DNA of 54,348 nt, taken from NCBI GenBank assembly GCA_002280405.1, contig NCDY01000003.1:1-54348 (forward strand). Direction: 5' to 3'. Below, piece after piece: positions 1 through 54,348 of the stretch (position 1 is its first letter; each line of letters opens with the position of its first letter). Made by a program: the position numbers and the translations under genes. Below the pieces are notes generated by a model. That model had not been told where the DNA came from. It worked only from the letters and a program-made list of their open reading frames with translations, and ran no database searches. Origin of the DNA: Rhodobacterales bacterium 32-66-9 (GTDB lineage: Bacteria; Pseudomonadota; Alphaproteobacteria; Rhodobacterales; Rhodobacteraceae).

Positions 1-867
1 CGGGGCCATCGCGGCCAGATCGGTCGCGGCCATGTTGTCGACCTTGGCCGTCAGCCGGGCCGTTCGGGAGGCCTTGTCGGCCACCAGCGTCAGCACTGCC
101 TGCGCCGGATCGGCCCCATCCAGCAGCGTGAGCCCGAGTTCCGCCGAAACCGCCCCGGTCCCGTTTTCGATCACCAGCCGACCGTCGCCGACCTGCCAGC
201 TGCGTCCTGCCCGGTCGTCGGTCAGGCTGAGTGTCAGGCCCTCGGCTTCGATCACCGTCAGCGAAGCCAGAACGGGCGACGCGAGCAGCTCTTCGGCGGC
301 AGCGAACACCTGGGAAAGGCTTTTCGGCCCCGTCGCCTGGGCCTGATCGTCCAGGACAAGGTCGATGCCGCCGGCCGCATCGCGGCGGATGGAGATGCGC
401 GCGCCGGCCAGACGCACTTGCGCAGGACGGACCTTTCCGGTCAGAAGCGCCGCCGGATCCAGCGCAACGGCGGCTTCGGGCAGGGTCAGAAGCGATCGGC
501 CATTGCTGCCGATCAGCCGGATGTCCCTCAGCCGGAACCGCGGCACGAAATTGCGGTCGACGCCCAACTCCACGCCGCCCAGCGAGAACCCCGCGTTCCG
601 CGGCAGCCGCGTCTGGGCCAGGCCGTCGTTCAACCGCGCTTCGATCTCGGCCACGCCCCAGGTCGGCAACCGCAGCGTCTTGCCGGTGTAGGCAAGCGTC
701 AGATAGCCGAAAGCGCCGGTGATCAGCACGAGCGTCAGGATCACCGTGAGGCTGATCCCGCCGCGCCCGCGCGGCAGACGCCGCCGGGGGCGCTCGGCCC
801 TGTCATCGCGGGCTGGCGCTGCTACGGGTTCGATCCCGTGTTCCAGCGCCACCGTTTGGTCCTGCAT
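1..867 (-). CDS. AsmA-like/YhdP-family envelope protein, N-terminal part (runs off the window)
   Basis: Minus-strand frame from ATG at 867: MQDQTVALEH...ISLTVILTLVLITGAFGYLTLAY (single N-terminal TM), then beta-rich RLRDIRLIGSNGRSLLTLPEAAVALDPAALLTGKVRP; divergent from bcp. Confidence 0.6.
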   Translation of the reverse strand, partial: MQDQTVALEHGIEPVAAPARDDRAERPRRRLPRGRGGISLTVILTLVLITGAFGYLTLAYTGKTLRLPTWGVAEIEARLNDGLAQTRLPRNAGFSLGGVELGVDRNFVPRFRLRDIRLIGSNGRSLLTLPEAAVALDPAALLTGKVRPAQVRLAGARISIRRDAAGGIDLVLDDQAQATGPKSLSQVFAAAEELLASPVLASLTVIEAEGLTLSLTDDRAGRSWQVGDGRLVIENGTGAVSAELGLTLLDGADPAQAVLTLVADKASRTARLTAKVDNMAATDLAAMAP

Positions 868-999
868 CTTTCGCCTTGTGCCACGCTGCCCCGGCCTCTC
901 CGGCCTGACAACGGCGCGCACGCCGCTGTCTTGCCTTTATCTTTGCGGATTGGCACCTAGATGGAAAGTCACATTGCAGCACAAGGCAAGGAGCCGCCC

Positions 1000-1461
1000 A
1001 TGATCTCCGCAGGAGCGATCGCGCCAGATTTCACCCTACCCCGCGACGGAGGCGGCACGGTCACGCTGTCCGCCCTGCGTCCGGGCAAAGTGGTCCTGTA
1101 TTTCTACCCCAAGGACGACACCCCGGGCTGCACGCTGGAGGCACAGGACTTCAACGCGCGTCTCGCCGACTTCACCGCCGCCGGCACGACGGTGATCGGC
1201 GTGTCGAAGGACAGCGTCAAGAGCCACGACAAGTTCTGCAAGAAACACGGGCTCGGCATTGTCCTCGCCTCGGACGAGACCGGCCACGCCAGCGAAGACT
1301 ACGGCGTCTGGCTGGAGAAGAGCATGTATGGCAAGACCTACATGGGGATCGAGCGGACGACCGTGCTGATCGACGGGTCGGGCAAGGTGGCGCGGGTCTG
1401 GAACAAGGTCAGCGTCAAGGGCCATGCCGACGACGTTCTGGCGGCAGCGCGGGCCTTGTAA
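1000..1461 (+). CDS. bcp: Peroxiredoxin, BCP/PrxQ family
   Basis: YFYPKDDTPGCTLEA peroxidatic motif, GIERTT; AAGGAG upstream of ATG 1000. Confidence 0.92.
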   Translation: MISAGAIAPDFTLPRDGGGTVTLSALRPGKVVLYFYPKDDTPGCTLEAQDFNARLADFTAAGTTVIGVSKDSVKSHDKFCKKHGLGIVLASDETGHASEDYGVWLEKSMYGKTYMGIERTTVLIDGSGKVARVWNKVSVKGHADDVLAAARAL

Positions 1462-1470
1462 CGATGGGCC

Positions 1471-1514
1471 CAAATTCCTTCGAAGGAATTTGCAAAAGTC
1501 TTCGAAGACTTTTG
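1471..1514. repeat. Tandem pair of perfect 22-bp palindromes (REP-like)
   Basis: caaattccttcgaaggaatttg + caaaagtcttcgaagacttttg; related copy at 52722-52766. Confidence 0.85.
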
Positions 1515-1524
1515 AGGGAAGGAG

Positions 1525-2343
1525 ATGAGGGTGCAGAGCCTGGCGGAAATGGCGGTGGAGGTGCTGACCACCGCCGATGGTCGTGAGAAGACCGCCCTCG
1601 GTCGCGCCCATGCCGCCGCCTGGTTCGCCGCGCGCGACACGGCAAAGCCGCTTCCGATCGGCCGGGCGGAGCCGCCGCCGCGTCCCGCCCGGCCCGTCAG
1701 GCCCGAGCTTCTGGCCCCCTCCGCTGTCCCGCGTCGTCGCCCCGGGTCGCCCGGAGGCCGGATCGCGCTGCTGCACGCGGTCGCGCATATCGAGCTGAAC
1801 GCGGTCGACCTGCACTGGGACCTCATCGCCCGCTTCTCCGACCAGCCGATGCCCCGGGGCTTTTACGATGACTGGGTCAAGGCCGCCGACGAGGAAGCCA
1901 AGCATTTCAACCTGATCTGCGACTGTCTTGAGGCGATGGGCAGCCACTATGGCGCCCTTCCCGCCCATGCGGGCATGTGGCGCGCCGCCGAAGACACCGC
2001 CCATGACCTTCTCGGTCGCCTGGCGGTCGTGCCCATGGTGCTGGAGGCGCGCGGCCTTGATGTCACCCCCGGCATGATCGAGATCTTTCGCAGGCATGGC
2101 GAAACGCAGGCCCGGGCCGCGCTGGAGGTGATCTACGCCGAAGAGGTGGCGCATGTCGCCTATGGCTCGAAATGGTTCAACTGGCTCTGCGGGCGCGACG
2201 GGACCGATCCGAAAGAGGTCTTTCACACACTTGTCCGCCGCTATTTCCACGGGTCGCTGAAGCCGCCCTTCAACGAGGCGAAACGTGCCGAAGCGGGCTT
2301 GCCGCCCGACTTCTACTGGCCGCTGGCCGAAGACGCCGGATAA
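1525..2343 (+). CDS. Ferritin-like domain protein (DUF455)
   Basis: LLHAVAHIELNAVDL, DEEAKHF, EARGLD, EEVAHV di-iron-type motifs. Confidence 0.85.
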   Translation: MRVQSLAEMAVEVLTTADGREKTALGRAHAAAWFAARDTAKPLPIGRAEPPPRPARPVRPELLAPSAVPRRRPGSPGGRIALLHAVAHIELNAVDLHWDLIARFSDQPMPRGFYDDWVKAADEEAKHFNLICDCLEAMGSHYGALPAHAGMWRAAEDTAHDLLGRLAVVPMVLEARGLDVTPGMIEIFRRHGETQARAALEVIYAEEVAHVAYGSKWFNWLCGRDGTDPKEVFHTLVRRYFHGSLKPPFNEAKRAEAGLPPDFYWPLAEDAG

Positions 2344-2513
2344 TCGGCGATTTCTTGCCGATAAATTCCCCGTCGCGCGCGGAAAAACCCTGCGTCCGGT
2401 CAAAATTGTTGCGGCGCTGTAACCGGCTGGATAATCAGGACCAGGCCTGGGGTCGGCGATCCCGGGGTAACGCTGCCAGGCCTCTGCCAGGGCCATGAAC
2501 GGATGACCCCAAC

Positions 2514-3851
2514 GTGTTGAATCGCCTTGCCTATCGCTACCATCAAAGCCTGGAGCGTCACTTTCCGGAACAGCGGCTGTTCCTGAAGTCGGACACCGAG
2601 ACACGGTTCATCCGGCTGCGTCCGGCGACCCAGATCATGGCTCTCGTGGGCGGCACGCTGGCCCTTGCCTGGACCATCGTCGCCACCGCGCTGATCATGA
2701 TGGATTCGATCGGTGCCGGCTCGGCCCGCGAACAGTCGGTCCGCCAGCAGGCCCTGTATGAGGAACGGCTGAACGCGCTGTCAACGGACCGCGACCTGCG
2801 GGCCGAAGAGGCGGTCCGGGCCCAGGAGCGGTTCAACATCGCGCTGGCGCAGGTGTCCGACATGCAGGAGCGGCTCCTGGCTTCGGAGGAACGGCGGCAG
2901 GAGCTGGAAACCGGGATCGAGGCGGTCCAGGACACGCTGCGCACAACCATCAAGGAACGCGACGGTGCGCGTGCAGAGGCCGAGCGGATGACCCTCGCGC
3001 TCAGCGCGCAATCGGGCGGTGCGACCGAGCTTGGCCGGGCCAGCGACACGCTCGCGACGCTCGAGTTCCTGACCGGGGCCCTTGGCGAGGCGGCGCTGGA
3101 ACGCAACAGGAGCCTTTCCGAAGCCGCGGCGGCGCGCGAGGAGGCCCGGCGTGTCGCCGACGCCAAGCAAGCGATGCAGCTGCGCAACGATGCGATCTTC
3201 GCCAAGCTGGAAGAGGCGCTGACCGTCTCGGTCGAGCCCCTGGACAGGATGTTCCGCGAGGTCGGCATGTCGCCTGAGGCACTGATCGATTCGGTCCGCG
3301 AGGGCTATTCCGGCCAGGGTGGACCGCTTACGCCGATCACCTTCTCGACTTCGGGCGCGGCACCGGCACCCGAAGAGCTGCGCGCGAACGCGATTCTGGG
3401 CGGGCTCGACCGGCTGAACATGTATCGCATCGCGGCCGGCAGCCTGCCGCTGGCGATGCCGGTCCGCGGCAATTTCCGCATGACCTCGAGCTTCGGATAT
3501 CGCAACGATCCGATGGGCCGCGGCACCAGGATGCACAACGGCACGGATCTGGCGGGCACCCGCGGGGCACCGATCTACGCCAGCGGCGACGGCGTGGTGA
3601 TCTTTGCGGGCTGGAAAGGCGACTTCGGCTGGCACGTTCAGATCCGTCACAGCAATGGCCTGGTCTCGAGCTATTCCCACATGGCTCAAGTTCGCGTGGA
3701 GACCGGTCAAAGGGTCTCGCGCGGGGACCAGATCGGTGATATGGGCAGTTCAGGCCGTTCCACCGGCACCCATCTGCACTACGAGGTTCAGTTGAACGGA
3801 ACCCCGGTGAACCCGATGACCTTCATAAAGGCAGCGAAGAATGTTTTCTAA
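2514..3851 (+). CDS. M23 family peptidoglycan endopeptidase with N-terminal TM and coiled coil
   Basis: HNGTD and HLHYE M23 motifs, GSSGRSTG; long coiled coil. Confidence 0.9.
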   Translation: MLNRLAYRYHQSLERHFPEQRLFLKSDTETRFIRLRPATQIMALVGGTLALAWTIVATALIMMDSIGAGSAREQSVRQQALYEERLNALSTDRDLRAEEAVRAQERFNIALAQVSDMQERLLASEERRQELETGIEAVQDTLRTTIKERDGARAEAERMTLALSAQSGGATELGRASDTLATLEFLTGALGEAALERNRSLSEAAAAREEARRVADAKQAMQLRNDAIFAKLEEALTVSVEPLDRMFREVGMSPEALIDSVREGYSGQGGPLTPITFSTSGAAPAPEELRANAILGGLDRLNMYRIAAGSLPLAMPVRGNFRMTSSFGYRNDPMGRGTRMHNGTDLAGTRGAPIYASGDGVVIFAGWKGDFGWHVQIRHSNGLVSSYSHMAQVRVETGQRVSRGDQIGDMGSSGRSTGTHLHYEVQLNGTPVNPMTFIKAAKNVF

Positions 3852-4347
3852 GAGCCGCATCAACGAGCCGGGCCCGAAGGCCGAGGCCGAGAAGCCCAAA
3901 GCCCCGGAGACCCCGATGACCAAGCCGTCCATGGATTTCACCCCCTCCGCGCCGAAGGGCAAGGCAGGTGCGTCGGTGCTGTCGTCCGACCTGACGGTCG
4001 TTGGCAACCTGCGCACCACGGGTGACATCCAGGTCGAAGGCACCGTCGAGGGCGACATCCGGGCGCATCTGCTGACCGTGGGCGAAAGCGCCACCATCCG
4101 CGGCGAGATCGTGGCCGACGACATCGTCGTCAATGGCCGGGTCATCGGCCGCGTCCGGGGCCTGAAGGTCCGCCTGACCTCCACCGCCCGGGTGGAAGGC
4201 GACATCATCCACAAGACCATCGCCATCGAATCCGGCGCGCATTTCGAAGGCTCGGTGCAACGCCAGGAAGACCCGCTTGCCAACGGCCGCAGCCCTGTCG
4301 GGGCCGTGCGGCTGGACACGCCCGCGGCGGCCGGCGACGCCGAATAA
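3841..4347 (+). CDS. Bactofilin (polymer-forming cytoskeletal protein)
   Basis: Beta-helix repeats GNLRTTGDIQVEGTVEGDI...IESGAHFEG; overlaps the M23 gene. Confidence 0.9.
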   Translation: MFSKSRINEPGPKAEAEKPKAPETPMTKPSMDFTPSAPKGKAGASVLSSDLTVVGNLRTTGDIQVEGTVEGDIRAHLLTVGESATIRGEIVADDIVVNGRVIGRVRGLKVRLTSTARVEGDIIHKTIAIESGAHFEGSVQRQEDPLANGRSPVGAVRLDTPAAAGDAE

Positions 4348-4358
4348 GCCGATCCTGC

Positions 4359-5065
4359 ATGACCGGTTCGCGGGCATCGGAGGGCACTCCGGTGCCCGTT
4401 TCCTTTTGTGCCGAGGCTGATCGCAGGACGATCCTCGTGGCGGCGGTCCTCGCGTCATCGATGGGGTTCATCGACAGTTCGGTGACGTCGATCCCGATCC
4501 CGGCCATGCGGGCGGCTCTGGGGGCCACCCTGCCCCAGGCACAATGGATCGATGGCGATGATCGCCCGCGCCTATCCCGTGGCCGACCGGGGCCGCGCGC
4601 TTGGCCTCTGGGCCGCGGCCTCGACGCTGACCACCGCGCCCGGGCCGGTCCTTGGCGGCATGTTCATCACCTGGGGAGGCGATCCTGGCTGGCGTTGCCG
4701 CGCCACTTGGGGAATTCTGGTCGCTCGTGGTGCCGCTGGCCGCGCTGGCCGGGACCGGCCTCGGCCTTGACGTGGCACCCCTGACCGCGGCTGAGATGCA
4801 AGGCGCGGCCGATAGCGAACAGGGGGCAGCCTCGGGCATCAACAATGCCGTCGCCCGCGCCGGCGGTCTGGCAGCGGTCGCCGTTCTGGGCCGGGTCGCG
4901 GCCTGGTCCTACGGCGATGCGGCTCCGGGCTTCGGGGTGCCCGGCGACGGACCGGCGCATCTTGCCGCGACCGGAACCGCTTTCGGCACGATTGCCCTGA
5001 GCGCGAGCCTGAGCGCCGCGCTGGCGGCCGCGCTGGCCCTTTGCGTCACGCGGGCTGTCAGGTGA
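4359..5065 (+). pseudogene. DHA2-type MFS transporter remnant with two large internal deletions/frameshifts
   Basis: Three collinear fragments in different frames: LASSMGFIDSSV..AQWI / MAMIARAYP..RGRALGLWAAAS..GPVLGG / APLTA..GAASGINNAVAR; only ~700 nt in total. Confidence 0.8.
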
Positions 5066-5825
5066 TCGCGCGGCGATAGAGATGCCAGCTCGCGTGACCG
5101 AACAGCGGAAGCACGACGAACAACCCCAGGAAGGCGGGAATCATCCCCAGAAACAGGCTGATCGCGATCAGGCCACCCCAGCCCAGCATCAAAAGCGGGT
5201 TTTCCCGGACCAGCGCAAAGCTTGTCAGCATCGCGGTGACGAAATCCACCTCGCGGTCCAGAAGCATCGGCAGGCTCACGACGGTCAGGCTGAACAAGAG
5301 CGTCGCGAACGCCGCACCCACCACCGTCCCGAAGGCAAGCATGGTCAGCCCGGCCGGCGACAGGAAGACCTCAAGCGAGGACGAGACATTGGTCATCGTC
5401 GCATTCCCCAGGAACAGCGCGAAGATCATGTGCGACAGGAAGTTCCAGAACAGGAAATAGACCACGATGACCGCGGCCATGGCCGGAACCTGGCGGTCCT
5501 TCTGGCGGAAGATCACCCCGAAGATCGCGCCTGGCGTCAGCGGTTCGCCCGTTTCCAGCCGCCGCGAGATCTCGTAGAACCCGCAGGCGATGAACGGGCC
5601 GAGGATCGGAAACCCGGCACTGGCGGGCAGCGTCCACCAGATCTGGCCCTTCGTCGTCATCGCCCAGAAGATCAGCCAGCCCCCCAGCACATAGACCACC
5701 GAGAAAGCCAGCCCCAGAGCCGGCGCGCGGCGAAAGTCATGCCAGCCCGAGGCCAGGCTTTCCCGCAGGTCGGACAGGTCCAGCAGGGTGATTTCGGGTG
5801 CGGCTGGCGGAGGCGCGACGCTCAT
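5058..5825 (-). CDS. DUF2189 integral membrane protein
   Basis: GWHDFRRAP, GPFIACGFYEISRRLE, PLFGHASWHLYRR; multiple TM segments. Confidence 0.85.
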   Translation of the reverse strand: MSVAPPPAAPEITLLDLSDLRESLASGWHDFRRAPALGLAFSVVYVLGGWLIFWAMTTKGQIWWTLPASAGFPILGPFIACGFYEISRRLETGEPLTPGAIFGVIFRQKDRQVPAMAAVIVVYFLFWNFLSHMIFALFLGNATMTNVSSSLEVFLSPAGLTMLAFGTVVGAAFATLLFSLTVVSLPMLLDREVDFVTAMLTSFALVRENPLLMLGWGGLIAISLFLGMIPAFLGLFVVLPLFGHASWHLYRRAIT

Positions 5826-5879
5826 GCCCGGATGCTAAGCGCGAGGCGGACTGTCGAGCAAGGGCTTTGCAGCGGTTTC

Positions 5880-5960
5880 CCCGTCCCGGGCGCCGACCCG
5901 GAGGATGGCCCGAGGGTCGCGCTCGGCGGGCGCTGAGGCCCCGGATCAGGTCCGGGGCGG
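5880..5960. repeat. REP-like palindromic element (may also terminate prfB)
   Basis: gccccgga-tcagg-tccggggc hairpin at 5938-5958 plus an upstream ccgggcgccgacccgg hairpin; resembles common alphaproteobacterial ...ccggatcaagtccgg... repeats. Confidence 0.55.
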
Positions 5961-5967
5961 TTGCGCC

Positions 5968-7095
5968 TCAGTCGACGTCCGCGATCTCGCCGCGCTTTTT
6001 GCCGCTGGCGTTCTGTGCCAGCGTCGCCGACATGAACCCGTCGAGATCGCCGTCCAACACGCCTTGCGTGTCCGATGTCTCATGGCCCGTGCGCAGGTCC
6101 TTCACCATCTGGTAGGGCTGCAGCACATAGGACCGGATCTGGTTGCCCCAGCCCGCGTCGCCCTTGCTCTCATGCGCTTCGTTGATCGAGGCGGTCCGGC
6201 GGTCCAGCTCCTGCTGGTACAGCCGCGACTTCAGCGCCTTCATCGCGATGTCACGGTTCTGGTGCTGCGATTTCAGGCTGGAAGTCACCACGATGCCGGA
6301 GGGGAAGTGGGTGATCCGCACCGCCGAGTCGGTCTTGTTGACGTGCTGGCCACCCGCCCCCGAGGAGCGGTAGGTGTCGATGCGGATGTCCTTGTCCTGC
6401 ACCTCGATCTCGATGTTGTCGTCGACCACCGGATAGACCCAGACCGAACAGAAACTGGTATGCCGCCGCGCCGCGCTGTCATAGGGGCTGATCCGCACAA
6501 GCCTGTGCACACCCGCCTCTGTCTTCAGCCAGCCATAGGCGTTCTTGCCGCTGATCTTGTAGGAGGCCGACTTGATCCCCGCGCCCTCACCCTCGCTTTC
6601 CGACTGCAGTTCCACCGTGAAGCCGCGCTTTTCGGCCCAGCGGACATACATCCGCGCCAGCATGGAGGCCCAGTCGCAGCTTTCGGTGCCCCCGGCCCCG
6701 GCGTTGATTTCAAGGAAGGTGTCGTTGCCGTCCGCCTCGCCGTCGAGAAGCGCCTCAAGCTCCTTCTCGGCGGCAAGCCTGACCAGGTCGGCCAGCGCCC
6801 CCTCGGCCTCGCTCACGATCTCGGCGTCGCCTTCGGCCTCGCCCAGCTCGATCAGCCCGACGTTGTCCTTCAGCCCGGTGTCGATCTGCTTGTAGGCCGC
6901 GACCGCATCCATCAGCGCCTGACGGTCGCGCATCAGCTTTTGCGCCTTGGCCGGGTCGTTCCAGAGGTCGGGGGATTCGATCATGGCATCGAATTCCTCC
7001 AGCCGGTGCGGCGCGGTTTCCCAGTCCATCCGCTGCGCCAGAAGCTTCAGCGTCTTCTGGATGGCTTCAACATTGCCTTGGGTTTCGGCGCGCAT
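5968..7095 (-). CDS. prfB: Peptide chain release factor 2 (continuous frame, no programmed frameshift)
   Basis: GAGGQHVNKT, RISPY (SPF-like motif), WGNQIRSYV. Confidence 0.95.
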   Translation of the reverse strand: MRAETQGNVEAIQKTLKLLAQRMDWETAPHRLEEFDAMIESPDLWNDPAKAQKLMRDRQALMDAVAAYKQIDTGLKDNVGLIELGEAEGDAEIVSEAEGALADLVRLAAEKELEALLDGEADGNDTFLEINAGAGGTESCDWASMLARMYVRWAEKRGFTVELQSESEGEGAGIKSASYKISGKNAYGWLKTEAGVHRLVRISPYDSAARRHTSFCSVWVYPVVDDNIEIEVQDKDIRIDTYRSSGAGGQHVNKTDSAVRITHFPSGIVVTSSLKSQHQNRDIAMKALKSRLYQQELDRRTASINEAHESKGDAGWGNQIRSYVLQPYQMVKDLRTGHETSDTQGVLDGDLDGFMSATLAQNASGKKRGEIADVD

Positions 7096-7182
7096 GGGGC
7101 GGGTCCAGTCTCTTGTCTCGCGGGCGGTCATACGGGTTTGGCCGCACCCCGGCAAGGGTGCGGTCCCTGGCAGACTGCGGTG

Positions 7183-9517
7183 TCAGTAAAGTCCGCCGGA
7201 AGAGACCGTGCCGAAATCGGCCTTCTTCGGAACGACGACCGATTCGCCTTCGGAGGTGGTCACCGTCGTGCCCTGATCGACGACGGTTTCCCCCTCGCCA
7301 TAGGCGAAGAGCGGCAGGTTTTCTCCCATGGCAAAGCCGCCGTCCACCACCAGGCCAAGGCCGATCAGGGCATCTGCGCCTTCGCGGAAATACTCGGCAA
7401 CCACGTTGTCGCCGGAGGCCTCGGGCGGCAGCGGCTGGCCGGTGAACCGGTCGATGTTGCGGAAATAGCCACCCGGAGGCACGCGGAACTCGCCGCCGCC
7501 GTATTTCTTGATCGCCTTCTCCATGAAGGTCTGGAACACCGGAACGCACAGCGTTCCGCCGAAGGCAGACTCGCCCAGGCTGCGCGGCTGGTCATAGCCG
7601 ATGTAGCAGCCCGCCACGATGTTCGAGGAATAGCCGATGAACCAGACATCCTTGTTTTCGTTGGTCGTGCCGGTCTTGCCTGCGATGGGGACCGGCAGGT
7701 TCAGCCGGCTGGCCGACCCGCGCTGCACCACGCCCCGCATCATGCTGGTCAACTGATAGGCGGTGACGGCGTTCATCACCCGTTCCCGGTTGGTGTCGAT
7801 GGAGACCCCCTGCCCCGCAGGCAGGGTTGCGGCGGCGCAAGTCACGCAGATGCGCTGGTCGTGGCGGTAGATCGTCTTGCCGAACCGGTCCTGCACCCGG
7901 TCGACCAGCGTCGGCTCCACCCTCTCGCCGCCATTGGCGAACATGGCATAGGCCGCGACCATCTTGAACAGCGTCGTTTCCTGGGCCCCAAGCGCATTGG
8001 CCAGGAAGGTTCCCATCCGGTCATAGACGCCAAAGCGTTCGGCATAGCTCGCAACGGTCTGCATGCCGATTTCCTGCGCGATCCGCACGGTCATCAGGTT
8101 GCGCGACTGTTCGATCCCGGTGCGCATCGGGGTCGGCCCGTAGTATTTGTTCGAGGCGTTCTTCGGGGTCCAGAGGCCCTGCGGCGTCTCGACCTCGACC
8201 AGCGGTTCCAGCCAGAGCATGCCGCGCGAGCCGTTGCGCACGAGATCGATCGTCCGCCAGCAGATCGCCCGCGACCTTGGCCTTCTTGCCCAGTTCGCCG
8301 CCTTCCAGACGCTTCCTTGCCCAGGTCACGTCCTCGGCCGGGATGAAATTGCCTTTCCCGTTGTCCAGAACCCCTTCGATGCCGACCCGGGCGTCGGTTT
8401 CGCCCACGTCCAGCACCACCGCCGGGAACCAGGCCGGGATGTCGCGCGGCAGCTCCAGCGCGGCCAGCGCCGCCCGCCAGTCCGCTTCCGCGCCCAGCGC
8501 CGCGGCCGGCAGCGTCTTGCCCGTGCCGCGCCAGACGCCCTGGCTGCGGTCATAGTTCTCCAGCCCCTCGCGCAGAGCCGCCGCCGCCGCATCCTGCAGC
8601 GCGGGGTCCATTGTCGCGCGGATCGTCAGGCCGCCCGAAAAGAACTCCTTCTCGCCAAACAGGCCCGAAAGCTGGCGCCGGATTTCGTCGGTGAAATAGT
8701 CGCGCGGGGGCAGCGCATCGCGGAACGCCTCGAAATCGCCGTTCTGCACGGTGCGCAGCGGCATATCCTTTTCCGCAAGATAGGTGGCCTCGTCGAGATA
8801 GCCGTTCTGCCACATCTCGCGCAGCACGTAGTTGCGCCGTTCCGTCAGCCGGTCCTTCGCGGTCACCGGGTCGAATTTGCCCGGTGCCTGCGGCAAGGCG
8901 GCCAGCATGGCCGCCTCGTGCGGGGCAAGCTCGGACAGGGACTTGTTGAAATAGGTCTGCGCCGCGGCCGCCACGCCATAGGAGTTCTTCCCCAGGAAGA
9001 TCTCGTTCAGATACAGTTCCAGAATCCTGTCCTTCGACAGCGCCCGCTCCAGCCGCGTTGCAAGGATGATCTCCTTGATCTTGCGCTCGACGCTGCGCGA
9101 GCCATCCAGCAGCAGGTTCTTCGCCACCTGCTGCGTGATCGTCGAGGCTCCGCGCATATTGCTGCCCCGCGTCCTTGCCCCCTCGATCAGCGCCGCCAGT
9201 ATACCGCGCGCGTCATAGCCGTTGTGTGTGTAGAAATTCTTGTCCTCGGCACTGATGAAGGCGTTCTTCACCAGGTCGGGAATGTCGCCGGAGGCCACGA
9301 ACAGCCGCCGTTCCTCGGCGAATTCGTCGATGATCCGGCCTTCGCCCGAATAGATCCGGCTGATCGTCGCAGGGGAGTATTGCGCAAGGTTCTCGTGGCT
9401 CGGCAGGTCGCGGGAATACATGTAGAAGATGCCGCCCATGGTCAGCGCAGCAAAGATCAGCCCCACCGTGATGAAGGAAAAGAGACCGCCCAGAACGTTG
9501 CCGACAAACCTAAGCAC
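7183..9517 (-). pseudogene. mrcA: Penicillin-binding protein 1A, broken at ~8200-8257 (frameshift, SxxK region missing; possibly a misassembly)
   Basis: Transglycosylase motifs EDKNFY, GASTITQQVAKN, RKIKE in 8021-9517; transpeptidase SRN and KTG in 7183-8241; the QPGSxxK segment is absent. Confidence 0.85.
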
Positions 9518-9617
9518 CGAACACCCCGCTGATTTCGCCCTGCACTATAGCAGACGCGCGCGCCAGTCAAAACCTTGGCCGGTCACAAGTGGCGGCGCGG
9601 GCGGGGTTTCGCAAGCC

Positions 9618-10814
9618 TCAGGGCCCGCGCAAACCACGAAACGCCGCATCCTCGACCGACCATGCAGCCAGACCCTCGACCACCGCTTCGGCCAGTCTTG
9701 CCCGCCAGACCGGGTCCGACAGCCGCTTGGCGTCACGGTCGGACGACAGGAACCCCGCTTCCAGCAGCGCAGAGGGAATGTCCGGGGACCTCAGGACCGA
9801 GAAGCCCCCGGTCTGGTGCGGCTGCCGGTGCATCCGGATCCTGGCCGTCTTGATCGCGGCCACCATCGCCGCTGCCAGCCGGTCGGTGCGCGGCAGCGTT
9901 TCGGTGCGGGCCATGTCCATGAGGACTTCGGCCACGACATCGTCCTGCGCGGTCAGATCCATCCCGGCCAGAAGATCATCCCGGTCATGCCGTTCGGCCA
10001 GCGCCGCCGCAGCCGCGTCCGAAGTCTCTTCGGCCAGCGTGTAGACCGTCGCGCCCTGCGCATCGCCCGCGGCCAGCGCGTCGGCATGCAGCGACAGAAA
10101 CAGGTCCGCTTTCGCCTCGCGCGCGATCGAGGTGCGGGTTTCCAGCGGCACGAAGACATCCGCGTCGCGTGTCAGCACCACCCGGAACCGTCCGTCGCGG
10201 ATGAGAGCCTCTTTCAACTCGCGCGCGAAGGTCAGCATCAGGGCTGCCTCGCTCTGCCCGTCCCGTCCGGCGCCCGGGTCCAATCCGCCATGGCCGGGAT
10301 CAAGGACCACGACCAGCGGCCCGGCCCCTTCGGCGACGGGCAAGGCCAGTTCGGCGGCCTTGGGCGCGGCCCATTCGGGAAGGTCGGGTTTTGCCGCCTC
10401 GACCGCAAAGTCCGCGGCATCGGTCGGGGCCAGCGCCAGGTCGATCCTGGTCTCGCCCGCGGTCACCATCTCGGCCCGCACCAGCCGGTAGGGCCCGTCC
10501 AGTTCCAGCACCAGCCGTGACCAGCCAGGCCGGAACGATCCCGCCCGCATCGCGAGGGCCGGGCGAACGATGGCCAGAACCGCCGCCCCCGCCCAGTCGA
10601 CCTCGCGCGTGTCGATCACCAGCCGGGGCGGGTTGTCCATCAGCCGCACCCGCCACGGCACCGGCTGGCTGAGCCCCAGCCGAAGCTCCAGACCCTTTGC
10701 GGTCGCCACCAGGCCGGACCGCATCGCATCGACCCGCGCCAGCGCCGACAGTTCCTGGGCCCGGACCGGCACGCAGACAAGGACAAAGACCAAAAGCACG
10801 CGCGCGACGATCAT
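9618..10814 (-). CDS. amiC: N-acetylmuramoyl-L-alanine amidase (AMIN + Amidase_3)
   Basis: LDPGHGGLDPGA, LSLHADA, SALLEAGFLS; signal peptide. Confidence 0.9.
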   Translation of the reverse strand: MIVARVLLVFVLVCVPVRAQELSALARVDAMRSGLVATAKGLELRLGLSQPVPWRVRLMDNPPRLVIDTREVDWAGAAVLAIVRPALAMRAGSFRPGWSRLVLELDGPYRLVRAEMVTAGETRIDLALAPTDAADFAVEAAKPDLPEWAAPKAAELALPVAEGAGPLVVVLDPGHGGLDPGAGRDGQSEAALMLTFARELKEALIRDGRFRVVLTRDADVFVPLETRTSIAREAKADLFLSLHADALAAGDAQGATVYTLAEETSDAAAAALAERHDRDDLLAGMDLTAQDDVVAEVLMDMARTETLPRTDRLAAAMVAAIKTARIRMHRQPHQTGGFSVLRSPDIPSALLEAGFLSSDRDAKRLSDPVWRARLAEAVVEGLAAWSVEDAAFRGLRGP

Positions 10815-11153
10815 CGCCGCCTTATCCCCGCTTGACCGGCAGAAGTAAATTCAGTGCGCCACCGCCGCAGGCGGCGCGTGGCCGCGGGATCACAAGTCGG
10901 CAAACTTCGTGTCGCCCGCCCGACCCGACCCTGTCCGGCCAAGGCCCCTGCCGTGACGCGCGAACCGATCGCTGGCCGGACGGCCGACGATACCGGCACC
11001 CTGCCCGATGGCCGTGCGGGCTTGGCCACGCCGGCGGTCTTCGCGACGTGCAACCGGAAGGCCGACGCGGTCGCGTCGCCGATCCGCGCCGGGCCGGTTG
11101 CCGGACCTGCCTGTCTCAACTGGCCGGGAATCAGCACGGTCACTGGCCCGAGA

Positions 11154-12278
11154 CTACTCCGCCGCCAGTTTCTCGGCCGCCTCGATCTCGGCGGCTTTCT
11201 GCTCGACCAGCCCGACGATATGGTCGATCATCCGGTCGTTCGACAGCGTGTGATCCTGCTTTCCCGCAAGGTAGACCATTCCCTTGCCCGCCCCGCCGCC
11301 GGTAAAGCCGATGTTGGTCATCAGCGCCTCGCCCGGGCCATTCACCACGCAGCCGATGATCGACAGGCTCATCGAGGTGGTGATATGCGCCAGCCGGTTT
11401 TCCAGCGCCGACACCGTCTGGATCACGTCAAAGCCCTGCCGCGCGCAACTGGGGCAAGAGATGATCGTCACCCCCCGGTGCCGCAGGCCCAGCGACTTCA
11501 GGATTTCGAAGCCGACCTTCACCTCTTCCACCGGGTCCGCCGACAGCGACACCCGGATCGTGTCCCCGATTCCCATCCAGAGCAGGTTCCCCAGGCCGAT
11601 CGCCGATTTCACCGTTCCCGAAACCAGTCCCCCGGCCTCGGTGATCCCCAGATGGATCGGCGCATCGGTCGCGTCCGCCAGTTGCTGATACGCCGCCGCC
11701 GCAAGGAACACGTCGGATGCCTTCACCGAAATCTTGAACTCGTGAAAGTCGTTGTCCATCAGCAGCCGGATATGGTCGAGCCCCGATTCCACCATCGCCT
11801 CGGGACAGGGCTCGCCATATTTCTCCAGCAGGTGCTTTTCCAGCGAGCCCGCGTTCACGCCGATCCGGATCGAACAGCCGTGGTCCTTCGCGGCCCGCAC
11901 CACCTCGGCCACGCGGCGGGCATCGCCGATGTTGCCGGGATTGATGCGCAGACAGGCCGCACCCGCCTCGGCCGCCTCGATCGCGCGTTTGTAGTGGAAA
12001 TGGATGTCCGCGACGATCGGGACCGGGCTTTCGGCGACAATCTCCTTCAGCGCCCGGGTCGACGCCTCATCCGGGGTCGAGACCCGCACGATATCCGCCC
12101 CGGCGGCGGCACATCGCCGGATCTGTTCCAGCGTCGCGGCCACGTCGGAGGTGATGGTGTTGGTCATCGTCTGGACGCTGATCGGCGCATCGCCGCCCAC
12201 CAGGACGCGGCCGACCCGGATCTGCCGGGACTTGCGCCGCTCGATGTTGCGCCAGGGGCGGATCGGATTGTGCGTCAT
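11154..12278 (-). CDS. ispG: (E)-4-hydroxy-3-methylbut-2-enyl-diphosphate synthase
   Basis: [39 protein letters not shown]. Confidence 0.97.
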
Positions 12279-12346
12279 CGGTCAGGCTCCGCTGTTCCTA
12301 GCGGCAGCATAGGTCGCCCGGCGAGGGGCGGCAATGGGGCGGAAGG

Positions 12347-13585
12347 TCACTCCGACGCTGGCTGACCCGGCAGAACCGGTGCCGGCACCCCAGCCGAGGC
12401 ATCGGCGGTCGCGAACCGGGCAAGATCCTCGTCCTGGGTCAGGTCGGCCTGGGCAAAGCTTTGCACCAGGGCCTCGGGCGACAGCGCTATATCCTTGGCG
12501 ACCTGGGCGCCCGGCGCGACCGGGCCATAGGCGACCCCGTCCACGACGAAATAGATCGACCCGGAATTCCCGGTCCGGAACACGGCGGCCGTCTCCAGCG
12601 GCGGCACGCTGTAGCGTTCGCCCGCGTCAAGGATCTTTTCGAACAGGACCGTGCCATCGGCCGCGTTCACCCGTACCCAGGACGGGCGCACGGCCAGCAC
12701 CTCGACGCCTTCCTTGGCATCCGCGATGACCTGGACCTCGCTGGTCACCGCCTTGGCCACCGCAGCGTCGACAGCATCGGTTGCGGCCACCTCGGCCAGA
12801 ACCCCGGTGTCGCGCGGATTGATCGCCGCGATCGGACCATCGCGAGAGGTCAGGACCGGCACATCCAGCGCCTGCGGGCGATACAGCCGGTCAAGCACAT
12901 CGGCAGGCGCCGTGCCTGCCGCAGTTGCCACCGTCTCGCCAGCAGGCTCCGTCCGGCGGGTTGCCACGACCCGCGACTCGGCACTTCCGGCATTCGACAG
13001 CGGGTCGATCTGGGCCACCACGCTTGGTGCCTCGTCCACCGGGGCCAACTGGACGCGCTGGACCTCCTGCAGCACCGACCAGCCACCGTAGCCGATCGCG
13101 CCGATCAGCGCGATCAGGACGACAATCGAGCCCAGGGCTCCCGGTTCGATCTGGGCAAAGATCGCCTCGCCGCGCGGAATGAAGCTTGCGTTCGGATCAC
13201 CCAGGGGATCAGCGAATTCCGCCCGCGCCCGCGCCTTCACGAACTGCTGCGGCGATGCAGCCGCGGACAGCCCGTGCGACACCGCATAACCGGCCTCGGC
13301 GCAAAAGCGTTCAAACGCCCATTCCGGGTCCATCGCCAGATAGCGGGCATAAGACCGGACATAGCCCGCGACGAAACCCGGGGTCTCGAAAGCCGACAGG
13401 TCGGCATTTTCGATGGCGGCGATGTAGGTGGCCTTGATCTTGAGCTCGCGCTGGACGTCGAGCAGCGATTTCCCAAGCGTGGCACGCTCGCCGCGCATGA
13501 GATCACCGAGACGCAACTCGAAGTCGTCAAAGCCCTTTGGCTTGTCCGCTTCGGTCGTCGAAGGTTTTGACCTCCAACCGATCAT
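12347..13585 (-). CDS. rodZ: RodZ-like protein (HTH, TM, DUF4115)
   Basis: N-terminal HTH GFVAGYVRSYARYL, central TM, C-terminal SWVRV...GNSG; directly upstream of ispG. Confidence 0.8.
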   Translation of the reverse strand: MIGWRSKPSTTEADKPKGFDDFELRLGDLMRGERATLGKSLLDVQRELKIKATYIAAIENADLSAFETPGFVAGYVRSYARYLAMDPEWAFERFCAEAGYAVSHGLSAAASPQQFVKARARAEFADPLGDPNASFIPRGEAIFAQIEPGALGSIVVLIALIGAIGYGGWSVLQEVQRVQLAPVDEAPSVVAQIDPLSNAGSAESRVVATRRTEPAGETVATAAGTAPADVLDRLYRPQALDVPVLTSRDGPIAAINPRDTGVLAEVAATDAVDAAVAKAVTSEVQVIADAKEGVEVLAVRPSWVRVNAADGTVLFEKILDAGERYSVPPLETAAVFRTGNSGSIYFVVDGVAYGPVAPGAQVAKDIALSPEALVQSFAQADLTQDEDLARFATADASAGVPAPVLPGQPASE

Positions 13586-13703
13586 CCGCGCCCTGTCCCC
13601 TTAGTCCACCACTCTGTGCGGTCGCCTTCCCCAGCGACTCACCGTCTTGTTCTATTCGCGAAAGCCTAGCACAGGGCAAGGGGTTTTCCACCGGGCGAAG
13701 GCC

Positions 13704-14936
13704 TTACGCGACGGCTTCGGCGCGATTCAGCGCACAATGTGCCCACAGTGCATCCATCGCGCGCACGAGCCGGTCGATCTCGCCCGCCCCATGCACCGGC
13801 GAGGGTGTGAAGCGCAACCGCTCGGTGCCGCGCGGCACGGTCGGGAAATTGATCGGCTGGACATAGATGCCATGATCTTCCAGCAGCATGTCCGACAGCA
13901 TCTTGCAGTGCACCGGATCGCCGACATGCACCGGCACGATGTGGCTGCCATGGTCGATGATCGGCAGTCCCAGCGCCTTCAGCCGCGTCTTCAGGATCGT
14001 GGCCTGCGTCTGGTGCCGCGCCCGCAGCGCGACCCCGCCCGCGCCCTTCAGGAAGCGGACCGAGGCCACCGCCCCCGCCGCCACCGCGGGCGGCAGGCTG
14101 GTGGTGAAGATGAACCCCGGCGCATAGGACCGCACCGCATCGACCATCCGCGCCGAGGCCGCGATATAGCCGCCGAAGACGCCATAGGCCTTGGCGAGCG
14201 TGCCGTTGACGAGGTCGATCCGCTGCATCTGCCCGTCGCGTTCGGCAACCCCTGCCCCGCGCGGCCCATACATGCCGACCGCATGGACCTCGTCCAGATA
14301 GGTCAGCGCGCCGAACTCCTCGGCCAGGTCGCAGATGTCGCGGATCGGCCCGAAGTCGCCGTCCATCGAATAGATCGATTCGAAGGCAATCAGCTTCGGC
14401 GCTGCCGGATCGTCAGCCGCAAGCAACTCGCGCAGATGCGCGACATCGTTGTGGCGGAAGACGCGCTTTTCGCCCCCGCCGCGCCGGACGCCCTCGATCA
14501 TCGAGGCATGGTTCAGGGCGTCGGAATAGATGATCAGCCCCGGAAAGATCACCCGCAGCGTCGAGAGCGTCGCATCGTTGGCGATGTAGGCGGAGGTGAA
14601 GACCAGCGCGGCCTCCTTGCCATGCAGATCGGCGAGCTCGACCTCCAGCCGCTTGTGCCAGACGGTCGTCCCGCTGATGTTCCGCGTTCCGCCCGAGCCA
14701 GCGCCCGTCGCCTCCAGCGCTTCGTGCATCGCGCCGAGGACCTCGGCGTGCTGGCCCATGCCCAGATAGTCGTTGCCGCACCAGACGGTGATGTCCTTCT
14801 GGCTGCCATCGGGCCGCGTCCAGACCGCCTGCGGGAACTGGCCTTGCGCCCGAGCGATGTCGATGAAGGTTCGGTAGCGTCCCTCGTCGTGCAGGCGCTG
14901 CAGGCTGGCATCGATCGCGTCGTCGTATCTGGTCAT
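13704..14936 (-). CDS. hemA: 5-aminolevulinate synthase
   Basis: [38 protein letters not shown] (PLP lysine), FIFTTSLPP. Confidence 0.96.
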
Positions 14937-14986
14937 GCGTCCCGGTCCTTTTGCGGCCGTTCTCGACGAACCTCCGCCTCGGTGCC

Positions 14987-15000
14987 TTGATTTCGGTCAA
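14987..15000. promoter_or_regulatory. FNR/FnrL-type box upstream of hemA
   Basis: TTGAT-ttcg-GTCAA (consensus TTGAT-N4-ATCAA, 1 mismatch), 50 nt upstream of the hemA start. Confidence 0.7.
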
Positions 15001-15133
15001 ACGGCCCGGCGATCCAAGGGGGCGTTTTGTCACCCCGCCCGGCCCCGACCCCTTTCCTTAGCGCAGCGCGCCCGCTCTGGACAGTCCCGACCCGCCTGCT
15101 AGGCTCTTTTGCGTTCACATCCCGGAGAGTGTC

Positions 15134-16513
15134 ATGTCCCCGTCCCTCGACGCCGTCCTGCAGCGCATCGACGAAACCCTGCCCCAGTCGCTGGACCGGC
15201 TGATGGCGCTGCTCCGCATCCCGTCGATCTCGACCGACCCGGCCTACAAGGCCGACTGCGCCCGCGCGGCAGATCACCTGGCTGCCGATCTTGCCAGCCT
15301 TGGATTCAATGCCCGCGCCGCACAGACCCCCGGGCACCCGATGGTTGTGGCTCATGGCGGCGAGGGGCGGCGTCACCTGCTCTTCTACGGTCACTATGAT
15401 GTGCAACCCGTTGACCCGATTGAACTTTGGGACCGCCCACCCTTCGACCCTGACCTGCAGGACACCCCGAAGGGCCGCGTGATTCGCGCGCGCGGCGCCT
15501 CAGATGACAAGGGCCAGCTGATGACCTTCATCGAGGCCTGCCGCGCCTGGAAAGCGGTCCACGGCACCCTGCCCGGCAAGCTTACGATCTTTCTCGAGGG
15601 CGAGGAAGAATCCGGCTCGCCCTCCCTCATTCCCTTCCTCGAACGGAACCGCGACGAGCTGAGCTGCGACCTCGCCCTCATCTGCGACACCGGGCTGTTC
15701 GAAGGTGCGGTCCCAGCCATCACCACCATGCTCCGGGGCCTCGTGAAAGCCGAATTCACCATCCGCGCGGCGAACCGCGACCTGCATTCCGGCATGTATG
15801 GCGGCCTGGCGCAGAACCCGCTGCACCTGATGGCGCGCCTGCTTTGCAGCCTCCACGATTCGCAAGGCCGCGTGCAGGTGCCGGGCTTCTACGATGCCGT
15901 GGACGAACTTCCCGATACCCTCCGCCAGCAGTGGCAGGCGCTTGCCTTCGACCACGCCCGCTATCTTGGCGACGTCGGCCTTTCCGTTCCCGCCGGCGAA
16001 CAGGACCGGACACCGCTGGAAAGGATCTGGTCCCGCCCCACCGCCGAGGTCAACGGCCTCTGGGGCGGCTACACCGGTGCGGGCTTCAAGACCGTCCTGC
16101 CGTCCGAGGCCCATGCGAAAGTGTCCTTCCGCCTCGTCTCGCGCCAGGACCCCGACACGATCATCGCCGCCTTCCGCATCTGGGCCGAGGCGCAGATGCC
16201 CCCCGACTGCAAGATCCAGTGGCACGGCGGCAGCGACGGCGCGCCCGCCTCGGTCATGGAAATCTCCGACCCGGCTTTCGAAGCCGCCCGGCAGGCCCTG
16301 ACCGAAGAATGGGGCCGCCCCGCCGCCTTTGTCGGGGCCGGAGGCTCGATCCCGGTCGCGGGCTACTTCAAGTCGATCCTTGGCATGGACGCCATGCTGA
16401 TCGGCTTTGGCCGCGACGATGACCAGATTCACGCGCCAAACGAAAAATACGATCTGGACAGCTTCCACAAGGGCATCCGCTCCTGGGCCCGCATCCTGGC
16501 GCGCCTCGCGTGA
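15134..16513 (+). CDS. M20/M25/M40 metallo-dipeptidase
   Basis: YGHYDVQP, RGASDDKGQ, EGEEESGS, HAPNEK. Confidence 0.92.
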   Translation: MSPSLDAVLQRIDETLPQSLDRLMALLRIPSISTDPAYKADCARAADHLAADLASLGFNARAAQTPGHPMVVAHGGEGRRHLLFYGHYDVQPVDPIELWDRPPFDPDLQDTPKGRVIRARGASDDKGQLMTFIEACRAWKAVHGTLPGKLTIFLEGEEESGSPSLIPFLERNRDELSCDLALICDTGLFEGAVPAITTMLRGLVKAEFTIRAANRDLHSGMYGGLAQNPLHLMARLLCSLHDSQGRVQVPGFYDAVDELPDTLRQQWQALAFDHARYLGDVGLSVPAGEQDRTPLERIWSRPTAEVNGLWGGYTGAGFKTVLPSEAHAKVSFRLVSRQDPDTIIAAFRIWAEAQMPPDCKIQWHGGSDGAPASVMEISDPAFEAARQALTEEWGRPAAFVGAGGSIPVAGYFKSILGMDAMLIGFGRDDDQIHAPNEKYDLDSFHKGIRSWARILARLA

Positions 16514-16953
16514 TGCCTGAACTTCGCGATGCAAATCCTTCTGATGAAACCGCTTTTCTTGTTCTTTGGAATGCCTACCTTGCCTACTACCGCGTCGATC
16601 TTCCCCCCGAGATCACCACCGCCACCTGGGCGCGCCTGATGGATCCCGCTTCTCCGGTCAAGGCCCGCCTGGCGCTGATCGAGGGCCAGGTCAGCGGCTT
16701 CGCCATCCACCTCCACCATCCCTCGACCTGGGTCGCGACCGAAGACTGCTATCTCGAAGATCTCTACGTTGCCGAGATGGCCCGTGGCCACGGTCTTGGC
16801 CGTGCGCTGATCGACGATCTCATTGCCCTCGCCCGGGCAAAGGGCTGGTCGCGGCTCTACTGGCACACCGACGAGGCCAACCGCCGCGCCCGCGCGCTCT
16901 ATGACAGCTACATCCGGTCGGACGGCCATATCCGCTACAGGCTCGCGCTGTGA
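16513..16953 (+). CDS. GNAT family N-acetyltransferase
   Basis: YLEDLYV...ARGHGLGRALI, NRRARALYD; start overlaps the upstream stop. Confidence 0.88.
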   Translation: MPELRDANPSDETAFLVLWNAYLAYYRVDLPPEITTATWARLMDPASPVKARLALIEGQVSGFAIHLHHPSTWVATEDCYLEDLYVAEMARGHGLGRALIDDLIALARAKGWSRLYWHTDEANRRARALYDSYIRSDGHIRYRLAL

Positions 16954-16957
16954 AATG

Positions 16958-16987
16958 AAAACGGGGGCCCGAAGGCCCCCGTTTCTT
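16958..16987. terminator. Bidirectional intrinsic terminator
   Basis: aaacgggggcc-cgaa-ggcccccgttt hairpin with A/T tails, between convergent genes. Confidence 0.85.
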
Positions 16988-17003
16988 GCGCGTCGGGCCG
17001 GGT

Positions 17004-17267
17004 TCATCCCGCCTTCAGCGCCGAAGCTTCCTTCTTCTTGCCATTCGCATCCCAGGTGATCGTCACCTTCTCGCCAGCCTTGAACGCCTTCAGATCGACG
17101 CCCTTGGGCACGGTGTAGGACGATCCGTCCTGCAGCACCACGGTCATGGCCTTGGCGTCGATCGACTTGATGACCCCGGACGTGGTGGTCGGCGGGGCGG
17201 CCAGCACGGCACCCCCGAGGCCAAGCGAAGCGACCAGGGCAAGAGCAAGAGTGTTCGAACGCATCAT
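17004..17267 (-). CDS. Small exported protein, DUF1344-like OB fold
   Basis: Signal peptide, then GVIKSIDAKAMTVVLQDGSSYTVP...GEKVTITW; AGGAG RBS. Confidence 0.75.
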   Translation of the reverse strand: MMRSNTLALALVASLGLGGAVLAAPPTTTSGVIKSIDAKAMTVVLQDGSSYTVPKGVDLKAFKAGEKVTITWDANGKKKEASALKAG

Positions 17268-17282
17268 ACGTCTCCTGTATCG

Positions 17283-17310
17283 GGAACGGTCCGCACGGGA
17301 TCTCCGTTCC
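17283..17310. promoter_or_regulatory. EcfG-type (general stress sigma) promoter, readable on both strands
   Basis: Minus strand: GGAAC(17310-17306)-N17-CGTT(17288-17285); plus strand: GGAAC(17283-17287)-N17-CGTT(17305-17308). Confidence 0.6.
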
Positions 17311-17792
17311 GGAAAAATCCCGGCGCGCCGGGCCTGTCGCGTCGATGGTCTGGACCATCCGGCAGGCTCTGGTCGGGATGTCGTGACCCTACACCTGCTG
17401 CAGTGCGGCGCGAAGGGGGTCTCACGCCAAGGTGCCAGCGCGTGAGGCCGCGTGTGGCACGGCCGCGTGAGCCGCCGTGAACCCGGGTGCCGCTTTCCGT
17501 CGGATCCCGGTGCGATTTCCGGGCATTGCCTGCCTCACGGCCCCGGGCGTCAGATGCCGCAGGAACCTGCCAAAGCCAGGGCGACACCTCATAGGTCCGC
17601 GAGCCCTGCGCGATCCCTGCGCGATCCGCCCCATGATCCGGCCTTGCCGGCTGGGATTGCCCTCGGCACGGGCTGGCAGGAAAGCCCGCCACCAGCCGGC
17701 CCGGCCGACTCGGTCCTGTGCCGCATCGCCCGTTTTGGCGACCGGCACGGCAGCAGGCGATGCCGGACGCGCGTGATGCTGATGGAAGAGAC

Positions 17793-17869
17793 TGGCGCGG
17801 TGGACGGGGCTCGAACCCGCGACCCCCGGCGTGACAGGCCGGTACTCTAACCAACTGAGCTACCACCGC
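17793..17869 (-). tRNA. tRNA-Asp(GTC)
   Basis: 77-nt cloverleaf GCGGTGG...CTGTCAC...TTCGAGC...CCACCGCGCCA. Confidence 0.97.
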
Positions 17870-17882
17870 GCGCTGGACCGGG

Positions 17883-17911
17883 CAGATAGTGGGTTGGGCC
17901 GGGGGCGTCAA
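17883..17911 (-). promoter_or_regulatory. Sigma70-type promoter of tRNA-Asp copy 1
   Basis: TTGACG-N17-TATCTG just upstream of the tRNA. Confidence 0.6.
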
Positions 17912-18176
17912 GCGGGAAACGCCGCGCCTTGACGCCACGCGTCCCCTCGATGGGCAGGATGGGGGCCAACCTGCCATCTTGTCAGCCTACCCCGGCGCGC
18001 CCGGCGTCGCGGGCCCCGACGCGGGGGCGCAGGCAGCGGGGCGCGTGGCGGCACCACCGCCCGCCAATCCCAGACAGACGGCGGAGGCCCGCAGCCAACC
18101 TCATGAAGTCAAGGCCCCAGAAAGGCAGACCGCGCGCGGCACCGTTGCGGCCTTGGATGCGGAAGATCGGAGGAAC

Positions 18177-18253
18177 TGGCGCGGTGGACGGGGCTCGAAC
18201 CCGCGACCCCCGGCGTGACAGGCCGGTACTCTAACCAACTGAGCTACCACCGC
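18177..18253 (-). tRNA. tRNA-Asp(GTC), identical second copy
   Basis: Same 77-nt sequence as 17793-17869. Confidence 0.97.
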
Positions 18254-18264
18254 GCGTGGACGGC

Positions 18265-18293
18265 GGGATAGACGCATCTCACGAGGCCGTCAA
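18265..18293 (-). promoter_or_regulatory. Sigma70-type promoter of tRNA-Asp copy 2
   Basis: TTGACG-N17-TATCCC just upstream of the tRNA. Confidence 0.6.
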
Positions 18294-18300
18294 TGGGGGT

Positions 18301-19236
18301 TCAGCGGTCCGGTGCCGGGATGAACTCTCCGTCATCCCCGGGCGGCAGCTTGAAGCGACCGTGCTGCCAGTCCCCCGCGCGCCAGGCTTCTTTCGCAGCC
18401 TCGATCTTCTCCTTCGACGAGGCGACGAAATTCCACCAGATGAAACGGGGGCCGTCCATCGTGGCCCCCCCGAGGAGCATGACCCGCGCCCCCTGCGGTC
18501 CGGCCGTCACCGACACCCGGTCGCCGGGCCGGAAAACCAGCATCCGTCCCGCCGGGAAGACCTGGCGCGCCGAAGAGACCTCGCCGTCAAGGATGTAGAC
18601 CCCCCTGTCCTCGTGGTCGTCCGGCAGGGGTATCGTCGCACCCGGGGCCAGGCGGGCGTCGGCGTAGAAGACCTCGGAAGGCATCTCGAGGCTGACCCGT
18701 TCCCCCCAGGCATGGCCGAGGATCAGGCGAACCTCTTTCCCCTCGCCGTCCAGTTCCGGCAGGGCCGCGCGGCCAAGGTGGATGAACCCCGCCGGAGCTT
18801 CCTCGCGGTCCTTCGGCAGGGCGAGCCAGGTCTGCAATCCGAACATCGACAGGGGGGACATGCGGGCCGCGCCGTCGGTCCGTTCGGAATGGGTGATCCC
18901 CTGCCCCGCCAGCATCCAGTTCACCGCGCCGGGTTCGATCCAGGCATCGGTCCCGAGGCTGTCGCGGTGGTGGAGGCGACCTTTCAGCAGGTAGGTGACG
19001 GTGCCGAGGCCGATGTGGGGGTGGGGGCGGACGTCGATGCCGGTGCCGGTCAGGAATTCGGCCGGACCCATCTGGTCGAAGAAGATGAAGGGGCCGACCA
19101 TCTGCCGCTGGGCCGAGGGCAGCGCGCGGCGGACCTCGAACCCGCCGAGGTCGCGGGCGCGGGGGACGATGACGGTCTCGATCGCGTCGACGGCGTCGCC
19201 GAGGGGGATGGAGCGGTCCAAGAGCGGGTTCCACAT
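18301..19236 (-). CDS. Pirin family protein
   Basis: GPFIFFDQMG, PHPHIGL, HRDSLG, GITHSE, WNFVAS. Confidence 0.93.
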   Translation of the reverse strand: MWNPLLDRSIPLGDAVDAIETVIVPRARDLGGFEVRRALPSAQRQMVGPFIFFDQMGPAEFLTGTGIDVRPHPHIGLGTVTYLLKGRLHHRDSLGTDAWIEPGAVNWMLAGQGITHSERTDGAARMSPLSMFGLQTWLALPKDREEAPAGFIHLGRAALPELDGEGKEVRLILGHAWGERVSLEMPSEVFYADARLAPGATIPLPDDHEDRGVYILDGEVSSARQVFPAGRMLVFRPGDRVSVTAGPQGARVMLLGGATMDGPRFIWWNFVASSKEKIEAAKEAWRAGDWQHGRFKLPPGDDGEFIPAPDR

Positions 19237-19552
19237 GGGCGGATCTCCTTACGGGGGGAAGGTAGACCGGGGCGGGCGGAATTTCATCCCGATCTGGCCG
19301 CGCGGGGGCTGTGCGAGGCTGAACAGGCGGGGGGCGCCACGCGTGGCATGGTTCGGCGGGCACGATGATTCAACGGGTTGGCCAGGGAGGCTCACGATTT
19401 GGCAAGACTTGCACCGGCGGCGACGGCACGTCGACGACGGCGTCCCGCCTTGCCGGGGAGGCCGAGGAGAAGACACGTCGCACGCGGAGGTCGCGCGGAG
19501 GTCGCGGGCCGTGCGCACAGGGCCCTTGAATTGCACGACCGGGTAATATCCG

Positions 19553-21661
19553 ATGGACCCGGAGAATCGGAAAGGGGTCGAGGTGACGATCCGCAGCGAC
19601 TTTCCCCGGCCGATCGCCGGGACCGAGGACATGGGCATCCCGATGCCCGACGGCACCCGGCTTTCGGCGCGGGTCTGGATGCCCGCGGATGCGCCGGTCA
19701 ACCCGGTCCCGGCGGTGCTGGAATACATCCCCTACCGCAAGCGCGACGGAACCCTGCCGCGCGATGAGCTGATGCATCCCTGGTTCGCCGGGCACGGCTA
19801 TGTCGCGGTCCGGGTCGACATGCGCGGCACGGGCGACAGCGGCGGGTTGCTGGACGACGAATATTCAGCCCAGGAAATGGACGACGCGCTGGCGGTGATC
19901 GACTGGCTGTCGCGTCAGCCCTGGTGCACCGGGTCCGTGGGAATGATGGGAAAGTCCTGGGGCGGGTTCAACTGCCTGCAGGCGGCCTGGAACGGGCATC
20001 CGGCGCTGAAGGCGGTGGTCAGCGTCTGTTCCACGACCGACCGCTTCGCCGATGACATCCATTTCAAGGGCGGCTGCCTCCTGGGCGAGAATTTCGGCTG
20101 GGGCGCGGTGATGCTGGCCTATTCCTCGCGGCCCGCCGATCCCTTGCTGCGCAACGACTGGCGCGGCGACTGGCTGCGGCGGCTGGAGGCGGAGCCCTGG
20201 CTCGCGCCGCGCTGGGCCGCGCATCAGGCACGGGACGGCTATTGGCGGCACGGGTCGGTCGGCGAGGACTGGGCGCGCAACCGGGTGCCCGCGATGATCT
20301 GGGGCGGGTGGGCCGACAACTACATGAACACGGTCGCGGCGCTGGTGGAACATTCCCCGGCACCCACCAAGGGGATCGTCGGGCCCTGGGTGCACCAGTA
20401 TCCCCATACCGCCGTGCCCGGGCCGCAGGTCGGGTTTCTGCAACTGGCCCTGCGCTGGTGGGACCGCTGGCTGAAGGACATCCCGAACGGGGCCGAGACG
20501 GACCCCGCCTATCGCGCCTATGTCCTGCACTCCGCGCCGCCGGACGCGAGCGCCGCATACCGGCCCGGGCATTGGGTGGAGGAGCGCGCCTGGCCGTCGC
20601 CGCGCGTGAGCCCGACGGTCCTGCATCTGGCCAGCGCCGGAGCGGGGGTCTTGCACCCCCCAAGCCATTGGTCACCTGAACCAATGGCGTCGACCAACGG
20701 CTTGCCGGCAGGATTTTTGGCGAAGACGCGGCCGGACCAGATGGCCGCGCTGCCGCTGTGCTCGCCGCAGCATCTTGGCCTTCAGGCAGGCGAGTTCTTT
20801 CCGATGGGGCTGAACGCCGAGATGCCGGGGGATCAGGCGGCGGATGACGCGCTGTCGCTGTGCCTCGACGGCGAGGTTCTGGCGGAAGACCTGCAGCTTC
20901 TGGGCGCGGCAGAGCTGCGGCTGCGGCTGGCGTCCGACAAGCCCCAGGCCTTCGTCGTGGCGCGGCTGTGCGACGTGGCCCCCGATGGATCGTCGGTTCG
21001 GATCGCGCATGGCATGCTGAACCTCTGCCACCGCGCCAGCCGCGAGAACCCGGCGCCGATGGTGCCCGGCGAGGCGGTCGAGGTCGCGTTCCTGCTGGAC
21101 CAGATGGGCTATCGCCTGGCTGCAGGGCATCACCTGCGGCTGGCGCTATCGACGAGTTACTGGCCTTTCGTCTGGCCCTCGCCCGAGGCCGCGACCCTGA
21201 CGGTGACCGGGGGCAGCCTGACCCTGCCGGTGCATCAGGGTGCCGACCGGCCGGAATGGACCCCGCCGGCCGCCGAACATGCCGCCCCCTGGGCGCATCG
21301 GGTGATCCGGGAGGGTCGCGCGCGCCGCCGTGTCGAGCGTGACCTTGTCACGGGCATCGTGACGCTGGTGGTCGAGGATGACCAGGGCGAGCGCGAGAAC
21401 CTGACGCATGGTCTTGTCACCGGCGAAAGCCTGACCGAACGCTGGGAGATTCACCCGGATGACCCCTTGTCGGCCCGCGCCACCCATCTCTGGGAGCAGC
21501 GCCTGTCGCGCGGGGACTGGGCGGTGCGGACCCGGGCCTGGGCGGAAATGACCGGGACCGGGACACACCTGCGCATGCAGGCGCGGCTGACCGCCTGGGA
21601 TGGCGACGCGGTCGTGTTCGACCGGCACTGGGACGAGGAGGTGGAACGCACATTCGTCTGA
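19553..21661 (+). CDS. CocE/NonD family hydrolase (peptidase S15-like)
   Basis: EYIPYRK, DMRGTGDSGG, GKSWGG nucleophile elbow, GPWVH. Confidence 0.9.
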   Translation: MDPENRKGVEVTIRSDFPRPIAGTEDMGIPMPDGTRLSARVWMPADAPVNPVPAVLEYIPYRKRDGTLPRDELMHPWFAGHGYVAVRVDMRGTGDSGGLLDDEYSAQEMDDALAVIDWLSRQPWCTGSVGMMGKSWGGFNCLQAAWNGHPALKAVVSVCSTTDRFADDIHFKGGCLLGENFGWGAVMLAYSSRPADPLLRNDWRGDWLRRLEAEPWLAPRWAAHQARDGYWRHGSVGEDWARNRVPAMIWGGWADNYMNTVAALVEHSPAPTKGIVGPWVHQYPHTAVPGPQVGFLQLALRWWDRWLKDIPNGAETDPAYRAYVLHSAPPDASAAYRPGHWVEERAWPSPRVSPTVLHLASAGAGVLHPPSHWSPEPMASTNGLPAGFLAKTRPDQMAALPLCSPQHLGLQAGEFFPMGLNAEMPGDQAADDALSLCLDGEVLAEDLQLLGAAELRLRLASDKPQAFVVARLCDVAPDGSSVRIAHGMLNLCHRASRENPAPMVPGEAVEVAFLLDQMGYRLAAGHHLRLALSTSYWPFVWPSPEAATLTVTGGSLTLPVHQGADRPEWTPPAAEHAAPWAHRVIREGRARRRVERDLVTGIVTLVVEDDQGERENLTHGLVTGESLTERWEIHPDDPLSARATHLWEQRLSRGDWAVRTRAWAEMTGTGTHLRMQARLTAWDGDAVVFDRHWDEEVERTFV

Positions 21662-21696
21662 ACGAAATGTGTTGCCCGGCGGGGCGGCACGCGGTC

Positions 21697-21716
21697 TATT
21701 GATTGCACAGTCAACA
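21697..21716. promoter_or_regulatory. Palindromic operator, BetI-like
   Basis: tattgattg-ca-cagtcaaca, ~45 nt upstream of the substrate-binding protein start. Confidence 0.5.
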
Positions 21717-21759
21717 AAAGGTTCCCCGCGATGATCGGGGACCAGACAGGGAGACGACG

Positions 21760-23358
21760 ATGAACGACAAGGTGAACCAGTTGGACTGGATGGTGGCACA
21801 GGCGAAGGCCGGACGGATGTCCCGTCGCGAGTTCGTCGGACGCACGACCGCGCTTGGCGTGTCGGCCGGCCTCGCCTCGGCGCTGTTCGGCAAGGCCGCG
21901 CAGGCCCAGGAGGCGAAGAAGGGCGGGGTGATCCGCGTCGGGATGCAGGGCGGCGAATCGACGAACAGCCTGGACCCGGCGCTGGCGGCGTCGGAAGTTC
22001 CGTTCCAGGTCAACATGACCTGGGGCGAGATGCTGTGCGACGTGAAGCCGGACGGCACTCTCGACATGCGTGTCGCCGAGGAAGTCTCCTCGTCCCCGGA
22101 TGCGACCGAGTGGAAGTTCAAGGTGCGCGCGGGCGTGGAGTATCAAGGCGGCGGCACGGTGACAGCCGAGGACGTGGTAGCGACGCTGAAGCGGCACACC
22201 GACGAAAAGGCGCAGTCCGGGGCCCTGGGGATCGTGCAGGGCATCGCGGACATGAAGGCCGAGGGCGACATGGTCACGCTGAAGCTGAACGCGGCCAATG
22301 CGGACCTGCCCTATCTGATGGCCGACTATCACCTGATCATCCAGCCGGGTGGCGGGGTCGACAATCCGGCGGCGGGAATCGGCGCGGGACCTTATGCGGT
22401 CGTGGTGAACGAGCCGGGCGTGCGGCACACGTTCAAGAAGCATCCGAACTATTTCGACAGCACCATCGGCCACGCCGACGAGGTCGAGATCCTGGTGATC
22501 AACGACAACACCGCGCGGACGGCGGCGCTGCAGTCGGGCCAGGTCCACATGATCAACCGGGTTGATCCCAAGATCGTCGAGCTGCTCAAGGGTGTGCCCG
22601 GCGTGCAGATCAAGGCGGTCGCCGGGCGCGGGCACTATGTCTTCATCATGCATGTCAACAAGGCGCCTTTCGACAACAACGACCTGCGGATGGCCCTGAA
22701 ATACGCGATCAACCGGCAGGAGATGGTGGACAAGATCCTTGGCGGTCTTGGCAGCCGGGGCAACGACTTCCCGATCAACGCGGCCTACCCGCTGTTCGAC
22801 GACACCATCCCGCAGCGCGAATATGACGCGGCACTGGCGGCCGAGTATTACAAGAAATCCGGCCACGACGGCTCGCCCATCGTGCTGCGCACCGCGGCCG
22901 GGGCGTTCCCCGGCGCGGTGGATGCGGCAAACCTGTTCGCGGCCTCGGCCAACGCGGCGGGCATCCCGCTGCAGATCCAGCTTGAGCCCGACGACGGCTA
23001 CTGGTCGAATGTCTGGAACGTGCAGCCCTTCATCGCCTCATACTGGGGCGGGCGTCCGGTGCAGGACCAGATGTATTCCACCGCCTATCTGTCCACGGCG
23101 GAATGGAACGACACCAAGTTCAAGAATGCCAAGTTCGACGAACTTCTGCTGGCGGCGCGGGGCGAATTGGACACGGCCAAGCGCAAGGGCATGTATTCGG
23201 AGATGGCGAAGATCCTGCGCGACGAAGGCGGGCTGATCCTGCCGATGTTCAACGACTTCGTCTCGGGCGTCAGCGACGTGATCGGCGGCTGGGTCGACGA
23301 TCCGAACGGCGAGCTGATGAACGGGCGTGCGCAGGTGAAGACCTGGCTGAACGCCTGA
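21760..23358 (+). CDS. ABC transporter substrate-binding protein, family 5 (Opp/Dpp-like), Tat-exported
   Basis: SRREFVG Tat motif; SLDPA, GAGPY, LRMALKYAINRQ. Confidence 0.9.
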   Translation: MNDKVNQLDWMVAQAKAGRMSRREFVGRTTALGVSAGLASALFGKAAQAQEAKKGGVIRVGMQGGESTNSLDPALAASEVPFQVNMTWGEMLCDVKPDGTLDMRVAEEVSSSPDATEWKFKVRAGVEYQGGGTVTAEDVVATLKRHTDEKAQSGALGIVQGIADMKAEGDMVTLKLNAANADLPYLMADYHLIIQPGGGVDNPAAGIGAGPYAVVVNEPGVRHTFKKHPNYFDSTIGHADEVEILVINDNTARTAALQSGQVHMINRVDPKIVELLKGVPGVQIKAVAGRGHYVFIMHVNKAPFDNNDLRMALKYAINRQEMVDKILGGLGSRGNDFPINAAYPLFDDTIPQREYDAALAAEYYKKSGHDGSPIVLRTAAGAFPGAVDAANLFAASANAAGIPLQIQLEPDDGYWSNVWNVQPFIASYWGGRPVQDQMYSTAYLSTAEWNDTKFKNAKFDELLLAARGELDTAKRKGMYSEMAKILRDEGGLILPMFNDFVSGVSDVIGGWVDDPNGELMNGRAQVKTWLNA

Positions 23359-23368
23359 GGCGGGTCCG

Positions 23369-24325
23369 GTGCATCCGATCCTGACACTGGTGGTCCAGCG
23401 CATCGCGCTGGGCCTTCTGCTGTTGCTGGCCGTATCTGCGGTCATCTTCCTTGGCGTCGAGGCGCTGCCCGGCGACACGGCGCAGGCGATCCTCGGACAG
23501 CAGGCCACGCCCGAGGCTCTGGAGAACCTGCGCGAGAAGATGGGGCTGAACCAGCCGCCGCTCACCCGCTATTTCCAGTGGCTGGGAGGCGTCCTGACCG
23601 GCGATCTGGGCAAGGCGCTGACCAATGGCGCGGACATCGCGCAGTCAATCGGGCAGCGTCTGGGCAACACGCTGTTTCTGGCCGGTTGCGCCGCCGTCAT
23701 CGCCGTGCCGCTGGCCATCTTCCTTGGCGTCATCGCCGCGCGCCATGCCGGGCGCTGGCCGGACAAGCTGATCTCGGGCGTCACCCTGACCACGATCTCA
23801 CTGCCCGAATTCGTCGCGGCCTATTTCGTGATCTTCCTCTTCACCCAGTTGATCCCGATCTTCCAGCCGGTCGCCATGGTCTTTCCGGGGATGAGCTTCT
23901 GGGCCAAGCTGAACGCCATCGCCCTGCCCGTCATCGTGCTGGTCCTCGTCGTCCTTGCCCACATGATGCGGATGACCCGCGCCGCGATCCTGAACGTGAT
24001 GCAGTCGGCCTATATCGAGACGGCCGAACTCAAAGGCCTTTCTCCGATGACGATCATCTGGAAGCACGCCTTCCCCAACGCCATCGCGCCGGTGGTCAGC
24101 GTGGTGATGCTGAACCTTGCCTATCTGGTGGTCGGCGTCGTCGTGGTCGAGGTGGTCTTCGGCTACAACGCCCTTGGGCAATACCTTGTCGACCACGTCA
24201 CCAAACGCGACCTGCCGGTGGTGCAGGCCGTCGGCCTGATCTTCGCCGCCGTCTACATCGTCCTGAACATGCTGGCCGACATCATCGGCATCCTGGCCAA
24301 TCCGCGCCTGAGGCACCCGAAATGA
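23369..24325 (+). CDS. ABC transporter permease (OppB-like)
   Basis: LPGDTA, YIETAELKGLS EAA loop, RDLPVVQ. Confidence 0.9.
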   Translation: MHPILTLVVQRIALGLLLLLAVSAVIFLGVEALPGDTAQAILGQQATPEALENLREKMGLNQPPLTRYFQWLGGVLTGDLGKALTNGADIAQSIGQRLGNTLFLAGCAAVIAVPLAIFLGVIAARHAGRWPDKLISGVTLTTISLPEFVAAYFVIFLFTQLIPIFQPVAMVFPGMSFWAKLNAIALPVIVLVLVVLAHMMRMTRAAILNVMQSAYIETAELKGLSPMTIIWKHAFPNAIAPVVSVVMLNLAYLVVGVVVVEVVFGYNALGQYLVDHVTKRDLPVVQAVGLIFAAVYIVLNMLADIIGILANPRLRHPK

Positions 24326-25137
24326 GGATGCCGCTCTCTGCTGTTGTCGGGCTGATCCTGACCGGCACCTTCCTGTTCGTCGCGATCTTCGCGCAATGGA
24401 TCGCTCCCTTTCCGCTGGACGACAGCTCCGGCGCGCAGTGGGAGGGCTTTTCCGCAACGCACTGGCTGGGCACCGACACCATCGGCCGCGATATCCTGAG
24501 CCGGCTGATCTTCGGCGCACAGGTCACGATCTTTGTGGCTTTGGCCTCGTCGGTGCTGGCCTTCAGCCTCGGGGCGTTCCTCGGCTTTCTCGCCGCGGTG
24601 AAGGGTGGCTGGATCGACCAGCTTCTGTCCCGCCTGGTCGATCTGGTGATGGCGGTGCCCTCGCTGATCGTGGCGCTGGTGATGCTGTCGGTGCTGCCGC
24701 TGAACATGACGGTGCTGATCCTGGTGATGGGACTTCTGGATTCCACCCGCGTCTTCCGGCTGAGCCGCGCCGTCGCGGTGGATATCGCGGTGATGGACTT
24801 TGTCGAGGCCGCGAAGCTGCGCGGCGAGAAGGGCACCTGGGTGATCTTCCGGGAAATCCTGCCGAATGCCCTGTCACCGCTGGTGGCCGAATTCGGCCTG
24901 CGCTTCATCTTCGCGGTCCTGTTCATCTCCACCCTCTCGTTCCTCGGCCTCGGCATCCAGCCGCCGCTGGCGGACTGGGGCGGGATGGTGAAGGAAAACA
25001 AGGACGGGCTGATCTACGGCAAGTCGGCGGCGCTTCTGCCCGCCGCCGCCATCGCGGCGCTTGCGATCAGCGTGAACCTGGTCGCCGACTGGATCCTGAC
25101 CCGCACCTCCAGCCTGAAGGGAGGGCGCGGTGGCTGA
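24322..25137 (+). CDS. ABC transporter permease (OppC-like)
   Basis: HWLGTDTIGRD, FVEAAKLRG, LSFLGLGIQPP; ATGA overlap with the previous gene. Confidence 0.9.
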   Translation: MRMPLSAVVGLILTGTFLFVAIFAQWIAPFPLDDSSGAQWEGFSATHWLGTDTIGRDILSRLIFGAQVTIFVALASSVLAFSLGAFLGFLAAVKGGWIDQLLSRLVDLVMAVPSLIVALVMLSVLPLNMTVLILVMGLLDSTRVFRLSRAVAVDIAVMDFVEAAKLRGEKGTWVIFREILPNALSPLVAEFGLRFIFAVLFISTLSFLGLGIQPPLADWGGMVKENKDGLIYGKSAALLPAAAIAALAISVNLVADWILTRTSSLKGGRGG

Positions 25138-26764
25138 GCCCCTGCTTGCGATCAAGGGCCTGGTGATCGAGGCCACATCCTACCCGCCCGGCGAGCCGCC
25201 GAAGAACGTGACCCTGGTCCACGGTGTCGATCTGACGCTGGAACCCGGTCGCGTGCTGGGTCTGATCGGCGAAAGCGGTGCGGGAAAGTCCACCATCGGC
25301 CTTTCTGCCATGGCCTATGGCCGGGGCGGGGTGCGGCTTACCGGGGGCACGATCCATCTGAACGGGCGGGAAATCCGGCTGGCCGATGCCAAGGCATTGC
25401 GCGCGCTCCGGGGCTGCGAGGTGACCTATGTCTCGCAATCGGCGGCGGCCAGCTTCAACCCGGCCAGGCAGATCATGGAGCAGGTGATCGAAACCTCGCT
25501 GAGCCACGGGCTGCTGTCGAAGTCCGAGGCCGAGGCGCGGGCCGTGGCATTGTTCAGGAAGCTGGGACTGCCGAACCCCGAAACCATCGGTCGCCGCTAT
25601 CCGCATCAGGTCTCGGGCGGGCAGTTGCAGCGCTGCATGACCGCGATGGCCCTGTGCCCGAAGCCCGATCTGGTGATCTTTGACGAGCCGACGACGGCGC
25701 TGGATGTGACCACGCAGATCGACGTCCTCGCCGCGATCAAGGAGGCGATCCGGGATACGCAGGTCGCGGCGCTTTACATCACTCACGATCTTGCCGTGGT
25801 GGCGCAGGTGGCCGACGAGATCATGGTGCTGCGCCACGGGCGCATGGTGGAACTGGGTGAGACCGGGCAGATCATCCATCGCCCGCGCGAGGATTATACC
25901 AAGGCGCTGGTCTCGGTCCGGGGGCTGGACCACAGCGAAAAGGCCCCGGCCCCGCCGGTCCTGCAGGTGCAGACCCTGACAGCGCGGTATCGGGGCACCA
26001 GGTTCGACGTGCTGAAGAACGTCTCGATGGAACTTCCGGCGGGGCAGACGCTGGCGGTGGTGGGGGAATCGGGGTCGGGCAAGTCGACGCTTGCCCGCGC
26101 GATCACCGGGCTCTTGCCACCGTCGCAGGGGCGGATCAGCTTTGCCGGGCGGACGCTTTCGGCAGACCTTGCCGGGCGCAGCAAGGACGACCTGCGCGAG
26201 ATCCAGATGATCTACCAGATGGCTGACACCGCGATGAACCCGCGCCAGACGGTGGGGACGATCATCGGGCGGCCGCTGGAATTCTACTTCGGTCTGCGCG
26301 GGGCGGAACGCGACAGGCGCGTGCAAGAGCTCTTCGACCAGATCGAGATGGGCAAGGGCTTTGCCGCACGCTATCCGGCCGAGCTTTCGGGCGGCCAGAA
26401 GCAGCGGGTCTGCATCGCGCGGGCGCTGGCTGCGAACCCGAAGCTGATCATCTGCGACGAAGTGACCTCGGCCCTGGACCCTCTGGTGGCGGACGGGATC
26501 CTGAAGCTGCTTTTGAACCTGCAGGCCGAGGCGGGGGTGGCGTATCTCTTCATCACGCATGACCTGGCGACCGTCAAGGCGATCGCCGACAAGATCGCGG
26601 TGATGTACAAGGGGGCGGTGGTCCGCTACGGCCAGAAGTCGGACGTGCTGACCCCGCCGTTCGACGACTATACCGACCTGTTGCTCAGCTCGGTCCCCGA
26701 GATGGAACTGGGCTGGCTGGAAGGGGTGATCGCGCACCGGAAGATGGAAAGCGCGGGGAACTGA
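25130..26764 (+). CDS. ABC transporter ATP-binding protein, fused double NBD
   Basis: GESGAGKS and GESGSGKS Walker A motifs; VSGGQ and LSGGQ signatures. Confidence 0.93.
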   Translation: MAEPLLAIKGLVIEATSYPPGEPPKNVTLVHGVDLTLEPGRVLGLIGESGAGKSTIGLSAMAYGRGGVRLTGGTIHLNGREIRLADAKALRALRGCEVTYVSQSAAASFNPARQIMEQVIETSLSHGLLSKSEAEARAVALFRKLGLPNPETIGRRYPHQVSGGQLQRCMTAMALCPKPDLVIFDEPTTALDVTTQIDVLAAIKEAIRDTQVAALYITHDLAVVAQVADEIMVLRHGRMVELGETGQIIHRPREDYTKALVSVRGLDHSEKAPAPPVLQVQTLTARYRGTRFDVLKNVSMELPAGQTLAVVGESGSGKSTLARAITGLLPPSQGRISFAGRTLSADLAGRSKDDLREIQMIYQMADTAMNPRQTVGTIIGRPLEFYFGLRGAERDRRVQELFDQIEMGKGFAARYPAELSGGQKQRVCIARALAANPKLIICDEVTSALDPLVADGILKLLLNLQAEAGVAYLFITHDLATVKAIADKIAVMYKGAVVRYGQKSDVLTPPFDDYTDLLLSSVPEMELGWLEGVIAHRKMESAGN

Positions 26765-26827
26765 CGGGGCCGCCAGCCATACCATGAGCCATACGCTTTC
26801 CAGACAGATGCCAGACGGTTTCCAGCC

Positions 26828-27661
26828 ATGACCAGACTTCTTCTCATCATCCTTGACGGCGTGCCTTGGCGGAATTGGCGGCGGCTGTTCGGCAACCTCG
26901 AGGGCTGGGTCGAACAGGGCGAGGCGCGGGTGCGCCGGATGCGGGCGGTGCTGCCTTCGACCTCGGCTTCGTGCTATGCCTCGATCCACACCGGCGTGCC
27001 GCCGCAACAGCATGGGATCTGGGACAATGCGGGCATCCGGCGACTGGAATTTCCCGATGTTTTCAGCGAGTTGACGAAGGCGGGCAAGAAGACCGGCGCC
27101 GTGACGCACAGCTACTGGTCCGAGTTCTTCAACCGCGCGCCCTTCGATGTGGTGCGCGACATCGAATATGACGAACCGGGCGGCCCGATCACGCACGGCC
27201 GGTTTCACACGATGCACGGCTACGGGCATGCAAACCAGATGACGCCTGCGGACTTCGATCTGTTCGGCACCCTCACAAGGTTGTGCGAAATCAGGGAGAT
27301 CGACTACGGCATCCTGCACACCTGCACGCTGGACAGCATGGGGCATCGCTTTTTTCACGACTGCGCCGAGATGGATCATGCCTGCGGCCACCTTGACGCG
27401 ATCCTTGCCCCGTTCCTGCACCGCTGGCGGCAGGCGGGCTATGAGGTGATCGTCACCGCCGACCATGGCCAGGATGCCCGAGGCCATCATGGCGGGACGG
27501 GCGAGGACCAAAGGGACTTTGCGCTTTATTATTTCGGAAACAGTAGCTTGCCGCCCGAAGATGATGTCCTGGATCAACTTTCGCTTGCCCCTTCGATCCT
27601 GACGCGGATGGGGGTTCGGGTGCCCCCGACGATGACCGCTAAGCCCTTTCTGACGGCCTGA
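26828..27661 (+). CDS. Alkaline phosphatase/type I phosphodiesterase superfamily protein
   Basis: LIILDG, LPSTS, DSMGH, TADHG metal-binding motifs. Confidence 0.85.
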   Translation: MTRLLLIILDGVPWRNWRRLFGNLEGWVEQGEARVRRMRAVLPSTSASCYASIHTGVPPQQHGIWDNAGIRRLEFPDVFSELTKAGKKTGAVTHSYWSEFFNRAPFDVVRDIEYDEPGGPITHGRFHTMHGYGHANQMTPADFDLFGTLTRLCEIREIDYGILHTCTLDSMGHRFFHDCAEMDHACGHLDAILAPFLHRWRQAGYEVIVTADHGQDARGHHGGTGEDQRDFALYYFGNSSLPPEDDVLDQLSLAPSILTRMGVRVPPTMTAKPFLTA

Positions 27662-27804
27662 CGGGCCAAGCTGGCGGGGGCCGTGCGACCGGCGCAACCC
27701 GAAGGCCACAGCCGGCAATTTCGGCTGCACTTCAAGGCCTTCGCCGGTTGAAAGCGCCCAGCGCAACGTGCATCGTTGCCGCATACGGTTCTGGGGTCCC
27801 GTTC

Positions 27805-29820
27805 ATGGTCCGGTTTGCGGTCAACCTCCTTGGCTCTTGCCGGGTCGCGCGCGTTGCGACCGGGGAAGAGCTTGCGTTCCGGACCCGCAAGACCCGGCTT
27901 TTGCTGGGACTTCTGTTGCTGAGCCCGGGCTGGCGGCTGAACCGCGAGCAGCTTGCATCGCTGCTTTGGGATCCCGCGCCCGAAGCGCTGGCGCGGTCCA
28001 GCCTGCGCCAGGCCCTGCGTGAACTGCGCGAGGTGCTGGGGCCGGACGGCGAAGATGTGGTCGAGGCCGACCGGTTTTCCGTCGCGCTGAACGGTTCGGC
28101 CTTCGATGTCGATGTCCACCGCTTTCGCGAGCTGATCACCGCCGGGGCGCAGGACCCCCGGGCGCTGATCTCGGCTGCCGCGCTGTGGCAGGGAGAGCTT
28201 TTCGGTCCCGCGCAACCCAGCGCCCCGGTCTTCGAGGCCTGGTTGCAGATCGAACGGTCGCAGGTGCGCTCGGTCGTGACCGGCGCCCTGACCGACCAGT
28301 TGGAAAAACTGATCGCAGCCAATGCCTACACGGATACCCGCATCGCCGAAGAGCTGGTGCGGATCGAGCCCAGCCACGAGCTTGCGCATCAGTTCATCAT
28401 GCGGTTCCACGCCCAGCGGGGCGACCAGTCCGCCGCGCTGCGCCAGTTCGGCCTGTTGGAAAAGGCCCTGGCGGAGGAGCTGGACAGCGAGCCGAGCGAG
28501 GCGTCGAACGAGCTTCTGGTTGCGATCAAGTCCGGCGAGGTCTCGCTGCAGCGCCACGCCGCTTTGCCTGCGGTCAGGGTCCCGACCCTGTCGCGCGGCG
28601 GCCCGCCGCGGATCACCATCCGCCCGCCCCTGACCCGATACACCGACGCCAGCAAGGACTATCTCGGCGAAGGCTTTGCTTTCCTGGCCAAATCCTGCCT
28701 GTCGCGCTTTCGCTGCTGGATCGTCATTCCATGGCCTTCGAGCGGTTTCGAATCGGCCACCGCTGTCGATTTCACTGCCGTTGCCCGGGTGATCGACGCG
28801 GATTTCGCGGTGGACTGCGTGCTGGACTGGCGCGCGGGGGACGGCAAGCTGTTCGTGACGCTGGTCGACTGCCGCGATGGCAGCGAGGTCTGGTCCGCGC
28901 TTTATCCGGTCAGGGAACACGATCTGCAGGAGGTCAGTTCCTCGGTCGCGGGGGCGGTTGCGGCCAATCTGGCCAGCCAGGTCAACCACATCACGCTGTT
29001 GCGCCATGCCAGATCCACGCCCGGCAATCCGGTGGCCTATGACCTGTGGCTGAAGGGGCACCAGCTGTCGCGCCTGTGGTCGGCCGAGGCGGATGCAGAG
29101 GCCGAGGCGATGTTCCTCAGGGCCATCGAGCTTGACCCGGGACTTGCCGGGAGCCACGCGAGCCTGGCACAAATCCTGTGCAGCCGCAGCCTGGTCCGCC
29201 CGGGCTATCCCGACCGGCAGCACGATTGCGCGGCGGCCTTCAGACACGCCCGCGAAGCGATCGCGCTGGACCCCTATGATCCGCGCTGTCACATCAGCAT
29301 GGCCTGGACCTGGCTGATCGCCAAATCGGCCGAGCGCGCGAAAACGCATTTCCGCATGGCGGTCGACCTGAATCCGAATGACTCAGAGGCCCTGATTTCC
29401 GCCGCTTGCGGCCTGGCCTTCCTTGGGCACATCGATGATGCCAAGGGCCTTGCCGCGAAAGCCGTGCAGATGAACCCGGTCTATCCCGAGTATTACACCG
29501 ACTATCTGTCAGCCATCCAGTTTCTCGACGCCGACTATCAGACGACGATCGAAACGGTCGAGAAGTGCCTTGAAGGCTTTCCGGACCGCGCGGCCCTTGC
29601 CGCCGCCGCCTGGGCCCTCTTGGGACATACCGCACAGGCAGGGGCCGCCTACCGGTACTTTTCGACGCTGACGGCATCGAAATGGGAGGGCAACGGCCGC
29701 GCGGCAGACGACGATCTTGAAAAATGGCTCATGGAAGTGCTGCCGATCCACTGGCCGAAGGGGCAGCAAAGCCTTCTTTCCGGCCTCAGGCTTGCCCGCA
29801 AGATGGCCGGGCAGGCCTGA
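27805..29820 (+). CDS. BTAD/SARP-type transcriptional regulator with TolB-like and TPR domains
   Basis: REQLASLLW...ARSSLRQALRELR, DVDVHRF, ELAHQFIMR, LDSEPS; C-terminal TPRs (AIELDP, AIALDP, AVDLNP). Confidence 0.82.
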   Translation: MVRFAVNLLGSCRVARVATGEELAFRTRKTRLLLGLLLLSPGWRLNREQLASLLWDPAPEALARSSLRQALRELREVLGPDGEDVVEADRFSVALNGSAFDVDVHRFRELITAGAQDPRALISAAALWQGELFGPAQPSAPVFEAWLQIERSQVRSVVTGALTDQLEKLIAANAYTDTRIAEELVRIEPSHELAHQFIMRFHAQRGDQSAALRQFGLLEKALAEELDSEPSEASNELLVAIKSGEVSLQRHAALPAVRVPTLSRGGPPRITIRPPLTRYTDASKDYLGEGFAFLAKSCLSRFRCWIVIPWPSSGFESATAVDFTAVARVIDADFAVDCVLDWRAGDGKLFVTLVDCRDGSEVWSALYPVREHDLQEVSSSVAGAVAANLASQVNHITLLRHARSTPGNPVAYDLWLKGHQLSRLWSAEADAEAEAMFLRAIELDPGLAGSHASLAQILCSRSLVRPGYPDRQHDCAAAFRHAREAIALDPYDPRCHISMAWTWLIAKSAERAKTHFRMAVDLNPNDSEALISAACGLAFLGHIDDAKGLAAKAVQMNPVYPEYYTDYLSAIQFLDADYQTTIETVEKCLEGFPDRAALAAAAWALLGHTAQAGAAYRYFSTLTASKWEGNGRAADDDLEKWLMEVLPIHWPKGQQSLLSGLRLARKMAGQA

Positions 29821-29833
29821 GGCCAAGCGGTGC

Positions 29834-30214
29834 CTATCGGCACTTGCGCATGAAGTAGCGCGCCAGCAGCACCTTGAAGCGCACCTCCGGCATGTTGCCG
29901 TAGGTCGGCTCGTCGGGGAAGACAGGCGGTGTCTCGAGATCGCCCGCCCATGGCACCTTCACATGCATCCGGTTCGGGGTGTCGTAGACCGGCACGATCT
30001 CGATCGTGTCAGGGATCTCGCCGTTCGGGCCCGCGTCCGGCCCATCATAGCGATAGCCGTTTCGATGCAACCAGCCCCTCGTGTCGGCGTTGAACTTGCG
30101 CCACTCGGATTTCGGCGTGTCCCTGAAGGCGCTTTTGCTGACCTTCATGATCGCCTCGCCGGTCTCTGCCTGATCTGCCACCGAGTTGCTTTTCAGCTTG
30201 ATGAATCCCGCCAT
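29834..30214 (-). CDS. Hypothetical 126-aa protein; candidate NHLP-like precursor/substrate
   Basis: AAGGGGAG RBS; IPDTIEIVPVYDTPNRMHVKVPW segment; ends ARYFMRKCR. Confidence 0.65.
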   Translation of the reverse strand: MAGFIKLKSNSVADQAETGEAIMKVSKSAFRDTPKSEWRKFNADTRGWLHRNGYRYDGPDAGPNGEIPDTIEIVPVYDTPNRMHVKVPWAGDLETPPVFPDEPTYGNMPEVRFKVLLARYFMRKCR

Positions 30215-30362
30215 TGCGCCGTCACTCCCCTTCTAGTTGGTCCGTTTCCGCGTCGGGTCTCTGCCCCAGTGTTCCGCCAGGTTCGTGATGCCAGCGTGAA
30301 ATGGGGAACGGGCGTCCGATTCCGACCTTGATCCCTGCGACCTTCCTGCCTTGAATGTGGGC

Positions 30363-31421
30363 ATGAAGCAAAACCCTGCCGAGATGATCGAACGGCTGAC
30401 ACAGGCCCTGGCAGATGATTTCCGCATCCTGCCGCTGGCGCGGCCCGGCGCGCCGCTGTTCCTGGCCATCGCCCTGCCGACGGATGAAGGCGTGACCGGG
30501 CTGCTGCCAAGGCTTCCGGCCGGGCGCGGGATGACCATGCCGCAAGCGATGCTGGCTGCCGGGGCCGAAGCGCTGGAACTCCGCGCGAGCCTGGCGCAGC
30601 AGCACCTGGCGGAGTTGCAAGGGCTGCCCCGGCAAGATGGTCTGGCCGTGGTCACCGCGACCGATCTTGTGTCGGGTGTGACGGCCCCGGTCCCCGCGCA
30701 AAGCGTCTTTCTCGACTGTGCCGCCGTCCTGGCCGAACCGCTGCGGGACGACGCGGACTCGACAGGATGCGCGACGGGTGCAACCCGTGACAGTGCCGTG
30801 GCGGCGGCGCTTTGGGAATGCGTGGAGCGCGACGCGGTGGCCCTGTGGTGGCATGGCAACCGGCAGGGCGCCGCCGTTGCGCTGGAAGTGATCGACGCGC
30901 AGCAGCCAAGGCTGTTCTGGTGGCTGCACCAGCGTCCCCGCGCGACACGGCTTCTCGACATCACGACGGATATCGGCTTGCCGGTCGTGGTCGCCGTGGC
31001 CGCAGAACCCGATGGCCGGGCGTTGGCGATCGGATCGGCGGCGCGCCCGGTTCTGGCGGATGCGGCACTTGCCGCGGTGACCGAGCTGGTGCAGACCGAG
31101 GCCAGTCTCGACCTCGCGCGCGAGGCTGGCCAGACCGAGGCGCTGGACTGGAGTGCGCGGGCCGCGATGGGCGGACAGCCGCAGTTTCTGCCGGGTCCGG
31201 CGCGGCGCTCCGGGCCGCTGACGGTGCCGGATCTTCTGGCTCGGCTGGCGCATCTTGGCCACCGCGTCCTGGCGGTCGAGATGACGCTTCCCGGCGATCC
31301 GATGCCCACGATGCGCGTGATGGTGCCGGGCCTGTGCGCGATGCGGGGCCGGACCGATACCCCGCGCTTTGCCCGGCTTTGCCCCGGGCAGCCCGGCCTG
31401 AACCTGCCCGAACCCTTTTGA
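30363..31421 (+). CDS. YcaO-like family protein
   Basis: AGRGMT..QA...AGAEALE; DSTGCATG...ALWECVERDAVALWW; LLDITTDIGLPVV; ELVQ; RVMVPGL; Pro-rich C-terminus LNLPEPF. Confidence 0.85.
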   Translation: MKQNPAEMIERLTQALADDFRILPLARPGAPLFLAIALPTDEGVTGLLPRLPAGRGMTMPQAMLAAGAEALELRASLAQQHLAELQGLPRQDGLAVVTATDLVSGVTAPVPAQSVFLDCAAVLAEPLRDDADSTGCATGATRDSAVAAALWECVERDAVALWWHGNRQGAAVALEVIDAQQPRLFWWLHQRPRATRLLDITTDIGLPVVVAVAAEPDGRALAIGSAARPVLADAALAAVTELVQTEASLDLAREAGQTEALDWSARAAMGGQPQFLPGPARRSGPLTVPDLLARLAHLGHRVLAVEMTLPGDPMPTMRVMVPGLCAMRGRTDTPRFARLCPGQPGLNLPEPF

Positions 31422-31444
31422 TCCAGGCCCGCAAGAGGCACCCC

Positions 31445-33136
31445 ATGCCGCAGATCACCAGTCCGCATTCGCTGTTCCGGATCGGCGCCGCAGCCGCGCC
31501 GCAGTCCACGGCCATCGGCGATACGGCATCGCAGTCGCGCTACTGCTACCGCTTTCCCGATCTGGCCAAGGACAGCCGAGCGGGCTGTTTTCGGGGACTG
31601 AGCGCCGCCGCGACCTTCGATCGGCTCAAGGCGTTCGAGAAGGCGACGCGCATTCCGATGAGCAACCTGCCGATGCTGCGGATGCCGCTTCCGGCGGTAT
31701 ACACCTATTTCGGGCAGTTCGTGAACCACGACATCTCGGCCCCGGTGGGCGATGTCATCACCCGTCCGGACCTGCCCGAGCCCGTCGAGGTGATCGGCGC
31801 GTCCGACCTGGCCGGGCTTGAGCGGCGTCGCCGCTTTTCGGTGCCGGTCATCCTGCGGCAGTTCATCAACGAGCAACCCAACCCGCTGTCGCTGGACAGC
31901 CTGTATGGCGAGGGCCCGCTGAGCGCCGATCCCGAGATCAGGGCGCTCTACGATGCGGATGGCATGAGTTTCCGGCTGGGCAGGACACGGCGCGAGGTCG
32001 ATCAGGTCTTCATTGACCAAGAACAGAACCCGGACCTGGTCGCCCATGCCAGGGATGCGCCGGATATCCTGCGGCAGGACGGCAAACCGCTGATCGCGGA
32101 CCGGCGCAATGACGAGAACCTGGTGATCAGCCAGCTCCACCTCGGTCTGCTTTTGTTTCACAACAAGACAGTGGCCGCACTGAAGGACCGGTTTCCGCGC
32201 GATCCGGCCGGATGCTTCGCCCAGGCGCGCCAGCTGGTGCTGCTGCATTATCACTGGCTGATCCTGCATGACTTTCTCGACAAGCTCTTGTCGCCCGCGG
32301 CGCTGCGGACACCTCTGGCGGCCCGGCCGCAGACCCTGCCCGCGGCCAGGACCGTGCCGCTGGAATTCACCACCGCCGCGTTCCGCTTTGGCCATTCGAT
32401 GGTTGGCTCGGCCTATGACTTCAACGCCAATTTCGGGACCGGGAGCCGGTTGGGCAACCGGGGCGCGTCGCTGCAGCAGCTGTTCCAGTTCACCACGCAT
32501 CGCAACATGGGCAGTTCCGCCGCCGAGACGCTGCAGTTGCCGGATCACTGGGTCATCGACTGGAACCGGATGAGCCGGCCATCAGGTGCGGCCGGTGGTG
32601 GCGGGGCCGAGAGAATCGACCTGACCTTTGCCAGCGACATGCTGAACGCAATCGGTGCATCAGACGTCGCGGCGCATGGCTCGATCCTGTTTCGCAACAT
32701 CATGCGCGGCTTTCATCGCCGCATTCCGTTCGGCCAGGTGCTGGCCCGGGAATACGGGGTGCGGGTGCTGGACAGCGGCGACATCGCGGCGGCCCTGCCG
32801 CCGGGGTTCATCGATGGACCCGGGTCGCCGCGTCTGCCGGACTTTGCGGCGCGCAACGGGCTTTTGCAGGAAACCCCGGCCTGGCTCTACTTCCTGTGCG
32901 AGGCGCACATCCGTGAAAGCGGCGAGCGGATCGGCGAATCGGCAAGCCACCTGATCGCCGACACGATCACCGGGCTGATGCGCCACATGCCGCATTCGGT
33001 CCTGAACCATGACGGCGGGACCTGGCATCCCGATCAGACCCCGTTTCCAACGCAGCCGGGCGGGCTGACGACGATCGGCGCGCTGCTGCAGTTCGCGGTC
33101 AAGGGCACCGGCGCAGAAGAGGTCGGGCCAGGGTGA
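31445..33136 (+). CDS. Heme peroxidase, animal (peroxidase-cyclooxygenase) superfamily
   Basis: YTYFGQFVNHDI (distal His), DRRNDENLVISQLH (distal Arg), EFTTAAFRFGHSMV (proximal His), TPAWLYFLCEA. Confidence 0.87.
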   Translation: MPQITSPHSLFRIGAAAAPQSTAIGDTASQSRYCYRFPDLAKDSRAGCFRGLSAAATFDRLKAFEKATRIPMSNLPMLRMPLPAVYTYFGQFVNHDISAPVGDVITRPDLPEPVEVIGASDLAGLERRRRFSVPVILRQFINEQPNPLSLDSLYGEGPLSADPEIRALYDADGMSFRLGRTRREVDQVFIDQEQNPDLVAHARDAPDILRQDGKPLIADRRNDENLVISQLHLGLLLFHNKTVAALKDRFPRDPAGCFAQARQLVLLHYHWLILHDFLDKLLSPAALRTPLAARPQTLPAARTVPLEFTTAAFRFGHSMVGSAYDFNANFGTGSRLGNRGASLQQLFQFTTHRNMGSSAAETLQLPDHWVIDWNRMSRPSGAAGGGGAERIDLTFASDMLNAIGASDVAAHGSILFRNIMRGFHRRIPFGQVLAREYGVRVLDSGDIAAALPPGFIDGPGSPRLPDFAARNGLLQETPAWLYFLCEAHIRESGERIGESASHLIADTITGLMRHMPHSVLNHDGGTWHPDQTPFPTQPGGLTTIGALLQFAVKGTGAEEVGPG

Positions 33137-33261
33137 TCCGATGGGTACGGGCTGGACATTCCGGCGGTTTCGCCGCTAAGACGCTGCGACGCGCGGGATG
33201 CGCGCGGCGTGCGGTCGCGTGCCGCCGCCCCCCATGACGACCTTGTGGAGAAGCCGAGGCC

Positions 33262-33750
33262 ATGACCGTCGATTTCCTGACCTCCGGCCCGAAGTCGCGG
33301 CTGGTCCGGCGACTGGCGCTGGGTCTTTTCCTGCTGCCGGTTGCGGCCTGCGCGCCCTCGTTCAGCAAGATGCAGCTATACCCGCTGCAGGGCGAGATTG
33401 CCGACTCGGATCCGACCCTGGTGATCCGCGCCACGGCGAAGAACACGACCGGCACCTCTGGCGCCCTGTCGTTCCGGCTGCCGGGGCGGGGCAAGTGCAC
33501 CGGCACCTGGAGCTCGCTGACCCCGCGCACGGTGTCGAATTCCAAGGGGCTGGCGCTGACCTGGAAAAAGACCGGGGGCGAGGTCGGGACCGCGCGGGAA
33601 ACCGTGGCGGGCGTCAACAACGGCGAGATCTATGCGGTCTGTGAAGATGGCACCCGGGTGCAGGGCACCTTCGTCATCGGTTCCGGCACGGCCAGCGGCA
33701 CCGGGCAGGCGTCCGACACCAATGGCAACGTCTACAAGCTGTTGTTCTGA
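33262..33750 (+). CDS. Hypothetical lipoprotein
   Basis: RR-hydrophobic-VAAC lipobox; beta-rich body ending GTGQASDTNGNVYKLLF. Confidence 0.7.
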   Translation: MTVDFLTSGPKSRLVRRLALGLFLLPVAACAPSFSKMQLYPLQGEIADSDPTLVIRATAKNTTGTSGALSFRLPGRGKCTGTWSSLTPRTVSNSKGLALTWKKTGGEVGTARETVAGVNNGEIYAVCEDGTRVQGTFVIGSGTASGTGQASDTNGNVYKLLF

Positions 33751-34860
33751 TCAGCGGGCACGCACCGCGTCGTCCAGCACGGCCCGCACCGTTTCGCCCG
33801 GCACATCTTCGGCCACGAAGGCCTGACCGATCCCGCGCGCGAGGATGAAACGCAGCTTGCCGTCCACCACTTTCTTGTCCTGACCCATCAGCGCGATCAG
33901 CGTCTCGGACCCCGGGATCTCGCCGGGGATGTCGCGGATGTCGACCTTCATTCCCATCGCGGCAAGATGCGCTCGGACCCGGCTGGGATCTTCCTGACTG
34001 CACAGTCCAAGGCGCGAGGAAACTTCAAAGGCCAGCGCGCAGCCGATGGCGACGCCTTCGCCATGCAGCAGCCGGGAGGAATATCCTGTCGCCTTTTCAA
34101 GCGCGTGGCAGAAGGTGTGGCCAAGGTTCAGAAGCGCGCGTTCGCCTTCCTCGGTCTCGTCACGGGCAACGATCCCGGCCTTCATCTCGACCGACCGCGT
34201 CACCGCCCGCAGCCGCGCCGCTGGATCGCCAGCCCGGATTGCCGGGCCTTCCCGTTCCAGCCAGCCAAAGAAATCGGCATCGCCGAGCAGGCCGTATTTC
34301 ACCACCTCGCCATAGCCGGACAGGAGGTCGCGGTCGGGCAGCGAGGTCAGGACGTCGATGTCGGCAAGAACGAGGCTTGGCTGGTGGAAGGCGCCGACCA
34401 GGTTCTTGCCTTGCGCCGTATTGATCCCGGTCTTGCCGCCGACAGAGCTGTCGACCTGCGCCAGAAGCGTGGTCGGGACCTGCACGAAGCGCACGCCCCG
34501 CCGCAGGATCGCGGCGGAAAAGCCGACGAGATCGCCGATCACCCCGCCGCCAAGGGCAAGGACCACATCCTTGCGTTCGACCCTCTGCTCCAGCAGCCAT
34601 TCGGTGCAACGGGCCAGATTCGCCCAGTTCTTCGTCGCCTCGCCCGGCGGCAGGGCCAGCGCGGCAACGGCAATCCCCCTGGCTTCCAGCGCCGTTGTCA
34701 GGGCCGGCAGATGCCACCCTGCAACGGTTTCGTCCGTCACCACGGCCACACGCATGCGGCGCAGGAGAGGCGCGATCTCGGCCCCTGCCCGCGCGATCAG
34801 GCCGGGGCCGATCCGCACCTCGTAGGACCGCGCGCCGAGATCGACCGCCACCGTGTTCAT
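33751..34860 (-). CDS. aroB: 3-dehydroquinate synthase
   Basis: GGGVIGD, PTTLLAQVDSSVGGKT, LNLGHTFCH, HGEGV. Confidence 0.96.
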   Translation of the reverse strand: MNTVAVDLGARSYEVRIGPGLIARAGAEIAPLLRRMRVAVVTDETVAGWHLPALTTALEARGIAVAALALPPGEATKNWANLARCTEWLLEQRVERKDVVLALGGGVIGDLVGFSAAILRRGVRFVQVPTTLLAQVDSSVGGKTGINTAQGKNLVGAFHQPSLVLADIDVLTSLPDRDLLSGYGEVVKYGLLGDADFFGWLEREGPAIRAGDPAARLRAVTRSVEMKAGIVARDETEEGERALLNLGHTFCHALEKATGYSSRLLHGEGVAIGCALAFEVSSRLGLCSQEDPSRVRAHLAAMGMKVDIRDIPGEIPGSETLIALMGQDKKVVDGKLRFILARGIGQAFVAEDVPGETVRAVLDDAVRAR

Positions 34861-35402
34861 GTCGCGGCCTCCAGCACATCCGGGCGCCTCTTCAGCGCCT
34901 CGCGCACCCGCGCGGCCATGTCTTCGACCGACCGCTCTGCCGCGCTTTCGACCACGATGTCGGCCTGGGCGTAGAAGGGCTGCCGCTTTTCATGAAGCTC
35001 GCGAAGGGTTTCGCGCGGGTTCGCGGTGCGCAACAGGGGCCGGGTCGTCTTGGTGCGGACGCGCTGCCACAGAAGCTCCAGCTCGGCGCGGAGCCAGACC
35101 GAAACGCCGACATCATGGATCAGAGTGCGATTCGTCTCGGAGAGGAACGCCCCGCCGCCGGTGGACAGGACGCAAGGCGTGCCGCGCAGCAGGCGGCCGA
35201 TCACCTCGGTCTCGCGGGCGCGGAAGAAGGCCTCGCCGTCACGCTCGAAGATTTCGGCGATGCTGCGGTTGGCGGCGCGGACGATTTCCTCGTCCGAATC
35301 GCGGAACGCGACCCCAAGCTGGCGGGCAAGGGCCGTGCCGACGGCCGTTTTGCCCGCCCCCATCATCCCGACCAGCACCACCGTCTTCGCCAACCTCGCC
35401 AT
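34857..35402 (-). CDS. aroK: Shikimate kinase
   Basis: GMMGAGKT, GEAFFR, STGGG, RPLL. Confidence 0.95.
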   Translation of the reverse strand: MARLAKTVVLVGMMGAGKTAVGTALARQLGVAFRDSDEEIVRAANRSIAEIFERDGEAFFRARETEVIGRLLRGTPCVLSTGGGAFLSETNRTLIHDVGVSVWLRAELELLWQRVRTKTTRPLLRTANPRETLRELHEKRQPFYAQADIVVESAAERSVEDMAARVREALKRRPDVLEAAT

Positions 35403-35602
35403 GGCCCCCGTCCCACCGTCCCGCGCGCCCCGGGCAAGGACTTGCCGACGGGAAATCTTCGTCCCTCAATGGCGTGAAGTCTTGCCGAATGCTATATACA
35501 TTCGCGCAGGAACCCGCAGCGGTCGCCAGTTCGGCGGTTTCGGGCGGCAACAAGAGCCGGGAGGATCAAGCCTTCCGGGAAAAGACGAGGAAGGGCAAAA
35601 CG

Positions 35603-35737
35603 ATGGGTCGGATCATCAAGGCTTTGCTGTTGCTGGTGATTCTTGGCTTTGTCGGACTGACGGGTTATGCCTATCTGGGCGATCTGGCCCCCGTGCAAGG
35701 CGAGGTCAAGAAGCCAGTGGTGTTGAATGAGAACTAG
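35603..35737 (+). CDS. Small membrane protein (44 aa)
   Basis: MGRIIKALLLLVILGFVGLTGYAYLGDLAP...; GAGG/AAGG upstream; overlaps the next gene. Confidence 0.7.
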   Translation: MGRIIKALLLLVILGFVGLTGYAYLGDLAPVQGEVKKPVVLNEN

Positions 35738-37289
35738 TGCGGCCGGTGTTCTTTGCCTGATCCTCGCCACCCAGGCCGTCAAAGCTCAGCAGACGGGCAC
35801 GACCGGCGGGCCGCTGTCCGCGATCGACTGGCTGTCGCAGTCGGTGGCCACGCCGACGGCGGCGGGAACCGGGGCCACGGCTGTCACCGAACCGCCGGTC
35901 GCGGAAGCCGGAACCGCGGTGCCTGCCGGGGTGACGACATCATCGCTGGACGCACCTTCCCCCGATGCTGTCGGACTGATCCGGCCCGCCGTCTCGGGAC
36001 TGCCGCGCGATCTGTGGGGTGCCGGGCTGACGCGCGAGATCGCCCAGCGCCTGATCGCCCATCCTGACGATGACCTGCCTGCGCTGCGCCAGTTGTTCCT
36101 GACGCTGCTTCTGGCCGAGGTTGAGGCCCCGGTCGATTCCGGCGGCCGGGGCGAGTTGTTGCAGGTGCGGATCGACAAGCTGATGGCTTTGGGCGCGCTG
36201 GAGCAGGCGGCGGCGCTGATCGAAGCCGCGGGCGCGACCACGCCGGAATTGTTCCGCCGGGCCTTCGATGTGGCGCTGCTGACCGGGTCCGAGGATCGGG
36301 CCTGTCAAAACATGGCGAACGCGCCCTATCTGGCGCCGACCGTGCCGGCGCGGATCTTCTGTCTGGCGCGGTCGGGTGACTGGGAGACGGCGGCGCTGAC
36401 GATCCGCACGTCTCGGGCTCTGGGCCAGATCACGCCCGACCAGGAGGCGCTGCTGACGCGCTTTCTCGACCCCGATCTCTACGAGGGCGAGCCGGTGCCG
36501 GCGGCCCCCGACCCGGTCACGCCGCTTGACTGGATGATCTATGCCGCGATCGGCGAACCGCTGCCGACCGAAAGCCTGCCCATCGCCTTTTCCTATGCCG
36601 AGATCGGCCCCCGATCGGGCTGGAAGGCGCGGATCGAGGCAGCGGAGCGCCTGACCCGGGCCGGCACGATTCCACCCAACGTTATCCTGGGGCTGTATAC
36701 CGACTACGATCCTGCGGCCTCGGGCGGGGTCTGGGACCGGGTCGCGGCGTTTCAGGCCTTCGACGCCGCGGTCACCTCGGGCGATCCGGCGCGCATCGCC
36801 GCCACATTGCCGGAAGTCTGGTCGCGGATGCAGGAGGCCGAGCTGGAGGTGCCTTTCGCCACCCTGTTCGGCAAGGCCCTGGTCGATCTGCCGCTTTCCG
36901 GCGATGCGGCGGCCATTGCCTTCCGGATCGGTCTTCTGTCGCCGTATGCCGAAACCGTGGCCAAGGCCTACCGGCCCGCCACGGCCGAGGACGGCTTTCT
37001 CGTCGCCATCGCGATGGGGACGGCGGCGGGTGCGCTGCCGCCGGACAGCCTGGCGCGGGCCATTTCGGCAGCCTTCCGCGCGCCCGTCCCCTCGGTCGAG
37101 GCGCAGGCGCTGCTGGACGGCAACCGCAAGGGAGAGGCGATCATCGCGGCAATCGACGGCATCGGTCGCGGGGTCCAGGGCGATCTGCGCCAGGTGACCG
37201 AGGGGCTGTCGCTGTTGCGGCTGACCGGGCTGGAAAGCGTGGCGCGACGCACGGCGCTGGAACTCATGATCCTGGAACGGCGGGGATAG
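35727..37289 (+). CDS. Hypothetical exported helical protein
   Basis: Signal peptide, PLSAIDWLS; lies in an operon ahead of xerD. Confidence 0.75.
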   Translation: MRTSAAGVLCLILATQAVKAQQTGTTGGPLSAIDWLSQSVATPTAAGTGATAVTEPPVAEAGTAVPAGVTTSSLDAPSPDAVGLIRPAVSGLPRDLWGAGLTREIAQRLIAHPDDDLPALRQLFLTLLLAEVEAPVDSGGRGELLQVRIDKLMALGALEQAAALIEAAGATTPELFRRAFDVALLTGSEDRACQNMANAPYLAPTVPARIFCLARSGDWETAALTIRTSRALGQITPDQEALLTRFLDPDLYEGEPVPAAPDPVTPLDWMIYAAIGEPLPTESLPIAFSYAEIGPRSGWKARIEAAERLTRAGTIPPNVILGLYTDYDPAASGGVWDRVAAFQAFDAAVTSGDPARIAATLPEVWSRMQEAELEVPFATLFGKALVDLPLSGDAAAIAFRIGLLSPYAETVAKAYRPATAEDGFLVAIAMGTAAGALPPDSLARAISAAFRAPVPSVEAQALLDGNRKGEAIIAAIDGIGRGVQGDLRQVTEGLSLLRLTGLESVARRTALELMILERRG

Positions 37290-37292
37290 GCC

Positions 37293-38231
37293 ATGCCCGA
37301 CCCCGAGGCGAGCCGGTGGATCGCGACTTTCCTTGACGCCCGCGCGGCCGAACTGGGTGCGGCGCCGAACACCCGGCTGGCCTATGGCCGGGATCTGGTC
37401 GATTTCGCGGACTGGCTGGACCGGCGCGGCCTGGACTTTGCCACGGTTGGGCGCGAGGCGGTGCAGGACTATCTGGTGCACTGTGACGCTCAGGGCCTGG
37501 CACGGTCCACCCGCGCCCGGCGGCTGTCCTCGATCCGGCAACTCTTCCGCTTCTCGTTTGACGAAGGCTGGCGCGCCGACGATCCTGCCCTGCGCCTGAC
37601 CGGACCGGGTCGCGCTCAAAGCCTGCCGAAGACCCTGTCCGAGGCCGAGGTCACCCGGCTGATGGAAGCCGCGCGCCTGCGGGGTCGCAGCCCCGCGGAC
37701 CGGCTGCGGGACACCGCGCTGTTTGAGCTGCTCTACGCCACGGGCCTGCGCGTCAGCGAACTGGTCAGCCTTCCGGTCGCGGCAGCCCGGGGCGATCCCC
37801 GGATGATCCTGGTGCGCGGCAAGGGTGACAAGGAACGGATGGTGCCGCTGTCCTCACCCGCGCGGACCGCGCTTGCCGAGTGGCTTGCCCACCGCGACGC
37901 GACCGAGGACGAGGCCCGCCGCGCCGGCCGCGCGACGTCGCGGTTCCTGTTTCCGGGCGACGGACGCGACGGGCACCTGACGCGGCAGTATTTCCACAGC
38001 CTGGTCAAGGATGTGGCCGTGCTGGCGGGCCTGTCCCCTGCCCGCGTCACCCCGCATGTGCTGCGCCATGCCTTTGCGACGCATCTTCTGGCGCATGGCG
38101 CCGACCTGCGGGTAATCCAGACGCTGCTTGGCCATGCCGACCTGGCCACGACCGAGATCTACACCCATGTCCTGGACGATCATCTGACCGAGCTTGTCCT
38201 GACCAAGCACCCCCTGTCCCGCAAGGCCTGA
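37293..38231 (+). CDS. xerD: Tyrosine recombinase XerD
   Basis: YATGLRVSEL, GKGDKER, HVLRHAFATHLL, LLGH, TEIYTHV. Confidence 0.9.
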   Translation: MPDPEASRWIATFLDARAAELGAAPNTRLAYGRDLVDFADWLDRRGLDFATVGREAVQDYLVHCDAQGLARSTRARRLSSIRQLFRFSFDEGWRADDPALRLTGPGRAQSLPKTLSEAEVTRLMEAARLRGRSPADRLRDTALFELLYATGLRVSELVSLPVAAARGDPRMILVRGKGDKERMVPLSSPARTALAEWLAHRDATEDEARRAGRATSRFLFPGDGRDGHLTRQYFHSLVKDVAVLAGLSPARVTPHVLRHAFATHLLAHGADLRVIQTLLGHADLATTEIYTHVLDDHLTELVLTKHPLSRKA

Positions 38232-38242
38232 AAGCCAGCCCG

Positions 38243-39151
38243 ATGCCCAGCGATCCCCCGGCGGTCCCGGTTACTGTCTCTCCGCCCGGACGCATGCGCC
38301 GACTGATCCAAAGGCTGCTGGGTGTCGTCGGGCTGCCATCCGACCGGGCCAGCGCCATGCTGGCGCTGCGCGAGGACATCGCCGGAGCGATCGCCCTTGG
38401 CCATTCCGAAGGCGCGGTCGAAAAGGCCGCCCGCGACCGACTGCTTGGGGCGCTGGACCTTGGCCACCGCACCGTCGATGAAATCATGCGCCACCGCCGG
38501 CAGATCGAAATGATCGATGCCGATCTGCCCCCGGGGGACATCATCACCCGGGTGCTTGCCTCGCCGCACACCCGATTGCCGATCTTCCGGGACAGCGACG
38601 ACACCATTCTGGGCGTGGTTCACGCCAAGGACCTGCTGCGCGAGGTCGACCGGCTGGTGCGCGGCGGCTCGGGGTCGGTCGAAGGGATCGAGAACCTCGA
38701 GATCGAGAAGGTGGCGATGAAGCCCTACTTCATCCCGGACACCACCACGCTGGACGAACAGATGCGCGAATTCCTCGCGCGGCGCACCCATTTCGCCCTG
38801 GTCGTAGACGAATATGGTGCGCTGCAGGGCCTGATCACGCTGGAAGACATCCTGGAGGAAATCGTCGGCGAAATCACCGACGAGTTCGACGTGGTCGGCA
38901 AGGATTCAGGCCCGACCCAGACCGGGGACGGGGCCTTTCTGGTGGACGGCGCGATGACGATCCGCGACCTGAACCGCGCGACCGACTGGCGGCTCCCGGA
39001 TGACGAGGCCAACACCATAGCCGGTCTGGTGATCCACGAGGCGCAGATGATCCCGAACGAGGGCCAGGTGTTCAGCTTTCACGGCTTCCGCTTCACCGTG
39101 ATCGCCAGGCGGGAAAACCGGATCACCAAGCTGAAGCTCAGGCCGCTTTGA
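38243..39151 (+). CDS. HlyC/CorC family CBS-domain protein, lacking most of the N-terminal DUF21 TM domain
   Basis: HTRLPIF, ALVVDEYG, TLEDILEEIVGEITDEFD, C-terminal CorC_HlyC domain. Confidence 0.8.
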   Translation: MPSDPPAVPVTVSPPGRMRRLIQRLLGVVGLPSDRASAMLALREDIAGAIALGHSEGAVEKAARDRLLGALDLGHRTVDEIMRHRRQIEMIDADLPPGDIITRVLASPHTRLPIFRDSDDTILGVVHAKDLLREVDRLVRGGSGSVEGIENLEIEKVAMKPYFIPDTTTLDEQMREFLARRTHFALVVDEYGALQGLITLEDILEEIVGEITDEFDVVGKDSGPTQTGDGAFLVDGAMTIRDLNRATDWRLPDDEANTIAGLVIHEAQMIPNEGQVFSFHGFRFTVIARRENRITKLKLRPL

Positions 39152-39689
39152 CCCGGGGCTTCAGGCCTGCAACCCAGGCATCGAGCGAATGGCCAAGCGC
39201 CGACCAGTCGGTGTATTCCTTGTCTTTGCCGGGCTCGACCGCCTCGCCCTTCTGATCGGCGATCCGCCGCATCGCCCAGGCGCGGAAGAAGTCGTATTCC
39301 GCAAAGCGGAAGGCCCCGGCCACATGCTCGACCCGGCCCGGGGTCCAGCCGGTCTCAAGCTCGAACGCGGCGAGGCACTTGCGAAGACCCGCCCAGTCGT
39401 CCGGGTCGTTGCCCGCCGCCGACAGCGACACGGCCAGGAACAGCGTCGGCAGGGTGGCAAGCTCGACCCTGGCCGCAGCGACGTAGCGTTCCAGGGCCTT
39501 CTGGTAGCCCCCCACATGCAGCGACCCTGCCAGAATTGCCGCGTCAAAGCGGCCAAGGTCGATGCCGCCTGCATCCTCGACATTCAGAAGTTCGACCGAT
39601 TGACCCTGGCCAGCCAGCCGGTCTGCCACAAAGCGGGCGATCTTGCGGGTCTGTCCGTCGGTCGTGGCATAGGTGATGAGAAAATACAT
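39138..39689 (-). CDS. Flavodoxin-domain protein, HemG (protoporphyrinogen oxidase)-like
   Basis: YATTDGQTRKIA, LAGSLHVG, AVSLSA, EYTDW. Confidence 0.8.
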   Translation of the reverse strand: MYFLITYATTDGQTRKIARFVADRLAGQGQSVELLNVEDAGGIDLGRFDAAILAGSLHVGGYQKALERYVAAARVELATLPTLFLAVSLSAAGNDPDDWAGLRKCLAAFELETGWTPGRVEHVAGAFRFAEYDFFRAWAMRRIADQKGEAVEPGKDKEYTDWSALGHSLDAWVAGLKPRVKAA

Positions 39690-39745
39690 GATGCCTCCCC
39701 CTGCGTGATGCGGGAGGAGTTTAAGCCAGCCAACGACCCCGTGCC

Positions 39746-39759
39746 CTGATCCTGATCAA
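39746..39759. promoter_or_regulatory. FNR/FnrL-type box upstream of the HemG-like gene
   Basis: Minus strand TTGAT-cagg-ATCAG (1 mismatch), ~57 nt upstream of the start. Confidence 0.6.
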
Positions 39760-39770
39760 GACCGGACGGA

Positions 39771-40589
39771 TCAGGCCCGGCGCAAGGCGGCCTTGGGGTT
39801 TTCACGCACTGCCCAGGCTGCGACGGCCTGCCCGAAGGCCTGGAACAGCGGACGCGACACCGGATCGTTGCCCGCGTTCCATTCCGGGTGCCACTGCACC
39901 GACAGGGTGAAGCCGGGCGCATCCTTGACATAGATCGCTTCCGGGGTGCCGTCCGGCGCATGGCCGTCGATCACGATGCCTGCGGCGGGCCGCGCGATGC
40001 CCTGTCCGTGCAGCGTGTTCGTCATCACCTCGCGCGCACCCATCAGGCGGTGGAAGACGCCGCCTTCGCTGAAGGTGACCGGGTGACGCAGGGCAAAACA
40101 TTCCTCAAGCGTGCCGTCCGGCGGCATCCGGTGATTCATCCGGCCCGGAAGCTCGCGGATTTCGGGGTAAAGCGTGCCGCCGAGGGCCACGTTCACTTCC
40201 TGGAACCCCCGGCAGATGCCAAGAAAGGGCTGGCCGCGATCCACACAGGCGCGGATCAGCGGCAGCGTGATCGCATCGCGGCCGCGGTCGAAGGCGCCAT
40301 GGGCCGGGGTTTCCTCTTCGCCGTATTCGCTTGGATGCACGTTCGGGCGACCACCGGTCAGAAGAAAGCCGTCACACAGCTCCAGAAGCTCGTCCACCGC
40401 GACATAGCGCGGGTCGGAGGGGATGATCAGCGGCAGGCAGCCCGCGACCTCGGCCACGGCGGCAGAGTTCATCGTTCCGGCGGAATGCGCCGGATAGCCG
40501 TTGTTGATCATGTAGCTGTTGCCGATGATCCCGACGACGGGCCTTTGCCCCTTGCGCTTCACCCCTGGCACCGCATCCTTGGTTTCCAT
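39771..40589 (-). CDS. Gamma-glutamyl-GABA hydrolase family (peptidase C26)
   Basis: LLTGG, LGICRGFQE, VQWHPE. Confidence 0.9.
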   Translation of the reverse strand: METKDAVPGVKRKGQRPVVGIIGNSYMINNGYPAHSAGTMNSAAVAEVAGCLPLIIPSDPRYVAVDELLELCDGFLLTGGRPNVHPSEYGEEETPAHGAFDRGRDAITLPLIRACVDRGQPFLGICRGFQEVNVALGGTLYPEIRELPGRMNHRMPPDGTLEECFALRHPVTFSEGGVFHRLMGAREVMTNTLHGQGIARPAAGIVIDGHAPDGTPEAIYVKDAPGFTLSVQWHPEWNAGNDPVSRPLFQAFGQAVAAWAVRENPKAALRRA

Positions 40590-40778
40590 CGCGGGGCAAC
40601 GATACGCCCTGGCCCGCCGCGCGGAAAGAGGCCCAATGCAGCCCAAGGTGCAAAGATCGGCTTCGGTCGTGCACAGGGGGCGAACAATCGCGCGCGCCGA
40701 CCCATATGGGTCGGCGCGCCGTGCGGGCGGGACGGCACCAGGGCGGCGTCCCGCAGGCAGGCAGGAACCGGCGGCGGC

Positions 40779-41981
40779 TCAGGCACCTCCTGCCACGACC
40801 CGTGCTGCCGCCTCGATCGCGCCCGGCCCATGCGGGATTTCCAGCGCCGTCAGGCCGGCCTCCATCACCGCCAGCGCGCCCAGCGTCATGTGGGCGTTGA
40901 CATGGCCCATATGCCCGAGCCGCAGAAAGCCGTGAAAGGCAGGGTCGGTCGACTGTGCCATGCCAAGGCCGATCCCAAGCGTGACCCCGGCCTTTGTCTC
41001 GCACCAGTCGCGCAGGCGCGTGGCATGCGGGGACCCAAGCCGCGCGGCCGTCACCGACCAGCCGCGATGAGCCGGGTCGGCCACGTTCATCGCGATGGCC
41101 GGATTGCCGGCACCCCAGGCGTCGAACGCCGCCCAGATCGCGCCCGCCAGCACCCGATGCCGCTGCCAGACCCGGGACAGGCCCTCCTCGCGGATCATGT
41201 CGATGGCCTCGCGCAGGCCGTAAAGATGGCTCGTCGGCGCCGTGCCATCCCAGTATTGCCAGAACTCGTCCGGCTCGACGCGCGGACCCCAGGCCCAGTA
41301 GGGGGTGGCCAGGTCCGTGCGGCCACAGCGCAGCCGAGCGGCTTCGGAAAACCAGACGAAGGCCAGGCCGGGGGGTGTCATCAGGCCCTTCTGGCAGGCC
41401 GCGACCATCACATCGACGCCCCAGTCATCCATCCGGAACTCGTCGCACCCGAGGGAGGCGATGCAATCGACCGCAAGAAGCGCGGGATGCCCGGCCGCAT
41501 CCATCGCCTGGCGCAGCACCGGGATGTCGGTCTTGATCGAGCTTGCGGTATCGACATGCGTCGTCAGCACGGCCTTGATCCGATGTCCCGCATCCGCCCG
41601 CAGGACCGCCTCGATGCGGTCGGGGTCCGCAGGTGACGACTTCCCGAAGTCCAGCACCTCGACCTCTATTCCCATCGCGCGGGCGCTGCCGGCCCAAGAC
41701 AGCCCGAATTGCCCCATGGCCAGCACCAGCGCCTTCTCGCCGCGCGAGAAGATGTTGGCGTTTGCCGCTTCCCAGGCCGCATGGCCATTGCCGATATACA
41801 TGGCGACATGGCCAAGGGTGCCGGCGAGCTGGCGCAGATCCGGCCAAAGCCCCGCGACCAATTCCAGGAGTGGGCCCCCGTAGATGTTGGGCGAACCCCG
41901 GTGCATGGCGCGCAAGACGCGGTCGGGGATCACCGAAGGTCCGGGGATGGCCAGATACGGGCGGCCTGCGGCAAGGCTCAT
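40779..41981 (-). CDS. Class V PLP aminotransferase (serine-glyoxylate/alanine-glyoxylate type)
   Basis: IPGPS, HVDTAS, VDCIASLG, ACQKGLMTPPG, RLGHMG. Confidence 0.9.
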   Translation of the reverse strand: MSLAAGRPYLAIPGPSVIPDRVLRAMHRGSPNIYGGPLLELVAGLWPDLRQLAGTLGHVAMYIGNGHAAWEAANANIFSRGEKALVLAMGQFGLSWAGSARAMGIEVEVLDFGKSSPADPDRIEAVLRADAGHRIKAVLTTHVDTASSIKTDIPVLRQAMDAAGHPALLAVDCIASLGCDEFRMDDWGVDVMVAACQKGLMTPPGLAFVWFSEAARLRCGRTDLATPYWAWGPRVEPDEFWQYWDGTAPTSHLYGLREAIDMIREEGLSRVWQRHRVLAGAIWAAFDAWGAGNPAIAMNVADPAHRGWSVTAARLGSPHATRLRDWCETKAGVTLGIGLGMAQSTDPAFHGFLRLGHMGHVNAHMTLGALAVMEAGLTALEIPHGPGAIEAAARVVAGGA

Positions 41982-42089
41982 GCGTGTCTCCTGCGTCGTC
42001 CTGCGATGGCTAGGCCGCAGCGCGGCGCGCGTCAACCGGCCCGGCTTGAGGCACGCGGGCTTTCCCGCTAAACCCCGGGTCTGATCCGC

Positions 42090-43684
42090 ATGAAAGCAGA
42101 CCGCCCCGTGGAACCCACCCGCGCCTATACCTCTCGCGAGCTGTTCGGCCGATTCTGGCGTGACTACCTTCGCCCCCACATTCCGCTTCTTGCGCTGGCC
42201 TTCGTCGTGATGCTGATCGAAGGCTCGACGCTGGGCATGCTGTCCTACATGCTCGAGCCTCTGTTCGATCAGGTCTTCCAGCCCGGCGGTTCGGGCGGGC
42301 TGATCTGGGTGGGCGGGGCGATCCTTGCCTTGTTCGTGGTCCGCGCCGCCACTTCGATCATCGGGCGCAGGCTCACATCGCAGGTCAATCTTCAATCTGC
42401 AGGCGACATGCAGACGACCTTGGTGCGGCATATGCTGACGCTTGACACCAGCTTCTTCCAGACCAACCCGCCCGGCAGCCTGATCGAACGCGTGCAAGGC
42501 GATACGCTTGCCTCCACCACCGCGACGATCATGGTCTTCAGCGGCGTTTCGCGCGATCTGGTCTCGCTGATCGGACTGTTTGTTGTTGCGCTGATGATCG
42601 ACCCGCTTTGGACCGCAGCCGCCCTGATCGGCGCGCCGCTGCTTCTGCTGCCGACCTTCTTCGTCCGCCGGTATCTTTACCGCAAGGTCATTCTCAGCCG
42701 GGAGCAGGCCGGACTTCGCGCCACGCGACTGGACGAGATCTTCCACGGCATCCAGGCGGTGAAGCTGAACCGGATGGAAACCTACCAGAGCCACCGCTTC
42801 CAGCGCATCATCGAAACCATCGTGCGGGCAGAGGTGAAGGCCGCAACGGCACGCGCCGCAATGCCGGCCCTTGTCGATGTGATCACCGGCATCGGTTTCT
42901 TCGCCGTCCTGATGCTGGGCGGAAGCGAAGTGGCCGAAGGCAAGCGCACTGTCGGTGAATTCATGTCGTTCTTCACCGCGATGGCCCTGACCTTCCAGCC
43001 GATCCGGCGGCTGAGCGATCTTGCCGGACTTTGGCAAGTCGGGCGCGGCAGCCTGGTCCGCATCTTCAGCATCTTCGACACGGAAAGCAAAAGCACCCGC
43101 CCGGCCCAGAGCCGCTCCAAGCCCGCCCCCGGCGCGCCAGAGATCCGCTTTGAAGCGGTTACCTTCGGCTATCCCGACCGCCCGGTGCTGAACGGGCTGA
43201 CCTTTACCGCCGAAGCCGGCAAGGTCACGGCCCTGGTCGGCAGGTCCGGGGCGGGCAAGTCCACCGTCTTCCAGCTGATCGCGGCCCTGGTCGAACCGCA
43301 GTCGGGCCGCATCCTGATCGGGGGCGTCGATGTCCGGGACCTCAGCCTGTCCGACCAGCGCATCCTGCTTGCCACGGTCTTGCAGGACTCGGCGCTTTTC
43401 GACGAGACGCTGCACGAGAACCTGATCCTGGGACGAACCGGCCTTGAGCCCGCCCGGATCGAAAAGGCGCTTGCCGATGCCGAGGTCGCCAGCTTTGTCG
43501 CCGCCTTGCCGCTTGGTCTCGAGACGCCCGCCGGGACCCGCGGCTCTGCCCTTTCGGGCGGCCAGCGCCAGCGGATCGCGATTGCCAGGGCGCTGCTGGC
43601 GGATGCGCCGGTCCTGCTGCTGGACGAGGCGACCTCGGCGCTTGTCTCTATGCCCAGTTGCACGAGGCACAACTGCGTGACTGA
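42090..43684 (+). pseudogene. MsbA-like ABC exporter (TMD+NBD) with an internal deletion after Walker B
   Basis: GRSGAGKS, LSGGQRQR, LLLDEATSAL, then a frame change; native-looking end LYAQLHEAQLRD* (stop 43682-43684) lies in another frame. Confidence 0.8.
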
Positions 43685-43723
43685 CCCTTTCGCGCCGAGC
43701 TTGGCCGGTTTAGCCTCGGTCGC

Positions 43724-44491
43724 ATGATACATGGCGAAACAGCCCGTGACCGCACCGTGCTGGGCCTGACCGGCAAGGATGCGCTGTCGTTCCTGCAAGG
43801 CCTGGTGACAAACGATGTCAGACCGCTGGACCAGGGTCCCGGCATGGTGTGGACCGCCCTGCTGACCCCGCAAGGCAGATATCTGGCCGATTTCTTTGTC
43901 GTCAGGACTGCAGACGACGGGCTACTGATCGACATTTCGACGCTGCTTTGTGCAGACACGCAGCGACGGCTGAACCAGTACCGGCTGCGCGCCGATGTGC
44001 AGATCGCGCCGGTCGCCCGGCATGTCCTGCGCGGTCTCGAAGCGCCCCCGGCAGGCGCGCTGCCCGACCCGCGCCATCCGGCGCTTGGCTGGCGCGTCTG
44101 GTCCGAGACCCCGGGCGGCACCCCTGCGATCGACTGGGACCGGATCCGGGTGGAAAACCTGATCCCGGAAAGCGGCGTCGAATTGATCCCCGACGACAGC
44201 TTCATTCTGGAACATGGCTTTGAACGGCTTCACGGCGTCGACTTCCGCAAGGGCTGCTACGTCGGCCAGGAGGTTACGGCACGGATGAAGCACAAGACCG
44301 AGTTGCGCAAGGGTCTGGTCCGTGTCGTGGTGGACGGTGCCGCCCCGGTCGGCACCGGGATCACCACAGAAGACGGCAAGCCCGCCGGCAACCTGTTCAC
44401 CCAGAGCGGCGGATTCGGCATCGCCTATCTGCGGCATGACCGGGCGGATGGCATTTTGACGGCAGGCACGGCGCGACTTCGCGTCGTCTGA
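43724..44491 (+). CDS. ygfZ: Folate-binding protein YgfZ/Iba57
   Basis: FLQGLVTND, LTPQGR, KGCYVGQEVTAR. Confidence 0.92.
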   Translation: MIHGETARDRTVLGLTGKDALSFLQGLVTNDVRPLDQGPGMVWTALLTPQGRYLADFFVVRTADDGLLIDISTLLCADTQRRLNQYRLRADVQIAPVARHVLRGLEAPPAGALPDPRHPALGWRVWSETPGGTPAIDWDRIRVENLIPESGVELIPDDSFILEHGFERLHGVDFRKGCYVGQEVTARMKHKTELRKGLVRVVVDGAAPVGTGITTEDGKPAGNLFTQSGGFGIAYLRHDRADGILTAGTARLRVV

Positions 44492-44726
44492 CAAACCCTG
44501 CGCGCGCTTTGGCAAGAAAATCCTTACCAAAGGTTGAAATATTGGATGCTGACTCTAAATCTCGTGATAGTGAAGGGCCGGACCAGACTAGATGCTGATC
44601 CAGATCACACAAGCCATGCATTTCCTGCATGGCAGTCATTCCAAACCGGTAACCCCCGAATCGTGACCAAACCGTTACAACCCACGGACGCCGCGAAAGA
44701 CAAGAGCAAGAATAAAGGAAACCACG

Positions 44727-45053
44727 ATGCGTGACACCATCGACAGCACCGCCTTCAACTTCGAGCAGGGCCAGCGTGCACGCAAGCTTTTTGCCGCCGT
44801 GGTTCTGGCGGCGCTGGATGATGCGATTGCCGATGACAAGAAATATGGCAACGGCCCCGACCAGATTGCCCGCTGGGCACGGTCGCGTGATGGGCGCGAA
44901 GTGTTGTCATGCGCCGGTATCGACCCGAACGAGCGGGTGGTGAAGGGTTTGATGGACTTTGTCGGCAAGGGTGTGCGGACCTCGGTCGCGCTGTCGCGCG
45001 AAGAATCCGAACGCCGTCATGCGCTGGAACTGGAACAGGCCGAAGCCGCCTGA
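44727..45053 (+). CDS. Hypothetical protein (DUF6280-like)
   Basis: RARKLFAAVVLAALDDAI...SRDGREVLSCAGIDP; AAGGA RBS. Confidence 0.75.
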   Translation: MRDTIDSTAFNFEQGQRARKLFAAVVLAALDDAIADDKKYGNGPDQIARWARSRDGREVLSCAGIDPNERVVKGLMDFVGKGVRTSVALSREESERRHALELEQAEAA

Positions 45054-45071
45054 TCCCGAGGATCAAGGCAG

Positions 45072-45108
45072 AAAAGATGCGCGCCCTACCGGGGCGCGTT
45101 TTTGTTTT
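45072..45108. terminator. Intrinsic terminator between convergent genes
   Basis: Imperfect gcgcgccc-tacc-ggggcgcgt hairpin followed by a T-run. Confidence 0.6.
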
Positions 45109-45116
45109 CGGGACGA

Positions 45117-46091
45117 TCAGTCCAGGTCGCGGGCCATGAGCGCACGGTTGATCTCGGCCCGCACCAGCTTGCGAACATTGCGGGTGATCCGCTCACCCAG
45201 CTCGCCCTGCAATTCGGACCGCAGCGTCTGGCGAACGATCTCTTGCAAGGCGGCTTCGTCCAGCACGGCGAGCGGCGTGCCGTCCTCATCCAGGTATTCC
45301 GGCGCACTGGGCAGCGCCGCGGTCCCGGACACCGCCACTTTCTCTGCGGGCGCATCCGCCTCGGACAAGGAACCGGCACGGCGCCGCAGCGGAATGAAGG
45401 TAATCGGTTCGTCCTCGACCCACGCGCTGCCATCGCGTTCCCGGGCAGCGGGCACAGCGTCGTCCCCCGTGACCCCGGGCGCCGTGACCCCGGGCGCCGT
45501 GACCTCGGGCGCCGTGACCCCGGGCGCCGTTTCCCCGGGATGGTCCGGTCCCGGTGCCGACGGCAAAAGCTCGGCCTCATCGGCGGCAAGGGCGGCTTCA
45601 CCCAACGAGACCGACCCGGGCTCGGCCCAGATTTCGTCTTCCCATTCCGCATCGGCCGCAACCGACGCGTCCAGTGAACCCGCATCCCCGACGCCGCCGG
45701 AGAGATCACTCACGCCGGCGTCCGGTTCGGGTGCGAAGACCGGGGCCTGGGCCGGTGGGGCCTCCTGCGCGGCGGCAGGCGCTGCAGGCGCGTCGGTTTC
45801 GGGCAAGCCCTGCGGCGGCACCGCCGCCTGCACCTGCATGGCACCTTCGGCCTCTGCCCCGGCCTCGGCAACGGCTTCCTCGGCTGCTTCCACCACTGGG
45901 GCATCGAGAACGAGCGGGGCCAGCGGGCTGGTTTCGGCCACCACCCGCAGAGCCGGGGTCAGCAACAGCCGTTCGGCGTTCAGATCGCGGCTCAGCGTCC
46001 GGGGCCGCTGTTCGTTCGACACAAGCCTGCGCACCGAGGAAACAACGTCCTCGATCTCTTCCGAGCTCAGGGGTCCAACCATCGGGAACAT
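45117..46091 (-). CDS. PopZ-like protein (N-terminal helix, acidic Pro/Ala disordered linker, C-terminal helices)
   Basis: SEEIEDVVSSVRRLVS at the N-terminus; EIVRQTLRSELQGELGERITRNVRKLVRAEINRAL at the C-terminus; downstream of pcm-tolC. Confidence 0.6.
   Translation of the reverse strand: MFPMVGPLSSEEIEDVVSSVRRLVSNEQRPRTLSRDLNAERLLLTPALRVVAETSPLAPLVLDAPVVEAAEEAVAEAGAEAEGAMQVQAAVPPQGLPETDAPAAPAAAQEAPPAQAPVFAPEPDAGVSDLSGGVGDAGSLDASVAADAEWEDEIWAEPGSVSLGEAALAADEAELLPSAPGPDHPGETAPGVTAPEVTAPGVTAPGVTGDDAVPAARERDGSAWVEDEPITFIPLRRRAGSLSEADAPAEKVAVSGTAALPSAPEYLDEDGTPLAVLDEAALQEIVRQTLRSELQGELGERITRNVRKLVRAEINRALMARDLD
45467..45540. repeat. 15-bp coding tandem repeat, 4 copies plus 1 degenerate (TAPGV)
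   Basis: ccgtgaccccgggcg units. Confidence 0.9.
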
Positions 46092-46180
46092 CCGGTCGCT
46101 TGCGCGTAGTCTTGCCTCAACTTAGCGCCACAAGCCCCAGAATAGCAACAGAAATCGGGAATTGTCGACTTGGCGGGGGG

Positions 46181-47557
46181 TCAGTTCCCGATCTTTTCCA
46201 GAATCCGGTCCAGCTTCTTGCCCTGGGCGCTGTGCGACGGAGCCTTCTCGACCGCCCCGTAATACGCCTCCGGGTCGTAGGTCGGGATGCCGAGTTGCAG
46301 GTGTTCGACCGTCAAAAGGCCCATCGTCGCCAGCACCTGATAGACGGCGACATAGCGTTGGGCTTCGGCCTCCAGCCGGGCGTTGCGGGCATCCAGAAGC
46401 TCTTGTTCCGCGTTGAGCACATCCAGCGTCGTCCGGGTTCCGGCGGCGGCTTCTTCGCGCACGCCGTCAAAGGCGGCCTGCGCTGCGCGGATCTGGAGAT
46501 CGGACGCTTTGGTCGAGGCTGTGGCCACCTCGAGGTTCGCCCAGGCAACGCCCACGTTCTGCACCAGACCGACGGCAACCTGCTGCAACCCGGCCCGTGC
46601 CGCGTCCTTGCCGGCAAGCGCCTGCCGTTGCAAGGCCGACAACCGTCCCCCGGCATAAAGCGTCTGGTTCAGCGTCAGCCCGAAGGACTGCGTTTGCTGG
46701 TTGTCATCATCGGTCCGCAGTGCGACCCCTGCCCCAAGCGTCGGCTTGCGGCTTGCGTTCGCCAGTTCGACCTGCAGGTCCGCAATCGTCACCTGGAATT
46801 GCGCCTGGCGGATCTGCGGATGCGTGGACCGGGCGACACCCTGCGCCTCCTCCATCGTGCGCGGCAGGGCCGGCGCCTTGGGCAAGGCGGCAAGCTGCTG
46901 CGGATAGGCCCCGGTGGCGGCCTTGTAGGCCTCGCGCGCGATCATCAGCTGCCCCTCCGCCGAGGCCAGCGCCGCCCGGGAGGCCGCAAGCCGCGCCTCG
47001 GCGATCGACACGTCGGTGCGGGTGATCTCGCCCACGTCGAACCGGTCCTGCGCCGCACGCAGTTCCTGCGAGATCAGCCGCAGGTTCGATTGCCGCAGGG
47101 CCACGACTTCCTGCGCCAGCCGGACATCGACATAGGCGCGGACCGCCGAGAGCAGCACGTTCTGCTCGACATCGATCAGGGCCTGCCGCGTCGCCAGCAC
47201 GCTTTGCCGGGCGATCTCGATGCCGATCCGACGCCGGCCGAAGTCGAGAAGCGTCAGTTCCGCGCTGAGCGTCAGCGAAGCGGACAGCTCTTCGGCAACG
47301 CCAGGCCCCAAAAGCGTCGTGATGTCGGCGCGCTGCCACTGACCTTGCAGGGTGTAGGACACGACCGGACGCAGGCTTGACACCGCAACCGCCACATCCT
47401 CGTCCGCCGCGCGCAGCACGGCGCGGTTCTGGTCCAGAAGGTTGGAGTTCTTGTAAGCGGCAATCAGCGCATCGGCCAGGGTTTCTGCCCTGCTTGCGGG
47501 TGTGGTCACCAGGCCCGCAAGAACCACGACTGCCGACAGAAGCCATCCACGCATCAT
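46181..47557 (-). CDS. tolC: TolC family outer membrane protein
   Basis: Signal peptide, ETLADAL, RFDVGEITRTDV, GTRTTLDVLNAEQEL. Confidence 0.92.
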   Translation of the reverse strand: MMRGWLLSAVVVLAGLVTTPASRAETLADALIAAYKNSNLLDQNRAVLRAADEDVAVAVSSLRPVVSYTLQGQWQRADITTLLGPGVAEELSASLTLSAELTLLDFGRRRIGIEIARQSVLATRQALIDVEQNVLLSAVRAYVDVRLAQEVVALRQSNLRLISQELRAAQDRFDVGEITRTDVSIAEARLAASRAALASAEGQLMIAREAYKAATGAYPQQLAALPKAPALPRTMEEAQGVARSTHPQIRQAQFQVTIADLQVELANASRKPTLGAGVALRTDDDNQQTQSFGLTLNQTLYAGGRLSALQRQALAGKDAARAGLQQVAVGLVQNVGVAWANLEVATASTKASDLQIRAAQAAFDGVREEAAAGTRTTLDVLNAEQELLDARNARLEAEAQRYVAVYQVLATMGLLTVEHLQLGIPTYDPEAYYGAVEKAPSHSAQGKKLDRILEKIGN

Positions 47558-47655
47558 CTTCGCCTTATCAGGGCCCGCAGACATGCTGCAGGCGTTGTTC
47601 CAGGGTCCGGGCAGGACGGGCACGCCGCCCGAAGCCGAACCGGGCCCGGCGGGCC

Positions 47656-48309
47656 CTACAGCGTGAAGCCACGCGGAGCGCGAAAACCGGCAAGCACCGG
47701 GGCCGACGCATTGAACACCGACCGCCAGGAGACTCCTCCCTCGGCCTTGTAGCCGACGCGCGCAGTCCCGACCGCGCCGTCCATGAAGACCGCACCGATC
47801 CGACCGCCGTCCTTCAACTGCGCCAGGATCGCCTCCGGGACCTGTTCCACCCCACCTTCGATGGTGATCACGTCATAGGGCGCGCATTTGACCACGCCAC
47901 CGGACAGCTTGCCCGTCACGACGACCGCATTGTCCACGCCCGCTTCCGACAGCAGCCGCTGCGCCTCGGCGGCAAGCGTTTCGTCCTCCTCGACCGCCAC
48001 CACCGTTTCGGCCAGCCGCGCGATCACCGCGGCAGAGTAGCCAAGGCCGCAGCCGACATCCAGGACGAGTTCCGTCGGCTGCACGTCAAGCGCATCGAGA
48101 AGCTTGGCCATGGTGCGCGCCTCCAGAACCACGCGACCGGGGGCGAGCGGCAGGTTTTCACCGACATAGGCCGCCTCACGCTTGTCGTCGGGGACGAAGG
48201 TTTCGCGCGGGACGGTCAGCATCGCCTCGATGATCGGGAACTTCGTCACGTCCGAAGGCCGGACCTGCGTATCCACCATCATGACGCGTCGGGTGGCGAA
48301 TTCGCTCAT
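47656..48309 (-). CDS. pcm: Protein-L-isoaspartate O-methyltransferase family
   Basis: [31 protein letters not shown]. Confidence 0.88.
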
Positions 48310-48437
48310 TCTGAACTCATCGGTCTCATTGGACTGCCGTCGAGTCTTGCCACAACTGCCGGGATGCCGCAACCGGGCTTCAGAGCATTTTCATATGTTT
48401 GACTGCGGCACGGTCGCTGTGTCTGCCGGCCGGCAGG

Positions 48438-49376
48438 TCAGCCCTCGATCCCGGCTGCGGGTGCCCAGGTGACCGCCCGCTCGCCCAGTTGCCGGAACCG
48501 GTCACAAAATTGCGTCAGCCGTCCGCGCCATTCCGGCAAGGGATCCTGCCCGGCCGTGATCCGCACGAAAGCCTGCATCAGGCAGGCGAAGGCAAAAGGC
48601 TCGATCAGCGCGGCCCGGAACGCCCATGCGCCAAGGCCGGCAAGCACCAGACCGCCGGTTGGCCCGCCCCCGGGCCACCCTGCGACGAGGCCGGAAAACG
48701 GCGCGAGGAAAAGCAGGAACGCACCACCGGTCACCAGCCAGCCGACCAGCGTGATCCAGCCTGCCGCCGTCAGGACGTGGCGCGCGTTCTGGGTGTAAAG
48801 GACCAGGGCGTCATGCGCCGCCTCCCAGGCGTTCTCGGGCCGGGCGCGGTAGGCCTGTGCCAGGATCACCCGCTGGATCTGCCCCCCCGAAGCGATGCGT
48901 CCGATGCCCGGCAAGGTGAGCACCGGACCCAGACCTTCGGCCACCCTCGTGACCAGCCCCGACACCCCCCGGATCAGCCGGTCGAGGCTGTGAAGCTCCG
49001 CCCGACTGCCGAAGCGCGCCGCCACCGCCGCCCGGGCCTCGGCGATCTGACCGGGGCCATAGGGCACGCGCTTGCCGTCCATCCCGTCGACCAAAAGCGC
49101 GATGCTGCGCACCTGGACCGCGTGCAAAAGCCAGTCGCGCCGGAAAGCGACAAGGCTCGCCCCAAGCGCCAGGCCGCCCAGACCGCCCAAGAGTGCAAAT
49201 GTCTCAGGGTTCGTCGCACCCCTGCCCAGTCCCATCCGGTAGCCGACCCATGCCCCGGCGAAGCCTGCAACGGCCAGTCCGAGGGCAATCCCGGAAAAAA
49301 CCAGCAGCCGGACAGCAAGCTGCGGCAAGGTTCGAAGCACCAGAACCAGAGCTTTGAAAATAGTGACCGTCCACAT
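48438..49376 (-). CDS. Hypothetical integral membrane protein
   Basis: Several hydrophobic segments; AFRAALIEPF...PEWRGRL. Confidence 0.7.
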   Translation of the reverse strand: MWTVTIFKALVLVLRTLPQLAVRLLVFSGIALGLAVAGFAGAWVGYRMGLGRGATNPETFALLGGLGGLALGASLVAFRRDWLLHAVQVRSIALLVDGMDGKRVPYGPGQIAEARAAVAARFGSRAELHSLDRLIRGVSGLVTRVAEGLGPVLTLPGIGRIASGGQIQRVILAQAYRARPENAWEAAHDALVLYTQNARHVLTAAGWITLVGWLVTGGAFLLFLAPFSGLVAGWPGGGPTGGLVLAGLGAWAFRAALIEPFAFACLMQAFVRITAGQDPLPEWRGRLTQFCDRFRQLGERAVTWAPAAGIEG

Positions 49377-49528
49377 GCGCTTTTTATCCAGAATACTGAC
49401 CTGAGGATGCCCGGGGACCGCCAGGCTGACAAGCCGCCGGGTTGGAAACAGTCGGCTTCCGTTCTGGCGCTTAGCAAAGTCTTCAGACTTCGAGTCGATG
49501 CTGACCGGGAAGAACAAAGGAGGACCAA

Positions 49529-49708
49529 ATGGCCGCATCCCGCCTTACCCTCGCCGAAGAACTTGAAGGCATCCGCGCCGAAATCGACCGCCTGAAGCGG
49601 CGCGAAGCTTCGCTGCAGCGGCTTGCTGACGATATGCCGGTGATCCCGGTGTTCCGCCGGGGCTGGCCGATCCTGCGCAAGCCTGCGGCGACTTCGGTCA
49701 CCGCCTGA
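49529..49708 (+). CDS. Small hypothetical protein (59 aa), not in the ORF track
   Basis: AGGAGG RBS; MAASRLTLAEELEGIRAEIDRLKRREASLQRL...RRGWPI... Confidence 0.65.
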   Translation: MAASRLTLAEELEGIRAEIDRLKRREASLQRLADDMPVIPVFRRGWPILRKPAATSVTA

Positions 49709-49727
49709 CCCCGGGGTCGCGGGCGCC

Positions 49728-51083
49728 TCATCCTTCGATCAGCGCCCGCACCCGTGCCACGCCTTCGGCGACCAGGTCTGCATCGCCCCGCGCCTCGACG
49801 TTCAACCGAAGCAGGGGTTCGGTGTTGGAGGCCCGCAGGTTGAGCCGCCAATTTCCGAAATCCAGGCTCAGCCCGTCCGTGCGATCCGTCGACCGGGACC
49901 GACTGGCCAGCTCTGCCTCGACCCGCTGCACCACGGCCGGCAGGTTGGCCACACGGAAGTTGATCTCGCCCGACGACGGGAAGTCTTGACGCATCGCGCC
50001 AACCAGCTCGGTGAGGCTGGCGTTTGACTGCGACACGAGCTTGGCCACCATGAGCCAGGGGATCATGCCCGAATCACAGGACATGAAACCCCGGAAATAG
50101 TGATGCGCGCTCATTTCGCCGCCATAGAGCGCGCCTTCGCGCCGCATCGCAGCCTTGAGGAAGATATGTCCCGTGGGCGCAAGGACCGATCGTCCCCCGC
50201 CCCTGCGCACGGCATCCTCGACGGCCCAGATCACTCTCGGATCATGGACGATCGCCGCGCCCGGCGCAGTGGCCAGATGTGCGGCGGCCAAAAGCGCCAC
50301 GACATGTTCTCCGTCAACAAACCCGCCCTCGCCGTCGAACAGGAAACAGCGGTCGAAATCGCCATCGAAGGCCACGCCGATGTCGGCGCCCGCGGCGCGC
50401 ACCGCTTCGCCGGTTGCAGGCCGGTTCTCCGGCAAAAGCGGGTTCGGGATGCCGTTCGGGAAACTCCCGTCGGGCGCATGATGCATGCGCACCAGGTCAA
50501 GCCGCGCGCCTTGCGCCGCCAGCCCCTCGGCCAGCGCATCGAGCGTCGGCCCCGCGGCACCGTTCCCGCCGTTCATGACCAGCCGCAAAGGGCCGATCCC
50601 GGCCGCGCCCACCAGCCGGGCCACATGCGCCACATAGTCGCGACGCACGGTCGAGCGATCCTCGCGGCCGCCACCCGGCACCTTGTCCGGGTCGCAGGCC
50701 GCTTCGGTCAGCGCCCTGAGTCGCGCGAAGTCCGCGTCCGGCAGCGGCACTGCACCGCGCCCCACCAGCTTCATCCCGTTGTATTCGCGCGGATTGTGCG
50801 AGGCGGTGACACAAAGTCCGCCACCCGCCCCAAGCTGCGCGGTGGCAAAATACATCTCCTCGGTCCCGGCAAGGCCAAGGTCCAGCACCCGCACGCCCTG
50901 CGCGATCAGCCCGGCCGCCACAGCATCGGCGAGCGCGGGCGAGCTTTCCCGGCAGTCGCGCGCCAGCACCACGGCATCGGCTCCGGTGACGGTGGCAAAG
51001 GCCCGCGCGATGCGGTGGGCAACGGTCTCGGTCAGCTCCGTCCCGAGACGGCCGCGGATGTCATAGGTCTTGAACGCGCTCAT
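49728..51083 (-). CDS. manB: Phosphomannomutase/phosphoglucomutase (ManB/CpsG type)
   Basis: FKTYDIRG, TASHNP, FDGDFDR, GEMSAHHYF, RASNTEP. Confidence 0.92.
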   Translation of the reverse strand: MSAFKTYDIRGRLGTELTETVAHRIARAFATVTGADAVVLARDCRESSPALADAVAAGLIAQGVRVLDLGLAGTEEMYFATAQLGAGGGLCVTASHNPREYNGMKLVGRGAVPLPDADFARLRALTEAACDPDKVPGGGREDRSTVRRDYVAHVARLVGAAGIGPLRLVMNGGNGAAGPTLDALAEGLAAQGARLDLVRMHHAPDGSFPNGIPNPLLPENRPATGEAVRAAGADIGVAFDGDFDRCFLFDGEGGFVDGEHVVALLAAAHLATAPGAAIVHDPRVIWAVEDAVRRGGGRSVLAPTGHIFLKAAMRREGALYGGEMSAHHYFRGFMSCDSGMIPWLMVAKLVSQSNASLTELVGAMRQDFPSSGEINFRVANLPAVVQRVEAELASRSRSTDRTDGLSLDFGNWRLNLRASNTEPLLRLNVEARGDADLVAEGVARVRALIEG

Positions 51084-51096
51084 GGGCAAGAAAGGA

Positions 51097-51969
51097 TCAT
51101 CCCCGCGCGCCGTAGTAAAGTCCCACGACATGCTCGGCCTCGGCGAAGAACAGCCAGCGCGCGGCAAGTGTTCCCGCAAGATGCAGGACCGCGGCCAAGG
51201 CGATGCCCCAGAGCCCAAGCGGAAGCAGCAGGATCGCAGCCGGGGCCGCCGAAGCCAGCGCCAGTGCGATCCGGCGCAGTTTTGCTGCATGCTTGCGGCC
51301 GACGACGAAGATCATCTCGCGCTTGAGGTAGTTGCCCGCCGTATGCGCTGGGTCGAGGACGGACGGCAGCCCGAGCCGGGTCAGCCCGGTTGCCGTCCCC
51401 ATCGTCTGCCCGGCTTTCGCGAAAGCCTCGTCCCCGGTTTTCCAGCTGGCCAGCAGGATTGCCGCGACGGCCAACAGCAGGACCGGAGCCCAGACGCGAC
51501 CGGAAAGCGTCGCGCCCCCTGCCAAGGCGAAGGCCAGGAACATCACCGGGGTCAGCCAGTGATGCCAGCGCGGAACGGCCTTGATCTGGGCGTAGATCAT
51601 CGCCGTGGTGAAGACGGTGACGAGGGCGAGCGTCCCGCCGACCTGGCCGACAAGCCGCGGCAGGCCCAGCCCGAAGATGTCCGACAGCGCGACGGGCGCA
51701 AGAATTGCCAGCGTCGTGACCGAGGCCCAGGCCTCGCGGCTCAGCCAGCTGGTGCGCCACTGGGTGAAAGCCTTCAGCGCGTTCTTCGGGTTGCCCAGGT
51801 GAAAGGTTGCCGCCAGCAGGCCCGCCACCGCCAGTCCGTAGCCAAGGCCCCACAGCAGGAAAGCCGCCAGACCCTCGGGCTGCAGGGCTCCCCAGCCCAG
51901 AAAGGCAAGAAAGCCGAAGCCAAGGCCGGACAGCGCGGAAAACAGGATGACCGAAGGCGCGGGGTGCAT
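51097..51969 (-). CDS. soeC: DmsC-family membrane anchor (sulfite dehydrogenase SoeC-like)
   Basis: MHPAPSVI, FHLGNP, WRTSWLSRE, RWLFFAEAEH. Confidence 0.8.
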   Translation of the reverse strand: MHPAPSVILFSALSGLGFGFLAFLGWGALQPEGLAAFLLWGLGYGLAVAGLLAATFHLGNPKNALKAFTQWRTSWLSREAWASVTTLAILAPVALSDIFGLGLPRLVGQVGGTLALVTVFTTAMIYAQIKAVPRWHHWLTPVMFLAFALAGGATLSGRVWAPVLLLAVAAILLASWKTGDEAFAKAGQTMGTATGLTRLGLPSVLDPAHTAGNYLKREMIFVVGRKHAAKLRRIALALASAAPAAILLLPLGLWGIALAAVLHLAGTLAARWLFFAEAEHVVGLYYGARG

Positions 51970-52698
51970 TCAGACCTTCCCCAGCATCCTGTCAAGCCAG
52001 CCGGCGATTCCGGTGGCCTTCACATCGAGAAGCGGTGCCAGCGGGCTGGCGTCTCCAGGTCCCTTCTTGCGCGGCGGCAGATATTTGTTCGTGGGCCTGG
52101 TCCCCATCTCCGGCATCAGGTCATAGCCACCGCGGTCTGCCACCAGCTTCGATACCTTGCTTTCGGGGTCCGCAAGATCGCCGAAATGCCGCGCGTTTGT
52201 CGGGCAGGTGCGCACGCAGGCCGGTTCGCGGTCCGCCTCTGGCAGGGTCTCGTTGTAGATCCGGTCGACGCAGAGCGTGCATTTCTTCATCACGCCCTGC
52301 GCCGCATCCATCTCGCGCGCGCCGTAGGGGCAGGCCCAGGCGCACAAGCCGCAGCCGATGCAGGCATCCTCGTTCACCAGCACGATCCCGTCCTCGGCCC
52401 GCTTGTAGCTGGCCCCGGTCGGGCAGACGGTCACGCAGGGCGCGGTGTCGCAATGCAGGCAGGAGCGGGGAAAGTTCACCACCTGCGCCGGACCGTCGGG
52501 CACCGCGATCTGGTAGGAATGCACCCGGTTCAGAAACGTCCCCGCCGGGTCCGCGCCATAGGGATCCTGATCGGACAAGCCGATACCCGCATCGTTCCAG
52601 CCCTTGCAGGCGGTGACGCAGGCCTGACAACCGACGCAGGTGTCAAGGTCGATCACCAGGCCAAGGCGTTTTTCGGTGGGTCCCGGCAAGGCGGTCAT
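51970..52698 (-). CDS. soeB: 4Fe-4S dicluster subunit (SoeB/DmsB-like)
   Basis: CVGCQAC, CLHC..PCVTVCP, CIGCGLCAWACPY, KCTLC. Confidence 0.85.
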   Translation of the reverse strand: MTALPGPTEKRLGLVIDLDTCVGCQACVTACKGWNDAGIGLSDQDPYGADPAGTFLNRVHSYQIAVPDGPAQVVNFPRSCLHCDTAPCVTVCPTGASYKRAEDGIVLVNEDACIGCGLCAWACPYGAREMDAAQGVMKKCTLCVDRIYNETLPEADREPACVRTCPTNARHFGDLADPESKVSKLVADRGGYDLMPEMGTRPTNKYLPPRKKGPGDASPLAPLLDVKATGIAGWLDRMLGKV

Positions 52699-54348
52699 CG
52701 CTCGGCCTCCCCGCCCTGGACCAAAAGTTTTCGAAAACTTTTGGCAAAATTCTTCGAAGAATTTTGGCCCCGGCCGCCACCGGTGCGCGGCGGGTCGGGC
52801 AGGCGCTCGAACGCCGGCGCCACCGTCCCGCGCGGGTGATCCCCGGCCGCCACCCGCTCGACCCGGACGCGCTGGTCGAACCAGGCGGCCTGGCCGGTGA
52901 CAGGGTCCGAGTTCGACAAGCGCACTCCGTCGCGGTCGGGCAACAGTTCCGAGATCAGGTGGTTCAGCAGAAACCCCGTCGTCGCCTCCGGCGCATCCGC
53001 ATCCAGCGCCCAGGCCCCCTTGCGCTTGCCGATGGCGTTCCAGGTCCAGACCGTGTTCTGGTTCAGCGCGGCCATATGCGCCACCGGCACCGTGATCACC
53101 CCGGCGCGCGACGACACCCGCGCCCAGTCGCCCGTCGCAAACCCCTGCGCCTCCCAGATCTTCGTCGGCAGATAAAGAACGTTCGTCCCCCTGATCTGCC
53201 GCAGCCAGGCGTTCTGGCTGCCCCAGGAGTGATACATGTCCATCGGCCGCTGCGTCAGCGCATGGACCGGATAGCCGAAGGCCGCATCCGCGTCGCCATA
53301 GGGCGCATACCAGACCGGCAGCGGGTGCATCGCCTGTTTCAGGCGCGCGCGCAGATGGTCGGGGGGCTGGCGGGGTCCGAACCCCTCGGCGGCCAGCTGG
53401 AAGCGGCGCATCGGTTCGGACCAGATATTGAAAAGATAGGGCTGCGGGGTCTCGTAGAGGCCGAGCTTCACCGCCCAGTCCTGGTAGGCGGCGTTCCAGG
53501 GCTTGTAGAAGGCCGCCTCCTCCGGGACATGCGCCTGATGGAAGGCCCCGTTTTCGATGTAGCGCGCCATCTGGTCCGGGTTCGGCGCGCCCCGGCCCGT
53601 GGCCGTCCCGTCGCCGCGATAGCCCATCAGCGGACCGACGCCCGGGCGGCGCTGGTGGGTCACGATATAGTCGGCATAGTCCTTGAACTTCGGGCTGCCA
53701 TCCTCGGCCACCATCCCCGGCAGGCCGAGCCGCGCGCCAAGGTCCAGCAGGACCGACTGAAAGCAGCGCACCTCGCGGTCGGGCTCCAGCACCGGCCAGC
53801 GGATCGCATCGCCTGCGGCATCAGGTTCGCTGATGGGGCGGTCGAGAAGGCTGATGCAGTCGTGGCGTTCAAGGTAGGTGGTGTCGGGCAGGATCAGGTC
53901 GGCATAGGCCACCATCTCGCTGGCATAGGCATCGGAGTAGATGATGCGGGGAATGACGTATTCGCCATCCTTCTCCTCGGTCAGCATCTCCATCACGCGG
54001 GCCGAATTCATCGACGAATTCCACGCCATGTTCGCCATGTAGAGAAACAGCGTGTCGATCCGGTAGGGGTCGCCCGCATGGGCATTCGGGATCAGCATGT
54101 GCATCAGCCCATGCGCCGAGAACGGGTTCTCCCAGGAAAACGCCTTGTCGATCCGGGCCGGGCTGCCATCCGGCAAGAGGCAAAGGTCATCCGGCCCCCG
54201 GACATAGCCCAGGTGCGGACCGGTCAGCGGCTTGCCCGGCGTGGTCACGAAATGCGGGGTCGGATGCGCCTCGACGGGTTTCGGATAGGGCGGTTTCAGC
54301 CGGTAGCCGCCCGGGGTTTCGACCGCGCCGAGGAGGATCTGCAGCAGA
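52695..54348 (-). CDS. soeA: Molybdopterin oxidoreductase catalytic subunit (SoeA-like), 5' part outside the window
   Basis: YMANMAWNS, ADLILPDTTYLERHD, TQRP..MYHSWGSQN, WNAIGK, DPVTGQAAW. Confidence 0.85.
   Translation of the reverse strand, partial: LLQILLGAVETPGGYRLKPPYPKPVEAHPTPHFVTTPGKPLTGPHLGYVRGPDDLCLLPDGSPARIDKAFSWENPFSAHGLMHMLIPNAHAGDPYRIDTLFLYMANMAWNSSMNSARVMEMLTEEKDGEYVIPRIIYSDAYASEMVAYADLILPDTTYLERHDCISLLDRPISEPDAAGDAIRWPVLEPDREVRCFQSVLLDLGARLGLPGMVAEDGSPKFKDYADYIVTHQRRPGVGPLMGYRGDGTATGRGAPNPDQMARYIENGAFHQAHVPEEAAFYKPWNAAYQDWAVKLGLYETPQPYLFNIWSEPMRRFQLAAEGFGPRQPPDHLRARLKQAMHPLPVWYAPYGDADAAFGYPVHALTQRPMDMYHSWGSQNAWLRQIRGTNVLYLPTKIWEAQGFATGDWARVSSRAGVITVPVAHMAALNQNTVWTWNAIGKRKGAWALDADAPEATTGFLLNHLISELLPDRDGVRLSNSDPVTGQAAWFDQRVRVERVAAGDHPRGTVAPAFERLPDPPRTGGGRGQNSSKNFAKSFRKLLVQGGEAER
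52722..52766. repeat. Tandem pair of perfect 22-bp palindromes inside the soeA 3' end
   Basis: caaaagttttcgaaaacttttg-g-caaaattcttcgaagaattttg. Confidence 0.85.

What the first reader, a model, noticed from the sequence alone, without database searches (positions are those of the whole stretch)
27805..33750. Candidate new RiPP/protein-modification system: YcaO, animal-type heme peroxidase, NHLP-like small protein and BTAD-TPR regulator
Seen: between the transport operon and aroB sits a compact block with a BTAD/TPR regulator (+), a 126-aa protein (-) divergent from a YcaO gene (+), a heme peroxidase 23 nt after the YcaO stop, and a lipoprotein. Established: YcaO enzymes phosphorylate peptide backbone amides with ATP to make azolines, thioamides or amidines, usually with an E1/ThiF-like partner, TfuA or a flavin dehydrogenase; none of these is present here. 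Peroxidase-cyclooxygenase enzymes do Tyr cross-linking, halogenation or fatty-acid dioxygenation, and I know of no characterised YcaO pathway using one. Inference: both enzymes act on the small protein under control of the adjacent regulator.
Basis: partly seen in the sequence, partly recalled or inferred. Interest (0 to 1): 0.9.

Follow-up and report, generated by a model that had tools for sequence, protein, structure and literature searches.

The report
YcaO–haem peroxidase cysteine-tail modification cassette
Four genes that travel together in many Alphaproteobacteria encode a small protein ending in cysteine, a YcaO enzyme that likely closes that cysteine into a ring, a haem peroxidase that likely oxidises the same tail, and their predicted activator; this would add an animal-type peroxidase to the tools of ribosomal peptide chemistry.

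Summary
Observation confirmed. Regulator, 126-aa protein, YcaO and peroxidase form one mobile unit; the lipoprotein does not belong (present in 5 of 5 cassette-free relatives). In 44 close loci regulator and YcaO occur in 43 each and the peroxidase in 38; five misses are contig ends, one is real. In 32 distant cassettes found through YcaO or regulator, a small protein with Cys second or third from the end is always present; the peroxidase is in 20. The small protein is a remote NHLP relative (hhalign 92%) without double-Gly site or variable core. Most likely YcaO makes a thiazoline at Cys125 and the peroxidase oxidises the tail (inferred, untested). Ten paper searches (six aimed at novelty) found no description. 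The scan had noted this cassette before in two other genomes.

The parts
27805..29820 (+). SARP-type regulator: winged helix + BTAD, middle domain, TPR repeats (671 aa)
   Evidence: PF03704 E 1e-14, PF00486 weak, TPR; AfsR SARP 8HVR E 6e-6; present in 43 of 44 close loci; defines a clean clade of 23 hits in 401 genomes, all 23 beside a YcaO and a Cys-tailed small protein
29834..30214 (-). 126-aa folded NHLP-related protein, the likely substrate
   Evidence: 115 homologues; AF2 pLDDT 86.9; hhalign to NHLP leaders 92%, score 40 vs shuffled maximum 16.5; best of 48,161 chains is proteusin precursor 8TB1, Z 3.7, weak
29837..29857 (-). C-terminal tail YFMRKCR; Cys125 (codon 29840-29842) is the predicted site of modification
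   Evidence: Cys penultimate in 115 of 115 homologues; only Cys of this protein, no Ser/Thr in the last 22 residues; Cys second or third from the end in 32 of 32 distant cassettes
30268..30273 (-). -10-like hexamer of the predicted promoter of the small gene
   Evidence: AATAGT-like consensus 9-10 bp from the repeat in most close loci; inferred, no start site mapped
30284..30301 (.). Direct repeat CGTGA-N6-CGTGAA (11-bp period), predicted binding site of the regulator
   Evidence: invariant columns in 32 aligned spacers; present in 43 of 43 close loci with upstream DNA; only strict match in the own genome; geometry near that of SARP promoters (PMC10936776)
30328..30356 (+). TTGA-17 bp-AAT promoter-like signal 6 nt before the YcaO ATG (predicted leaderless transcript of ycaO-peroxidase)
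   Evidence: CTTG and AAT conserved across spacers; inferred
30363..31421 (+). Stand-alone YcaO (352 aa), predicted Cys cyclodehydratase
   Evidence: PF02624 E 2e-33; nearest solved structures TruD, LynD, MusD E 1e-13 to 3e-11; E69, E72, E152, E155, E241 kept in 44-45 of 45 cassette YcaOs, S133 and C-terminal LPEPF in this one
31445..33136 (+). Peroxidase-cyclooxygenase-superfamily haem protein (563 aa)
   Evidence: PF03098 E 9e-11; DdPoxA and myeloperoxidase hits; Q91, H95, R221, E224, H317, N418 present, ester Asp replaced by Asn

Best explanation
The four genes are one conserved, mobile unit in which the YcaO likely uses ATP to close the single cysteine of the small protein's C-terminal tail into a thiazoline, the haem peroxidase likely oxidises that tail with peroxide (most simply thiazoline to thiazole, in place of the missing flavin dehydrogenase), and the regulator is predicted to switch on the small gene from the 11-bp repeat. 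Shown: co-occurrence and joint movement, intact ATP/Mg and haem residues, invariant terminal Cys, NHLP homology, the repeat, the natural peroxidase-precursor fusion. Inferred: substrate relationship (about 0.8), thiazoline (about 0.6), peroxidase acting on the tail in some way (about 0.6), thiazole as its product (about 0.35), regulator binding the repeat (about 0.8). The folded NHLP part would serve as the docking handle, since no E1/RRE partner is encoded. No exporter or protease is part of the close-family unit, so the product would be a modified intracellular protein or a short tail cut off by host proteases.
For: Co-occurrence: 43/44 regulator, 43/44 YcaO, 38/44 peroxidase; 22 of these 44 loci lie away from aroB with the same gene order. 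Among 54 genomes of the genus, 26 have the small gene, 25 of them the YcaO orthologue and 26 the peroxidase (one partial at a contig end) next to it; of the 28 without it none has this YcaO and one has a peroxidase fragment at a contig end. Six loci fetched for their regulator score (three of them already had a YcaO hit): 6/6 YcaO and Cys-tail, 5/6 peroxidase; 23 next-tier regulators: 0/23 with the cassette. 45 cassette YcaOs form one side of a branch against 27 other YcaOs (SH-aLRT 90, quick tree). YcaO, regulator and peroxidase distances correlate across 17 cassettes (rho 0.54-0.66, 0/2000 permutations; shared descent, not proof of contact). Nearest structures are Cys heterocyclases; S133 matches McbD Thr148 and the Pro-rich end matches azoline formers (PMC6395948; PMC8442711). 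Fusion family: 72 clusters, 71 with the peroxidase domain, 70 with Cys in the last three residues; fused and split forms both lie with regulator and YcaO. A haem enzyme aromatising a YcaO-made C-terminal thiazoline has a precedent in BotCYP (PMC10591300).
Against: No activity or binding was tested. The peroxidase is absent from 12 of 32 distant cassettes and from L132; RTX proteins, peptidases or a vanadium-bromoperoxidase homologue lie nearby instead. Cassette peroxidases are not one clade (2 changes, FastTree). 3 of 5 metagenomic fusion loci show no regulator or YcaO in the 1.2-3.3 kb held on each side. The fused peroxidases lack the distal Arg (64/64 aligned) and 12 of 63 the distal His. 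This YcaO has Thr for the Asn of the SNG motif and Ala four residues before E241, where several other YcaOs have Arg/Lys; many distant cassette YcaOs have lost the Ser/Thr and the Pro-rich end. The window's small protein and the fused domain do not match each other directly (hhalign 4.8%); both match NHLP. Seven small proteins of AC-regulator cassettes match neither (0.1-15%). Some copies are broken (L046, L049, L071, L115). I know no peroxidase of this family that dehydrogenates a thiazoline (own knowledge).
Confidence: 0.45

Rival explanations
1. Signalling switch: the small protein is a ligand of the regulator's TPR domain; YcaO (and, where present, the peroxidase reading H2O2) sets the chemical state of the tail and so the regulator's activity. 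Neighbouring peroxidases, RTX proteins and peptidases are outputs.
For: Regulator, small gene and YcaO are the constant core; the fourth gene varies. The small gene abuts the regulator gene in nearly all orders, often with overlapping stops. The regulator is the most constrained gene (dN/dS about 0.1). No exporter. Related TPR regulators also flank TfuA-type YcaO clusters. TPR domains bind C-terminal tails (own knowledge).
Against: Only one strict box in the (81.5% complete) genome, so no wider regulon is seen. The fusion ties the Cys-tailed domain to the peroxidase, not to the regulator.
Confidence: 0.2
2. The peroxidase is a co-regulated enzyme with its own substrate (iodide, thiocyanate or peroxide removal) and the small protein is at most its accessory subunit; only YcaO modifies the tail.
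For: Best structure hit DdPoxA has one ester bond through Glu and oxidises iodide and thiocyanate fast (PMC5787809 abstract); this protein has the same pattern (Asn for Asp, Glu kept). A vanadium-bromoperoxidase homologue (E 3e-87) lies by four related cassettes. The close-family peroxidases group with stand-alone ones.
Against: Fusion to the Cys-tailed domain in 72 clusters. The ester Asp is lost in 32 of 32 cassette peroxidases but kept in 11 of 11 aligned stand-alone ones, and the ester Glu is kept in only 9 of 32, which points away from halide chemistry as the family's job. The vanadium homologues face the YcaO gene from the other strand and lack the first-motif Lys.
Confidence: 0.17
3. 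Same enzymes, other chemistry: YcaO phosphorylates a tail amide to cut off the last residue, form an amidine with Arg/Lys or a thioamide from the Cys sulphur; or the peroxidase makes a Tyr120-Cys125 or inter-chain cross-link.
For: MusD is among the three nearest structures (its peptidase activity is recalled). The tail is rich in Arg/Lys. Tyr five residues before the Cys is invariant in the close family and in the fusions but for a few His. Stand-alone YcaOs with Pro-rich ends can be amidine formers (PMC8442711).
Against: Only the Cys is common to all tails. The Tyr is missing in 7 of 20 distant peroxidase cassettes and present in 4 of 12 without peroxidase. No TfuA.
Confidence: 0.15
4. Chance neighbours or a decaying island.
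For: A few copies carry frameshifts.
Against: Co-occurrence, joint movement, purifying selection and a conserved operator.
Confidence: 0.03

Closest known systems
Bottromycin maturation (stand-alone YcaOs plus the haem enzyme BotCYP)
   Same: Stand-alone YcaO without E1 partner; a haem enzyme, not a flavoenzyme, aromatises a C-terminal thiazoline (PMC10591300 passages).
   Different: BotCYP is a P450 acting after follower removal; here a peroxidase-cyclooxygenase-family protein, an N-terminal folded NHLP handle, one residue after the Cys, no radical SAM methylases, hydrolase or exporter.
NHLP/proteusin TOMMs (TIGR03793 leaders; cyanobactin-type D proteins TruD/LynD; MprE)
   Same: NHLP-related folded leader; YcaO closest to TruD/LynD/MusD.
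   Different: No TIGR03793 hit, no double-Gly site, conserved one-Cys tail instead of a hypervariable core, no fused or separate E1/RRE domain, no SagB, no peptidase-transporter.
Borosins (enzyme fused to its own precursor, with split forms; recalled, SonA seen only as a weak structure row)
   Same: Fused and split enzyme-precursor forms coexist.
   Different: The enzyme is a haem peroxidase homologue, not a methyltransferase, and a YcaO lies alongside.
Haft's 'putative peptide modification system' (TIGR04510 cyclase-TPR; its NHLP-related precursor and SagB-like partner are recalled)
   Same: TPR-bearing regulator-like protein beside an NHLP-related small gene and a modifying enzyme; weak TIGR04510 hits, E 1e-3 here and 2e-9 for an AC-bearing relative.
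   Different: Far below the cut-off; enzymes here are YcaO and a peroxidase.
SARP activators (AfsR)
   Same: Winged helix + BTAD; direct repeats of 11-bp period just upstream of a -10 element (PMC10936776 passages).
   Different: No NOD domain seen; in Alphaproteobacteria; spacing to the -10-like hexamer is 9-10 bp by my reading, not 8.
DdPoxA / lactoperoxidase-type haem peroxidases
   Same: Distal Gln, His, Arg, proximal His-Asn; one possible ester link through Glu.
   Different: No signal peptide by eye; ester residues lost across the cassette family; fused to a precursor in one branch.

Membership tests
YcaO superfamily (PF02624) | Profile match and Mg/ATP-binding glutamates | tested here: met
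   116.6 bits vs cut-off 25.7; E69, E72, E152 45/45, E155 and E241 44/45 cassette YcaOs
Azoline-forming YcaO | Active-site Ser/Thr (McbD Thr148) and Pro-rich C-terminus | tested here: inconclusive
   S133 and ...LPEPF present in the window's enzyme; not a full PxPxP; feature is also found in an amidine former
Azoline-forming YcaO | ATP-dependent loss of water from a Cys/Ser/Thr substrate | not testable with these tools
   needs MS
TOMM/LAP | E1-like C protein/RRE in the cluster | tested here: not met
   no such ORF in the block or in close loci; rest of genome not searched for it
TOMM/LAP | Cys/Ser/Thr-rich core | tested here: not met
   one Cys, no Ser/Thr in last 22 residues
Thioamitides | TfuA partner | tested here: not met
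   no PF07812 match in the 81.5% complete genome; cassette YcaOs lie apart from the TfuA-linked ones
NHLP/proteusin precursors | Homology to the nitrile hydratase leader fold | tested here: met
   hhalign 92%, E 6e-7, 43 columns; 60 column shuffles max score 16.5 vs 40.2; reversed 14.6. Structure support weak: 8TB1 Z 3.7, rmsd 4.3, 71 aligned
NHLP/proteusin precursors | TIGR03793 score over cut-off | tested here: not met
   no NCBIfam hit at E<=1
NHLP/proteusin precursors | Double-Gly cleavage site followed by hypervariable core | tested here: not met
   GG in last 60 residues of 12 of 111 homologues; tail is the most conserved part
Peroxidase-cyclooxygenase superfamily | Distal Gln/His, R-x-x-E, proximal His with Asn | tested here: met
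   Q91, H95, R221-N-D-E224, H317, N418 against signatures in PMC4420034
Peroxidase-cyclooxygenase superfamily (halide-oxidising families) | Two haem ester links (Asp and Glu) | tested here: not met
   Asp replaced in 32 of 32 cassette proteins; Glu kept in 9 of 32 incl. this one
Fatty-acid dioxygenases/cyclooxygenases | Catalytic Tyr three residues before the proximal His (recalled motif) | tested here: not met
   sequence is FRFGH
SARP regulators | Winged helix + BTAD | tested here: met
SARP regulators | Binds 11-bp-period repeats 8 bp from the -10 element | tested here: inconclusive
   repeat in 43/43 loci, 9-10 bp from a -10-like hexamer; binding itself not testable
Bottromycins | N-terminal core with follower, macroamidine, radical SAM methylases | tested here: not met
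   none in the block

The most novel reading that the evidence does not exclude
A new class of ribosomal protein modification in which an animal-type haem peroxidase, in one branch fused to its own substrate like a borosin, oxidises a YcaO-made ring at a protein's last cysteine, and the modified folded protein is itself the signal read by the TPR domain of its own SARP activator: a peroxide-responsive post-translational switch spread across Alphaproteobacteria.
Probability: 0.2. Interest if true: 0.93.

Novelty: new variant of a known kind. Interest (0 to 1): 0.8.

Why it matters
It would give a substrate to two orphan groups at once: stand-alone proteobacterial YcaOs, whose substrates were unknown (PMC4603692 passages), and short bacterial peroxidases of the peroxidase-cyclooxygenase superfamily, for one family of which the physiological role was called completely unknown (PMC4420034 passages). 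A peroxidase as peptide-tailoring enzyme would be new chemistry, and a YcaO that acts on one C-terminal cysteine without an E1 partner could be a compact tool for end-labelling proteins. The system is small (four genes), occurs in cultured strains named (Tabrizicola thermarum, T. flagellatus, Rhodobacter calidifons) and is testable by intact mass in one experiment.

Tried and rejected
Foldseek on the small-protein model: no match at E<=0.001; sequence-profile search of PDB: only ribosomal L38 rows at E 0.08-0.3, taken as chance. ESM Atlas: nitrile-hydratase-like clusters at 0.75-0.79, under the 0.9 mark, a lead only; the 453-aa neighbour of the vanadium enzyme gave a YjiT-like lead at 0.86, not followed. 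Expression: one lake metatranscriptome holds pieces of all four genes but also of flanking genes at similar depth, so DNA carry-over is not excluded; no evidence either way. Careful YcaO tree did not finish in two runs; only the quick tree is cited. The fusion's AlphaFold model (pLDDT 77.7, pTM 0.84) matches the peroxidase fold; the high pTM would fit a docked C-terminal domain, but no error map was given, so I do not count it. The 411-, 453- and 473-aa neighbours of peroxidase-free cassettes are unrelated to each other. Rejected: lipoprotein as a part; dioxygenase chemistry; Tyr cross-link as the family-wide chemistry; the TCACG box as universal (8 of 44 upstream regions of distant cassettes against 0.6 expected). 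One paper wanted for YcaO residue numbering was not held, so the weight of the Arg-to-Ala change before E241 is left open.
Full report
Observation. G+C is level with the rest of the window. The genome (81.5% complete) has one copy of each gene, no TfuA and no SagB over the cut-off. Close relatives are named Tabrizicola.

The unit. Of 54 genomes of the genus, 26 have the small gene; 25 of these have the YcaO orthologue and all 26 the peroxidase beside it (the misses and one partial are contig ends); of the 28 without it none has this YcaO and one has a peroxidase fragment at a contig end. A scan of 185,579 species genomes gave 44 loci, partly the same genomes: regulator 43, YcaO 43, peroxidase 38; five peroxidase misses are contig ends and one (L132) is a true absence. 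The lipoprotein is in 18 of 44, always with aroB, and in 5 of 5 cassette-free genomes tested: it is not a part. All four core genes are under purifying selection.

The wider family. Searching the same 400 genomes of the order with YcaO, peroxidase and regulator profiles, and 400 of the class with a wider YcaO profile, I fetched the neighbourhoods of selected hits, not of all (100 regions and part of 34-35). Thirty-two distant cassettes emerged, in at least eight gene orders. All 32 have regulator, stand-alone YcaO and a small protein with Cys second or third from its end; for about ten of them the small ORF was picked with a Cys filter, for the rest by a codon model. Twenty carry the peroxidase, twelve do not. 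The regulator profile gives 23 hits at E<=1e-159, then a gap to 1e-100; all 23 are cassettes (20 with peroxidase), while 0 of 23 next-tier hits fetched are. Ten of the 23 were in the profile's training set, so the cleaner test is the six loci fetched afterwards: 6/6 YcaO and Cys-tail, 5/6 peroxidase (three of the six already had a YcaO hit). Cassette YcaOs form one side of a branch against 27 others from my own loci (SH-aLRT 90, quick tree, long branches).

The small protein. It folds with confidence (pLDDT 86.9). A profile of its family matches a profile of 14 TIGR03793 hits at 92% over 43 columns, score 40.2 against a maximum of 16.5 in 60 shuffles, and the best of 48,161 solved chains is the proteusin precursor 8TB1, though at a weak Z of 3.7. 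Cys125 is the only cyclisable residue of the tail. The 115 of 115 count is partly built into the search; the distant cassettes are the independent evidence. A full profile search of 1.84 billion representatives returned only 27 proteins, so the close family is small. Homology between small proteins of different cassette types is patchy.

YcaO. Five Mg/ATP glutamates are kept in 44-45 of 45 cassette enzymes at about 25% identity. Nearest solved relatives are TruD, LynD and MusD. The window's enzyme has the Ser equivalent to McbD Thr148 and ends in LPEPF (PMC6395948 passages). It has Thr for Asn in the SNG motif and Ala four residues before E241; how much this matters I could not check.

Peroxidase. 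Distal Gln and His and proximal His are kept in 32 of 32 cassette proteins, the distal Arg in 31. The ester Asp of the G-Q-x-x-D-H-D signature (PMC4420034 passages) is lost in 32 of 32, but kept in 11 of 11 aligned stand-alone relatives; the ester Glu survives in 9 of 32, including this one. FRFGH lacks the dioxygenase Tyr (motif recalled). The tail Tyr does not track the peroxidase: absent in 7 of 20 cassettes with it, present in 4 of 12 without. This points to haem-dependent oxidation of something other than fatty acids, and away from chloride or bromide; iodide/thiocyanate oxidation as in DdPoxA (abstract) stays open. Cassette peroxidases need two changes on a FastTree.

Fusion. L189 encodes peroxidase and Cys-tailed domain in one 663-aa ORF between regulator and YcaO neighbours. 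It is a family: 72 clusters, 71 with the peroxidase domain, 70 with terminal Cys. The fused domain matches NHLP at 85% and the free small proteins of six cassettes at 95-96%, but not the window's family directly (4.8%). Of 17 metagenomic loci, 5 are fused (regulator beside 2, YcaO beside 1; none seen in 3 short contigs), 9 are split (regulator 9, peroxidase 7, YcaO 5), 2 have domain plus YcaO, 1 is a fragment. The fused peroxidases lack the distal Arg and 12 of 63 the distal His.

Control. The spacer between small gene and ycaO is 143-148 bp in most loci and holds CGTGA-N6-CGTGAA in 43 of 43, also in the peroxidase-free L132. It lies 9-10 bp before a -10-like hexamer facing the small gene, near the SARP rule of 11-bp repeats 8 bp from the -10 element (PMC10936776 passages). 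It is the only strict match in this genome; the loose pattern occurs 3 times against 6 expected. A related repeat precedes 8 of 44 units in distant cassettes (0.6 expected). A TTGA-17-AAT signal 6 nt before the ycaO start suggests a leaderless transcript.

Mechanism. I commit to: activator on; YcaO docks on the NHLP fold and closes Cys125 to a thiazoline; the peroxidase oxidises the tail, most simply to a thiazole, as the haem enzyme BotCYP does in bottromycin (PMC10591300 passages; comparison first seen in notes e1-5279788 and e1-3894523). Confidence 0.45. The peroxidase is an optional tailoring step. The main rival is a switch in which the modified protein binds the regulator's TPR domain; the complex could not be predicted.

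Literature. Ten searches of the held library; six aimed at novelty: YcaO+peroxidase+RiPP, 7 papers, 6 listed, two checked by passages and unrelated, four seen as listings only; YcaO+'heme peroxidase', 0; YcaO/NHLP/alphaproteobacteria/TPR, 2 phazolicin listings; An_peroxidase+precursor peptide, 0; YcaO+vanadium haloperoxidase, 1 unrelated listing; NHLP+peroxidase, 1 review, passages unrelated. PMC4603692, PMC8442711 and PMC10783134 have no mention of peroxidase in the main text. Most subscription papers are not held and no supplements were read; YcaO network tables in such supplements could list these clusters. The scan itself had noted this cassette in two other genomes; those notes, as shown to me, did not mention the fusion, the repeat or the peroxidase-free forms (one search found nothing for those words).

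Verdict. Real, conserved, apparently undescribed; a new variant of YcaO/NHLP ribosomal modification with a likely new tailoring enzyme. Interest 0.8.

Noticed in passing
L208-L214 (7 Rhodobacteraceae genomes), also L150, L227: A separate recurring cluster: YcaO + TfuA-like gene + about 430-aa metalloprotease-like gene + 170-aa protein ending in 5-7 tandem SGAKV/SGARV repeats + adenylate-cyclase/TPR regulator; looks like a thioamide RiPP system. About 24 regulator hits lie within about 6 kb of such YcaO hits in the 400-genome sample.
   Followed up: partly
L083:9118-11115, L084:9025-11100, L085:3586-5667, L225: Vanadium-bromoperoxidase homologue (E 3e-87 to 5LPC) with altered vanadate motifs, plus a 453-aa unknown, facing the YcaO of a related peroxidase-free cassette.
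   Followed up: partly
L189:5636-7627; P0141-P0212: Peroxidase-precursor fusion family (Amaricoccus and others) with degenerate distal pocket; deserves its own study.
   Followed up: partly
L140, L142: BTAD regulator + 136-aa unknown protein + YcaO + TfuA-like gene, without a terminal Cys.
   Followed up: no
window 33262-33750: Lipoprotein-like ORF with no Pfam family, conserved at 69-91% in the genus, next to aroB in most genomes.
   Followed up: partly
L053-L064, L200: Stand-alone animal-type haem peroxidases are common in Rhodobacteraceae (94 of 401 genomes match the profile) and keep both ester residues.
   Followed up: partly
L075-L079, L134, L135, L193: Trypsin-like, M74, S8, M23 and amidase-like genes next to distant cassettes; possible leader-cutting enzymes or regulated outputs.
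   Followed up: no
window 26828-27661: Alkaline-phosphatase-superfamily gene (PF01663) closing the ABC operon; goes with the chromosomal site, not the cassette.
   Followed up: yes
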